Assembly: GCA_030641665.1 (NCBI GenBank)
Contig: DAOWHA010000053.1
Span: forward strand, 1 to 40,238
Length of the DNA: 40,238 nucleotides
Direction of reading: 5' to 3'
From: a bacterium
Lineage (GTDB): Bacteria; Patescibacteriota; Patescibacteriia; JAACEG01
The position numbers and the translations under genes are program-made. Of this stretch, positions 1 through 40,238 are shown one piece after another; positions within the stretch are counted from its first letter, which is position 1, and each line of letters begins with the position of its first letter. A model generated the notes under the pieces. That model did not search any database. It saw only the letters and a program-made list of their open reading frames with translations, and was not told where the DNA came from.

Positions 1-499
1 GAGATTTTGTGACTTGTTTAAAATTTTTAATTTCTTTAAATTTAACCAAATCTTCTTTGGTAATTTGAATTACCTGTTGGATAACTTTAATTTTTGGCAA
101 TTTTTCATATAGAGACATAATTTTTAAAAAACTATGCTCGGAGATAAGATAAATCTGAAAATTTTTATTAAAGAATCGCTCTTTTAATTGAGAAATGAAT
201 TGAATCGTATTTTCATCAGTTAAATTCACGGCTCCGATGCGCGCTTCTTTTCCGCCATAATAAAAGCATGCCATTTTATATTTTTCAGCATTTTCTTGAT
301 CTATAATCTTAAGAGCTTCAGGAGCGATTGGAAAATTTGATAAATCAATATAATTATACCCGATTTGAGCCGCTTTTGCCTTTATCATCCTTTCTTTGTT
401 TGCGATTTTTATCGCATCCATGCTAAAATTTAATTTTTCCAAGACATCTTTTTTTGCGATTTGCGCTTTTTGTTTGCCGTTGCTGGCATTCTCTTCCAT
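1..499 (-). CDS. N-terminal part of a GspE/PulE/PilB-family pilus/T2SS assembly ATPase (runs off the window)
   Basis: Not in the ORF track; my translation from ATG at 499 is MEENASNGKQKAQIAKK...GYNYIDLSNFPIAPEALKIIDQENAEKYKMACF..., open to the edge. The YIDL..FPI.PEAL..I pattern resembles the T2SSE N-terminal domain. The ATPase domain lies outside the window. Confidence 0.65.
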   Translation of the reverse strand, partial: MEENASNGKQKAQIAKKDVLEKLNFSMDAIKIANKERMIKAKAAQIGYNYIDLSNFPIAPEALKIIDQENAEKYKMACFYYGGKEARIGAVNLTDENTIQFISQLKERFFNKNFQIYLISEHSFLKIMSLYEKLPKIKVIQQVIQITKEDLVKFKEIKNFKQVTKS

Positions 500-537
500 A
501 ATATAATATTTAGTTAGATTCGTTGAATAACAAGATA

Positions 538-1530
538 TTATTCAGCGCGTCTCTTTATTTTATTAAATAATTTTCCAATCAAACTAAACTGCCTCCCTTC
601 CGTTGTCAGTTTCATAAACATTGAAATCCAAACAGCGTAATTGTAGGAAACAAGCATAGCGATCATCCATAAAGCTATCAAACTTGTTAAAATCGGAATA
701 AAAATAAATAGGAACGCAAAACTTATTCCACTGGATAAAAAAATGCTAAAAATTCCCATAGAAGATATTGGAAGCAATAGAATTAAAATTATCCATTTGA
801 TCGCTATTTGCGCTATAAAATTTATAATAAATAGAAAAAAAGCCGCTTCAATCGTAATAACCCAATTGTCTAAAAATAGATTAAATCCATCCTTAATAGC
901 GCTTAGATAATTTTTCCCCTGAAGTATAATAAATGATAGCGCGTATTTAGTGATCAAAGAAACAAAGAGTATTATTAGGATGAAAATCGTTGAAAGCAGA
1001 AACCAGCTAAAAAAACTTATGCTTTTAATAAGAAAAGCGAAATAGAATAATCCAAACAGAAAAGAGACGCTCCAAACTATGGATTTATTGATAATATTAA
1101 GGTTGAGCGTCTGCCAAAAATTATCTCGTCCGATTTTTATGCTTTGCCCCAAGTTAGTTTTTTCTTTGCTGTTTAATTTGAAAATAGAATAAACAATTCC
1201 GCCCTGAGATATTACTGACAGCCAGACAAACAGCAAAAATATGCTGATAATAAATATTAAAATCAATAGAGAAGCGATAATCGCCAGCGGATCAGCAGAG
1301 ATGATATTTTGCAAGTTTGCCAAAGTGGCTGATTGAAAAAAGCCGGTATCGTAAACGCGCCAAATCAAACTATCTTTGTCGGTTATTATTTCGCTAAAAC
1401 TGGTTGAAATAAAATCATATCCTTCGCCGGCTAAAAATAGGATAAAAAGCCCTAATACCCATAAAAATTTATTTTTCCAAATTAATTTTAGCGGTTTTAA
1501 AAAAAGCGCGCGATAAAAATTTTGATTCAT
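538..1530 (-). CDS. Multi-pass integral membrane protein of unknown function
   Basis: 330-aa ORF with about 6-7 hydrophobic segments; WKNKFLWVLG N-terminus. Confidence 0.75.
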   Translation of the reverse strand: MNQNFYRALFLKPLKLIWKNKFLWVLGLFILFLAGEGYDFISTSFSEIITDKDSLIWRVYDTGFFQSATLANLQNIISADPLAIIASLLILIFIISIFLLFVWLSVISQGGIVYSIFKLNSKEKTNLGQSIKIGRDNFWQTLNLNIINKSIVWSVSFLFGLFYFAFLIKSISFFSWFLLSTIFILIILFVSLITKYALSFIILQGKNYLSAIKDGFNLFLDNWVITIEAAFFLFIINFIAQIAIKWIILILLLPISSMGIFSIFLSSGISFAFLFIFIPILTSLIALWMIAMLVSYNYAVWISMFMKLTTEGRQFSLIGKLFNKIKRRAE

Positions 1531-1607
1531 AATTTTAAAACTTAATTATTTATAAACTATTCATATATTACCATTTTTTAAAAAATCTGTAAATAAACAA
1601 ATATATC

Positions 1608-1616
1608 TGTTATAAT
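1608..1616 (+). promoter_or_regulatory. Extended -10 promoter (TGnTATAAT) for rsmA
   Basis: TGTTATAAT at 1608-1616 in the divergent intergenic region, just before the rsmA ATG. Confidence 0.45.
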
Positions 1617-1621
1617 AAACA

Positions 1622-2488
1622 ATGCTTAATAATTTTAGATCTATGCTTCAGCAGGAGACAAAAACAGCTTTAAAAAAATATAACATTTCCCTAAAGCATA
1701 AATTCGGGCAAAATTTTTTGACCGATGCGAAAATTTTAGATAAAATAATAAAAACAGCCGATCTAAAAAAAGAAGACGCGATTTTAGAAATAGGCGCTGG
1801 CGTCGGAACGCTCACAAGAGAGTTGGCGAAAAAAGTTAAAAAAATAATTGCGGTTGAGATTGACAGAGGATTGGTTAAAATTTTGCGGAAAATATTCAAT
1901 AAGACAGATAATGTTGAAATTATTGAAAAAAATATATTGAGCAGCGAATTTAAAGTTGAGAATTTTAAAGACATTAAAAATTCGTATAAAATTGTAGCTA
2001 ACCTTCCGTATAATATTACATCGCGATTTATTAGAAAATTTTTATCAGACGAAAAAATAAGACCGCAAGAGATGGTTTTAATGGTTCAGAAAGAAGTCGC
2101 GGAAAGAATAACCGCTAAACAGGGGCAGATGAGTTTATTGTCGGTCTCATGCCAATTTTACGCTGATTGCGAGTTAGCGTTTTTTGTAAGCAGAAAAAGT
2201 TTTTTGCCAATTCCGAAAGTGGACAGCGCGGTTGTTAAATTAAAAATTAAAGACTGCAGGTTGAAAATAGATGAAAAATATTTTTTTCAAATTGTTAAAG
2301 CAGGGTTCTTCAGCAGAAGAAAAAAATTGAAAAGCAATTTAGCAAAAGGGCTGGATATTAAAAAAGAAGATATTAATAAAATTTTTATCAAATTAAAGCT
2401 CGGAGAAAATATACGAGCGCAGGAACTAGGCGTTGAAGACTGGATAAAATTTTACTGGAATATAAAATTTAAAAAAAATGAAAAATAA
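1622..2488 (+). CDS. rsmA: 16S rRNA m6,2A dimethyltransferase RsmA/KsgA
   Basis: GQNFL, LEIGAGVG, VEID, ANLPYNIT, MVQKEVAERI, PKVDSA and RRKKL motifs. Start may be the second ATG (1643). Confidence 0.97.
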   Translation: MLNNFRSMLQQETKTALKKYNISLKHKFGQNFLTDAKILDKIIKTADLKKEDAILEIGAGVGTLTRELAKKVKKIIAVEIDRGLVKILRKIFNKTDNVEIIEKNILSSEFKVENFKDIKNSYKIVANLPYNITSRFIRKFLSDEKIRPQEMVLMVQKEVAERITAKQGQMSLLSVSCQFYADCELAFFVSRKSFLPIPKVDSAVVKLKIKDCRLKIDEKYFFQIVKAGFFSRRKKLKSNLAKGLDIKKEDINKIFIKLKLGENIRAQELGVEDWIKFYWNIKFKKNEK

Positions 2489-3125
2489 TAAATATTTAAA
2501 AAAAGATAGAAAAAAATCAAAAACAAACGATAATGTGATTTATGTTTTTATAGATGCGTCAAATTTATGGCAAGCGCAAAAAGCCAAAGGCAGATTTTTG
2601 GATTATGAAAAAATTATAAAATATATAAAACAAAATTTTAAAGCGTCTTTTGTTAAAATTTTTTATTATACTGCTTATCCTGCTGATGGCACAAGAAGTT
2701 ATAATTTAGAAGGAAAGCATAGATTTTTTACTTTTTTAAAAAAAGGGCTTGGTTTTGAAGTTAGGAAAAAGAGATTAAAAAGAATAAATATTATTGATGA
2801 ATATGGAGAATCTATTAAAGAAAAAGGCGATATGGATGTAGAAATAACAATTGACGCAATGCATCATTTAAAAAAATATGGTATTGCGATTTTTTTAACT
2901 GGCGATTCTGATTTTTTATCATTAATATCTTATTTAAAAAAGAGCAATAAAAAAGTATATATATTTTCTTCAAAAAATAATATCTCCGAAGAATTAAGAA
3001 CTGGCGGAGACGGATATTCTGATGTTTTGGATATAGAAGATATTTGGGGCAGAAAATTAAAACGCAGAGAGGAAAAAACAGATAAAAAAATCACCCTCCG
3101 CATGGAGGGTGACCCTAGGATGTGA
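2478..3125 (+). CDS. NYN domain (LabA/DUF88, PIN-like) ribonuclease
   Basis: FIDASNL, EKGDMDVEITIDA and LTGDSDF acidic catalytic motifs. Confidence 0.92.
   Translation: MKNNKYLKKDRKKSKTNDNVIYVFIDASNLWQAQKAKGRFLDYEKIIKYIKQNFKASFVKIFYYTAYPADGTRSYNLEGKHRFFTFLKKGLGFEVRKKRLKRINIIDEYGESIKEKGDMDVEITIDAMHHLKKYGIAIFLTGDSDFLSLISYLKKSNKKVYIFSSKNNISEELRTGGDGYSDVLDIEDIWGRKLKRREEKTDKKITLRMEGDPRM
3084..3112 (-). terminator. Rho-independent terminator, minus strand
   Basis: TCACCCTCC-GCAT-GGAGGGTGA 9-bp stem at 3091-3112, with A7 at 3084-3090 (U7 on the minus strand). Confidence 0.75.
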
Positions 3126-3158
3126 TACCCTAACAGTTCTGTGAATAAACTGAAAGAT
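3084..3158 (-). ncRNA. Putative ~75-nt structured small RNA antisense/convergent to the NYN gene 3' end
   Basis: Bounded by a minus-strand TTGACA-N16-TATAAT (3192-3165) and a terminator hairpin plus U7 (3112-3084). Internal hairpins CAGTT/AACTG and TAGG/CCTA. 5' end approximate. Confidence 0.55.
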
Positions 3159-3164
3159 GATTAA

Positions 3165-3192
3165 ATTATATACTATCTAAATAAAATGTCAA
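3165..3192 (-). promoter_or_regulatory. Consensus sigma70 promoter facing the NYN 3' end
   Basis: Plus-strand TGTCAA (3187-3192) and ATTATA (3165-3170) read TTGACA/TATAAT on the minus strand with a 16-nt spacer. Confidence 0.65.
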
Positions 3193-3219
3193 ATAAATTT
3201 TATTAAAAATTAAAGCCTT

Positions 3220-4185
3220 ATGCTGCCAAATAGATTAAAAAAAGGAGACACAATCGGGATTATTACGCCTTCAAAACCGATATTGAAAAATCAAAAAATG
3301 ATTATAAATAACGCGATAAAATATCTTAAAACGATAGGGCTGAATACGGTTTTTTCAAAAAATGCGTTTTTAAAAGACAAATATGGCGTATCTGGCGGAA
3401 CCGCGAAAGAAAGAGCCAATGATATTAATAATTTGTTTTCCGATAAAAAGATTAACGCTATTTGGTGCGTTCAAGGAGGAGAGACCGCAAACGAAATTCT
3501 TGATTTGATTGATTATGAGTTGATTAAGAAAAATCCAAAAATATTTTTAGGCAAAAGCGATATAGATTTGCTTCATTTAGCAATAAATAAAAAAACGGGA
3601 TTGATAGTTTTTCATTCTCCTGATATTAAAATTGGGAAAAAGCTAGATATGGATTTTAAATATTCAAAAAAATGGTTTATCAAACGGATGTTTAATGGAA
3701 AGATTGACAAAATTGAAAAGTCAACAGATTGGAAAATAATTCGCAACGGCAGCGCAGAAGGAAAAATTGTCGGCTGTAATTTAAGTTCTATTTTAAAACT
3801 TGCCGGAACAGAATATTTTCCAAATTTTAAAAATACAATTTTGTTTTTAGAAGGTTATATGAGTGATATAAAAACGATTATTTATAAATTGACACAATTA
3901 AAACAGACAGGTGTTTTTGAAAAAATTACAGGAATAGTCATTGGGTATATCTATGGTTTTCAGGATAAAAAGCAATTACAACAAAACCCCAAATTAGACA
4001 AAGACGGAAATAAAGTAAATTATGAAGATATAATTTTGGATATTGTAAAAAATTATAATTTTCCGATTTTGAAAATTAACGAATTCGGGCATTGCTGTCC
4101 GAACGCAATACTGCCGATCGGGGTTAAAGTTAGATTAGACGCGACGAACAAAAAAATTGTCATTTTAGAAAATTGCGTTAAGTAA
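3220..4185 (+). CDS. LD-carboxypeptidase / MccF-like peptidase family S66
   Basis: LKKGDTIGIITPS start; catalytic Ser (GKSD), Glu (LFLEG) and His (FGH); LPIG. Confidence 0.92.
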   Translation: MLPNRLKKGDTIGIITPSKPILKNQKMIINNAIKYLKTIGLNTVFSKNAFLKDKYGVSGGTAKERANDINNLFSDKKINAIWCVQGGETANEILDLIDYELIKKNPKIFLGKSDIDLLHLAINKKTGLIVFHSPDIKIGKKLDMDFKYSKKWFIKRMFNGKIDKIEKSTDWKIIRNGSAEGKIVGCNLSSILKLAGTEYFPNFKNTILFLEGYMSDIKTIIYKLTQLKQTGVFEKITGIVIGYIYGFQDKKQLQQNPKLDKDGNKVNYEDIILDIVKNYNFPILKINEFGHCCPNAILPIGVKVRLDATNKKIVILENCVK

Positions 4186-4219
4186 AAAATAAATTAAATT
4201 TTACAAAAAAAATAATTTT

Positions 4220-6727
4220 ATGGATTCTTTAATTCAACAAGCGATTTTTTTAGTTTTCGCGTTTATCGGGGTAATTCTTTTTTTCGCGCTGGCTTTTCTG
4301 CTTGTAAAACATTATTTACAAGCTGGCGATCATCTCCCAGTTTTGTTTAGAAAAGTTGTCCTATTAGTTATGGTGCCGAGAGAAGCGGCAAGCAAAGACG
4401 CCAGTGAAAAAGGGATTACTCTGCAATTAATTCAGGAAAAAATTGGAATAATGGAGACAATTTACGCTAACACAAGCGGATTAAGGGCGAAACGAAGTTT
4501 GAAATCTTTGCTTTTGGGCAGAAACGACCACCTTTCTTTTGAGATTGTAATTAAAAACGGAACTATATCTTTTTATATAGCCGCGCCGAAATACCTTAAA
4601 CAATATATAATTCAGCAGGTTCAGGCGCAATATTCAGACGCGCATATTGAAGAAGTGGAAGATTATAATATTTTTTCGCCGCAGGGATTTATTGACGGCG
4701 TTTATCTGAAATTTACAAAAAATTTTTTGTTTCCGATAAAAACCTATAAAAATCTGCAAGCAGATCCTTTAAACGCAGTTATAAACACTTTAAGCAAAAT
4801 GGAAGATGATGACGGCGCGGCAATTCAGTTCACAATAAGACCGACAAAAGGCGATTGGCGAAGTTGGGGAACTAAGACGGCGGCTGAGGTAAGGCGCGGG
4901 AAAAGCTTAAACGAAGCGGTAAAAGCAAAAGGAGATTTCAAGTCAGAAATTGCCGGCGGCTGGGGAGGCGATTTAAAAAATTCCATTTTTGGCGGGCATA
5001 AAAAAGACGAAATGAGCATTCGCCAAAATGAGCCGTATCGCCCATCTCAGATGGAAGAAGAGTCAGCTAAAAGCATAGAAGAAAAAGTGTCTAAAGCAGG
5101 GCTAGAAGTTAATATCAGAATTATAGTTTCGGCTGACAAAAAAGAACAGGTAAAAATGTATCTTGATAACATCGTCAACAGTTTCGGTCAGTATAATATT
5201 TATCAATACGGAAACAGCTTTCAGGTTTCGCGCGCGTTTACGCAAAAAAAGCTGATTGACGATTTTATCTACCGCAATTTTAACGACAAGAAAAAAATAA
5301 TCGTGAATTCCGAGGAGATGGCATCGCTTTTTCATTTTCCGATCAGCGGCGCAACTCAGATGCCGAATATCAACTGGCTCTCTTCCAAAGAAGCTCCAGC
5401 GCCTGCGGATATGCCGAAAGAAGGAATAATTTTGGGAAAAAATATCTATCGCGACATAGAAACAGAAGCAAGAATAGCCCCGGATGACCGCTCGCGGCAT
5501 ATTTATGTTATTGGAAAATCTGGAACAGGGAAATCTGTTTTGCTGGCGAATATGGCGCGCAGCGATATTTTAAACGGTGACGGCGTCGCTGTAATTGATC
5601 CGCACGGCGACTTGATTGAAGATGTTATGTCCGCTATTCCGCCTGAGCGCGCCGAAGATGTCATTTATTTTAATCCGTCTGATGTTGACAGGCCGATGGG
5701 GCTTAATTTGCTGGAATATGATAAAAAATATCCAGAGCAGAAAACATTTGTCATCAATGAGATGATAAATATTTTTGACAAACTGTATAATCTGAAAAAT
5801 ACCGGCGGACCGATGTTTGAGCAGTATATGCGAAATTCTATGCTTTTGATAATGGACGATCCTGAAAGCGGATCAACCTTGATGGAAATTTCCAAAGTGC
5901 TGGTTGATCCTGATTTTAGAAAATACAAATTAAGCAAGACCACTAATCCAGTCGTGCGCGACTTCTGGCAGAAAGAAGCGGAAAAGGCGGGCGGGGACGC
6001 GGCTCTGGCGAATATGGTTCCGTATATTACGAGCAAACTTAACGCTTTTGTCGCCAATGATATGATGAGGCCGATTATCGGGCAGCAGAACAGCGCTTTT
6101 AATTTCAGGAAGATTATGGACGAAAAAAAGATTTTACTGGTGAATTTAAGCAAAGGAAGAATCGGTGATTTTAATTCTTATCTGCTCGGAATGGTTATCG
6201 TAGGAAAAATTTTAATGGCGTCGCTTTCGCGGACAGATATTCCGAAAGAAGAGCGAAAGGATTTTTATTTCTATCTTGACGAATTCCAGAATTTTATCAC
6301 AGAGAGCATCTCCGTGATTTTATCAGAAGCAAGAAAGTATCGTTTAAATTTAACGATCGCGCATCAATATATCGGGCAGTTGGTTCGGGATCAGGACGCT
6401 TCTATCCGCAACGCTGTTTTTGGAAACATCGGAACAATGGTTTCATTTAAAGTCGGAGCGGAAGACGCGGAATTTTTAGTCAAGGAATTCGCGCCTGTTT
6501 TTGACGCTTATGATTTAGTTAATATTGATAAATACAACGCCTATGTAAAACTGATTATAGATAATCAGCCGACCAGAGCGTTTAACATAAAGACGACGCC
6601 CTTGAAAGAATACGATTATAATAATTCGGAAAAAATTAAAAACTTGTCGCGTCTGAAATACGGAAGAGATAAATCAGTCATAGAAGCGGAGATTTTGAAA
6701 AGAATGAAACTTTCGGCCAAAAGATAA
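4220..6727 (+). CDS. Membrane-anchored TraG/VirD4/HerA-like (DUF87) ATPase of the type widespread in CPR
   Basis: N-terminal TM; RHIYVIGKSGTGKS Walker A; IDPHGD; YLDEFQNF Walker B; LSEARKYRL; AHQYIGQL. Confidence 0.9.
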   Translation: MDSLIQQAIFLVFAFIGVILFFALAFLLVKHYLQAGDHLPVLFRKVVLLVMVPREAASKDASEKGITLQLIQEKIGIMETIYANTSGLRAKRSLKSLLLGRNDHLSFEIVIKNGTISFYIAAPKYLKQYIIQQVQAQYSDAHIEEVEDYNIFSPQGFIDGVYLKFTKNFLFPIKTYKNLQADPLNAVINTLSKMEDDDGAAIQFTIRPTKGDWRSWGTKTAAEVRRGKSLNEAVKAKGDFKSEIAGGWGGDLKNSIFGGHKKDEMSIRQNEPYRPSQMEEESAKSIEEKVSKAGLEVNIRIIVSADKKEQVKMYLDNIVNSFGQYNIYQYGNSFQVSRAFTQKKLIDDFIYRNFNDKKKIIVNSEEMASLFHFPISGATQMPNINWLSSKEAPAPADMPKEGIILGKNIYRDIETEARIAPDDRSRHIYVIGKSGTGKSVLLANMARSDILNGDGVAVIDPHGDLIEDVMSAIPPERAEDVIYFNPSDVDRPMGLNLLEYDKKYPEQKTFVINEMINIFDKLYNLKNTGGPMFEQYMRNSMLLIMDDPESGSTLMEISKVLVDPDFRKYKLSKTTNPVVRDFWQKEAEKAGGDAALANMVPYITSKLNAFVANDMMRPIIGQQNSAFNFRKIMDEKKILLVNLSKGRIGDFNSYLLGMVIVGKILMASLSRTDIPKEERKDFYFYLDEFQNFITESISVILSEARKYRLNLTIAHQYIGQLVRDQDASIRNAVFGNIGTMVSFKVGAEDAEFLVKEFAPVFDAYDLVNIDKYNAYVKLIIDNQPTRAFNIKTTPLKEYDYNNSEKIKNLSRLKYGRDKSVIEAEILKRMKLSAKR

Positions 6728-6955
6728 AAAATTAGCGATATTTGAAGGCAAAAAATTCGTCGGATTTGGAATGAAAAAAAAGAAGAATGGTATTTTTCAG
6801 TTGTGGATATTGTAGCCGTCTTAACGGATCAGGCAAACTTTCAGTTAGCCAGAAATTATTGGAAAGTGTTAAAGAATCGTCTAAAAAAGAAGAAAGCGAA
6901 GTGGTTACAAAATGTAACCGGTTGAGAATGGAAGCAGAAGATGGAAAATTTTATT
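6723..6955 (+). pseudogene. Frameshifted, truncated Bro-N / phage antirepressor-like gene
   Basis: Joining three frames gives [10 protein letters not shown]|[45 protein letters not shown]|[21 protein letters not shown]. Both shifts are in A-runs; no in-frame start and no C-terminal part. Confidence 0.8.
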
Positions 6956-6979
6956 TAGTTAAAAATAACAAATCCGCGA

Positions 6980-7438
6980 ATGCATAAATACACAAAAATT
7001 ATTTTAATCAATTTTGTTGGGATTTTTTTGTTTGCTTTGGATAGGTTTAGCAAGAATTATATATTTAAAAATCCGGACGCGTTTCAAAATTTTTCAATTA
7101 AAAATCTGCTTCAAATAATTTTGAGCAGAAATTATAATTTAGCATTAGGAGTAAAAATAAACAATATTTTATTATATGTTTTGGTTTTAGCCGCTATTTT
7201 TTTGTTAATCTATTTTTTATATAAAAATTATCAAAAGCAAAATTTTATAAATATTTTAATTATCACGATAGTTCTTTGCGGCGCGATTTCAAACTTATTG
7301 GACAGAATTCTGCACGGCTTTGTTATTGATTTTATAAGCGTCCCATGGTTTTCCGTTTTTAATTTCGCTGATTGCTATATTACGATTGGAATTTGCGCGC
7401 TGGCTGCCAGGAGTTATTTAAAGAAAGAGATTATATAA
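6980..7438 (+). CDS. lspA: Signal peptidase II (lipoprotein signal peptidase)
   Basis: LDRFSK, GAISNLLDRI, VIDFI and FNFADC motifs with TM segments. Confidence 0.93.
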   Translation: MHKYTKIILINFVGIFLFALDRFSKNYIFKNPDAFQNFSIKNLLQIILSRNYNLALGVKINNILLYVLVLAAIFLLIYFLYKNYQKQNFINILIITIVLCGAISNLLDRILHGFVIDFISVPWFSVFNFADCYITIGICALAARSYLKKEII

Positions 7439-8387
7439 GTTGTGTGAATAGCAACTCTGGCGAGAAATATCCTTGTTTTAATTTTATGTCTATTTTTAAA
7501 AGTTTGCGATAAATATTTTTTATTTCTGTTATACTATAATTAGATGCTTGAGTTTTAAGTTTTTGCGCCACGAACGGATGGACTTTGATTTCAACCGCTA
7601 AATTAGCTGTCGGATTTTTTGCAAGCAAACTTTTCGCCCGCGCCATCATTCTGAATTGCCTGATTAAAAATGTTAGAATATAAGCAGGCTCTACGCCAGA
7701 CGATAGATATTCATCAGCCAATTTAATAAACAGCCTCCTGTTTTTATTCGCCGCCGCGTCCGTTAGATCAAAAATTTTCTGGTCAAATTTTTCTTCCGAT
7801 AACAGTTTTATATCAGCAATTGTTATATTTTGGCTGTTTTTATACGCTTTTAATTTATTAATTTCATTGTTCATTCTCCATAAATCGTTTCCGACGAATT
7901 CAACAAGCAACTTCGCGGCATCATCGCTAATGCTTATCCTGTTTTTTACCCAAGCAAGCAATTCATTTTTAGACAGCAGCTGGAATTCATAAGAGTATTT
8001 TATGGTTTTTAAATATTTTAAAAGTTGTCCAGACAGTTTTTTGCCGCGATATTTATCAGCCGAAACCGAGCCGAGCGCTTCCCAAAAAATAATAATATTT
8101 ATCTGAGTTACATTTGCGCTATGATTTTTGGCTAAATCCATAATATTTTTAGTATCCTGCTTATCCTTGTTTTTTTCTATTAAATTTTCTATAATCGCCA
8201 TTCTTTTTTCAACCAAAAAACCTCCAGACGCCATTGCCTGCTTAAAAGTTTCAGCGTCCAATTTTTCGCCGTCCAGAACATCAATGTTTATTTGAGAATT
8301 ATCAATCTTTTTGGCGAATTTTTGCCGCAGCGCTTTTAATTTTTGTTTTGAGCGAAATGAGTCTTCGCCGCAGATGAAAATTAACAT
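7431..8387 (-). CDS. holA: DNA polymerase III delta subunit
   Basis: LIFICGEDSF start, GNDLWRMNNEINKL, IFDLTDA, HPFVAQK, IDIKLKQG. Confidence 0.92.
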   Translation of the reverse strand: MLIFICGEDSFRSKQKLKALRQKFAKKIDNSQINIDVLDGEKLDAETFKQAMASGGFLVEKRMAIIENLIEKNKDKQDTKNIMDLAKNHSANVTQINIIIFWEALGSVSADKYRGKKLSGQLLKYLKTIKYSYEFQLLSKNELLAWVKNRISISDDAAKLLVEFVGNDLWRMNNEINKLKAYKNSQNITIADIKLLSEEKFDQKIFDLTDAAANKNRRLFIKLADEYLSSGVEPAYILTFLIRQFRMMARAKSLLAKNPTANLAVEIKVHPFVAQKLKTQASNYSITEIKNIYRKLLKIDIKLKQGYFSPELLFTQLI

Positions 8388-8425
8388 ATTTTAATAATAA
8401 CAAAAAAAAACTAATTATCAAATTT

Positions 8426-9649
8426 ATGAATTGGATTAACCTTTTTCATATTTACCAGCCGCCAGAACAAATGCCCTTGATTTTAAAACAGGTCGCTAAA
8501 CAAAGTTATGTTCCGCTTTTTAGTTTTTTGAAATCAAATCCTAAAATCAAAATCACTTTGAATATCAACGCGTCTTTGTCCGAGCAGTTGCAAGAGCAGA
8601 ACATAGACAGCGTAATTAAAAATATCAGAATTTTAGCAGAAAGAGGACAAATTGAATTTACTGGCAGCGCCGCCTACCATCCTATTCTGCCATTTTTAAA
8701 TAAGAGCGAAATAACAAGGCAGATAGAGTTGAATTATAAAATTAATAGGAAAATAATCGGCGGCTATTATCAGCCGAAAGGATTTTTCTTGCCTGAATTA
8801 TGCTATAATATAAAAGTCGCTAAAATTATCAGCCAGTTAGGATACGAATGGATTGTTTTAGACGAGATAGCCTATAATTGCAAATTAGGCGATGCGGTTT
8901 TTAACAAAACTTATAAAATTAAAGGAACAAATTTGCTGGCGGTTTTTAGAAATCGCAATATCAGCAATCTTTTTTTCTTTGAATATGTTAAAAGTCCTTC
9001 GGATTTTTTTCAGGAGATTAAAAAAGACAAAAGATGCCGCAACAATTTAATCACTGTTACGGACGGCGAGAATTTAGGACATCATCATCCGCGAATGATG
9101 AAAATTTGGCAAAAAGCTATTTTACAAAAAGGAATTAAAACTATGCTGATGTCTGAATTATTAGAAAAACACAAACAAGTTGAAAAAATAAAGCCGTTGC
9201 AGTCTTCATGGGCGACAAGCGTTAAAAATGTAAGAAACAAAAATTTTTATCCGTTGTGGAAAAATCCTAATAACAGAATACACCAATTACAATGGAAGTT
9301 GTTAAAAATATCAGCAAACATTGTTAAAAGTTTAGATGAAAAATCCCAGGAGCATAGGCGCGCGATTTTACAATTTGATAAAAATTGCTTAAGCTGCCAA
9401 TTTTGGTGGGCTGCGGCAAGCCCGTGGTGGGATGCGGGATTTGTTAAATTTCGCGCCAAGAAAATTTTAAATTTTATAAACCGACATTCCAAAAACATAG
9501 AAGTAAAAGAGCAGGCAAAAAATTTATATAAACAGATTATAAAAACAGCCAAGGAGTGGGAAAAATCAGGGAGGATAAAAAAAATACAGGATGCGTGCCT
9601 CGCTGGCGAGCCGTATCAGATATATTTTTCAGGAAAAAAAATAAAATAG
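8426..9649 (+). CDS. Glycoside hydrolase family 57-like protein (paralog 1)
   Basis: HIYQP, IEFTGSAAYHPILP, GFFLPE, DGENLGHH, SCQFWWA. Confidence 0.88.
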   Translation: MNWINLFHIYQPPEQMPLILKQVAKQSYVPLFSFLKSNPKIKITLNINASLSEQLQEQNIDSVIKNIRILAERGQIEFTGSAAYHPILPFLNKSEITRQIELNYKINRKIIGGYYQPKGFFLPELCYNIKVAKIISQLGYEWIVLDEIAYNCKLGDAVFNKTYKIKGTNLLAVFRNRNISNLFFFEYVKSPSDFFQEIKKDKRCRNNLITVTDGENLGHHHPRMMKIWQKAILQKGIKTMLMSELLEKHKQVEKIKPLQSSWATSVKNVRNKNFYPLWKNPNNRIHQLQWKLLKISANIVKSLDEKSQEHRRAILQFDKNCLSCQFWWAAASPWWDAGFVKFRAKKILNFINRHSKNIEVKEQAKNLYKQIIKTAKEWEKSGRIKKIQDACLAGEPYQIYFSGKKIK

Positions 9650-9683
9650 ATTAAATAATTTTAATTAAATTAAATATAAATTT

Positions 9684-9920
9684 ATGGGAATTTTTTTAGA
9701 GAAATCAAAACTAAACAGCAAGGACATTCGCGAGACATTGCGAAAAATTGACAGTTTAGATTATAAGCAGCGAGAAGTGTTTGAAGAGATATGCGAAAAA
9801 TACGATTATAACGGAGTTAACGAATTTGAGTTTGCCAAAATATTGAGAGAGATTAAAAAAGATCGCGTTGAATTGGGATTTTCCAAAATTGACATTAGAA
9901 ATATAGAAAACGCGTTTTAG
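9684..9920 (+). CDS. Small hypothetical protein
   Basis: 78-aa ORF co-oriented with neighbours, with tight spacing and a TTTATG start context. Confidence 0.7.
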   Translation: MGIFLEKSKLNSKDIRETLRKIDSLDYKQREVFEEICEKYDYNGVNEFEFAKILREIKKDRVELGFSKIDIRNIENAF

Positions 9921-9939
9921 TATTTTATAAATAAAATAT

Positions 9940-11235
9940 ATGCAGATAGATTTATTCGCCAGCGCGATTAAGCAGTTGGAGAAAACAGCTAAACTTATAA
10001 ATTTAGATAAAAATATTTTAGAAATTCTAAAAGAGCCGAAAAAAATTTTAGAAGCGTCAATTCCGATTAAAATGGATAGTGGAGAAATAAAAGTTTTTAA
10101 AGGATTCCGAGTTCAGTATAACGACGCATTAGGTCCGTTTAAGGGCGGGATAAGATATTTTTTAGAAGTCAATGTTTCAGAAGTAAAAGCGCTTGCGGCA
10201 TGGATGACATGGAAGTGCGCCGTTGCAGGAATTCCTCTTGGCGGAGGAAAAGGAGGAGTTATTGTTGATGCTAAAAAACTCTCAAAGAGCGAGTTGGAAA
10301 AGTTGTCTCGCGGCTATATTCAGTCGTTTGCGGATTTTATCGGCCCGCAAAAAGATATTCCCGCGCCTGATATGTACACCACGCCGCAAATTATGGCGTG
10401 GATGATGGATGAATTCAGTAGAATTAAAGGGTATAATGTTCCCGGAGTTGTAACTGGCAAGCCGCTGGAAGTCGGGGGAATAAAAGGGAGAAACTATTCT
10501 ACATCGCAGGGCGGAATTTTTATTTTAGAAAAAGCGCTGGAAAAATTAAAAATAGGCAAAAGCGCCAAAATTGCCATTCAAGGATTTGGCAACGCAGGAT
10601 CTTATGCCGCTGAAATGCTTGAAAATATGGGATATAAAATTATAGCTGTTTCAGATTCAAAAGGAGGGATAACATTGAGTCAAAAGTCTGTAAAGTCCAT
10701 AAAGTCAAAAGTCAATAAAGTCGAAAGTCAAAAGTTGGATTGTTTGGATATTAGTAAAATAATTAAATTTAAGAGAGAGACTGGGTCTGTGGTTGGATTT
10801 AACGAAGCTGAAACGATAAGCAATGAGGAGCTGTTAGAGATTGATGCTGATGTTTTAATTCCAGCGGCTCTGGAGAATGTAATCACTAAAAAAAACGCGG
10901 ATAAAATAAAAGCGAAACTGATTATTGAATTGGCGAACGGACCTGTTTCGCCTGAAGCGGATAAAATTTTAGAAGAAAAAGGGATCGTTGTAATTCCGGA
11001 CATTTTAGCAAATGCTGGCGGCGTGATAGTGAGTTATTTTGAGTTAGCGCAAAATTTGCAGAATTATTATTGGACGGAAAAAGAGAATATTGAAAAATTA
11101 AAAATAATAATAGAAAGCGCTTTTGATAAAATCTGGGCGAAAAAGCTTGAATTAAACATCAGCGCGCGAATGGCTGCTTATGCTATCGCGGTTGAGCGAG
11201 TCGCCGTGGCTGAAAAGTTAAGAAGAGGTTTGTGA
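9940..11235 (+). CDS. gdhA: Glu/Leu/Phe/Val (glutamate) dehydrogenase
   Basis: GPFKGGIRY, GGGKGG, DIPAPD, QGFGNAG, ELANGP, PDILANAGGV. Confidence 0.95.
   Translation: MQIDLFASAIKQLEKTAKLINLDKNILEILKEPKKILEASIPIKMDSGEIKVFKGFRVQYNDALGPFKGGIRYFLEVNVSEVKALAAWMTWKCAVAGIPLGGGKGGVIVDAKKLSKSELEKLSRGYIQSFADFIGPQKDIPAPDMYTTPQIMAWMMDEFSRIKGYNVPGVVTGKPLEVGGIKGRNYSTSQGGIFILEKALEKLKIGKSAKIAIQGFGNAGSYAAEMLENMGYKIIAVSDSKGGITLSQKSVKSIKSKVNKVESQKLDCLDISKIIKFKRETGSVVGFNEAETISNEELLEIDADVLIPAALENVITKKNADKIKAKLIIELANGPVSPEADKILEEKGIVVIPDILANAGGVIVSYFELAQNLQNYYWTEKENIEKLKIIIESAFDKIWAKKLELNISARMAAYAIAVERVAVAEKLRRGL
10677..10736 (+). repeat. In-frame AAAGTC micro-repeat tract inside gdhA
   Basis: GAGTC-AAAAGTC-TGTAAAGTC-CATAAAGTC-AAAAGTC-AATAAAGTC-GAAAGTC-AAAAGTT, encoding SQKSVKSIKSKVNKVESQKL. 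Confidence 0.85.
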
Positions 11236-11334
11236 TTTGAGATAAATATTGTTATAATAATTTATTAAATTTTTAATGAATTCAGCGATGAATAATTTTT
11301 TATTGTTCTCGTTAAATTCAACCAAGTCGAATTT

Positions 11335-13992
11335 ATGAATACAAAACGAAGGTTTAAAAAAATAATGAAAATTAGCATTGCGCTGGTTTGCGCAGGACTT
11401 ATTTTGGGTTTGTATTTTTTTACTCCTGCGATTACCGCAAAATCGGTTTTTAAAACCTTGGTTTTTAATAAAAGAATAAATACGGAGCAGGATTTTGCGA
11501 AAGGGTGGCTTAATAATCTTATGCTTCAAAAAAAAGCTGGCGGCGTTGAAATAAGTTCATCAAACGGTAAAAGCGGAGAGTATATATCGCCAGTAGTTCA
11601 AGCTTCTTTTAAGGCAACTCATATTGGCTTGCACTGGGAAGAAGAATTGACCGATGGAGCATTGATTACGGTTTATTTAAGGACCAGTTATGACGGTAAG
11701 AATTTTGGCGAGTGGATAAAGACAACAGCGGAAAGAGATATGGGAAGAGACGGAATGGATGCAGAGGAAACATTCGCGGCGCTTGTGGGAATAGGAAAAG
11801 CGGATTTTGTCCAAGCAAAGATAGAGTTTATTCAGGGAAAAGGAATTTCTCCAAAAATAAAATCGCTGACTTTTACTTTTCTTAACTCAGAAGATGAGAG
11901 CGAAACCGCTAAAAAATTAAGTTTTATTCCGCGCAGTGTTGCTTCCGATATTGGAACGGTAAAAACTTCTCCCAATGGACAGAGTATTAATGTCATTAGT
12001 CGCGAAGATTGGGGCGCAGACGAAAGTTACAGAAATGCGGGAGATGGAAGTGAAGAATGGCCTCGTTCTTATCATGGCACGCGAAAATTGGTTATACATC
12101 ACACAGCAGACTCAGGTTCAAATGGTGTAACAAATTTGGAAACCAACAAAGCCACTGTCCGCAGTATTTATTACTATCACGCGGTTACTCAAGGCTGGGG
12201 TGATATCGGATACAACGCTTTGGTTGACGGCGATGGAAATATTTATGAAGGGCGATATGGAACGCACGGTGAAGCTCATACTCGTATCAATCCTTCCGCG
12301 GATCAGATAATGGAATTGGATGTGGATGCGGGACATGTCTCAAGCTACAACAGCGGTAGTTTTGGTGTTTCAGCTATGGGGAATTTTACCAGTTTTGATG
12401 TACAAACCAATCAGTTGATAGCAATAAAAGAAGTTTTAGCTTTTGTCGCCGATAGCAGGGGAATAGACGCGGATGGTAATAGTGATTTTCGCCGTTATGA
12501 TGGCGCTTGGCATTACGACTTAAACAACATAATGACACACAGAGATGTGGGACAAACAACTTGCCCCGGAGATAGCTTGTACGGTGAGGTTGAAGGGATT
12601 AAAACCCATATTAATAATCTGATGCTTCTAAATATTGTTAATTTTTTCGCTATATCCAATTTAGTGACCGGAGATATCGGCGGTGATAATATTGGGCATA
12701 GCGCAATTTTGTTTGAATGGGATTCTTTTAGCGGCGCCACTCAATATGAGTATATGTTAGAAAAAGTGTTAGGAGGAACAGGAATAGATATGCTTGAAGA
12801 TTGGAAAGTCGCTTGGTTTAATTCCGAAAATTCAAATATTGCAACCACTTCTAACACAAGCGTTTCGTTCGGAGCCGAAGCACTGGAAGAGGGGGGACAT
12901 TATGTTTTTTATGTAAGAGCGCTTGACGGAAATGGCGCGCTTGTTTCATCTGTCTCACATGTTAATTTTATAAAAGACGAGAACACTATTATAGATAATT
13001 TGACTAGTCGTTATACAAATTTTGTCGGCGATTGGCGCAGCAGTACTAATGTGTCCGGTTTTTATGCTCAAGATTATCAACCAAATCAGGCGGGGAATGG
13101 GAGTGATGTTTTTGAATGGACGCCAAATATTTTTAAAGATGGATACTACGATATTTTTGTAATGTATTCTGCGGCATCTGATAGATACCGAAGCGTGCCG
13201 TACACTATATTTTATCAAGACGAAAACGGTGAAGATATCCAAGAAACAGTTGCGGTAAACCAAAAAACAGATGGCGGCGCGTGGGTTCTTCTCGGCAATT
13301 ATTATTTTGAAAGAGGCGGCGCGTCCAAAGTGCGGCTTTCCGATAATATTCGGCGGGGGTATGTGATTGCAGATGCGGTAAAGTTTGCATTTGATAGACC
13401 GGCAGGCGTTCCGATAAACCAGCCGCCTATTGCTGATGCTGGCGCAGATCAGAATGTTCTGATAAACACCGAGGTATTATTTGACGGAAGCGGGTCAATC
13501 GATGATGGCGCGATTGTAAGTTACGATTGGGATTTTGGCGACGGGGCAACGGGCAGTGGCGTCACGTCAACTAATATTTATAACGCAATAGGCGAATATA
13601 CCGCGACACTTACTGTAACCGACGACAAAAATCTTATTGGCTCAGATTCAGTAATAATTACTGTTTCAGAAGAGATTGCGGAACTTAATATGTCAGTGGC
13701 AAGTATTGGTATGGAATTGAAAAATAGAGGCGTATTTATTTCTGCAACCGCATTGATAACTATCGTTGATACCAATGGTTATTTTGTGAGCGACGCAACT
13801 GTGTCTGGTTCGTGGAGCGGACTTACTAACGACGACGATTCAGCGGTAACAGATAACAGCGGTCAGGCAACTGTGGTTTCAGATTGGGTAAAAAACGCAA
13901 GTGGCGCATATACTTTTACTATTGATAATGTGGTTAAAAATGGATGGACCTATAATCCTACAATAAAAAGCGGTTCCATTGAAGCAGAATAA
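11335..13992 (+). CDS. Secreted/anchored N-acetylmuramoyl-L-alanine amidase (Amidase_2/PGRP-like) with golvesin-like beta domain, PKD domain and C-terminal Ig-like domain
   Basis: N-terminal hydrophobic helix; ISREDWGADES, LVIHHTA, GWGDIGYNALV, HRDV..TTCPG; VNQKTDGGAWVLLGNYYF...IADAVKF; NQPPIADAG...YDWDFGDG...LTVTD (PKD). Confidence 0.9.
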   Translation: MNTKRRFKKIMKISIALVCAGLILGLYFFTPAITAKSVFKTLVFNKRINTEQDFAKGWLNNLMLQKKAGGVEISSSNGKSGEYISPVVQASFKATHIGLHWEEELTDGALITVYLRTSYDGKNFGEWIKTTAERDMGRDGMDAEETFAALVGIGKADFVQAKIEFIQGKGISPKIKSLTFTFLNSEDESETAKKLSFIPRSVASDIGTVKTSPNGQSINVISREDWGADESYRNAGDGSEEWPRSYHGTRKLVIHHTADSGSNGVTNLETNKATVRSIYYYHAVTQGWGDIGYNALVDGDGNIYEGRYGTHGEAHTRINPSADQIMELDVDAGHVSSYNSGSFGVSAMGNFTSFDVQTNQLIAIKEVLAFVADSRGIDADGNSDFRRYDGAWHYDLNNIMTHRDVGQTTCPGDSLYGEVEGIKTHINNLMLLNIVNFFAISNLVTGDIGGDNIGHSAILFEWDSFSGATQYEYMLEKVLGGTGIDMLEDWKVAWFNSENSNIATTSNTSVSFGAEALEEGGHYVFYVRALDGNGALVSSVSHVNFIKDENTIIDNLTSRYTNFVGDWRSSTNVSGFYAQDYQPNQAGNGSDVFEWTPNIFKDGYYDIFVMYSAASDRYRSVPYTIFYQDENGEDIQETVAVNQKTDGGAWVLLGNYYFERGGASKVRLSDNIRRGYVIADAVKFAFDRPAGVPINQPPIADAGADQNVLINTEVLFDGSGSIDDGAIVSYDWDFGDGATGSGVTSTNIYNAIGEYTATLTVTDDKNLIGSDSVIITVSEEIAELNMSVASIGMELKNRGVFISATALITIVDTNGYFVSDATVSGSWSGLTNDDDSAVTDNSGQATVVSDWVKNASGAYTFTIDNVVKNGWTYNPTIKSGSIEAE

Positions 13993-14030
13993 CAGCAAAA
14001 TTAAAAGATAGAAATTCAGGATTTTTATTT

Positions 14031-14067
14031 AAAAAAACAGACCTTATTTATAGCGGCCTGTTTTTTT
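14031..14067. terminator. Probable terminator after the amidase gene
   Basis: AAAAAAACAGACC...GGCCTGTTTTTTT inverted repeat with one mismatch and A/T tails. Confidence 0.6.
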
Positions 14068-14142
14068 AATATGAGTTTTAATATTGCATATTTATTAAAA
14101 AAAGATAAAATAATAATAAATATAAGAATAAATATAAAAATT

Positions 14143-14760
14143 ATGCAAGATATTTTAATTTTTGACTATGACGGAGTTTTTGTTGATTCAATGGATGTTG
14201 TGCTTAAAATATATAACAATTTATGTTTTGAGAATAATTTAGAGGAATTATCTGGCGAAGAAAATTTTAAGGATATGTTTGATGATAATTTTTTTAAGTC
14301 TATGGCAAGATTAGGCGTTTCTGAGCAAAAGATAAATATATGCATTGATGGGTTTGAAAAACAAGCCTTAAAACAAAGAAGCGAAATCAAGTTATTTAGC
14401 GGAATTAGGCCGATGCTTGATAGATTGTCAAAAAAATACAAAATGATTATTGTTACCTCAAGTTCAAGTTCAATAATTATAGATTTTTTAAAAGTTAACA
14501 ATATTCAGCATATTGATAAAATCGTCGGAGTTGAAAAAGAAAAAAGCAAGATTAAAAAAATTTTATCAGTAAAAGATGATTATCCGTCAAGCCAAATATA
14601 TTATATAGGCGACACAAAAGGAGATATGATTGAAGGCAGAGAGGCTGGCTCCATAACAATAGCAGCGACTTGGGGTTATCACAGCAGGGAGAGGCTAAAA
14701 ACAGCAAAGCCAGATTATATTGTTGACGCTCCAATGGAGATAGTTAGCATATTAGTCTGA
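14143..14760 (+). CDS. HAD-family hydrolase (phosphoglycolate phosphatase-like)
   Basis: IFDYDGV motif I, VTS motif II, YIGDTKGD motif IV, ATWGYH. Likely start is ATG 14143 rather than 14071. Confidence 0.9.
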   Translation: MQDILIFDYDGVFVDSMDVVLKIYNNLCFENNLEELSGEENFKDMFDDNFFKSMARLGVSEQKINICIDGFEKQALKQRSEIKLFSGIRPMLDRLSKKYKMIIVTSSSSSIIIDFLKVNNIQHIDKIVGVEKEKSKIKKILSVKDDYPSSQIYYIGDTKGDMIEGREAGSITIAATWGYHSRERLKTAKPDYIVDAPMEIVSILV

Positions 14761-14777
14761 TTTTTTAATATAATTTT

Positions 14778-15215
14778 ATGTATAAATCAATTATCACAAC
14801 ATTTTTTATTTTAATCGCGAATTTTTTATTTATTCTTTGCCTGTTTTTTGTTCCGACAGTTTTTCAAATTTTCAGAGGGTCTGAAGTTTTTTTAATTCCT
14901 TTTGCTGTTTTTTTTCTATTAGGTTTAGCTTTAACGATTTTAGTTTTTAAAAGCGAAATTAAAGGAAAGTTAAAAAAATTTTTACTTCTAACGGGAATTT
15001 CTGCGTTCGGAATGTTCGTTGCCATCTTGCTGCATAATCTGATTTACGGACTTTTTATCTATATTTTTGGCGATAATATTTGGGACAGAATCGGAACAAG
15101 CGATGAACCAATTTTCTTTTTTATAGCGATTATTTTTTGTCCGCTCGGATTTTTAATCGGCGCGATTGGAAGTATTGTGATTTTAATCAGAGAAAAACAG
15201 AAAAGTAAAAAATAA
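14778..15215 (+). CDS. Small 4-TM membrane protein of unknown function
   Basis: Four hydrophobic segments; LHNLIYG and EPIFF segments. Confidence 0.75.
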   Translation: MYKSIITTFFILIANFLFILCLFFVPTVFQIFRGSEVFLIPFAVFFLLGLALTILVFKSEIKGKLKKFLLLTGISAFGMFVAILLHNLIYGLFIYIFGDNIWDRIGTSDEPIFFFIAIIFCPLGFLIGAIGSIVILIREKQKSKK

Positions 15216-15250
15216 TATTTAATTATTAATTTTGGCATTTTTAAAACCCC

Positions 15251-15409
15251 TGTCTTTGCGAGGAGCTGAACGAGTGAAACGAGTGAAGCGCGACGAAGCA
15301 ATCCCATTACTAAGCATATAAATCTTTACTTTGCACAGTTTATACTGATATTAACGAGATTACTTCGTCGCTCTCTCTCACTGCGTTCGTTCGGCTCCTC
15401 GCAAAGACA
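15251..15409. repeat. Fold-back palindromic element family A, copy 1 (REP/RPE-like)
   Basis: Termini TGTCTTTGCGAGGAGC / GCTCCTCGCAAAGACA; inner stem CGACGAAGCAATC / GATTACTTCGTCG; homologous to 24257-24397 and 30109-30285. Confidence 0.9.
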
Positions 15410-15426
15410 AGTCTATTAGCCATATT

Positions 15427-16161
15427 ATGAATAATAAAACAAAAAAGCGTATCTTGATGACAATTATAATTTTAGCATCAGCATGTATAATATTCACTGC
15501 CTTGTTTTTATTATTAAATATAAAAGATAAATTTATGCCAAATAATAAGACAAATTACGAGGCAAAAATAATAAAACTGCCAGATCCTAAGTACGACAGC
15601 GAAACCTCGGTTGAAGAAGCTTTATTAGGGAGAAGATCTGTTAGGCGCTATAGCGGAGAGCCGATAACTTTTTTTGAAGTATCGCAGCTTCTTTGGGCGG
15701 CGCAGGGAATTACGGACAAGGCAAGAGGATTTAGAACAACTCCATCCGCTGGAGCTCTTTATCCGCTTGAGGTTTATATTGTTGCGGGAAATATAAACGG
15801 TCTTCAAGACGGGGTTTATAAGTATGAGGTTCAAGAACATAAGCTGAGGAGAATTACAGAAGGAGATAAACGGGACGAATTATGCGATGCCGCTCTTCGC
15901 CAATCTTCAGTTAAAGACGCCGCGGCAATTATAGCGTTTTCCGCGGTTTATGAGCGGACAACTGGCAGATACGGAGAAAAAGGCGTAAGATACGCAAATA
16001 TGGAAGCCGGACATGCCGCTCAAAATGTTTATTTGCAAGCAGTCTCCCTTAATTTAGGAACAGTAGTGATCGGGGCTTTTGACAGTGAAGAAGTGAAAAA
16101 GATTTTGAATATGCCGGAAGAGGAAAACCCTTTATATCTAATGCCTGTCGGACGGAAATAA
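15427..16161 (+). CDS. SagB/ThcOx-family nitroreductase-fold protein with N-terminal TM anchor
   Basis: RRSVRRY, LLWAAQGIT, RTTPSAGALYPLEVY, MEAGHAAQNVYLQA, IGAFD. Confidence 0.92.
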   Translation: MNNKTKKRILMTIIILASACIIFTALFLLLNIKDKFMPNNKTNYEAKIIKLPDPKYDSETSVEEALLGRRSVRRYSGEPITFFEVSQLLWAAQGITDKARGFRTTPSAGALYPLEVYIVAGNINGLQDGVYKYEVQEHKLRRITEGDKRDELCDAALRQSSVKDAAAIIAFSAVYERTTGRYGEKGVRYANMEAGHAAQNVYLQAVSLNLGTVVIGAFDSEEVKKILNMPEEENPLYLMPVGRK

Positions 16162-16207
16162 GTTTAGCGCTGGAATACAAACTAATAAAATTGGCTCAGA
16201 ATGATAT

Positions 16208-16387
16208 TAGACTTGTTGCGTAATAACTTTTTACTGCAATTTCCATATTTTGATCAATTTTTCTAAAAATTTTAACGCCTATATATTTGTAGTGACGGGT
16301 TTCAAACCCGTCACTACGAAAAATTTTTAAAAAATTTGCCTCAAAATCTGAAAATTTCGTCGCAAAAGTTATTACGCAACAAGTCTA
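16208..16387. repeat. MITE-like 180-bp fold-back element (family B) with a central GTAG-type REP palindrome
   Basis: Perfect 24-bp terminal IR TAGACTTGTTGCGTAATAACTTTT; imperfectly pairing arms; core GTAGTGACGGGTTT-C-AAACCCGTCACTAC at 16289-16317. Confidence 0.88.
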
Positions 16388-16409
16388 TTAAAAAACTGTT
16401 TGGGTAAAG

Positions 16410-16438
16410 TTGATTTTCGGCGGCGGGAGTGGTAAAAT
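16410..16438 (+). promoter_or_regulatory. Sigma70 promoter upstream of the methylase stub / PLD-wH operon
   Basis: TTGATT-N17-TAAAAT with an extended -10 TG. Confidence 0.5.
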
Positions 16439-16471
16439 GAAGATAAAAAAAATGATGTAAATTTAAAAATT

Positions 16472-16726
16472 ATGGCAGCAAAAAATAAAATTTTAAGCAA
16501 TATAAAAAACAAGCCTTATTTTACAAAGGACAATTTTGTTTTATATAAAAGCGATTGTTTAAAAATTTTAGAGCAGATCCCGGAGAATTCAATCGATATG
16601 ATTTTCGCGGATCCGCCTTATTTTTTGTCGTCAGGGACTTTTAGCTGCCAAAATGGAAAAATGGTGAGCGTTAAAAAAGCCGATTGGGATTTAAGCAATG
16701 GGTTGAAAAAAGATTTTGATTTTTAA
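16472..16726 (+). pseudogene. 5' stub of a DpnA (M2.DpnII)-like beta-class adenine DNA methyltransferase
   Basis: DCLKIL..IPENSIDMIFADPPYFLSSG....GKMVSVKKADWD matches my recollection of DpnA (DMIFADPPYFLSNGG...VVSVDKGDWD). It stops at 84 aa with no TRD or SAM-binding (DPFxG) motif. Confidence 0.85.
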
Positions 16727-16749
16727 TATAAAATATTAATAATTTAATT

Positions 16750-17502
16750 ATGCAAATAATAAAAACTCCGTGGGAAGATGTGTTTATAAAATTAGTTAAA
16801 AATTCTAAAGAAAAAATTTATTTGTCTTCACCTTTTATAAAAGAAAATGTGGCTAAATTAATTTTGGACAATAAGCAAGATAATATTGATTGTAAAATTT
16901 TAACTAGGTTTACTTTACCAAACATTAGAGGAGGAGGGCTGGATTTATCTGCCATAAAATATTTTCAAAATGCAAATTTTTCTCAAAAAAATATATCTAA
17001 TTTGCATGCAAAAATTTTTATTTTTGATAACATGGCGATAATCACATCTTCAAATCTTACAAATGGCGGTTTAAGAAATAATTTAGAATATGGGGTTTTA
17101 CTAGATAATGTTAGGGAAATTGAAAAAGACTTTTTAAATTATTATAATGATGAAAATTATAATTTTATACAAGATAAACATATAAATAAAGTAAATGAAT
17201 TTTTAAAAAGTTTACCTCCTATTCATAAAAAGTTAAAATTTAAAAGTCTCGATGATAATCAGATATTTTCAGAAGATATAAAGTTGATAAAAAACAAACT
17301 TACAAAAGGGAATTTAAGAGTTTTTGAAAGTATAGAAAAGATTGGTAAAGAAATTTTTATATCCAAAGATATTTATAAATTCAAAGATAAGTTTTTCGGA
17401 AAAACACCAGAAAATACAATTAGAAGAAATTTACAAGAATTACGAGATATTGGACTATTAGAATTTACAGAACGCGGTAAATACAAAAAATTATGGAATT
17501 AA
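16750..17502 (+). CDS. PLD-family nuclease fused to a DpnI-like C-terminal winged helix (candidate m6A-dependent type IV restriction enzyme)
   Basis: LSSPFI and LHAKIFIFD...ITSSNLT...NLEYG (single HKD motif); C-terminal TPENTIRRNLQELRDIGLLEFTERGKY resembles the DpnI wH (IRQQLQ.LRD.G..EF..RG.Y). Confidence 0.82.
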   Translation: MQIIKTPWEDVFIKLVKNSKEKIYLSSPFIKENVAKLILDNKQDNIDCKILTRFTLPNIRGGGLDLSAIKYFQNANFSQKNISNLHAKIFIFDNMAIITSSNLTNGGLRNNLEYGVLLDNVREIEKDFLNYYNDENYNFIQDKHINKVNEFLKSLPPIHKKLKFKSLDDNQIFSEDIKLIKNKLTKGNLRVFESIEKIGKEIFISKDIYKFKDKFFGKTPENTIRRNLQELRDIGLLEFTERGKYKKLWN

Positions 17503-17675
17503 AAAAATTTATTGAAAAATTAGAAAAAATAGCAAAAAAACATGGGAACGACGCAAAAGTTGTAATGGCTGATAATATTCCAGTAGTTAATCCTATTTTT
17601 GTCAAAAAAAATTATTTTAATAAGAGGGTTGTAGTTATAACAGACGAAGAATCAGAGGAAGAACAAAGAGATTGA
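17493..17675 (+). CDS. Small hypothetical protein (60 aa)
   Basis: Overlaps the PLD-wH stop; its 5' end is duplicated at 20191-20234. Confidence 0.6.
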   Translation: MELKKFIEKLEKIAKKHGNDAKVVMADNIPVVNPIFVKKNYFNKRVVVITDEESEEEQRD

Positions 17676-17829
17676 AATAGGATACATTTATATTTTGGAT
17701 GATTGGTTTAAAGATTCTAAATACAAAGATGTTTTAGATTATGTCATTTTAATAAACGGCTGTTCCTATTATTTTAATTATTTGCCACTGCAAAAAATAG
17801 GATTGCCAGTGCCTGAAAATAAAAATTAA
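17671..17829 (+). pseudogene. 3' stub (52 codons) of a probable restriction endonuclease gene
   Basis: Start-less frame IEIGYIYILDDWFKDSKYKDVLDYVILINGCSYYFNYLPLQKIGLPVPENKN*. It resembles the C-terminus of a PD-(D/E)xK-type family that I recall next to Dam/DpnA-type methylases; not verified by search. Confidence 0.6.
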
Positions 17830-17842
17830 CAAAATATTTTTT

Positions 17843-19399
17843 ATGATAAGAAAAGAGGAATACAAAGATTTAATAGAATCTTTGGATGTAGGTTCATCTG
17901 TAGCAGAGCAAGATAAATTTTTAGAACGGGCTAAAGTTGAAACGCCCATTTTTAGTGATTTTATTCTTGATAAAGTAGATCTTGTTTTAGGAGCTAAGGG
18001 ATCTGGTAAAACTTCTATTTTTAGATTAACACACGCAACTAAAGAGATCTTATTGGATAAATCTAATTTGCATATAATTACTGGGGTCGAACCTCAAGGA
18101 GATACAGTTTTTGAATTATATAAAAAAGATTTTTCAACATTCACAGAGTCTGATTTTGAAAATTTTTGGAAAATTTATTTTATAAATTTAATTTACAACG
18201 ATTTTATTTGCCAAGAATCATTCAAGGAGCGACTGAAAAATTATAAGTCAGATATAAATAATTTTATAAGAGAAAGTGTAGCAATAGGAATACCACAGAT
18301 TAACCAGCCGACTGATCTTAAATCGATAGTTCAAAAAATTATAAATGTAATCAATAAAAGGAGGATTAAAAAGGTTAAGAGCGGGATTGTAATTGATCCC
18401 AAACAGGGATCTTTTTTGCCTAATATTGAAATAGAGCTTGAAGATAATAAGTATACCAAAGAAAAAGACAGGTTGCCCATCTATGTAACAAAGTTGGGAA
18501 ATATTCTAGAAAGTATGCTAAAAAAAATGAAATTTAGGATATGGATTTTACTTGATCGTTTAGATATAGTATTCGAACATGGTAGTCAATTAGAATTCCT
18601 TGCGTTAAGAGGTTTATTAAGAGCATATGAGAGTTTTCAAGTTAGCAAAGGAGACCCGTTTAAATATTTAAGAATTAAAGTATTTCTACGAAATGATATT
18701 TTGGAATTTCTTTTAACTCCAGATAAATTTAAAAGAATTTCAAACTATAGGCAGCCGAAAAATTTACCAGCGTTAACACATATAACATCTAGGGCAACCA
18801 AAACACCTTTAGCTTGGACAAAAGAAGAAATACAACAACTTATGTTGAAAAGATTATTTCTATCAACTCCATTGAGAACTTATTATAAAACGAGTATGGA
18901 TGATTTAAATAATGAAATAAATAGGAATGAGATGTGGAGTAAATTGTTTGGCGACAAAATTGAACAAGGAGACAAAAAATCAGATTCATTATCTTGGATA
19001 CATACTAGAATAAGTGATACTTATCAAGCAACACCTAGATCAGCCATTGATTTTTTGGATGGTGTGATACACGAACAGTCTAGATTATTTAATTTAAATA
19101 ATGTAGATCAAGAAAGATTATTTTCTTCACAAGCTGTTAAACACGGAATAATAATTGCCTCAAAAGAAAAATATACAAAGGAAACAAAAAATGAATATCC
19201 TAAAATAATACAACATATCGAAAAATTTAAAGGCGAGAGTGCTAGGTTTAAAATAAATGATTTAAAAAAAATATTTGGTAATAATTATGTAGAAATTATT
19301 ACTGAATTAGAAAAAATAGGATTACTTAGTAAAATTGGTGATGCATATAAGGTTTCATTTATATTTCGCGCTGCGTTAGGAGTTCATCCGCAATTCTAA
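17843..19399 (+). CDS. P-loop ATPase, Sll1717/FunZ-like family (candidate defence protein)
   Basis: G.SVAEQD N-terminus, LVLGAKGSGKT Walker A, WILLDRLD Walker B, KVFLRNDI, TPR. Confidence 0.75.
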   Translation: MIRKEEYKDLIESLDVGSSVAEQDKFLERAKVETPIFSDFILDKVDLVLGAKGSGKTSIFRLTHATKEILLDKSNLHIITGVEPQGDTVFELYKKDFSTFTESDFENFWKIYFINLIYNDFICQESFKERLKNYKSDINNFIRESVAIGIPQINQPTDLKSIVQKIINVINKRRIKKVKSGIVIDPKQGSFLPNIEIELEDNKYTKEKDRLPIYVTKLGNILESMLKKMKFRIWILLDRLDIVFEHGSQLEFLALRGLLRAYESFQVSKGDPFKYLRIKVFLRNDILEFLLTPDKFKRISNYRQPKNLPALTHITSRATKTPLAWTKEEIQQLMLKRLFLSTPLRTYYKTSMDDLNNEINRNEMWSKLFGDKIEQGDKKSDSLSWIHTRISDTYQATPRSAIDFLDGVIHEQSRLFNLNNVDQERLFSSQAVKHGIIIASKEKYTKETKNEYPKIIQHIEKFKGESARFKINDLKKIFGNNYVEIITELEKIGLLSKIGDAYKVSFIFRAALGVHPQF

Positions 19400-19428
19400 A
19401 TTAATTTGTATTAAACAAAAAATTATAG

Positions 19429-19448
19429 TGTAAATTAAATCATTTACA
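19429..19448. promoter_or_regulatory. Putative operator upstream of the small HTH gene
   Basis: TGTAAAT-N6-ATTTACA inverted repeat about 20 nt before ATG 19470. Confidence 0.4.
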
Positions 19449-19469
19449 TATAAATTAAAGCATGATACA

Positions 19470-19667
19470 ATGAATATATTAGAAGAACAAATAAAAAAAG
19501 AAATGGCGCGAAAAAAATTAGCTCCTGTCGATATTTATAAACCATTAGGAATAAATAGAGTTAATTTTTATAGAGCCATTAAAACTTCTAATCTTGAAAA
19601 TAAATCTTTAAAAAAGATTTTAAATTTTCTTGGATTATTCATAAAAATTAATTTAAAAAAATTATGA
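19470..19667 (+). CDS. Small XRE/Cro-like helix-turn-helix protein
   Basis: 65 aa; DIYKPLGINRVNFYRAIK...SLKKILNFLG is HTH-like; ATGA overlap with the next gene. Confidence 0.65.
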   Translation: MNILEEQIKKEMARKKLAPVDIYKPLGINRVNFYRAIKTSNLENKSLKKILNFLGLFIKINLKKL

Positions 19668-19957
19668 CAAAAAACAAAAAGTTTTATAAAAAATTATATT
19701 GTTCTAATAATTGCAATATAAGAGACGATATGATGCCAAAAATGATAACTTACGGGACAAAAACATGGGCTCACTATTTTGTTGAGATTGGAAAAAAAGA
19801 TTTTAAAAAATGTGATATGGAATTATTAGAGAATGTTGAGTATATAGAATTTGATAATAAAAAAGAAATGTTTAAATATTGGGATAAATTAGCAGATGAA
19901 AAAAAGATTGATTGGAATATAGATTTTGATTATCCGGAAATATTAAGGTTTAAATAA
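19664..19957 (+). CDS. Hypothetical protein translationally coupled to the HTH gene
   Basis: 97-aa ORF; ATGA overlap; CxxxC near the N-terminus. Confidence 0.6.
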   Translation: MTKNKKFYKKLYCSNNCNIRDDMMPKMITYGTKTWAHYFVEIGKKDFKKCDMELLENVEYIEFDNKKEMFKYWDKLADEKKIDWNIDFDYPEILRFK

Positions 19958-20034
19958 AAAAGACTGCGATAAAAAAGTTAATGTGGTTTATCTTAAATAA
20001 CGAGTAGAGTCAATTTTTTTTATACTAAACACAT

Positions 20035-20180
20035 TGTCATTCCGAACTTGTTTCGGAATCTGTCATGAATTATCGCTAAATTATGATTAGGATGGATAAA
20101 TTTTGAATTTATACTTTGTTAATCTTAATCATAATACTGAGATAAGTAATGACAGACCCTGAAATAAATTCAGGGTGACA
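20035..20180. repeat. Fold-back palindromic element family C (REP doublet)
   Basis: Left unit TGTCATTCCGAACTTGTTTCGGAATCTGTCAT; right unit ATGACAGACCCTGAAATAAATTCAGGGTGACA. Each unit has its own hairpin, and the interior (ATTATGATTAGGAT / ATCTTAATCATAAT) also pairs. Confidence 0.85.
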
Positions 20181-20190
20181 TATTTTTTAT

Positions 20191-20272
20191 TTAAAAAAAT
20201 TTAATCAAAAATTAGAGAAAATAGCAAATAAACAAAATGAAAGAGCTTTTGAAAACTTATTTTGGGCATAAT
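20191..20272 (+). repeat. Stacked duplicated gene 5' ends (60-aa ORF fragment followed by recQ fragment)
   Basis: 20191-20234 matches 17499-17542 at 40/44 nt; 20237-20265 matches recQ 21996-22024 at 28/29 nt. Confidence 0.85.
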
Positions 20273-20422
20273 ATTTTGTGTTTTGTGAAACAGTAAAATT
20301 ATTTAATTTTTTATTTTTAAGTTAAAATCGGCATAAAATAGGATGTGATTAGGCATATTTGTGTTTTTTTAAAACAAGAGAATGCATTGAAAATTGCTTT
20401 ATATTAGCCAAAAAATTAGTGT

Positions 20423-20473
20423 TTGACAAGACCTGTATAGTGTAATATACTACAAACATATAATTGTAGTATA
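20423..20473 (+). promoter_or_regulatory. Sigma70 promoter with overlapping operator for the AAA14-DUF4143 gene
   Basis: TTGACA (20423-28)-N17-TATACT (20446-51); IR TATACTACAA-N8-TTGTAGTATA (20446-20473). Confidence 0.7.
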
Positions 20474-20484
20474 ATGAAATATAT

Positions 20485-21909
20485 ATGAACCAAAATTTAA
20501 TACAATATCTGCAAAAGCAAATTTTAACCACAGACGACCGATTAAAGCATTTTACTCACAGCCTGAACGGAGAAAAATATCCAAATCGTTTTTTGTATGT
20601 AAAACTGCAAAAATATATAAATGATTTTCTGGATAAAAAATCATTAAATAGAATGGTAATTATTCCTGGATTTAGAGGCGTTGGAAAGACAACTCTTATG
20701 GCTCAAGTTTGCTCGGAATTTAAAAAGAAAGATTTTCAAGTTTTATTTTTGTCTATAGAGGATTTAAGAAATTATTTCGAAGCCAATATTAATGAAATAG
20801 TATCGGCTTATGAAGAAATTATTGGTGAAAATTTAGAAAGCGTTAAAAAACCAATGTTAGTATTTTTTGATGAAGTCCAAGCAGACCCAAAATGGGCTAT
20901 TGCGCTAAAAGCGCTATTTGAAAGAACTCGTAATATTTTTCTATGCTCCACAGGATCATCGGCAATTATTTTACAATCAACGCCAAACATTGCTCGTCGA
21001 GCAATATTTGAGCCGATGCCGCCGATGTGTTTTGGCGAGTATCAAATGATAAAAAATAAAAATTATCCAATTTCAGGACTAAAAAGTGAAATTAGGAAAA
21101 CTATTTATTTCTCAGATTCAGCTGAGGATGTTTACAATAAACTATATAACTTAAGAAGTAAAATTAACAGTTATTGGTCAAAAGTAAATAGAAATGATAT
21201 AAAAAAATATTTGTCTTATGGGACTTTCCCGTTTACTTTAATAATGCCAGATGAAATCTCTATTTATAACACTATATCTTTATTGCTTGATAAAATCATT
21301 AAACAAGATATGCCAAATTTGGGCAGTTTTGATCAAAATACGCTTGGAGCAGTAAAAAGAATTTTGTTTGCGATAGCTGAAAATGATGTGACAAGCCTGA
21401 GTATTTTAGCGAATAAATTTAGCATCAATCGTTTGACTATTGCCAATATTTTTGATGTCTTAGAAAAGGCGGAACTTTTGATAAAAATTCCGCCTCATGG
21501 TTCAAATATGACGATTGCTAATAAGCCCAATAAATATTTATTTATGAGTCCGGCAATCAGAATGTCATTTTTTTATTTTACAGGAAATGAATATACTTAT
21601 TTGACTAGGCAAGGCAAGTTACTGGAAGACTCTATCGGCTCACATCTTTATAGGGAATTTATTTTAAGAGGCGACGGCATTATTCGCTATGATAGCGCAA
21701 AAGGAGGGGCTGATTTTATTTTGCAAATAGGGAATACTAAAAAAATAATTATTGAAGCTGGACTTGGCAAGAAAGATAAAAAACAGGTTATAAACACGAT
21801 GAATAAAATTAAAGCAGATTACGGGGTTATTTTTTCCAATACTGAATTAAAATTTAATTCTATGTTAAATATTATTTCAGTCCCGTTAGATTATTATTTT
21901 TTAATGTAA
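20485..21909 (+). CDS. AAA_14 ATPase with C-terminal DUF4143 (wHTH/nuclease-like) domain
   Basis: GFRGVGKTT, FFDEVQ, STGSS, YLSYGTFP, KYLFMSP, GKLLEDSI, ADFIL..IEA. Confidence 0.88.
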   Translation: MNQNLIQYLQKQILTTDDRLKHFTHSLNGEKYPNRFLYVKLQKYINDFLDKKSLNRMVIIPGFRGVGKTTLMAQVCSEFKKKDFQVLFLSIEDLRNYFEANINEIVSAYEEIIGENLESVKKPMLVFFDEVQADPKWAIALKALFERTRNIFLCSTGSSAIILQSTPNIARRAIFEPMPPMCFGEYQMIKNKNYPISGLKSEIRKTIYFSDSAEDVYNKLYNLRSKINSYWSKVNRNDIKKYLSYGTFPFTLIMPDEISIYNTISLLLDKIIKQDMPNLGSFDQNTLGAVKRILFAIAENDVTSLSILANKFSINRLTIANIFDVLEKAELLIKIPPHGSNMTIANKPNKYLFMSPAIRMSFFYFTGNEYTYLTRQGKLLEDSIGSHLYREFILRGDGIIRYDSAKGGADFILQIGNTKKIIIEAGLGKKDKKQVINTMNKIKADYGVIFSNTELKFNSMLNIISVPLDYYFLM

Positions 21910-21995
21910 CAGACCTGTTGAGTAATAATTTAACAGATTAAAAATTATATAGGGATTAACTATGCGATAATCCTAATAAATGCGCGTAAATTTAT

Positions 21996-24206
21996 ATGAA
22001 AGAGATTTTGAAAACTTATTTTGGATATGACAGCTTTAGACCGCTACAGGAAGAGATTATCAATAATGTTCTGCAAGGCAATGACACATTCGCGCTGATG
22101 CCAACTGGCGGCGGGAAGTCGCTTTGCTTCCAGCTGCCAGCCTTAAAATTTAGCGGGATAACGCTTGTTGTCTCGCCGCTTATCGCACTAATGAAAGATC
22201 AAGTGGACGCCTTAAAAACAAACGGAATTTCAGCTGAATTTATCAATTCATCGCTCACGCCAACGGAAATTTTGCAAATTCAAAAAAAAGCCGCTGACGG
22301 CAAAATCAAAATTCTTTATGTCGCGCCAGAGCGGCTGGCACTGGACAGTTTTCAGGAATTTTTACAATCGGTTAGCGTAAAATTAATCGCAATTGACGAA
22401 GCGCACTGCATTTCCGAATGGGGGCATGATTTTCGCCCAGATTACCGCGCGCTTAAACTTTTAAAAAAGCAGTTTTCAAAAGTTCCAATTATCGCGCTCA
22501 CGGCAACCGCTACCCCGAAAGTGCAAAAGGATATTGTAAATCAGTTATCATTAGGCAGCCCAAAAATATTTATATCCAGCTTTGATAGGAAAAATTTGAC
22601 GATGCGCGTAGTTGAAAAACAGAACACTTTTGAAAAACTGCTTTCGTTAGTTGAAAAATACAAAAACGAGCCGTCAATCATTTATTGCTTTTCCAGAAAA
22701 GAGACAGAAGAGATTGCGGCAAGATTGAGAGAAGAGGGCTTTGCCGCCTTGCCATATCACGCTGGGCTTAACAGCAAAACGCGGAAACATAATCAAGAAC
22801 TGTTTATTAAAGATGAAGCGCAAATTATAGTCGCCACAATCGCTTTTGGAATGGGAATTGATAAGCCCGATGTCCGCTTAATTGTCCACTACTCATTTCC
22901 AAAAACAATTGAAGGATATTACCAGGAAATCGGACGAGCCGGGCGAGACGGACTTCCGAGCGAATGCGTCCTGTTTTATTCTTACGGAGACGCGAGAAAG
23001 CACGAGTATTTTATTAATCAAATACAGGATGCTGTTGAGCAGGAAAAACGCAGGAAAAAATTATATCAAATAATCCAATATTGCGAAACAGCGGAGTGCC
23101 GAAGAAAATATATTTTAAGATATTTTGGAGAGGAATATTCTTCCGCAAAAAGCGGGAATACAAATGGATGCGGGGCATGCGACACCTGCTTAACTTCGAG
23201 GAAGTTGTTTAACGCGACAGAGATCGCGCAAAAAGTTCTTTCATGCGTTATCCGCGTTAGTTCTGTTGGTGGCGCATATAATGGCGCAAGAGGATTTGGG
23301 AAAAATTATATTGCCGATGTTTTATTAGGAAAAAACGCTCAAAAAATTATCAATAATAAGCATAATACACTTTCGGTTTTCGGAATTGTTAAAGATTTTA
23401 CAAAGGACGAAATTAAACGCGTCATTAAATCGCTTGTCGCTTTTAATTTATTGCGAGTGAGCGCAGGGGAATATCCAACTCTTTCAATTACAAAAAAAGG
23501 GTTTAATTTTTTAAAACAGAAAGAATTATTAGAGCTGCCAGATGCGCGAGCGGATTTTGCAAGCGAAGACAGAAGCGCTTTGAAACAAAAGGAGCGATAC
23601 GATATTAGCCTGTTTGAAAAATTAAGAATATTAAGAAAACAGATTGCGGACAAAAACAGCGTTCCGCCATTTATGATTTTCAGCGATGCGGCCTTACAGG
23701 AAATGGCGCGCTATTTTCCAATAGACGAAGACAGTTTTTCAAGAATTGAAGGCGTTGGAAGCAAAAAATTAAAAGACTTTTCAAAAGCATTTTTGTCTGT
23801 TATTAGCGAGCATATAAAAGAAAATAATATTCAGCCAATTAAAGTACCGACAATTAAAATACCGAACCGCTGGCAAAAAAGCCGTGTCACAGGAGGAAAA
23901 TACAATTCAGAACTTTCTGAAAGATATGCCCAAACAAAAGAGATGATTCTAAAAAAATTGCCAATATCAGAGATTGCCGCTAAGCATAAATTTAAAGAAG
24001 GGACTATTATAGTACATATTGAAAAGCTGATTTTACTGGGCGAAGATATTGATATTTTATATTTAAAGCCGCCTTCCGAAAGATTTGAAAAAATAAAAGC
24101 GGCTTTTGAAAAATGCGGCGATGAAAAGTTAAAACCAGTTTTTGATTTTTTTAAAGAAAAATATTCTTACGACGAAATTCGCCTTGTAAAGTTGTTTTTA
24201 AAATAG
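21996..24206 (+). CDS. recQ: ATP-dependent DNA helicase RecQ with RQC, HRDC and C-terminal HTH
   Basis: MPTGGGKS, DEAHCISEWGHDFRP, ATIAFGMGIDK, YYQEIGRAGRDG, Zn-binding CRR...CGACDTC, HRDC (PPFMIFSD). Confidence 0.97.
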   Translation: MKEILKTYFGYDSFRPLQEEIINNVLQGNDTFALMPTGGGKSLCFQLPALKFSGITLVVSPLIALMKDQVDALKTNGISAEFINSSLTPTEILQIQKKAADGKIKILYVAPERLALDSFQEFLQSVSVKLIAIDEAHCISEWGHDFRPDYRALKLLKKQFSKVPIIALTATATPKVQKDIVNQLSLGSPKIFISSFDRKNLTMRVVEKQNTFEKLLSLVEKYKNEPSIIYCFSRKETEEIAARLREEGFAALPYHAGLNSKTRKHNQELFIKDEAQIIVATIAFGMGIDKPDVRLIVHYSFPKTIEGYYQEIGRAGRDGLPSECVLFYSYGDARKHEYFINQIQDAVEQEKRRKKLYQIIQYCETAECRRKYILRYFGEEYSSAKSGNTNGCGACDTCLTSRKLFNATEIAQKVLSCVIRVSSVGGAYNGARGFGKNYIADVLLGKNAQKIINNKHNTLSVFGIVKDFTKDEIKRVIKSLVAFNLLRVSAGEYPTLSITKKGFNFLKQKELLELPDARADFASEDRSALKQKERYDISLFEKLRILRKQIADKNSVPPFMIFSDAALQEMARYFPIDEDSFSRIEGVGSKKLKDFSKAFLSVISEHIKENNIQPIKVPTIKIPNRWQKSRVTGGKYNSELSERYAQTKEMILKKLPISEIAAKHKFKEGTIIVHIEKLILLGEDIDILYLKPPSERFEKIKAAFEKCGDEKLKPVFDFFKEKYSYDEIRLVKLFLK

Positions 24207-24213
24207 ATATACT

Positions 24214-24241
24214 TTGACAGCGCAGAATAAACAATTATAAT
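24214..24241 (+). promoter_or_regulatory. Consensus sigma70 promoter upstream of family A copy 2 and GH57 paralog 2
   Basis: TTGACA (24214-19)-N16-TATAAT (24236-41). Confidence 0.65.
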
Positions 24242-24256
24242 AAAAGTATCTACTAA

Positions 24257-24397
24257 TGTCTTTGCGAGGAGGCGATAGCCGACGAAGCAATCTCGTTAAT
24301 AGACAGATGAAGTCATAATCATAGATTTGTTCGTTCAGTAATGAGATTGCTTCGTCGCGCCTCACTCGCTTAGCTCGTTCAGCTCCTCGCAAAGACA
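24257..24397. repeat. Fold-back element family A, copy 2 (inverted relative to copy 1)
   Basis: TGTCTTTGCGAGGAG...CTCCTCGCAAAGACA; the reverse complement of its right arm matches the left arm of copy 1. Confidence 0.9.
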
Positions 24398-24426
24398 GTG
24401 GATTTTTTGCATTTTGATTTTTTATT

Positions 24427-25893
24427 ATGTTTTGGGCTAATTTTTTACATTTTTATCAGCCGCCGAATCAGTTGGCGGACATTTTAGAACGGATAGTCAA
24501 TGAGAGCTACCGTCCTATTATTTTAGGTATGCAAAAAAATCCAGACGCGCGATTAAGCCTTAATATTAATGCTGGATTAACAGAGCTTTTGCATAAGAAT
24601 AAATATGATGATGTTATTGATAATTTAAGGAAATTGGCAGAGGACGGCAAAGTGGAATTTATAGAAAGCGCGAAATATCACGCTTTCTTGCCAATGTTGC
24701 CTGAAAGTTCAATTATTAGGCAGATTAAATTAAACAGAGAAACAAACAGAAAATTTTTTGGCAAAATTTATAATCCGCAAGGATTTTTTTCACCAGAGAT
24801 GGCTTATCATATTAAAATCGCAAAAATTGCGAGTAGATTAGGATATAAGTGGATACTTGCCGATGAATTGTCTTTTAACGGAAAACAGAATCAGGCGGAT
24901 TATTCCAAAATTTATACAATCAGCGGATTAAACGGATTTAAAATTTTTTTTAAAGATCAGACGATCAGCAATTTAATAGTTAACGCCATTGTGAGATCTG
25001 GCAGGTCGCTGTTAAACGAAATTGAAAAAGAGAATGGCAAGAACAGGTATTTGCTGACAGCGATGGATGGCGAGACATTCGGGCATCACCGCCCGGGATT
25101 AGACAAATTGCTTTTTGATATTTTTGCATCGCCTGTTTTTAAAAAGATTTTAATTTCGCAGATCACGGACTATTTTCCGACAGGGAAAGCGATTAAGCCG
25201 ATTCATTCCAGCTGGTCGTCCAACGAAGAGGATATAAAAAATAACAACCCTTTTAAATTATGGAATCAAAAAAACAACCCGATACACAGGCTGCAATGGA
25301 AATTTACCTATTTTGTGATTGGCGAGGTGGAAAAGTTAAACCATAATTCCGCTGATTATAAAAGAGCGAGGAAAAAATTGGATTTAGCGCTGCACTCTTG
25401 CCAGTTTTGGTGGGCGTCTAAATTTTGGTGGAGCTTAGAGATTATTGAGCAGGGATCATTTAATATGAGAGAAACGATTTTTAGCATTAAGTCAGCAAGC
25501 GAAAAGACTAAACAGGCAACTGAAAATTATTACCGCAATATTTTAGATATCGCGTTTGACTGGCAGAGATCCGGGCATATTCGCGAATTCCACAAAATTC
25601 AGGAAGAATGGCAAAAAAAGCCGTTTAAAGATAGGACTCATGCCGAATGGTATAATCAGATGATTTTAGAGTTTGACGCTGAAATGAGAAAGGCGGCAAA
25701 AAATCAAGAGTATGAAAAAGCGATTAAATGGCGCGATGCTATCATTAAATTAAGGTCTGGCGCGGATGTTTATGATGTTCTGCATATTGTCAATGAACTG
25801 CACAGCGCCCGCAGAATTCCGTCTGCCAAGCCGTTTTTACAGCAGAAAAAATTCACCAAATTCGCTAAAGAGCATTTCTTGCCTTTGGATTAA
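24427..25893 (+). CDS. GH57-like protein (paralog 2) with C-terminal UvrB/UvrC (UVR) motif
   Basis: HFYQP, YHAFLP, GFFSPE, DGETFGHH, SCQFWWA; EMRKAAKNQEYEKAIKWRDAI fits the UVR motif. Confidence 0.88.
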   Translation: MFWANFLHFYQPPNQLADILERIVNESYRPIILGMQKNPDARLSLNINAGLTELLHKNKYDDVIDNLRKLAEDGKVEFIESAKYHAFLPMLPESSIIRQIKLNRETNRKFFGKIYNPQGFFSPEMAYHIKIAKIASRLGYKWILADELSFNGKQNQADYSKIYTISGLNGFKIFFKDQTISNLIVNAIVRSGRSLLNEIEKENGKNRYLLTAMDGETFGHHRPGLDKLLFDIFASPVFKKILISQITDYFPTGKAIKPIHSSWSSNEEDIKNNNPFKLWNQKNNPIHRLQWKFTYFVIGEVEKLNHNSADYKRARKKLDLALHSCQFWWASKFWWSLEIIEQGSFNMRETIFSIKSASEKTKQATENYYRNILDIAFDWQRSGHIREFHKIQEEWQKKPFKDRTHAEWYNQMILEFDAEMRKAAKNQEYEKAIKWRDAIIKLRSGADVYDVLHIVNELHSARRIPSAKPFLQQKKFTKFAKEHFLPLD

Positions 25894-26009
25894 TATAGGA
25901 TAAGCTAAGCCGCTGAAAAGTTCCCGCGAATAAATGTTGACAAAACTATGCGGTCGCACAAGTTCCTCAACTTTTTTATTATTATCTTATTATTTTTTTG
26001 GTTCCAACT

Positions 26010-27428
26010 ATGAATTTTTTTAAAAAACATTGGATATTACTTGTCTCTTTATTTGCATCATTTTTTTTAATAGTTTTTGACCAAGGTTTTTATCAAAGAG
26101 AATTTTGGTTTGATGAAGCGTTTACTGGAATTTTAGTTAAATTAGGATGGTGTGAAATGTTTTATAATATCGTCGCGGATGTTCATCCGCCGCTTTATTA
26201 TGTTTTGCTAAAAATCTGGGGAATGTTATTCGGTTTTTCCGACATAGTTTTAAGGAGTTTCTCTGTTTTTTTAAGCATGCTTCTGATTGCTGTTTTTTAT
26301 TTTTTCGCGAAAGAAAATATTAAAAACAAAAAAATACTGTTCCCGCTGCTGTTTTTAGCATCAATCAATCCGTTTTTGCGGCAATTCGCGCAAGAAGCGA
26401 GAATGTATATGCTTTTTGCGGTTTTTACGCTATTGTCCGCTTTTTTCTTTTGGCGTTTGATAAAGAAAAAAGAATTTTTTAAAAATAGAGATTGGCTTTA
26501 TTTTAGCATTTTTTCTTCATTATCTTTTTTAACCCATTATTTTTCTTTATTTGTTTCCGCGTCTTTTTTTATCGCGCTATTTTTATTTTATTTTCAAAAA
26601 CAAAAATTAAAATTAAAAGAAATATTCTGTTTTTGCGTGAAATTTTTTGTTATTCCGATTATAACTTTTATTTTATGGCTGCCGTTTTTTGTAAAACAGA
26701 TTAAGCCAGATCTTGGCTGGATTCCTCAAGCCGGGTTTGATATTTTGCCGCAAGCACTTTTTACTTTTTTATTTGGAAGCGATCAAGGGGTTCTCGGCAT
26801 TCCTAATATTGCTAATTTTAATTTCATTTTAAATTCCAATGAAATCGCTATTTTAATTTTTTTCGTATTTGCGATATTAGCAGCATCTATCAATAAAAAA
26901 ACAGATAAGTTTTTTCTGTTTAATTTTATGCTTGTTTTTATCCCAATTTTTTTAACTATCCTTGTTTCAAAAATATTGCACAGGCATATGTTTGTAGCAA
27001 GATATTTTCTTTTTTGCGTCCCATTTTTAATAACAATACTGTTGATATATTTTTCAAAGTTTAAATCCAAAATTTTTTATTCAATTATTATTATTTGGGT
27101 TCTATTGTCATTTAATATGGCAAAACATATTCCAGCCACCAATTATCGCGAACTTGCGAAAAAAACAGAAAATATCGTAGCAACAGATCCATTTATGTAT
27201 TTAGTCTCAAAGTTTTATATCAATGACAGCGTATTACTTTTTAATTTTGACAATACAGGCGATAACTTTTCAGGCTGGCCGTTGTTTAATCAAAACAGCG
27301 TAATGCATAATTTTAATAAACTGCCTGATAATATTTTTATAGTTTCCACAAAAGAATTAAAAGACCAGCGCCTCATGGAAAAAGAAAAATTTTACAATTT
27401 TTTCATATATAAAAAAATACCTGACTAA
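26010..27428 (+). CDS. GT-C fold glycosyltransferase (ArnT/PMT, family 39/83-like)
   Basis: FWFDEA, DVHPPLYY, LRSFS, QEARMY, THY, RYF; many TMs. Likely start ATG 26010. Confidence 0.9.
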   Translation: MNFFKKHWILLVSLFASFFLIVFDQGFYQREFWFDEAFTGILVKLGWCEMFYNIVADVHPPLYYVLLKIWGMLFGFSDIVLRSFSVFLSMLLIAVFYFFAKENIKNKKILFPLLFLASINPFLRQFAQEARMYMLFAVFTLLSAFFFWRLIKKKEFFKNRDWLYFSIFSSLSFLTHYFSLFVSASFFIALFLFYFQKQKLKLKEIFCFCVKFFVIPIITFILWLPFFVKQIKPDLGWIPQAGFDILPQALFTFLFGSDQGVLGIPNIANFNFILNSNEIAILIFFVFAILAASINKKTDKFFLFNFMLVFIPIFLTILVSKILHRHMFVARYFLFCVPFLITILLIYFSKFKSKIFYSIIIIWVLLSFNMAKHIPATNYRELAKKTENIVATDPFMYLVSKFYINDSVLLFNFDNTGDNFSGWPLFNQNSVMHNFNKLPDNIFIVSTKELKDQRLMEKEKFYNFFIYKKIPD

Positions 27429-27448
27429 TATCAGGTATTTTTTTATAT
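27407..27448. terminator. Bidirectional terminator between the convergent GT-C and tmk genes
   Basis: Perfect 18-bp IR ATATAAAAAAATACCTGA-CTAATA-TCAGGTATTTTTTTATAT. Confidence 0.8.
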
Positions 27449-27454
27449 CAAAAT

Positions 27455-28132
27455 TTATTTAATTATTTTAATAATTTTTTTCCAGATTAATTCGTTTATT
27501 TTTTTGCGGGACATCATCTGTCTATTTTTTACGCATTCAATTAAAATAAAATCAGGAAAAGCGCTGGCGATTTTTAAATATACCTGTTCAGCATTTTTTA
27601 AATGCCCAATATCATCCTCATGAATATCGCGTTTTTTTTTATCTATATAATCTCGGCCTTCCTTTTCGTCAACTAATTTTTGTGCGATATCAGCGTCAAC
27701 ATGCAAAATGATATTTAGATCAGGGTGCGGAATTTTAAATATGCTGTATTCAAGATCGTACAGCCATTTTAAATATTTTTTTTGTTCGTTTTTATCCGCA
27801 ATTTTGCTTCCTTGATGCGCCATATTAGCGGCTACATAGCGGTTAGAGATTACGACTTTCCCTTCTTTGAGCCATTTTTTAATTTTAAAACTGGCATCAT
27901 ATCTGTCTGCGGCATAAAAAATAGAAGCTATGTAAGGTCCAACTTTCTTTGGACCTCCGTATTTGCCGTTTAAATATTCTTCAACTAAACCAGCCGACTT
28001 TGTTCCGTATTGGGGAAAATCTGCTATCTCAACCTGATACCCTAATTGTTTGAGCCGATTGATTATAATATTTACCTGCGTTGCTTTTCCCGATCCGTCT
28101 ATGCCGTCTATAATAATAAACTTTCCAGCCAT
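27455..28132 (-). CDS. tmk: Thymidylate kinase
   Basis: GKFIIIDGIDGSGKATQ, FPQYG, YAADR, SNRY, PDLNIILHV. Confidence 0.95.
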   Translation of the reverse strand: MAGKFIIIDGIDGSGKATQVNIIINRLKQLGYQVEIADFPQYGTKSAGLVEEYLNGKYGGPKKVGPYIASIFYAADRYDASFKIKKWLKEGKVVISNRYVAANMAHQGSKIADKNEQKKYLKWLYDLEYSIFKIPHPDLNIILHVDADIAQKLVDEKEGRDYIDKKKRDIHEDDIGHLKNAEQVYLKIASAFPDFILIECVKNRQMMSRKKINELIWKKIIKIIK

Positions 28133-28151
28133 ATTTGTATTAAATTAAATA

Positions 28152-30080
28152 TTATAAAATTATAACTTCATCTCCTTTTTCTAATCCAGACACGATTTCA
28201 ACCATGCTGTTATTTCCAATAATTCCAGTTTTTATTTTTCTGTCTTGAATTTTTTTGTTGATTAAAATTTTTACCATCTTTTTATTTTCTTCATTATTAA
28301 AAATTGTATTTTGCGGAACAGTTAAAATATTATTTTTTTGAGCGATTATAATAGTTAAGCCGACCGGCATTCTAAATTGAATTATATTGCTGCTATATTC
28401 ATCTAAGGCGACTGTGATTTTTTTATTATTTTGGTCAATGGCGATTATTTCGCCAGCGCTTTTTTCTTCAAATTTTAAATTATTAGCAAAATCAAAAATC
28501 GTTTTTTGCCCGATTTTTATTTCATTTATATCAGATTCTAAAATCTTCGCTTCGGCAATAACTTGGGTGGAAATTGCGATTGCGAAAATTTGCGATGGAG
28601 AAATATCGTTGCCGATTTTAGTTTTAATATCTGTTATTATGCAGTTATTCGGAATTTTTAATTTTGTTCTGTTTAAATTTTCTTGCGCTAAAGATAAAAG
28701 ATCCTTTGTTTTATCTGATAGTTTTTTAAGATCAGCCATGTCAATTTTTACTTCATTGTTTTCTTTGATGGTTGCGAGATTTTTTTGTTTTTTATTAAGA
28801 TTTAATTCCGCTGTTTCAATTAAAAAATTATCATTCTTTTTTATTTTAACTAAATTTTCTTGCGCCGCCTTTAATTTTCTGTTTATTTCTTGATTATTAA
28901 AATCAATTTCATCATATTCGCCGCTGGATTTTTTTTGAGCTAACAATAAATTTTTTTCAGTTGACGCCAATAATTCCTTTTGGCTTTCTAATAAATCTAT
29001 TTTTTCGCTGTTTGCGTTTTTTCTGTTGTCAATTATTAATTTTAATTCATTTAATTCATTTTTTGTGAATATTTTTTTAATATCATCCTTTGGTCTTAAA
29101 ACAGGATCGTATGTTTTTGAATTGTTTAATAAAATTCTAGTTTTAAATAGAAGGTTGTCAGCAGACAACAAAAGCACTTCTGCCGATTTTATTGTTGGCG
29201 TAATGTTAAGCTTTTCTTTCGCTTCTTTTTCTAATTCAACTGCTGATTTTTCAATATCAAATTCGCTATTTTTGTTTTCATTTAATAAATTAAAATTATT
29301 GCTAACTTCAGAATAATCATTTTTAGCTTGCTCATAAGCCAATTTAGCGTTTTTAAATACGCCTCTTTTTAAAACTCCTAAATATTCTTCAAATTGATCA
29401 TTGGCTTCTTTATTGTCAATCCCTAAAATATTGTCGGTTTCAATTAAAGTAGATGAACTGATTAATAAAATTTCCTCAACCGTTTCTGTTAATAATCGCT
29501 GATTTTTTTTAATTTCCTCCTCGCCTTTATCCGCAATTTCATCTATTTTTTGTTTAGCGCTTAAAAGGTCTGCATCGCTGGAAGTTAAAAGATTTTGCAA
29601 GTTTTGGATTTTTAATTCCTCTATTTTTATGTTTCTTTCGCTTGATCCCATTAGCGCGCTTAATTTGACTTCCTCTATCTTTATCTCTAAATTTGTTAAT
29701 TTTATGCTGAATTCCTTAACCTCTTTTTCTGTTAACGAATTTATTATTCTTAAATTATTATCAGCCCTCTCTAATAATAATTTTGCTTCGGACAGATGTT
29801 TTTTTTCTTGTTCTGCTTCTAATTCAGCCAAAACATCGTTCATTTTAATTTCATCTCCTGTTTGAAAATTTATTTTTTTTATTTTTCCGCTTGCGTCAAA
29901 ATAGAGGTCGCTGATTAAGTTTGAAACGACAAATCCGTTTGCAGAAACTGAACTTATAATATCGCTTTTTTTAACCGTAAAAGTATTATAATCTTTTTTA
30001 AAAATAAAATCTTTTCCAAAAAAAACAGCAGCGAATAAAACAGCAATAATAACAATAAATTTTAGCAATTTGGATAACAT
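28152..30080 (-). CDS. HlyD/RND-type periplasmic adaptor with very long coiled-coil
   Basis: N-terminal TM; SGKIKKI..GDEIK lipoyl half; ESDINEIKIGQ; LTVPQ; KTGI...VEIVSGLEKGDEVI. Confidence 0.85.
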   Translation of the reverse strand: MLSKLLKFIVIIAVLFAAVFFGKDFIFKKDYNTFTVKKSDIISSVSANGFVVSNLISDLYFDASGKIKKINFQTGDEIKMNDVLAELEAEQEKKHLSEAKLLLERADNNLRIINSLTEKEVKEFSIKLTNLEIKIEEVKLSALMGSSERNIKIEELKIQNLQNLLTSSDADLLSAKQKIDEIADKGEEEIKKNQRLLTETVEEILLISSSTLIETDNILGIDNKEANDQFEEYLGVLKRGVFKNAKLAYEQAKNDYSEVSNNFNLLNENKNSEFDIEKSAVELEKEAKEKLNITPTIKSAEVLLLSADNLLFKTRILLNNSKTYDPVLRPKDDIKKIFTKNELNELKLIIDNRKNANSEKIDLLESQKELLASTEKNLLLAQKKSSGEYDEIDFNNQEINRKLKAAQENLVKIKKNDNFLIETAELNLNKKQKNLATIKENNEVKIDMADLKKLSDKTKDLLSLAQENLNRTKLKIPNNCIITDIKTKIGNDISPSQIFAIAISTQVIAEAKILESDINEIKIGQKTIFDFANNLKFEEKSAGEIIAIDQNNKKITVALDEYSSNIIQFRMPVGLTIIIAQKNNILTVPQNTIFNNEENKKMVKILINKKIQDRKIKTGIIGNNSMVEIVSGLEKGDEVIIL

Positions 30081-30108
30081 ATCTATATAATTGAATTTTG
30101 AAACCCTC

Positions 30109-30285
30109 TGTCTTTGCGAGGAGTTGAATGAGCGTAGCGAATGAGGTGCGACGAAGCAATCTCATTACTGAGCAGAAAAAACTGTGATTATAGTTCCTAC
30201 TGCTTAAGTAATGGGATTGCTTCGTCGCTCTCTCTCACTGCGCCCGCCGCCGCGGTCTGCGTTCGTTTGGCTCCCCGCAAAGACA
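30109..30285. repeat. Fold-back element family A, copy 3 (with 19-nt insert)
   Basis: TGTCTTTGCGAGGAG...CTCCCCGCAAAGACA; long inner stem CGACGAAGCAATCTCATTACTGAGCAG / CTGCTTAAGTAATGGGATTGCTTCGTCG. Confidence 0.9.
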
Positions 30286-30320
30286 AAAAGTTTAAAAAGC
30301 GCCAAAGTTTAGATATTAAA

Positions 30321-30752
30321 TTAAAACAGCCCTGTTGAGCCGAATTTTCCGCTGCCCCTTAAACTCTCTTGCATTTTATCATCAGTTAGAACCTCTTTGA
30401 TTTCAGGACGCTCTATTTTTTGAATTAACATCTGGGCGATTTTTTGCCCCTTTTTTATCTTATAAGTTTCATTTGATAAATTTATCATCAAGACGATAAC
30501 CTCGCCGCGATATCCAGCATCAACAACTCCAGCTAAAGTATGGATTGATCTGTTTGCAATCCCGCCTTTATCCCAAATCAATCCGGCATATCCTTTTGGA
30601 ATTTCCATTATAACTCCTGTTTTAATATTCACTTTTTTTCGCGGCTGAATTTCTAAATCCTCGCTGGAGTATAAGTCCATCCCGGCGTCATCACTATGCG
30701 CGAAAGTTGGCAGTTTCGCGTCAGGCGATATTTTTTTTATTTTCAGAAGCAT
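30321..30752 (-). CDS. dut: dUTP diphosphatase
   Basis: AGMDL, AGVVDAGYRGE, KIAQML, RGSGKFGSTG. Confidence 0.96.
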   Translation of the reverse strand: MLLKIKKISPDAKLPTFAHSDDAGMDLYSSEDLEIQPRKKVNIKTGVIMEIPKGYAGLIWDKGGIANRSIHTLAGVVDAGYRGEVIVLMINLSNETYKIKKGQKIAQMLIQKIERPEIKEVLTDDKMQESLRGSGKFGSTGLF

Positions 30753-30778
30753 ATTATTGCAATTAGATTAAACAGAAG

Positions 30779-31153
30779 TTATAAAATTTTTAAAATTCCA
30801 TATTTTTTAATTGTTGTCCAATCTTCGCCTATTTTACCGATTAAATGTCCGCCCTCAATAGATGTATTTAATGAAAGTTTTAATTTTTTGGATAATTTTT
30901 GTATATGGTTAAAAAATATATTTTCTGCATTTTTATTGATTGTAAAATTTTTACCGATATAAAAGATTAATACCCCTTTTTTATTTATAACACCTCTAAC
31001 AATTTTTTCAAACTTATTTCCATAACCTAAATCGTTAATCCATTTTTTATGCGATCTTTCGTCGTGTTTTTTAGCAATAAATAATTTATTATCAATAATA
31101 CAGAACATTCTTCTTGATTTATGATATTTTTTTTCACAAGTGTTATTATTCAT
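30779..31153 (-). CDS. Hypothetical protein
   Basis: 124-aa AT-rich ORF in operon between thyX and dut. Confidence 0.7.
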   Translation of the reverse strand: MNNNTCEKKYHKSRRMFCIIDNKLFIAKKHDERSHKKWINDLGYGNKFEKIVRGVINKKGVLIFYIGKNFTINKNAENIFFNHIQKLSKKLKLSLNTSIEGGHLIGKIGEDWTTIKKYGILKIL

Positions 31154-31163
31154 TGAATTAAAA

Positions 31164-32453
31164 TTATTTCTTAATTATATCCTGCGCGCCGCGGCGGATA
31201 TCCCAATCGTCTTTTTCCAAATCAGAATGCAATGTTAAAATCGGAAATTCTTTTTTAAGCGCAAAGTGCATTTTATGCGCAACTCTTCGCAATGTTGGAT
31301 GGACTAATTTTCCTGAGCGCAATTCTATCACATAAACAGCTGCAGGCAATCCGTAAGTTGTGCGGCACTGGACATTAAATCCCATCGCGATGTAATATTG
31401 CTTGATTTCATCGCTTGCCTCTAAATTGTCTATTTTTTTAATCTGATTTTGGATTATTTCTTCCGCCCTTTTTTTCACATCTGCTGGCAATTGCTCTAAA
31501 TACCAGCTGTTAAATTCTAAATCTGTTGTTAAAAGCGGCATTCTGCAAACGCCGTTTCTATGCCTTTGTATATCGCGGAAAGATCCGAAATCTAAAATAA
31601 AATTAAACGATATCAATCCCAGCTCAGTTAAAAAATGCGGCAAGTTAGTTTTAATCGGACGCGAAATTAAAAGTTTTTCATATTTTGCGAGTTCGCCAGA
31701 TCTGATATTAGTTGAAAAAGAAAAATTCGTTTTATTTTTTGGATTATAATAAAAAAATTTTTCAGTTGAGTATTTACGATATTTTTCTTGCTCCTCGTAA
31801 ATTTTATGGCTGAAACTGTTCGGATATTTTTCTTTTAATTTTTTTAGTATTTTATTCGCTATTTTTTTTGTTTCGTCTAATGGTCCATATTTCAATAAAC
31901 TTAATTTGTCATAAGCTTGCCTTAAGTTAGTGTGCCAACTTAACTGTGTTGTAATTCCCGCAGGAAGAAAAGCGCGCATAATGTCAAAAGTTCTTGCCTC
32001 AACCGCCTTATTATACATTTTTTTACATTCATCTTTTTTTTTAGGATAAATATTGGCAATGTGATTTTTAACCCCGCCTTGATTTTTTGTGTAAAATTCC
32101 ATCCATCGCGTCAAGATATCTTTTGATTGAGCGGTATTTATAGGATCTATTATTGGCTGTTTAGACATATCAATATAACGAGTGCTGGTTTCCTGTCCGC
32201 TATATAAAGGCCAGTCTTGTATCGCTTTGTCCGCCAAAATAGACACTTTTTCAATAAATATTGTCGTACTTCCGCAATCGGCTATGCTTTGATGTCCGTA
32301 TCCGACATAAAATTTTTCCATAAATTTTCCAGATCCTGACTTTTTTACTTTTTTTGCATGCTCTTCCGCGCTTTTAGGGCTGCGCGAATAAAGCGCTTGC
32401 ATCATCGCTGTGTCCTCAGGGCTGAATTCATCATAAATGAAAATGTTTGCCAT
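31164..32453 (-). CDS. thyX: FAD-dependent thymidylate synthase (tandem Thy1-domain type)
   Basis: YSRS, GYGHQSIA, QETSTRY, FDIMRAFLP, NLR, RDIQRHR. Confidence 0.9.
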   Translation of the reverse strand: MANIFIYDEFSPEDTAMMQALYSRSPKSAEEHAKKVKKSGSGKFMEKFYVGYGHQSIADCGSTTIFIEKVSILADKAIQDWPLYSGQETSTRYIDMSKQPIIDPINTAQSKDILTRWMEFYTKNQGGVKNHIANIYPKKKDECKKMYNKAVEARTFDIMRAFLPAGITTQLSWHTNLRQAYDKLSLLKYGPLDETKKIANKILKKLKEKYPNSFSHKIYEEQEKYRKYSTEKFFYYNPKNKTNFSFSTNIRSGELAKYEKLLISRPIKTNLPHFLTELGLISFNFILDFGSFRDIQRHRNGVCRMPLLTTDLEFNSWYLEQLPADVKKRAEEIIQNQIKKIDNLEASDEIKQYYIAMGFNVQCRTTYGLPAAVYVIELRSGKLVHPTLRRVAHKMHFALKKEFPILTLHSDLEKDDWDIRRGAQDIIKK

Positions 32454-32457
32454 ATAT

Positions 32458-33018
32458 TTAAAAATTTTTATACATTTTAGACGCAGTAGGTTTTTTATCT
32501 TTGTGATATTTGCTGTTCAATCCTTTTGAGCCGTAGGGATTTTCACAGGCAGAAGACAAATATTCAAAAGCCATTTGCGCTATCGGCATTTTATAATAAA
32601 GTTTTATCGGAAGCGACCCGGCGTTAAAAAGTTCTAAAGTCATTTTTAAGGAATTGCCAGGGTCAAGATATCCCGCAGTTGTATGGATAATAATCCCCAA
32701 TCTCCCGAGTGAACTTTTCCCTTCCAGCCGTCCGACAAGCCGATCGGAAACTCCTGTTTCCTCTGAAATCATTCCCAGCGCGAATTCGCTAGGGTGTAAA
32801 ATAAAAGGATTTTTTTCGTCTATGGTCATTTTTTTCATTAAATTTTCTGCCGGCTTTTTCACATCAATCACAAAATTTCTGCTAGTGTTAAACACTAAAA
32901 ATTCTTTATCCAGATGCAGATCAACGCTCGACGGCTGCAGGTTTTTTTTGTCAAACGGGTTAATAATAATTCCGCCTTTTTTTAATTCTTTTAAAATGTC
33001 CCTGTCTGAAAGTATCAT
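32458..33018 (-). CDS. dcd: dCTP deaminase
   Basis: MILSDRDI, QPSSVDL, EGKSSLGRLG, AGYLDPG, TLEL, IAQM. Confidence 0.95.
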   Translation of the reverse strand: MILSDRDILKELKKGGIIINPFDKKNLQPSSVDLHLDKEFLVFNTSRNFVIDVKKPAENLMKKMTIDEKNPFILHPSEFALGMISEETGVSDRLVGRLEGKSSLGRLGIIIHTTAGYLDPGNSLKMTLELFNAGSLPIKLYYKMPIAQMAFEYLSSACENPYGSKGLNSKYHKDKKPTASKMYKNF

Positions 33019-33087
33019 AAAATTATTATTTAAAACAGAGTAATTATAACAAAAAATTTAGGTAAAAGAAATTCGCGCTTTTTATTA

Positions 33088-34233
33088 TTAGTTACTGTTA
33101 AAAATTCCCACATATTCTTTATATATGTATGATTGTCCGTATTTAATATCTTTATTTTTAGGTGATAAAATACCAATTTTAATAAATCTATCAACAACGG
33201 TTTGCGCGCCAGCGCGAGTAAATCCTGTCCATTTCTGAATAACATTAATATTTACTATGGGCTGGCCGTAAAGTTTCGGTAAAACTAAACTGGCGCTTTC
33301 AGAAGCGCGCTTTCCAAATTTTTGAATTTTTAAAGTATTTTTGTCGCGCAATGAAGTTATCTTATCTACAATATCAATAGCTTCATTCGCAATTTCAATC
33401 ACGCCGTCAAGAAAAAAATCAATCCAATCATGCACATTGCCATTGTGATAGCCGAATAATTTTTCATAATATAGTTTTTGATGTTTTTTAAAATATGACG
33501 ACAAAAATAAAACCGGTTTTTCTAAATAGCCCTCTTTCCAAAAATAAAAAGTGATAAGCATTCTGCCTGTTCTGCCATTTCCGTCCAAGAATGGATGGAT
33601 AGTTTCAAATTGCGCATGAATCAGCCCCGCTTTAATTACGGTTGGCAAAGTATCGTTTGAATGTATAAATTTTTCTAGATCATTAAGGGCTCGTTGCATT
33701 TCATTAATAGACGGTGGAACAAACCGAGCATTATCTGGTCTAGTGCCGCCAATCCAATTTTGACTTTTACGGAATTCCCCCGGGTCGGAATAATGAGTGG
33801 CGCGGGCTTTATGCATAAGCTGTTTATGCAGTTCTCGTATAAATCTAAGCGCCATGGGAAAATTATCCGTCTCAACTCTTTTGATTCCGTAATTAAGCGC
33901 CTTGATATAATGCAAAATATCATCAACATCTTCCGGAATATTTGCCTTTATTTTTACATCAGCTTCAATCGCATCAATCATTGTTGCTCTGGTTCCTTCA
34001 ATTTGGCTTGAAGAAGCTGCGTCTTTTCTCAAATACATCAAGAGAAAAAAATCAGAATCAGGCAGAAGTTTGGTTATACCATCAAGTTTGCCGAGTAGTC
34101 GCGTGGCCTCGTTATCTTTTTTTAAAATTTTTGTATCAAAATTAAAATCCTCTTTTGGCGGAAACGGGTGAGGGACAAAAGCCTTAAATCCTTGTTTTTG
34201 TTCTACATTTAAACCTATTTTAATAATATTCAT
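33088..34233 (-). CDS. Fic/DOC family protein (Fic_N + Fic + C-terminal HTH-like region)
   Basis: SSQIEG inhibitory motif and HPFLDGNGRTGR catalytic motif. Confidence 0.95.
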   Translation of the reverse strand: MNIIKIGLNVEQKQGFKAFVPHPFPPKEDFNFDTKILKKDNEATRLLGKLDGITKLLPDSDFFLLMYLRKDAASSSQIEGTRATMIDAIEADVKIKANIPEDVDDILHYIKALNYGIKRVETDNFPMALRFIRELHKQLMHKARATHYSDPGEFRKSQNWIGGTRPDNARFVPPSINEMQRALNDLEKFIHSNDTLPTVIKAGLIHAQFETIHPFLDGNGRTGRMLITFYFWKEGYLEKPVLFLSSYFKKHQKLYYEKLFGYHNGNVHDWIDFFLDGVIEIANEAIDIVDKITSLRDKNTLKIQKFGKRASESASLVLPKLYGQPIVNINVIQKWTGFTRAGAQTVVDRFIKIGILSPKNKDIKYGQSYIYKEYVGIFNSN

Positions 34234-34255
34234 AGTTTATTTGCATTTTTATATA

Positions 34256-34310
34256 AATATATACAAAGTATAGCAGTTTGTATATATTAAGTCAAGCAAT
34301 GTATACAAAC
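34256..34310 (-). promoter_or_regulatory. Fic promoter with overlapping operator
   Basis: Minus-strand TTGACT (34295-90)-N17-TATACT (34272-67); perfect IR AATATATACAAA-N9-TTTGTATATATT (34256-34288); third half-site TATACAAAC at 34302-34310. Confidence 0.7.
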
Positions 34311-34432
34311 TTTTATTCATATATTCATAGTTCTATTATAATATAGAAATAAACCGTGAAAATTTAGCGATGAAATCGTAAAAATTTATTTTTATTATAT
34401 CACGAAAATATTGAAATTTAAAACCTGCTAAT

Positions 34433-35956
34433 TTATTCGGTTTTTGGTCTGTACTGCAGCGCTTCCGCTAAGTGGTGAGTTTCAATTTTGTCGCTGTCCG
34501 CTAGATCGGCGATTGTCCGCGCGATTTTTAGCATTTTAAAATATGATCGCGCGGACAGGTTAAACTGCCGCACTGCGTTTTTTAACAGTTCTAATCCGTG
34601 ATCCTGAATTTTGCAAAATCGCTTAACTTGATGCGAACTCATTTCCGCGTTAGTGAAAATATCCAAATCTTTAAACCGCGCGTTTTGCAGCTCGCGCGCT
34701 TTCTGCGTTCTTTCACGGACTTCAACTGAATTTTCAGCGAGTTTATCTGAAACCAACTTTTCAAGTTTGACTTTCGGCACTTCAATATGCAGATCTATCC
34801 TGTCAAGAAGAGGACCTGAAACTCGGCGCTGGTATTTTATTATCTGCGTCGGGGAACAGACGCATTCCTTGTCAGGGTCTGTCGCGTATCCGCAAGGGCA
34901 GGGATTTTGCGCCGCTGCCAAAATAAATTTAGCTGGAAATTCCAAACTCCCAGACGCCCGCGAAACCGTAACAACCCCGTCTTCTAACGGCTGGCGCAAA
35001 CTTTCCAAGACCTGCCTGTTAAATTCCGGAAATTCGTCTAAAAACAGAACACCGCGGTGCGCCATACTGATTTCTCCCGGCTTCGGCCATGTTCCGCCAC
35101 CGATTAAAGCCGCGCTGGACGCTGTATGATGCGGGCTTCTAAACGGACGAATGCTTATTAAAGGATTGCTGTGTGGCAGTTTTCCAGAGACGCTGTAAAT
35201 TTTAGTTACTTCCAACTTTTCATCAAGGGTCATTTCTGGAAGAATTGACGGCAGCGTCCGCGAAAGCAGGGTTTTTCCAGAGCCGGGAGGTCCTGCCATT
35301 AAAATATTATGAGCGCCTGCGGCCGTTATTTCTAATGCGCGTTTTGCGTATTCCTGTCCTCGGATATTTGCCATATCATAAGCGTAATTTTTGTTCGCGG
35401 TTAAACTTTTAAGTTCTTTTTGAAACGGGGCGATTTTGCTTATACCGCTTAAGTGTTCAATCAGTTCTGTTAAATTCGCAATGGGAATAATTTTTATATC
35501 TTTAATCAGGCACGCTTCAACAGAGTTTGCTTTTGGCAGATAAAGCGTGTCAAAGTCGCCATTTTTGCACATTAAAGCGATAGAAAGCGCGCCGTTTACT
35601 CCGCGCAAAGATCCGTCTAATGAAAGTTCGCCGATAAAAATTGATCTTTTTAGATCAATTCTGTTTTTAAAATTTATTTTAGACGCAAGCAGAACGCTGA
35701 TCGCTATCGGCAGATCATACGCTGGTCCTGCTTTTTTAATATCCGCTGGGGCTAAATTTACTGTTACTCTTGTTTGCGGAAAAGGCAGATGGCTGTTTTT
35801 AACAGCGGCGCGCACCCGTTCGCGCGATTCCTGAACCGCGGCATCAGGCAACCCAACAACAGTAAAACTGCCAAGCCCGCCGGCGATGTCAGCTTCAACT
35901 TCTATGGGCTCACAGTCCAATCCGATAACCGCCGCTGAAAAAATTTTTGAAGACAT
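34433..35956 (-). CDS. comM: YifB/ComM Mg-chelatase-like AAA+ ATPase
   Basis: VGLPDAAVQESRERV, NLAPADIKK, GPPGSGKT, FRSPHH, PGEISMAHRGVLFLDE, NPCPCG, SGPLLDRID. Confidence 0.95.
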   Translation of the reverse strand: MSSKIFSAAVIGLDCEPIEVEADIAGGLGSFTVVGLPDAAVQESRERVRAAVKNSHLPFPQTRVTVNLAPADIKKAGPAYDLPIAISVLLASKINFKNRIDLKRSIFIGELSLDGSLRGVNGALSIALMCKNGDFDTLYLPKANSVEACLIKDIKIIPIANLTELIEHLSGISKIAPFQKELKSLTANKNYAYDMANIRGQEYAKRALEITAAGAHNILMAGPPGSGKTLLSRTLPSILPEMTLDEKLEVTKIYSVSGKLPHSNPLISIRPFRSPHHTASSAALIGGGTWPKPGEISMAHRGVLFLDEFPEFNRQVLESLRQPLEDGVVTVSRASGSLEFPAKFILAAAQNPCPCGYATDPDKECVCSPTQIIKYQRRVSGPLLDRIDLHIEVPKVKLEKLVSDKLAENSVEVRERTQKARELQNARFKDLDIFTNAEMSSHQVKRFCKIQDHGLELLKNAVRQFNLSARSYFKMLKIARTIADLADSDKIETHHLAEALQYRPKTE

Positions 35957-35959
35957 AAA

Positions 35960-38365
35960 TTATCTTTTTATCTTTTTTTCCAATTTTAAAATTTCGCAAG
36001 TTGTTTTAATTACTGAATCAGCGTTTAGCGACAAGCTGTCAATGCCGCATTTGACTAAAAAATCGGCGAAATCAAGAAAGTCAGACGGCGCCTGTCCGCA
36101 GATGCCGATTTTTCTTTTCGCCTTTTTCGCTTTTTCAATCGCTGTTTTAATCGTTGTTTTTACCGCAATATTTCTTTCATCGTAAATATGGCTCACGATT
36201 TGCGAGTCTCTGTCAACGCCTAAAGTCAACTGTGTCAAGTCGTTTGATCCGATTGAAAATCCGTCAAAAAGTTTCGCGAACTCTTCCAGCAGAATTACAT
36301 TTGATGGCAATTCGCACATCATATAAATTTCAAAATTGTTTTTTTTCTGCTTTAATCCGTTTTTTTTCATAATCCCGATCACTTTTTTCGCTTCTTCAAT
36401 AGTGCGGCAGAAAGGAATCATTACTTTAATGTTTTTTAACCCGACAAGATTGCGAACCCTTTTTATCGCTTGGCATTCCAATTCAAAAGCCGGCTTATAG
36501 TTTTCGCTGTAATATCGCGACGCCCCACGCCAGCCGATCATCGGATTTTCTTCTTTTGGCTCAAATAAGCGACCTCCGATTAAATTAAAGTATTCATTAG
36601 ATTTAAAATCGGACAATCGCACAATTACGGATTTTGGATAAAACGCCGCCGCTATAATAGCGATTCCCTCTGACAGCTTATTGATGAAAAATTGTTTTTT
36701 ATTTTTATACCCCGCGGTAATCTGCTCAATCTGCTTTATTTCGTTTGCGGAAAATTTATTCCCCTTTTTTAATTTGTCATAATTTATTAAAGCGAGAGGA
36801 TGAATTTTAATATAACTGTTAATAATAAATTCCTCGCGCGCCAAGCCGACCCCGTCGTTCGGAATAAACGATCTGGCAAATGCAGTTTCAGGGTTTCCAA
36901 GATTAAGCATTATTTTAGTTTTCGGCTTTTTCATTTTTGCCAAGTTGTGGCGGACAATTTTGAATTTCAAAATTCCGTTATAAATATACCCTTTTTCTCC
37001 TTGCGCGCAGGAAACAGTTATCGGCTGGTTGTTTTTTAAAACTTTTGTCGCGTTGCCAGCGCCGACCACGCATGGAATTCCAAGTTCGCGCGATACGATA
37101 GCCGCGTGGCAAGTTCTGCCGCCATTATCAGCAACAATAGCTGACGCTATTTTCATAATCGGCACCCAGTCAGGGTCTGTCATTTTAGTGACCAAAACCT
37201 GCCCTTTTTTGAATTTTTTTATTTCGCTCGTATTTAAAATAATATTCGCCTTGCCAACGCCGATTTTAGATCCGACAGACGCCCCGACTGCGATCGGTTT
37301 TTTGTTTTCTAAAAGTTTGAATTCTTCCAACATATTCGCGTCTTTCTGCGACTGCACTGTTTCTGGACGCGCCTGCACGATATATAATCTGTTTGTCTGC
37401 CCGTCTTTTGCCCATTCAATATCCATCGGCTTTTTATAATGTTTTTCAATTTGAACCGCCCAGCGCGCTAAATGCAAAATTTCTAAATCCGTGACGCTGA
37501 ATTTTTTTTTATCACTCTCTGAAACTTTAATATCTTTTACAGGGCTGTTTGGATTGTTTGTGTAGACCATCTTAATATTTTTATCACCCATAGATTTTGA
37601 CAGAATTGCTGGAAACTTCTTTTTTAATGTCGGCTTAAAAACATAAAATTCATCTGGCGTTACTTTGCCCTGCACGATATTTTCCCCTAAGCCGTAAATT
37701 GAATTTATTAGAACAGCGTCTTTAAATCCGGTTTCCGTGTCAATTGAAAACATTACGCCGGAAGACGACAGATCTGAGCGAACCATTTTTTGCACCCCGA
37801 TTGACAGCCCGACTTTAAAATGATCAAATTTTTTTGTCTGGCGATACACAATCGCTCTGTTAGTAAATAGGGAAGCAAAACACTCTTTACAGGAAGCAAG
37901 CAAGTTTTGCTCGCCACTGATATTTAAAAATGTTTCCTGCTGTCCGGCAAAAGACGCGTCCGCGAGATCTTCGGCTGTTGCCGAACTTCTCACAGCCACA
38001 TCGGTTAATTTCGCTCCGTAATTTTTGCTTAATTTTTTATACGCTTTAATTATCTCTTTTTCTAAATCTTTAGGCATGTCGGAATTGAGCATCAGTTCCC
38101 TTACTTTATGCCCGCGATAATAAAGATTGTCAATATCTTTAACATTTAAGTCTCTTAAGATAATTTTAATCCTGTCCTGAATCCCTGCTTCTTCTAAAAA
38201 ATAATGATAAGCGTCGGCTGTAATCGCAAAGCCGTTCGGAATATTGATTCCTTTTTTAACAAGCTTGCTGAACATTTCGCCGAGTGAGGCGTTTTTTCCG
38301 CCGACTATCGGCACATCGCTGATTTTAATGTCTTTAAACCAGACAATAAAAGGATTTTTTCTCAT
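35960..38365 (-). CDS. ppsA: Phosphoenolpyruvate synthase
   Basis: VGGKNASLGEM, AVRSSATAED, QARPETV, GGRTCHAAIVSRE, EENPMIGWRGASRY, SIGSNDLTQ. Confidence 0.97.
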   Translation of the reverse strand: MRKNPFIVWFKDIKISDVPIVGGKNASLGEMFSKLVKKGINIPNGFAITADAYHYFLEEAGIQDRIKIILRDLNVKDIDNLYYRGHKVRELMLNSDMPKDLEKEIIKAYKKLSKNYGAKLTDVAVRSSATAEDLADASFAGQQETFLNISGEQNLLASCKECFASLFTNRAIVYRQTKKFDHFKVGLSIGVQKMVRSDLSSSGVMFSIDTETGFKDAVLINSIYGLGENIVQGKVTPDEFYVFKPTLKKKFPAILSKSMGDKNIKMVYTNNPNSPVKDIKVSESDKKKFSVTDLEILHLARWAVQIEKHYKKPMDIEWAKDGQTNRLYIVQARPETVQSQKDANMLEEFKLLENKKPIAVGASVGSKIGVGKANIILNTSEIKKFKKGQVLVTKMTDPDWVPIMKIASAIVADNGGRTCHAAIVSRELGIPCVVGAGNATKVLKNNQPITVSCAQGEKGYIYNGILKFKIVRHNLAKMKKPKTKIMLNLGNPETAFARSFIPNDGVGLAREEFIINSYIKIHPLALINYDKLKKGNKFSANEIKQIEQITAGYKNKKQFFINKLSEGIAIIAAAFYPKSVIVRLSDFKSNEYFNLIGGRLFEPKEENPMIGWRGASRYYSENYKPAFELECQAIKRVRNLVGLKNIKVMIPFCRTIEEAKKVIGIMKKNGLKQKKNNFEIYMMCELPSNVILLEEFAKLFDGFSIGSNDLTQLTLGVDRDSQIVSHIYDERNIAVKTTIKTAIEKAKKAKRKIGICGQAPSDFLDFADFLVKCGIDSLSLNADSVIKTTCEILKLEKKIKR

Positions 38366-38412
38366 AGTTTTAAAATTGTATTATATTTAGTTAATGTGTA
38401 AAAATTATTTAT

Positions 38413-40238
38413 TTATAAATTTGATGAATATGGCAATGATTTAATATAATTTTCCATAAACTTAAAATCTGGCTCTCCATTTTCATCAATTGGTAAGAAT
38501 AATTTTTCTTCTTTAATCCTTGTTTGAGATCTTTTTCTTCCAAAACCATACCTGAATACCTGTAAATTTAATATTGAAGTTAAGAATAAAGCTATTTTTT
38601 TATTTAACACAAAGTTTATCGGTTCTAAAATTTCAACATGATCTGAACCAACAAATTTAGCCTCTTGATAAAAGGCTTTTCCGTCAGTAGCACTATCAAT
38701 CGTTATAATATTTCCATTTTCAGTATATATATTTGAAGTACAAGCGACACCATTATTTTTGTTGCTTGTTGTTACATATAAATATTCACCGTAAGATATT
38801 TCATTTTTTGTATAACTTTTTTTTGACCCTCTAACACTAAATAATTCCGATAAATCAAATTCCCTAAATTTATTTTTTTCTATTTTAATTGAAACATTAT
38901 TTACTGATTCATTGTTTAAATGGTTGCTAGTGAAAAGATCTAATAATGACACTTCATCTAACTTTTTTTCAAGTAAATCTAGTTTTAATTTAACGGAAAA
39001 AATAGAGTGTTCTTTAACGCTTTTTTCAAAAATCTTTTTTGATAAATTATCATAATTTGTTTTTGAATGGGCTTGAATTATCCACTCATCGTTTCCAGTT
39101 ATTTTTTTATATACTAAATTTATAAAATCTTCCTTTTTTTTTGGGTGATTAAGTCTTTTTAACAAATCTTTTTTAATACCATTCCACTTGCTTAAAACAT
39201 CTGTCCTGCCTTTGTTCTTTGATAAAACAAATCCATCATCTTTCAAATCATAAAAGACAACCTTGCTATTATTATGAGGTTTGTTTGTTTCAAAAACTGC
39301 AATTGCCGTATGGGTTGACGCATTTGGTTGAAACAACTCACTTGGCATATTTACAACATACTTCAACGAGTGTTTTGACAAAATCCTATCTCTATCTATA
39401 TCGTCTTTGAAATAAGCAGAAAGTGGAGCAATAATAATTCCATACCTGCTGCAATTATCTAACATTTTTTCTAAAAATTGAATTTCCTTTTTAGTAGGAT
39501 TTGATTTATTATCTTTTCCGCCATACGGAGGATTTACAAATCCTATCGTAGGCTTGCTTGGCAATTTATTTAAAATATTTTTTGTTTTATCTGAAAAAAA
39601 ATCTTCATTAAAAATTTGAGATTTTCCATCTCCCCTAAAAAGCATATTAGAAATTGCTAAAGAATACATTGTGCTACTTTTTTCAAATCCAATAAGTTGT
39701 TTTTGTTTTATTTCATTTTTCCTTTTTTCCTTATCATGCAAACTAGATTTATCAATTTCATTAACAAGTTTATTCATTCCTGCAATTAAAAATGCGCCTG
39801 TTCCGCAAGCTGGATCAAAAATTACATCATTTGTTTTTATGTCAATTAAATCTGTAAATAAAGTTGTAATATGATTTGGCGTTAAGACTATGCCTTTTTT
39901 TACATTTGTTATCCCTGCATACCTCAAAAATTCCTCGTAAAATTTTCCGATTATATCGTAAGAAGTTTTTTTATCAAATAGCGGTATAACTTTTTCTTCA
40001 AGTTCTTTTAATATATCTTTTAATATGTCCGTAGAATTTAAATCATTATCAGTTTTTATAAAAGTTAATTCATTAGTTAAAACTTCTATTTTGCTTTTAT
40101 CTATATTCTGACTTTCTAAAATATCTCCTATTGTTGTCGGTATATTTCTAATAATCGTTTGAGCGCTCCATGAACTATAACTATTTTTAAAATCTGTGCA
40201 ACTATCTTCCGGATATAAACAAAACATCAAAGCACTCA
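38413..40238 (-). CDS. Type IIG/BcgI-like N6-adenine methyltransferase with fused C-terminal specificity (TRD) domain; 5' end outside window
   Basis: GIVLTP, FDPACGTGAFL, NPPY; C-terminal EFDLSELF...VTTSNKNNG...LPIDENGEPDFKFMENYIK (S-type domain). Frame is open to the window edge. Confidence 0.88.
   Translation of the reverse strand, partial: SALMFCLYPEDSCTDFKNSYSSWSAQTIIRNIPTTIGDILESQNIDKSKIEVLTNELTFIKTDNDLNSTDILKDILKELEEKVIPLFDKKTSYDIIGKFYEEFLRYAGITNVKKGIVLTPNHITTLFTDLIDIKTNDVIFDPACGTGAFLIAGMNKLVNEIDKSSLHDKEKRKNEIKQKQLIGFEKSSTMYSLAISNMLFRGDGKSQIFNEDFFSDKTKNILNKLPSKPTIGFVNPPYGGKDNKSNPTKKEIQFLEKMLDNCSRYGIIIAPLSAYFKDDIDRDRILSKHSLKYVVNMPSELFQPNASTHTAIAVFETNKPHNNSKVVFYDLKDDGFVLSKNKGRTDVLSKWNGIKKDLLKRLNHPKKKEDFINLVYKKITGNDEWIIQAHSKTNYDNLSKKIFEKSVKEHSIFSVKLKLDLLEKKLDEVSLLDLFTSNHLNNESVNNVSIKIEKNKFREFDLSELFSVRGSKKSYTKNEISYGEYLYVTTSNKNNGVACTSNIYTENGNIITIDSATDGKAFYQEAKFVGSDHVEILEPINFVLNKKIALFLTSILNLQVFRYGFGRKRSQTRIKEEKLFLPIDENGEPDFKFMENYIKSLPYSSNL

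Follow-up and report, generated by a model that had tools for sequence, protein, structure and literature searches.

The window, that is, the whole 40,238-nucleotide stretch of patescibacterial DNA that we analysed, carries on its plus strand a gene for a NYN protein of 215 amino acids (2478..3125; PF01936, LabA-like ribonuclease), as identified from the list of open reading frames (ORFs) and Pfam. The 5' end of this gene overlaps the 3' end of rsmA/ksgA by 11 nt, and its TGA stop codon occupies 3123-3125. It is followed immediately by the gene of a predicted small RNA (sRNA) of about 72-75 nt (3084..3158), which runs convergently on the minus strand and was delimited by a covariance model and by the position of a promoter. 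In this window the final 13 or so codons of the NYN gene cross the terminator of the sRNA.

The promoter (3192..3165, minus strand) consists of a -35 box, TTGACA (3187..3192), and a -10 box, TATAAT (3165..3170), separated by a 16-nt spacer. As the earlier, sequence-only reading of this DNA had noted, it is perfect; it matches the sigma-70 consensus at 12 of 12 positions and is the only 12/12 site in the 2-kb region. That reading had also stated that the promoter has no ORF to drive, and the ORF list holds none. The same 2-kb region contained 13 promoter-like sites, about as many as its shuffled versions (11.2 ± 2.9), so that the promoter match alone is weak evidence for a gene. The predicted start of the sRNA was placed near 3158 from the promoter position, where every aligned copy has a purine; its 3' end was placed within the U-run at 3090-3084.

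The predicted RNA folds into two helices joined by a linker. Helix P1 (3129..3157, minus strand) pairs 3157-3147 with 3139-3129, as supported by RNAalifold and covariation, and in this copy has U-U mismatches at two inner positions. The linker from P1 to the terminator (3117..3128, minus strand) contains the pentamer ACAUC at 3123-3119. Helix P3 (3084..3116, minus strand) is an intrinsic terminator, recognised from sequence and covariation, with a stem of 3116-3105 and 3098-3087, the loop AUGC and a U7 tail. The 9-bp terminator followed by U7 that had been described inside the last NYN codons was found there: the core is perfect over 9 bp (3112-3104 with 3099-3091), extends to 13 pairs when G-U pairs are included and is followed by U7 (3090-3084). 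The U-tract exists on the minus strand only, and no plus-strand terminator was found between the NYN stop codon and the sRNA gene. For the 83-mer on the minus strand the computed folding energy is -28.1 kcal/mol (z = -4.28; 0 of 200 shuffles as good), and the plus-strand fold is weaker (-22.1 kcal/mol, z = -3.21).

The covariance model R1 matched 3083-3161 at 87.4 bits and had no other match in the genome, indicating a single copy. Nothing in the whole window reached the gathering score of an Rfam 15 family; a search by E-value instead gave 7 matches, the best with E = 1.2, none of which came to half the gathering score of its family. ARAGORN found no tRNA or tmRNA. Only 26 promoter-terminator units of this form were found in the whole genome, and 2 of them adjoin the genome's 2 NYN genes of this clade.

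We then used 92 distinct sRNA copies for the analysis of structure and 91 distinct upstream regions for that of the promoter. Compensatory changes were present in 5 of the 9 pairs of P1 (97% of cells paired) and in 7 of the 12 pairs of P3 (99.8%), and overall 98.6% of cells were paired. Cells with double changes numbered 163, against 33 ± 9.6 in shuffles, none of 500 of which reached 163, and 2-23 in slid controls. The fold is strand-specific owing to 116 G-U cells: 552 of 563 cells pair on the minus strand, compared with 440 on the opposite strand. The linker is mostly single-stranded across the family, and its ACAUC is identical in 92/92 copies while the neighbouring positions vary. The promoter is kept as well. 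Its -35 box reads TTGACA in 41 and TTGACT in 24 of the 91 upstream regions (the TTGAC core being retained in the family), its score is at least 9/12 in 83, and the -10 box, likewise conserved, ends 3 nt ahead of model position 1 in 86. These comparisons confirm, from sequence conservation, a minus-strand RNA gene in which promoter, fold and terminator are all preserved.

Two smaller features had been pointed out in this copy, and each survived in part. Of the two small hairpins, CAGTT/AACTG proved to be the core of the covarying helix P1. The other, TAGG/CCTA, belongs to this copy and not to the family (here it takes the form UAGGGU/AUCCUA, within the linker); we rejected it as a conserved hairpin because 72.6% of its cells are paired among the 92 distinct copies, compared with 72.7% in shuffles, and none of its pairs shows a compensatory change. 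The duplicate of ACCCTA is present in this window and is only partly conserved elsewhere.

The assignment of the protein to the NYN family held up: its product matches PF01936 over residues 21-180 at 81.3 bits (gathering cutoff 24.2; E = 1.3e-22), and the PADLOC NYN model PDLC01154 also matches (E = 4.7e-14). Its AF2 model (pLDDT 82) has a PIN-like alpha/beta fold. The best Foldseek match of the model was 2qip (E = 6e-10, TMt 0.77), followed by the MARF1 NYN domain (TMt 0.65-0.70), with the T5 flap endonuclease lower. In a sequence search of the PDB the sole match was again 2qip (VPA0982), whose function is given there as unknown. A PIN-like active site needs four acidic residues (PMC5499597). 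D26, N29, D120, D126, D143 and D145 are unchanged in 21 of 21 intact NYN orthologues, so the acidic metal-binding residues of such a site are present, and in the model a basic three-strand insert (VRKKxLKRI...) appears to flank it. The protein thus has the same domain, fold and acidic active site as the LabA-like NYN proteins (PF01936/COG1432; 2qip, VPA0982) and as the CRISPR-associated NYN protein of Bacteroides fragilis, a Mn-dependent, sequence-nonspecific single-strand ribonuclease in vitro (PMC11346440). We infer from the active site and from the B. fragilis enzyme that the NYN protein of this locus is catalytically intact and has ribonuclease activity. Its gene lacks a conserved promoter; a promoter-like site of at least 10/12 was found upstream in only 13 of 84 loci, compared with 4 of 84 in shuffles.

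The sequence-only reading had suggested collecting NYN homologues and examining the downstream region for a reverse promoter, a terminator and covarying hairpins. A reverse promoter, a terminator and one of the two small hairpins are conserved, and in 107 of 107 assessable orthologous loci the sRNA is convergent and lies directly behind NYN or a remnant of it. Genome loci had this arrangement in 6 of 6 and in 20 of 22 cases, the 2 misses falling at a contig edge; the metagenome loci had it in 80 of 80, and the genome G191 adds a further case. Measured from the 3' end of the sRNA, the NYN stop codon sits at -9 to +6 nt in 91 of 99 intact loci; in 7 others, including this window, it is 35-42 nt inside the terminator. 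No intact NYN gene of this kind was found to be missing its sRNA, and the sRNA was absent from 23 loci of distant NYN paralogues. NYN is disrupted in 9 of 111 loci, in which the sRNA is intact, with the reservation that some of the frameshifts and stops counted in metagenome-assembled genomes may be assembly errors. Partial sRNA copies in one genome (G155) adjoin rfbB/rfbD-like genes, and no NYN gene is present there.

At least 2 further NYN subfamilies, including one located on a different contig of this genome, carry different sRNAs in the same convergent geometry. The second sRNA class is unrelated to the first and lies behind a different NYN subfamily with the same tail-to-stop arrangement (offsets of about -3 to -5 nt). 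It has a conserved motif of its own, GGCGGAAC, as does the third class, GCUCCAGAUU. A single-protein scan with the class 2 NYN returned only the query itself. Judging from these loci, the theme has diversified into at least 3 protein-RNA classes.

Among 151 genomes of the class, 12 had strong sRNA matches, as did 2 of 151 in the phylum sample, with this genome included in both counts, and close NYN orthologues occurred only in families other than that of this genome. R1 also matched weakly (29-35 bits) in 5 genomes of the phylum sample, never next to NYN, and we took these matches as chance. The metagenome scan yielded at least 530 relatives of the class 1 NYN, and NYN matches reach 6-7 per genome in some relatives of 0.7-0.9 Mb. 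The flanking genes differ at nearly every locus; 2 integrases and a ParE toxin are among them, as are, at 3 loci, genes for a DNA methylase or for restriction-modification; no recombinase was consistently near the cassette across the loci compared. The patchy distribution and the changing flanks, together with the strict linkage of the RNA to its NYN subfamily, support the earlier proposal of a self-contained cassette, a compact, horizontally moving unit of two genes. The NYN subfamily itself is CPR-specific and cassette-borne. We rejected a phage origin because no relatives were found among viral contigs. NYN genes are multi-copy in genomes of 0.7-1.3 Mb, and the cassette boundaries coincide with the sRNA promoter.

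What, then, might the sRNA do? We tentatively favor, at somewhat less than even confidence, a dedicated negative regulator of NYN, that is, an RNA antitoxin acting mainly as a cis-antisense RNA. With no plus-strand terminator in between, NYN transcripts would be expected to run into the sRNA gene and to bear a perfect complement of the sRNA; overlap beyond the terminator assumes that the NYN mRNA extends into the sRNA gene. An abundant sRNA would base-pair with the 3' end of the NYN mRNA, and polymerases from its promoter would meet those reading NYN head-on. Productive NYN mRNA would be removed in this way, as in type I pairs with a 3' overlap. We infer transcription of the sRNA, a harmful effect of NYN when nothing restrains it, and an action of the RNA that reduces NYN activity instead of increasing it. 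A look-up of sequencing runs gave 5, from two studies and all of DNA, one of which may be the source of this sequence. NYN is a plausible toxin, in view of its invariant acidic residues and of the single-strand ribonuclease activity of the B. fragilis NYN (PMC11346440). The contrast between the strong sRNA promoter (83/91 at 9/12 or better) and the weak sites upstream of NYN (13/84 at 10/12 or better) speaks for the antisense reading. So do the strict linkage, the near-constant position of the NYN stop codon relative to the sRNA 3' end, the cassette behavior and the loss of NYN in loci that retain the sRNA. On the other hand, pure cis-antisense action leaves ACAUC, the class-specific linker motifs and the selection on P1 unexplained, and in most loci the sRNA does not overlap the NYN coding region. 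The intact sRNA beside 9 broken NYN genes could equally reflect a use of its own, and some antisense RNAs at mRNA 3' ends, GadY among them, stabilise the mRNA that they pair with. The invariant linker is not needed for antisense pairing, which suggests a second contact of the sRNA, most simply with the NYN protein itself; the sRNA is thus possibly also protein-binding.

It is possible, though we consider it rather unlikely as the main mode of action, that protein binding is what matters. As in type III systems, the sRNA would bind the NYN protein, and the ACAUC linker between the two hairpins would occupy the active site or its surroundings as a pseudo-substrate, which would keep the nuclease inactive; the convergent placement would merely keep the pair together, and antisense action would be compatible with it. 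Such binding accords with an ACAUC that is constant in all 92 copies among variable neighbors, with the compensatory changes that maintain P1, and with the basic insert that the model places beside the active site. Every NYN subfamily is matched with a separate RNA and a separate motif, as cognate protein-RNA recognition predicts, and a search of the NYN mRNA gave nothing that would pair with the linker. However, a protein-binding RNA need be neither convergent nor next to a stop codon, yet this geometry is kept across the RNA classes, and there is one RNA copy here, whereas the known type III antitoxins are tandem repeats placed upstream on the same strand.

Pairing of the sRNA with NYN mRNA at other sites was considered and rejected. 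ACAUCC complements GGAUGU in the M-D-V codons of NYN, and in several loci the top RNAduplex site fell on these codons. Among the 26 loci in which the catalytic motif was located (L007, matched elsewhere, was dropped), Asp is encoded by GAT in 18 loci and by GAC in 8, while the proposed partner A is invariant. Pairing with the 5' region of the cognate NYN (mean -24.42) was no better than with non-cognate ones (-24.34; Mann-Whitney p = 0.47, 45/84 loci). A start-stop mini-ORF on the NYN strand was likewise discarded, since ATG plus stop occurs in 87 of 92 copies, compared with about 86 expected from independent column frequencies.

A positive role for the RNA seems improbable to us. In that case it would serve NYN as a cofactor, direct it as a guide or specificity subunit to RNAs that complement the linker, or stabilise NYN mRNA in the manner of GadY. 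Strict co-inheritance, the class-specific motifs and the resemblance of a conserved single-stranded 5-6-mer between hairpins to an sRNA seed would all fit, and the retention of the sRNA beside broken NYN genes would be neutral. An invariant seed of 5-6 nt is nevertheless too short for specific guiding, and no target could be named. Moreover, a strong sRNA promoter facing a gene with no conserved promoter is the pattern of an antitoxin and its toxin, and the inactivation of NYN in 9 of 111 loci suggests a costly enzyme. A bolder proposal, which we regard as quite unlikely, is that the NYN proteins of the clade are ribonucleoprotein enzymes, each subfamily loaded with its own RNA, whose class-specific motif (ACAUC here) would set what is cut or sensed. 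If true, it would be an RNA-programmed ribonuclease or defence module, unrelated to CRISPR, with several cognate classes in Patescibacteria.

We give very little credence to an sRNA that has nothing to do with NYN and merely travels with it, as a trans-acting regulator or as a component or target site of whatever mobilises the cassette. The sRNA does outlive NYN disruption in 9 loci, partial copies stand near rfbB/rfbD-like genes without NYN, and the cassette ends at the sRNA promoter. Yet the RNA is tied to NYN or its remnant in one fixed geometry at all 107 assessable loci, other NYN subfamilies have other sRNAs in the same place, and hitch-hiking does not predict several RNA classes matched to protein subfamilies. 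The single copy per genome and the lack of a consistent recombinase nearby also argue against it; for these reasons, and given the conserved promoter and U-tract, we set aside an integron attC-like site or a transposon end. Finally, that there is no RNA gene at all, the promoter being a chance match in an AT-rich genome (13 sites, 11.2 in shuffles) beside a terminator, or the hairpin, which folds on the plus strand too, being part of the NYN 3'-UTR, is hardly credible, as it is contradicted by a promoter whose sequence, spacing and placement are maintained in 83-86 of 91 distinct loci, by the 116 G-U cells that fix the strand, by the minus-strand U-tract and by the rarity of such units in the genome (26, 2 of them beside its 2 clade NYN genes).

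The sequence-only reading knew of no named system of this form, and our searches of Rfam and of the literature for a NYN nuclease paired with its own sRNA found no equivalent. Type I pairs with a convergent, 3'-overlapping antisense RNA include txpA/RatA and bsrG/SR4 of Bacillus subtilis and fst/RNA II of the Enterococcus faecalis par locus, and the toxins that define the type are small hydrophobic or membrane peptides of less than 60 amino acids. The present locus resembles them in its short candidate antisense RNA aimed at the candidate toxin gene and predicted to be strongly expressed, in two transcripts whose 3' ends are predicted from the genes to come together, or to share a terminator, in a weak or absent toxin promoter, and in its small self-contained cassette with a patchy distribution. 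Unlike them, it has a soluble NYN ribonuclease of 190-215 amino acids as the candidate toxin and an RNA whose single-stranded motif is invariant and whose covarying helices are preserved from one bacterial class to another, and in most loci the overlap stops short of the coding region.

In type III systems (ToxIN, CptIN and TenpIN), a toxin of Kid/MazF-like fold processes an RNA of tandem repeats encoded upstream on the same strand. Both arrangements combine an endoribonuclease, here a predicted one, with a dedicated structured RNA in place of a protein antitoxin, comprise several families with cognate RNAs and involve mobile genes, type III systems often being linked to defence. The NYN fold is PIN-like and not Kid/MazF-like, however, and the RNA here is a single unit that lies downstream, faces the NYN gene and has a promoter and a terminator to itself. 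In VapBC a protein antitoxin, whose gene precedes that of the toxin in an operon, neutralises the PIN-domain toxin VapC. NYN is likewise a predicted PIN-like ribonuclease with many paralogues per small genome (6-7 in relatives of 0.7-0.9 Mb), but the ORF list shows no VapB-like antitoxin ORF upstream in an operon with NYN at this locus. GadY, which is complementary to the 3' end of the neighboring gadX mRNA, is a cis-encoded sRNA of similar placement; it differs in its stabilising effect on the target and in being a regulator of the chromosome that belongs to no mobile nuclease cassette. The available sections of the two reports on the B. fragilis NYN (PMC11346440) and on the surveyed PF01936 proteins (PMC5499597) make no mention of a partner RNA gene.

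The analysis contributes RNA families that are well supported and have no Rfam entry, and the sigma-70 consensus promoters mean that the cassette should be directly testable in E. coli. Bacterial PF01936 proteins are abundant and were listed as of unknown function in the 2017 survey of the PIN superfamily (PMC5499597); a strictly linked RNA would offer a direct route to testing that function. If the RNA neutralises the nuclease, the pair would be a new kind of RNA-antitoxin system, with a PIN-like toxin, type I geometry and type III-like RNA features. Should this reading be true, the multi-copy NYN genes would bear on how CPR bacteria, which have few known defence systems, stabilise or defend their genomes.

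Behind the NYN gene of the window, on the minus strand, lies a TTGACA-N16-TATAAT promoter (3192..3165, 12/12) with no ORF found downstream of it, and a terminator-like hairpin followed by U7 (3116..3087), just as the sequence-only reading had described them. Because promoter-like sites in the AT-rich 2-kb region were no commoner than in shuffles (13 vs 11.2 +/- 2.9), the 12/12 match is weak proof by itself; it was the only perfect site in the region. The 83-nt minus-strand stretch folded at -28.1 kcal/mol (z = -4.28, equalled by 0/200 shuffles), more strongly than the plus strand, and the U-tract is present on the minus strand only. The position of the -10 box places the predicted RNA start near position 4 of the RNA model, at window ~3158, which agrees with the start proposed earlier; this position was G or A in 27/27 copies of the first alignment. 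No tRNA or tmRNA was found in the window, and no Rfam family reached its gathering score across the whole window, the best match in E-value mode having E = 1.2.

The protein was confirmed as an NYN domain protein (PF01936, 1.3e-22). Its gene (2478-3125, plus strand) begins before rsmA/ksgA (1622-2488) has ended, and an LD-carboxypeptidase gene (3220-4185) comes next. Residues D26, N29, D120, D126, D143 and D145 were invariant in 21 intact orthologues, and an AlphaFold2 model (pLDDT 82) matched the LabA-like protein 2qip (TMt 0.77) and the MARF1 NYN domain; a sequence search of the PDB found only 2qip, of unknown function. The conserved protein end is approximately ...WGRxLKYRxxK, and the 13 extra codons by which the window's gene extends through the terminator are common to few loci. 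At one locus (L003:178-1677, genome G030) the NYN frame reads on without a break from an upstream alpha/beta-hydrolase domain in a 499-aa ORF; a fusion or a missed stop could explain this. Of the two proteins encoded on either side of the region in the window, one (538-1530) is a multi-pass membrane protein of 330 aa that matched nothing in Pfam; the other (4220-6727) has 835 aa and contains a VirD4/TraG-type coupling-protein ATPase region (T4SS-DNA_transf, 1.6e-9).

We then asked how the RNA, which we call the class 1 sRNA, is distributed. Close NYN orthologues (59-70% identity) occurred in only 6/60 relatives, all of them outside the window's own genus and family, in other families of the class. 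In 6/6 the DNA behind NYN aligned with the window as far as the -10 and -35 boxes, taking in the terminator and the hairpins, and the alignment ended there. A scan of genome contigs yielded 22 further loci from Patescibacteria MAGs, and an RNA profile located the element immediately downstream of NYN and convergent to it in 20/22 of these as well as in the 6/6, the two misses being contig-edge ends. The metagenome scan found at least 530 relatives, and the element was present in 80/80 retained loci; the layout is conserved in this NYN subfamily. Profile search detected the element in 0/23 distant paralogue loci, and the viral contig collection held 0 relatives. The covariance model gave 1 match in the window's genome, matches in 12/151 genomes of the class sample and strong matches in 2/151 of the phylum sample, where none of 5 further weak matches lay near NYN. 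The RNA family of the class 1 sRNA is real and well supported, and Rfam lacks it. As the comparison shows, this structured RNA gene, with its own promoter and terminator, is inherited strictly together with one NYN subfamily, and its tail-to-stop geometry is fixed.

RNAalifold predicted two minus-strand helices from 27 copies: P1, in which 3157-3147 pairs with 3139-3129, and the terminator P3, in which 3116-3105 pairs with 3098-3087. In a covariance-model alignment of 99 copies (92 distinct), which is biased in favour of structure, 98.6% of cells were paired, 12/21 pairs showed compensatory change, and both-side changes numbered 163 cells vs 33 +/- 9.6 in shuffles (reached by 0/500) and 2-23 when partners were slid. 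A MAFFT alignment of the 27 copies gave the same picture (60 cells vs 15.2 +/- 4.1). The fold is that of the minus strand: 552/563 cells pair on this strand vs 440 on the opposite one, with 116 G-U cells. The promoter scored at least 9/12 in 83/91 distinct upstream regions, and the -10 box ended 3 nt before model position 1 in 86/91; a reverse promoter, a terminator and covarying hairpins are found among the homologues. The second hairpin claimed earlier, TAGG/CCTA in the linker, was not supported, with pairing at shuffle level (72.6% vs 72.7%) and 0 compensatory changes. In this ~12-nt linker between the helices, ACAUC was invariant in 92/92 distinct copies and its flanks were variable. Read on the NYN-sense strand, this core forms an ATG plus stop codon in 87/92 distinct copies (TAA 63, TGA 19, TAG 5), which in the window are the last NYN codon and the NYN stop (3119-3125); as a signal we gave it no weight, 87/92 being what column frequencies predict.

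The immediate neighbours differed at nearly every locus and included rsmA, a staphylococcal-type nuclease, CysRS, GpsA, MacB/FtsX, a glycosyltransferase, RadC, a ParE toxin, two integrases, QueA, MgsA and, at three loci, DNA methylase or restriction-modification genes. The only constant unit was NYN plus sRNA, the self-contained cassette proposed earlier, and the pair moves as a unit. Measured from the sRNA 3' end, the NYN stop fell between -9 and +6 nt in 91 of 99 loci scored intact; in 7, one of them the window, it was 35-42 nt into the terminator, and in one locus it lay 211 nt away. In the latter, a metagenome locus, stop and sRNA are kept apart by a 165-nt palindromic insert (L123:2708-2872) whose long inverted repeats are MITE- or REP-like.

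After manual checks of 111 sRNA-bearing loci, 12 of them duplicates of others, NYN was intact in 101, disrupted in 9 and cut by a contig edge in 1. The disruptions were in-frame stops (L042, L044, L089), N-terminal losses (L049, L051, L057, L063) and frameshifts (L052, L058), some of the stops and frameshifts possibly being assembly errors. The sRNA still scored 77-90 bits in the disrupted loci, and no intact NYN of the class 1 subfamily was seen without the sRNA. NYN decays and the RNA persists. The promoters are unequal: that of the RNA is strong and that of NYN is not, no conserved NYN promoter being found (a site of at least 10/12 within 160 nt upstream at 13/84 loci vs 4/84 in shuffles). 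In genome G156 (L063:1979-2440) the remnant retains only the C-terminal 81 aa of NYN, beside a 153-aa ORF that is DUF3800-like by eye with no Pfam match at 1e-5. Two contigs of genome G155 (C29, L065:1-59; C24, L066:1-63) carry at one end the 3' part of the sRNA, linker plus terminator, adjoining rfbD-like and rfbB-like genes with NYN absent, which may reflect assembly overlap or a cassette remnant.

The NYN-sRNA theme extends beyond class 1. NYN paralogues sharing 35-41% identity with the window's protein are followed by a different RNA of ~60 nt, class 2 (L155-L159, same places as L009-L011), with a promoter such as TTGACA-N16-TATACT, a covarying hairpin, a conserved linker GGCGGAAC and a terminator that scores as one on the NYN strand too; 6/17 pairs of this RNA are compensatory, in only 5 copies. 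It is convergent to NYN, and 3-5 nt separate its 3' end from the NYN stop; genome G033 carries two class 2 NYN genes ~0.9 kb apart. With a class 2 NYN query, a convergent promoter-terminator unit was found at 16 of 21 loci by script and at 3 by pattern search, 2 being left without assignment; at the first 23 distant-paralogue loci the script found such a unit at 5 and none at 18. Class 3 has a conserved hairpin, CUCUGGRGUAYYC...GRRUAGCUCCAGAUU, then a U-run (6/12 pairs compensatory); one of its members is a second cassette of G000, the genome of the window (L160). There, an NYN gene 37% identical to the window's (G000:C28:22460-22942, minus) faces a convergent sRNA (~L160:1418-1487, plus) with a TTGACA-N16-TATTAT promoter, a CUCUAGGGAAUC...GAUUGCUCUAGAUU hairpin and a terminator. 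Other NYN paralogues (L164, L165) are followed by shorter RNAs with AUCAUCC. Both strands of the window's 1.01-Mb genome hold only 26 promoter-terminator units, 2 of which adjoin its two NYN genes of the clade. The other 24, short and with no obvious ORF, may be more sRNA genes; examples are a tandem pair (C22:23899-24052, C22:24086-24238), C1:646-739 and C44:9461-9616, the unit on C44 carrying a repeated UUGUCAUCC motif.

In a 2017 PIN-superfamily survey (PMC5499597), the function of bacterial PF01936 proteins is listed as unknown. From the intact active site, and from a bacterial NYN enzyme described as a nonspecific ssRNase (PMC11346440), we infer that NYN would be harmful if unchecked. The RNA would then restrain NYN. 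We tentatively favour a type I-like action in which the sRNA would act in cis as an antisense RNA at the 3' end of the NYN transcript, because RNA classes of unrelated sequence share the convergent geometry, class 1 has no plus-strand terminator between NYN and the RNA gene, and the promoter strengths differ as those of antitoxins and toxins do. Antisense action would need neither the invariant linker nor the class-specific motifs; these point to a type III-like contact of the RNA with a protein, probably NYN, which is possible if rather doubtful and is compatible with the antisense mechanism. A positive role of the RNA, as cofactor, guide or stabiliser, is unlikely, and a role unrelated to NYN is very improbable. 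Two specific ideas for pairing by the sRNA were tested and rejected.

Type I pairs with a 3' overlap include RatA/txpA, SR4/bsrG and RNA II/fst. Such pairs would be the closest in working to the NYN-sRNA cassette, but the cassette has no small membrane-peptide toxin, the feature that defines them. With type III systems it shares the combination of an RNase and a structured RNA of its own; toxin fold, strand and position set it apart from them, as does the absence of repeats. Our literature search (TA types I/III, CPR, small/noncoding RNA, outside subscription journals) found no NYN linked to an RNA antitoxin. This RNA family and the nuclease with which it shares a mobile cassette would on our reading of the sequences form a module of the RNA-antitoxin type.

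Follow-up and report, generated by a model that had tools for sequence, protein, structure and literature searches.

In a genome of the Patescibacteria (CPR), a 40,238-nucleotide stretch, hereafter referred to as the window, carries the two ends of a dismantled R-M operon with an intact nuclease gene of a different kind between them. The head of an N6-adenine DNA methylase is followed by a nuclease composed of a single-HKD PLD domain and a DpnI-like winged helix (PLD-wH), a 60-aa ORF, and the tail of an endonuclease from an uncharacterised family, designated R174 here. Closely related genomes contain the same shell with a different nuclease inside it. The best explanation, to which a probability of about 0.58 is assigned, is that the emptied operon acts as a slot for modification-reader nucleases, that it sits in a recombination hot spot bounded by a nitroreductase gene and recQ, and that the PLD-wH gene entered by homologous exchange. 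All window features described below lie on the forward strand.

The left remnant, at 16472..16726, consists of the first 84 codons and a stop codon of a beta-class N6-adenine DNA methylase. It matches positions 2-84 of a 274-position methylase profile (E 1e-40), positions 2-71 of 260 in the PADLOC model MTase_II (E 9.3e-21), and positions 6-59 of 350 in the NCBIfam model CcrM (E 1.6e-8), and 13 full-length methylases of 274-293 aa are 92-96% identical to it over 100% of its length; its exact-sequence cluster has 3 members. Alignment to full-length relatives places motif IV (DPPY) at residues 46-51, as ADPPYF, while the target-recognition region and the C-terminal AdoMet motif (DPFxGSxTT) are lacking, making the ORF a fragment and not a methylase. 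An earlier sequence-only reading of this DNA had recognised such an 84-codon stub with DPPY and without a SAM motif, which is confirmed by the profiles and the full-length relatives; its term "DpnA-like" is appropriate for a beta-class methylase, in which motif IV precedes motif I, the order seen in the full-length relatives, and does not hold in any narrower sense. A split gene, in which the missing part of the methylase is encoded elsewhere, was rejected, as no such piece was found in the window or in the 93.8%-complete genome. In community contigs, the summed depth is 110-186 over the stub versus 4-31 over the nuclease, and many related methylase sequences are present. The stub ORF is intact and ends at the same place in four genomes, at a synonymous divergence of 0.58-1.14, and a comparison of these four sequences over 81 codons yields a dN/dS of 0.02-0.07 (0.02-0.05 for the window against the three sister stubs), indicative of strong purifying selection and below the values of the flanking nitroreductase gene (0.21) and recQ (0.11). 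Selection of this strength is unexpected for a mere scar, the term by which both remnants had been described, and that description does not suit an ORF that all four genomes keep intact and under constraint.

The PLD-wH gene (16750..17502) encodes 250 aa, with the winged helix at approximately residues 175-248 and HKD residues (H86, K88, D93, S100, and N102) that are unchanged in each of the 54 relatives aligned. Pfam identifies PLDc_2 (E 6.4e-12) and DpnI_C (E 3.8e-12), with PLDc also matched, and a profile search of the PDB returns DpnI 4ESJ (E 1.8e-11) and Nuc 1BYR (E 4.1e-5); the intact PLD-HKD nuclease with a DpnI-like winged helix that had been proposed from the letters is thus supported at the level of both family assignment and profile comparison. 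The AlphaFold2 model has a pLDDT of 92.7, and Foldseek relates it to Nuc, NucT, BfiI, Zucchini, and SauUSI, as well as to DpnI 4KYW; the PADLOC model of methyl-directed REases is matched at positions 190-255 of 256. Nuc, NucT, BfiI, and the N-terminal domain of SauUSI share the fold and the HKD motif with PLD-wH, whereas the DNA-targeting modules differ, with none in Nuc, a B3-like one in BfiI, and a helicase plus a reader in SauUSI. The winged helix aligns with R.DpnI (4ESJ, 4KYW) over DpnI residues ~178-254, including I-R-x-x-L-Q-x-L-R-D and the final G-K-Y-K-K-L; unlike R.DpnI, whose catalytic domain is of the PD-(D/E)XK type, the window protein has a PLD catalytic domain, and it departs from R.DpnI at three of the five residues near the methyl groups. 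In the winged helix of DpnI, E228, K229, R231, Q232, and Q235 lie within 5 Å of the methyl groups (PMC3424567), and the window reads N, T, R, R, and Q at these positions, with 2 of 5 identical (R231 and Q235). K, R, Q, and Q are kept at the methyl-pocket positions in 30 of 54 PLD-wH relatives, and the T-I-R-R-N-L-Q helix of the window represents one of two family variants (24 of 54 sequences). PLD-wH probably cuts methylated DNA.

The family is larger than previously counted, with 271 PLD-wH loci found in this analysis against 27 proteins counted in PMC11037411, and the window protein is 35-45% identical to most members. A scan of viral contigs gave 3 loci, in two of which a divergently oriented methylase adjoins a 43-45% identical relative. 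Two members, Aba4572I and CbaI, are PLD-wH fusion endonucleases that have been proposed as N6-methyladenine-dependent type IV enzymes (Front Microbiol 2024, PMC11037411), and the window protein resembles them in combining a single-HKD PLD nuclease with a DpnI-type winged helix in ~250-270 aa. Dam-dependent toxicity of PLD-wH members has been published (PMC11037411), although one of those tested, Aba4572I, is toxic in Dam-minus cells (PMC11037411). No PLD-wH enzyme is known to have been purified or to cleave DNA in vitro.

The 60-aa ORF noticed earlier behind the nuclease is present at 17493..17675, its ATG overlapping the end of the nuclease gene. It is conserved behind both PLD-wH and the alternative nuclease of the sister genomes, with homologs in two further loci (L015 and L020) and in two genomes of the same family (G006 and G007) and a dN/dS of 0.25-0.35 among close copies; Pfam, NCBIfam, and PADLOC contain no match. 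The right remnant follows at 17662..17829 as the last 52 codons and stop codon of R174. Its frame is open from 17641 to 17826 (62 codons) and contains no ATG, the first TTG being at 17695; positions 17662-17817 correspond to positions 123-174 of the 175-position R174 profile (E 6e-26), and the catalytic PDD...EIK region is absent, as the match begins only at profile position 123. The start-less, 52-codon C-terminus of an endonuclease perceived by the sequence-only reading is thereby verified, while the attribution of the restriction gene to a DpnII-like enzyme fails: neither the remnant nor intact R174 matches DpnII (PF04556) or any other Pfam family at threshold, and in a positive control the DpnII profile recognised C-terminal remnants and full genes in two other loci (L022 and L126). 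Assignment to a methylase C-terminus was likewise rejected, and NCBIfam and PADLOC return nothing for the remnant.

R174 is a PD-(D/E)XK protein of 174-175 aa, with the catalytic PDD...E-I-K at about residues 76-96 of intact members. The family has 314 representatives, the full-length ones of which (170-210 aa) match the window remnant at their C-terminus; for intact R174, Pfam gives just a weak PDDEXK_11 match (E 1.3e-3), and a sequence search of the PDB yielded a chance-level match alone (E 1.6). Operons with an intact methylase and R174 exist whose start and end are the two remnants of the window, so that both stubs derive from one type of operon, as had been suspected. DNA homology between the window and the intact operons ends at 16723, a break common to all aligned intact loci, and restarts at ~17671-17682. 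Among 80 metagenome loci fetched for this methylase clade, 75 of which have a downstream ORF, the gene immediately 3' of the intact methylase encodes R174 in 13, a MutH-family (MutH/Sau3AI-like) partner in 33 (Pfam MutH E 3e-10), and a DpnII-family partner in 7 of these 75; with two more one gene further on, DpnII-family partners amount to 9 of 80 (Pfam DpnII E 3.7e-90 in L126), and the two GATC-type pairings to 42 of 80 loci in sum. Because the methylase clade pairs elsewhere with MutH/Sau3AI-like or DpnII enzymes, the parent operon was most likely GATC-specific, which agrees with the GATC-type methylase assumed at the outset. The parent resembles GATC R-M systems with a beta-class methylase (DpnII/MboI/LlaDCHI type) in its beta-class methylase and in the partners of that methylase's clade, but differs from them in its endonuclease, which belongs to a third, uncharacterised family.

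The shell is shared with relatives that carry another cargo. In a genome of the same genus (G001), syntenic on both sides, the same 84-codon stub is followed by a gene for a 241-aa protein and then by a MutH-like remnant, and in G006 and G007, on short contigs, the 241-aa gene comes after the stub and has the 60-aa ORF behind it. Searches for PLD-wH in these three genomes and in 57 other relatives did not find it, apart from weak matches to the winged helix alone in three of them. For the 241-aa protein, precomputed Pfam annotation shows NmeDI_C in all 120 listed of 7090 matches and HARE-HTH in 2, and the ESM Atlas score is 0.98; an AlphaFold2 model built from a three-row alignment (pLDDT 29) was set aside, and a search of 401 genomes sampled from the phylum gave no match, a sampling that shows nothing on absence. 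Homology between the window and G006 extends up to 16742 and resumes from 17493, and each of the four metagenome runs has contigs that agree with the window from 17493 on, with different sequence ahead of it. One syntenic site thus holds different cassettes, PLD-wH in the window versus the 241-aa nuclease in G001. Since the same stub and break accompany the other nuclease in three relatives, PLD-wH most likely arrived by a cassette-for-cassette swap, with the stub end and the start of the 60-aa ORF as its most likely borders, and the gutted shell, as far as these genome comparisons indicate, is older than its PLD-wH cargo.

The site belongs to a variable island. On its left, the nitroreductase gene (15427..16161; Pfam) is the conserved neighbour of the stub and lies directly upstream of it in the same-genus relative as well, where its protein is 87% identical; on its right, recQ (21996..24206; Pfam DEAD, Helicase_C, RecQ_Zn_bind, RQC, and HRDC) is syntenic with the same relative. 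The rest of the island (17843..21909) encodes a Sll1717-family P-loop ATPase (17843-19399), a small HTH ORF (19470-19667), a 97-aa ORF (19664-19957), and an AAA_14/DUF4143 ATPase (20485-21909; PADLOC candidate PDC-S01). The same-genus relative lacks this part, and one community contig skips it by a joint from 17814 to 21989. A relic junction at 20182..20270 consists of ~45 nt of the 5' end of the 60-aa ORF and ~36 nt of the 5' end of recQ. Upstream of the stub, a promoter-like site at 16410..16438 combines TTGATT, a 17-nt spacer, and TAAAAT, with TG before the -10 element and 9 of 12 matches. The promoter called by the sequence-only reading is therefore present as a site, whereas the scan did not exceed shuffled sequence (15 sites versus 12.1 +/- 4.2 expected) and, such sites being no commoner here than in shuffles, does not by itself establish a promoter. 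Sequence from 16430 is homologous to the region upstream of the intact methylase in one metagenome locus (L091), and sequence from 16386 to the same-genus relative.

The preferred explanation can be formulated as follows. Of a two-gene R-M operon, with a beta-class adenine methylase followed by the R174 endonuclease, 84 codons from the start of the methylase and 52 from the end of the endonuclease would be left, together with the promoter region. Within this bacterial family, the shell would then have become an expression slot for stand-alone nucleases with a winged helix that reads DNA modification, occupied by a HARE-HTH/NmeDI_C-type nuclease in the sister genomes and by PLD-wH here, each with the 60-aa ORF behind it. 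PLD-wH would have entered by homologous exchange, with crossovers in the methylase stub and in the 60-aa ORF. The old methylase promoter may start transcription, and the stub ORF would be translated, with the nuclease beginning 23 nt after the stub stop. In single-HKD PLD nucleases such as Nuc and BfiI, two copies must come together to build the active site. The PLD domain of the window protein would pair with a second copy in the same manner, and the winged helix would guide the enzyme to N6-methyladenine DNA, probably Gm6ATC. With such targeting, the cell is proposed to attack Dam-type methylated invaders in place of unmethylated ones, which would represent a flip from cutting unmethylated to cutting methylated GATC. 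Counting against this explanation are the strong purifying selection on the stub, the failure to find an intact methylase and R174 allele at this site in the 60 relatives searched, the toxicity of Aba4572I in Dam-minus cells, the changed residues near the methyl groups, the three D12-type methylase ORFs of the genome, and a GATC depletion that is only mild (observed/expected 0.72).

Several other explanations were weighed against this one. The stub may be a maintained small gene, the product or translation of which serves the nuclease behind it, a proposal that can be entertained tentatively. The intact ORF with its shared end and the dN/dS below that of both flanking genes favour it, as does the placement of the stub stop 0-40 nt ahead of the nuclease start in most stub-bearing loci; on the other side, the small comparison counts against it, gene conversion from the working methylases of the community could mimic constraint, and stubs in other lineages range from ~25 to 155 residues, with some distant relatives keeping 24-30 methylase codons fused to the nuclease, such that no fixed peptide appears to be needed family-wide.

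It is rather unlikely that the locus never contained a working operon and that a ready-made block of methylase head, nuclease, small ORF, and endonuclease tail moves as a unit into the nitroreductase-recQ hot spot, with the remnants as hitch-hiking baggage or homology arms. An intact methylase and R174 allele was not found at this chromosomal site in 60 relatives, the nearest intact operons being located in other families and in metagenome contigs without this synteny. The right remnant is MutH-like in G001 and R174 in the window and G007, which implies that whole blocks with different right ends must have been exchanged, and the relic junction, the several alternative joints among community contigs, and the fused forms of distant relatives also accord with a mobile block. 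What speaks against it is that the stub dS between the window and G001 (0.58) is near that of the flanking genes (0.33 and 0.48) and that homology is unbroken from the nitroreductase gene into the stub, save for an inserted repeat element, both of which fit a left part inherited vertically from the ancestor of the genus.

A broader proposal, judged unlikely in its full extent, is that m6A-reader nucleases spread by converting GATC R-M operons and dam genes, and that in this Patescibacteria family the stub is now a maintained gene and the shell a reusable slot. With the conserved 5' end of the methylase gene as its anchor, recombination would remove the methylase body in one step, often together with the head of the restriction gene; the lethal conflict would be resolved, and the newcomer would gain a ready promoter. 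The stub could then, for example, act as a translated leader that sets the level of the nuclease, or the fragment could interfere with incoming methylases of its own clade. In support of the preferred explanation as well, a truncated adenine-methylase head lies directly upstream, on the same strand, in 12 of 66 full-length PLD-wH loci from many phyla (8 Dam-type and 4 beta-class, the window included among the latter). Truncation points differ between loci, the heads are scattered on the PLD-wH tree with at least 5 changes for the Dam type and at least 4 for the beta class, and the restriction-gene remnants downstream of PLD-wH come from three families, namely R174, DpnII, and MutH-like. The recurring GATC-type heads fit the incompatibility between PLD-wH and GATC methylation that the sequence-only reading had postulated, whereas three related, Bacteroidota-type loci (L044, L065, and L066) have a full-length methylase of the same clade directly upstream of PLD-wH; either the incompatibility is not absolute or those enzymes differ.

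These three loci, together with two (L029/L031) in which a full-length methylase lies downstream of PLD-wH with an HTH gene between, also favour the view that PLD-wH works as a conventional restriction enzyme blocked by methylation, its partner having been the adjacent methylase, which decayed here and left the nuclease silent or made harmless by another methylase. The genome does encode other adenine methylases, namely three ORFs of the D12 type and one more methylase of the beta class; one D12-type ORF, a fragment at a contig edge, scores 84.7 bits against the N-terminal half of NCBIfam "dam", short of the cut-off of 114.85. Aba4572I, moreover, adjoins a methylase and is more toxic without Dam (PMC11037411). 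Such a role is nevertheless improbable: an intact classical nuclease beside a truncated methylase, the state of those 12 loci, in which the nuclease retains its invariant catalytic residues, would be lethal or soon lose the nuclease, the winged helix is of the DpnI type, the toxicity of CbaI is Dam-dependent, and among more than 1000 wH fusions, 87% are reported to lack a methylase at a distance of up to three genes (PMC11037411). The one-step replacement originally put forward, in which the incoming PLD-wH gene deleted the interior of a working GATC operon in this lineage and took its promoter, fits the anatomy and the onset of similarity to the PLD-wH cassettes of L013 and L012 at 16722-16736, which is the left break, but is very improbable, because the same break after codon 84 precedes a different nuclease in three family genomes, with synteny in the same genus, and because the longer right remnant of G007 (profile positions 37-174) makes the window state look like a later, more eroded derivative.

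Exchange between opposing systems at one site has a precedent in the dpn locus of Streptococcus pneumoniae, where alternative DpnI, DpnII, and DpnIII cassettes (PMC3812788, PMC3573125, PMC4471560) place a methyl-dependent nuclease or a GATC R-M system at one position and are exchanged by recombination in shared flanks. The window differs in that pieces of the old genes serve as the flanks, that the alternative cargos are two different modification-reader nucleases, that the 60 relatives searched yielded no intact R-M allele at this position, and that the host belongs to the Patescibacteria. A search of openly accessible articles turned up no account of methylase stubs bordering winged-helix nucleases, and the words remnant, truncated, pseudogene, and cassette are absent from the main text of PMC11037411. 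Gene callers and neighbourhood surveys that count annotated methylases only will miss such stubs, and surveys of "stand-alone" type IV enzymes consequently under-report their history.

The implications extend to several enzyme families. R174 represents an uncharacterised family of small endonucleases that, by its operon context, should be a GATC enzyme, and the HARE-HTH/NmeDI_C nuclease of the same slot may also read a modification. PLD-wH is the one winged-helix nuclease class whose methyl dependence has rested just on toxicity in E. coli, and the truncated GATC-type methylase beside it, here and in 11 other lineages, provides independent natural evidence for mutual exclusion between these nucleases and GATC methylation. 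The locus would further illustrate how a cell may turn from cutting unmethylated to cutting methylated DNA, a transition previously documented mainly for the pneumococcal dpn locus.

The genome comprises 1.01 Mb in 77 contigs, one of which is the window in its entirety (40,238 bases), and the proteins closest to those of the window carry source names of Parcubacteria or Patescibacteria. Four consecutive forward-strand frames make up the locus: an 84-codon methylase stub (16472-16726) that retains DPPY and aligns with adenine-methylase models over their N-terminal part alone (NCBIfam CcrM, 6-59 of 350; PADLOC MTase_II, 2-71 of 260); a 250-codon ORF (16750-17502) with the Pfam domains PLDc_2 and DpnI_C, encoding a PLD nuclease with a DpnI-like winged helix (PLD-wH); a 60-codon ORF (17493-17675), the ATG of which overlaps the stop of the nuclease ORF; and an endonuclease tail, an ATG-less frame that opens at 17641 and terminates with the stop codon 17827-17829. 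The gutted operon described in the sequence-only reading is real, since both stubs and the nuclease lie where they had been placed and the remnants are the ends of one operon. The promoter-like TTGATT-17-TAAAAT (16410-16438, forward strand) comes from a motif scan in which such matches were not above shuffled sequence, being equally common there.

A database search found 1833 longer relatives of the stub, the best 13 of which (274-293 aa, 92-96% identity across all 84 residues) continue as beta-class methylases with DPFAGSSTTG close to the C-terminus. Among 80 metagenome loci retrieved with one such full-length methylase, an ORF follows the methylase in 75 and the contig ends in 5. The follower belongs to the MutH family in 33 of the 75 (206-223 aa; Pfam MutH, E 3e-10); in 13 it is R174, a PD-(D/E)XK family of 174-175 aa with a PDD...EIK motif and a Pfam PDDEXK_11 match of only E 1.3e-3; in 7 it is a DpnII-family protein, found one gene further downstream in 2 more; and the remaining 22 fall into small groups or singletons. 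The ATG-less frame of the window corresponds to the last ~50 residues of R174 (68-82% identity, profile positions 123-174 of 175), and a profile of this tail piece retrieved 314 cluster representatives; those of full length (170-210 aa) match at their extreme C-terminus. Among the alignments listed, DNA similarity between the window and intact methylase loci stops at 16723 and restarts at 17671-17682, and matches of the nuclease gene in other genomes start at 16722-16736. Because the remnants match both genes and DNA similarity breaks between them, the parent was a methylase + R174 operon with a since-replaced interior, and not the DpnII-like operon first proposed. MutH/Sau3AI-type and DpnII-type families act on GATC, and in 42 of the 80 loci such enzymes partner methylases that share 74-100% identity among themselves, which suggests GATC specificity for the parent operon as well. 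Beheaded R174 genes seem common: among P0241-P0390, many proteins of 47-130 aa consist of an unrelated short leader joined, at varying break points, to the final 45-80 residues of R174.

The shell formed by methylase head and endonuclease tail predates the present PLD-wH cargo. A search of 60 relatives found no PLD-wH, giving just three weak matches to the winged helix alone, and the methylase query recovered the same ~85-residue fragment in the congeneric G001 and in two members of another genus of the family, G006 and G007; full-length copies among the relatives searched occur in other families only. G001 is syntenic with the window on the left (HAD hydrolase, membrane protein and nitroreductase genes, then the stub) and on the right (recQ and the next genes), and its break at codon 84 is identical. 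Between stub and recQ it carries a 241-aa gene, a 64-aa ORF, a MutH-like remnant (profile 59-211 of 214) and two ORFs. In G006 and G007, the stub is followed by the 241-aa gene and then by a 52-aa ORF homologous to the 60-aa ORF of the window, after which G007 retains an R174 remnant (profile positions 37-174). The 241-aa gene, of HARE-HTH/NmeDI_C type, lies at 4706-5431 of L183 (G001, contig C23), 4861-5586 of L184 and 2047-2769 of L185 (reverse strand). Its protein had no match in the local Pfam copy; precomputed Pfam annotation assigns NmeDI_C to all of the best 120 of 7090 relatives and HARE-HTH to 2, the ESM Atlas score to NmeDI_C/HARE-HTH clusters is 0.98, and PADLOC gives a REase_II match. 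Identity is at least 64% among the best 120 of about 7090 relatives, whose source names come from several phyla, and no function was found in the literature searched. Since window-G006 homology ends at 16742 and resumes at 17493, the exchanged piece would be the nuclease ORF alone. The history proposed earlier, a nuclease replacing the interior of a resident operon, gives way to a shell common to a bacterial family with interchangeable nucleases, three members carrying the 241-aa gene.

As a recombination hot spot, the site exists in several states, of which the window shows one. Metagenome contigs from four runs of one study, X1 possibly being the source run, were aligned to the window at 85% likeness, a cut-off that therefore includes other organisms. 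The sequence ahead of 17493 differs from the window in contigs of all four runs; in three, a joint 16562->16754 runs the stub at its codon 30 straight into the nuclease, as in proteins P0005-P0007, and in one, a joint 17814->21989 sets the shell directly against recQ, the right border of the island. A relic junction at 20182-20270, consisting of ~45 nt of the 60-aa ORF 5' end and ~36 nt of the recQ 5' end, is the leftover of an earlier island state. It sits upstream of the AAA_14 ATPase gene, and its recQ piece is closer to the relative's recQ start than to the window's own.

G+C is lower over ~16.2-22 kb than in the flanking sequence. Two P-loop ATPase genes of the island are missing from G001, one of the Sll1717 family (17843-19399; NCBIfam E 2.7e-42) and one of AAA_14/DUF4143 type (20485-21909; PADLOC candidate PDC-S01, E 8.7e-28). 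Also absent there is a ~186-nt element (16205-16390) that separates the nitroreductase gene from the promoter of the stub and resembles a miniature inverted-repeat element. Its terminal inverted repeats are 27 nt long, and a terminator-like hairpin occupies 16286-16320 inside it. Another copy with both arms is present at C22:30601-30767, and isolated arms occur on C16 and C46.

A word-indexed search yielded 119 relatives of PLD-wH, nearly all with the same two Pfam domains, and among species-representative genomes, archaea included, 271 loci from many phyla encode a relative. Against the PDB, a 13-member profile matched DpnI (4ESJ/4KYW) across the winged helix (E 1.8e-11) and Nuc (1BYR; E 4.1e-5). 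The AlphaFold2 model built from a 54-row alignment has a pLDDT of 92.7, Foldseek related it to the PLD nucleases SauUSI, Nuc, NucT, Zucchini and BfiI as well as DpnI, and H86, K88, D93, S100 and N102 are invariant in all 54 sequences. In a 2024 paper on winged-helix fusions (PMC11037411), Dam-dependent toxicity is reported for PLD-wH members in work that involves no purified protein, and Aba4572I, a methylase-adjacent member, gave an odd result. In DpnI, E228, K229, R231, Q232 and Q235 lie no more than 5 A from the methyl groups (PMC3424567); at these positions the window protein reads N, T, R, R and Q in a HMMER alignment corrected for the three-residue offset of the PDB chain. The helix is DpnI-like (K-I-R-Q-Q-L-Q) in 30 of the 54 sequences and has the window's form (T/S-I-R-R-N-L-Q) in 24. 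Methyl dependence is therefore likely, the exact sequence context being less certain.

Six-frame translations of 81 loci, the window and the best 80 of the 271, were scanned with profiles from intact methylases, R174, DpnII and MutH-like proteins, two Dam-type stubs being added as queries. Fifteen were excluded, 12 with a partial protein only and three (L012-L014) frame-broken under table 11, probably because another genetic code is used. A truncated adenine-methylase head lies directly upstream on the same strand in 12 of the 66 PLD-wH loci. Eight heads are Dam-type (KPFLKWAGGK), covering Pfam positions 1-49 in L011, 1-44 in L028, 1-126 in L037, 1-71 in L047, 1-40 in L049 and 1-127 in L027, of 253, those in L021 and L061 being too short for Pfam; four are beta-class, namely the window, L022 (Pfam 1-55 of 221), L020 (24 residues, nuclease-fused) and L082. 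Four of the 12 calls (L020, L021, L061, L082) are supported by short matches alone. No Dam-type head was found elsewhere in the ~12 kb around these loci, and none of 86 upstream frames, taken from 40 of the 44 stub-less loci, gave an adenine-methylase match in Pfam. Downstream restriction-gene remnants occur in L022 (DpnII positions 180-277 of 278), in L015 and L027 (R174), and in L044, L065 and L066 (a MutH-like frame without start codon). Since stub-bearing loci are scattered on a PLD-wH tree built by a quick method (at least 5 changes for Dam-type stubs by starred branches, 4 for beta-class stubs), either several independent events or many losses took place. Against a strict rule of exclusion stand the single clade of L044, L065 and L066, which keeps a full-length methylase upstream of PLD-wH, a full-length methylase downstream in L029 and L031, an internally deleted one in L040, and another methylase type downstream in four loci. 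In the clade of L065 (5042-7595), a full-length member of the stub's methylase clade, PLD-wH, a 77-aa ORF and a nearly complete start-less MutH-like gene stand in series, which may represent an early stage of replacement or a lineage whose nuclease tolerates the methylase. Downstream of PLD-wH in L040 (4316-4876), a beta-class methylase has an internal deletion joining motif IV DPP to ~profile position 137, another route to methylase disabling.

All four 84-codon stub ORFs (window, G001, G006, G007) are intact, with dS of 0.58-1.14, dN of 0.015-0.073 and dN/dS of 0.02-0.07 (Nei-Gojobori, 81 codons). Less extreme values were obtained for the R174 remnant between the window and G007 (dN/dS 0.16) and the 60-aa ORF (0.25-0.35); between the window and G001, the flanking nitroreductase gives dS 0.33 and dN/dS 0.21, and recQ dS 0.48 and dN/dS 0.11. 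The pattern points either to a use for the 84-residue product or for its translation, or to repeated overwriting of the stubs from working methylases. Summed metagenome contig depth is 110-186 over the stub versus 4-31 over the nuclease, and many such methylase sequences are present in the community.

The genome contains 2213 GATC sites (observed/expected 0.72). Its other methylases are a complete beta-class enzyme within a restriction cluster on C49; a 602-aa ORF on C41 (544-2352, reverse strand) fusing RadC/JAB (NCBIfam RadC, E 4e-65) to a D12-type methylase, followed at the contig edge by a D12 fragment that matches the N-terminal half only of NCBIfam 'dam' (84.7 bits, cut-off 114.85); and a 327-aa D12-type ORF on C59. 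ACGT is nearly absent, its 46 occurrences in 1.01 Mb giving an observed/expected ratio of 0.04 under a Markov model, and GGCC (0.18), TCGA (0.19) and CTAG (0.31) are also strongly avoided, which suggests a long history of restriction at these sites.

The core idea of the sequence-only reading, a probably methyl-reading nuclease in what is left of a likely GATC-type operon, holds. The PLD-wH family has been described before, as has the concept of a polarity swap; new are the preserved remnants and their recurrence beside PLD-wH, a shell that serves as a slot for interchangeable nucleases, and a methylase head under constraint.
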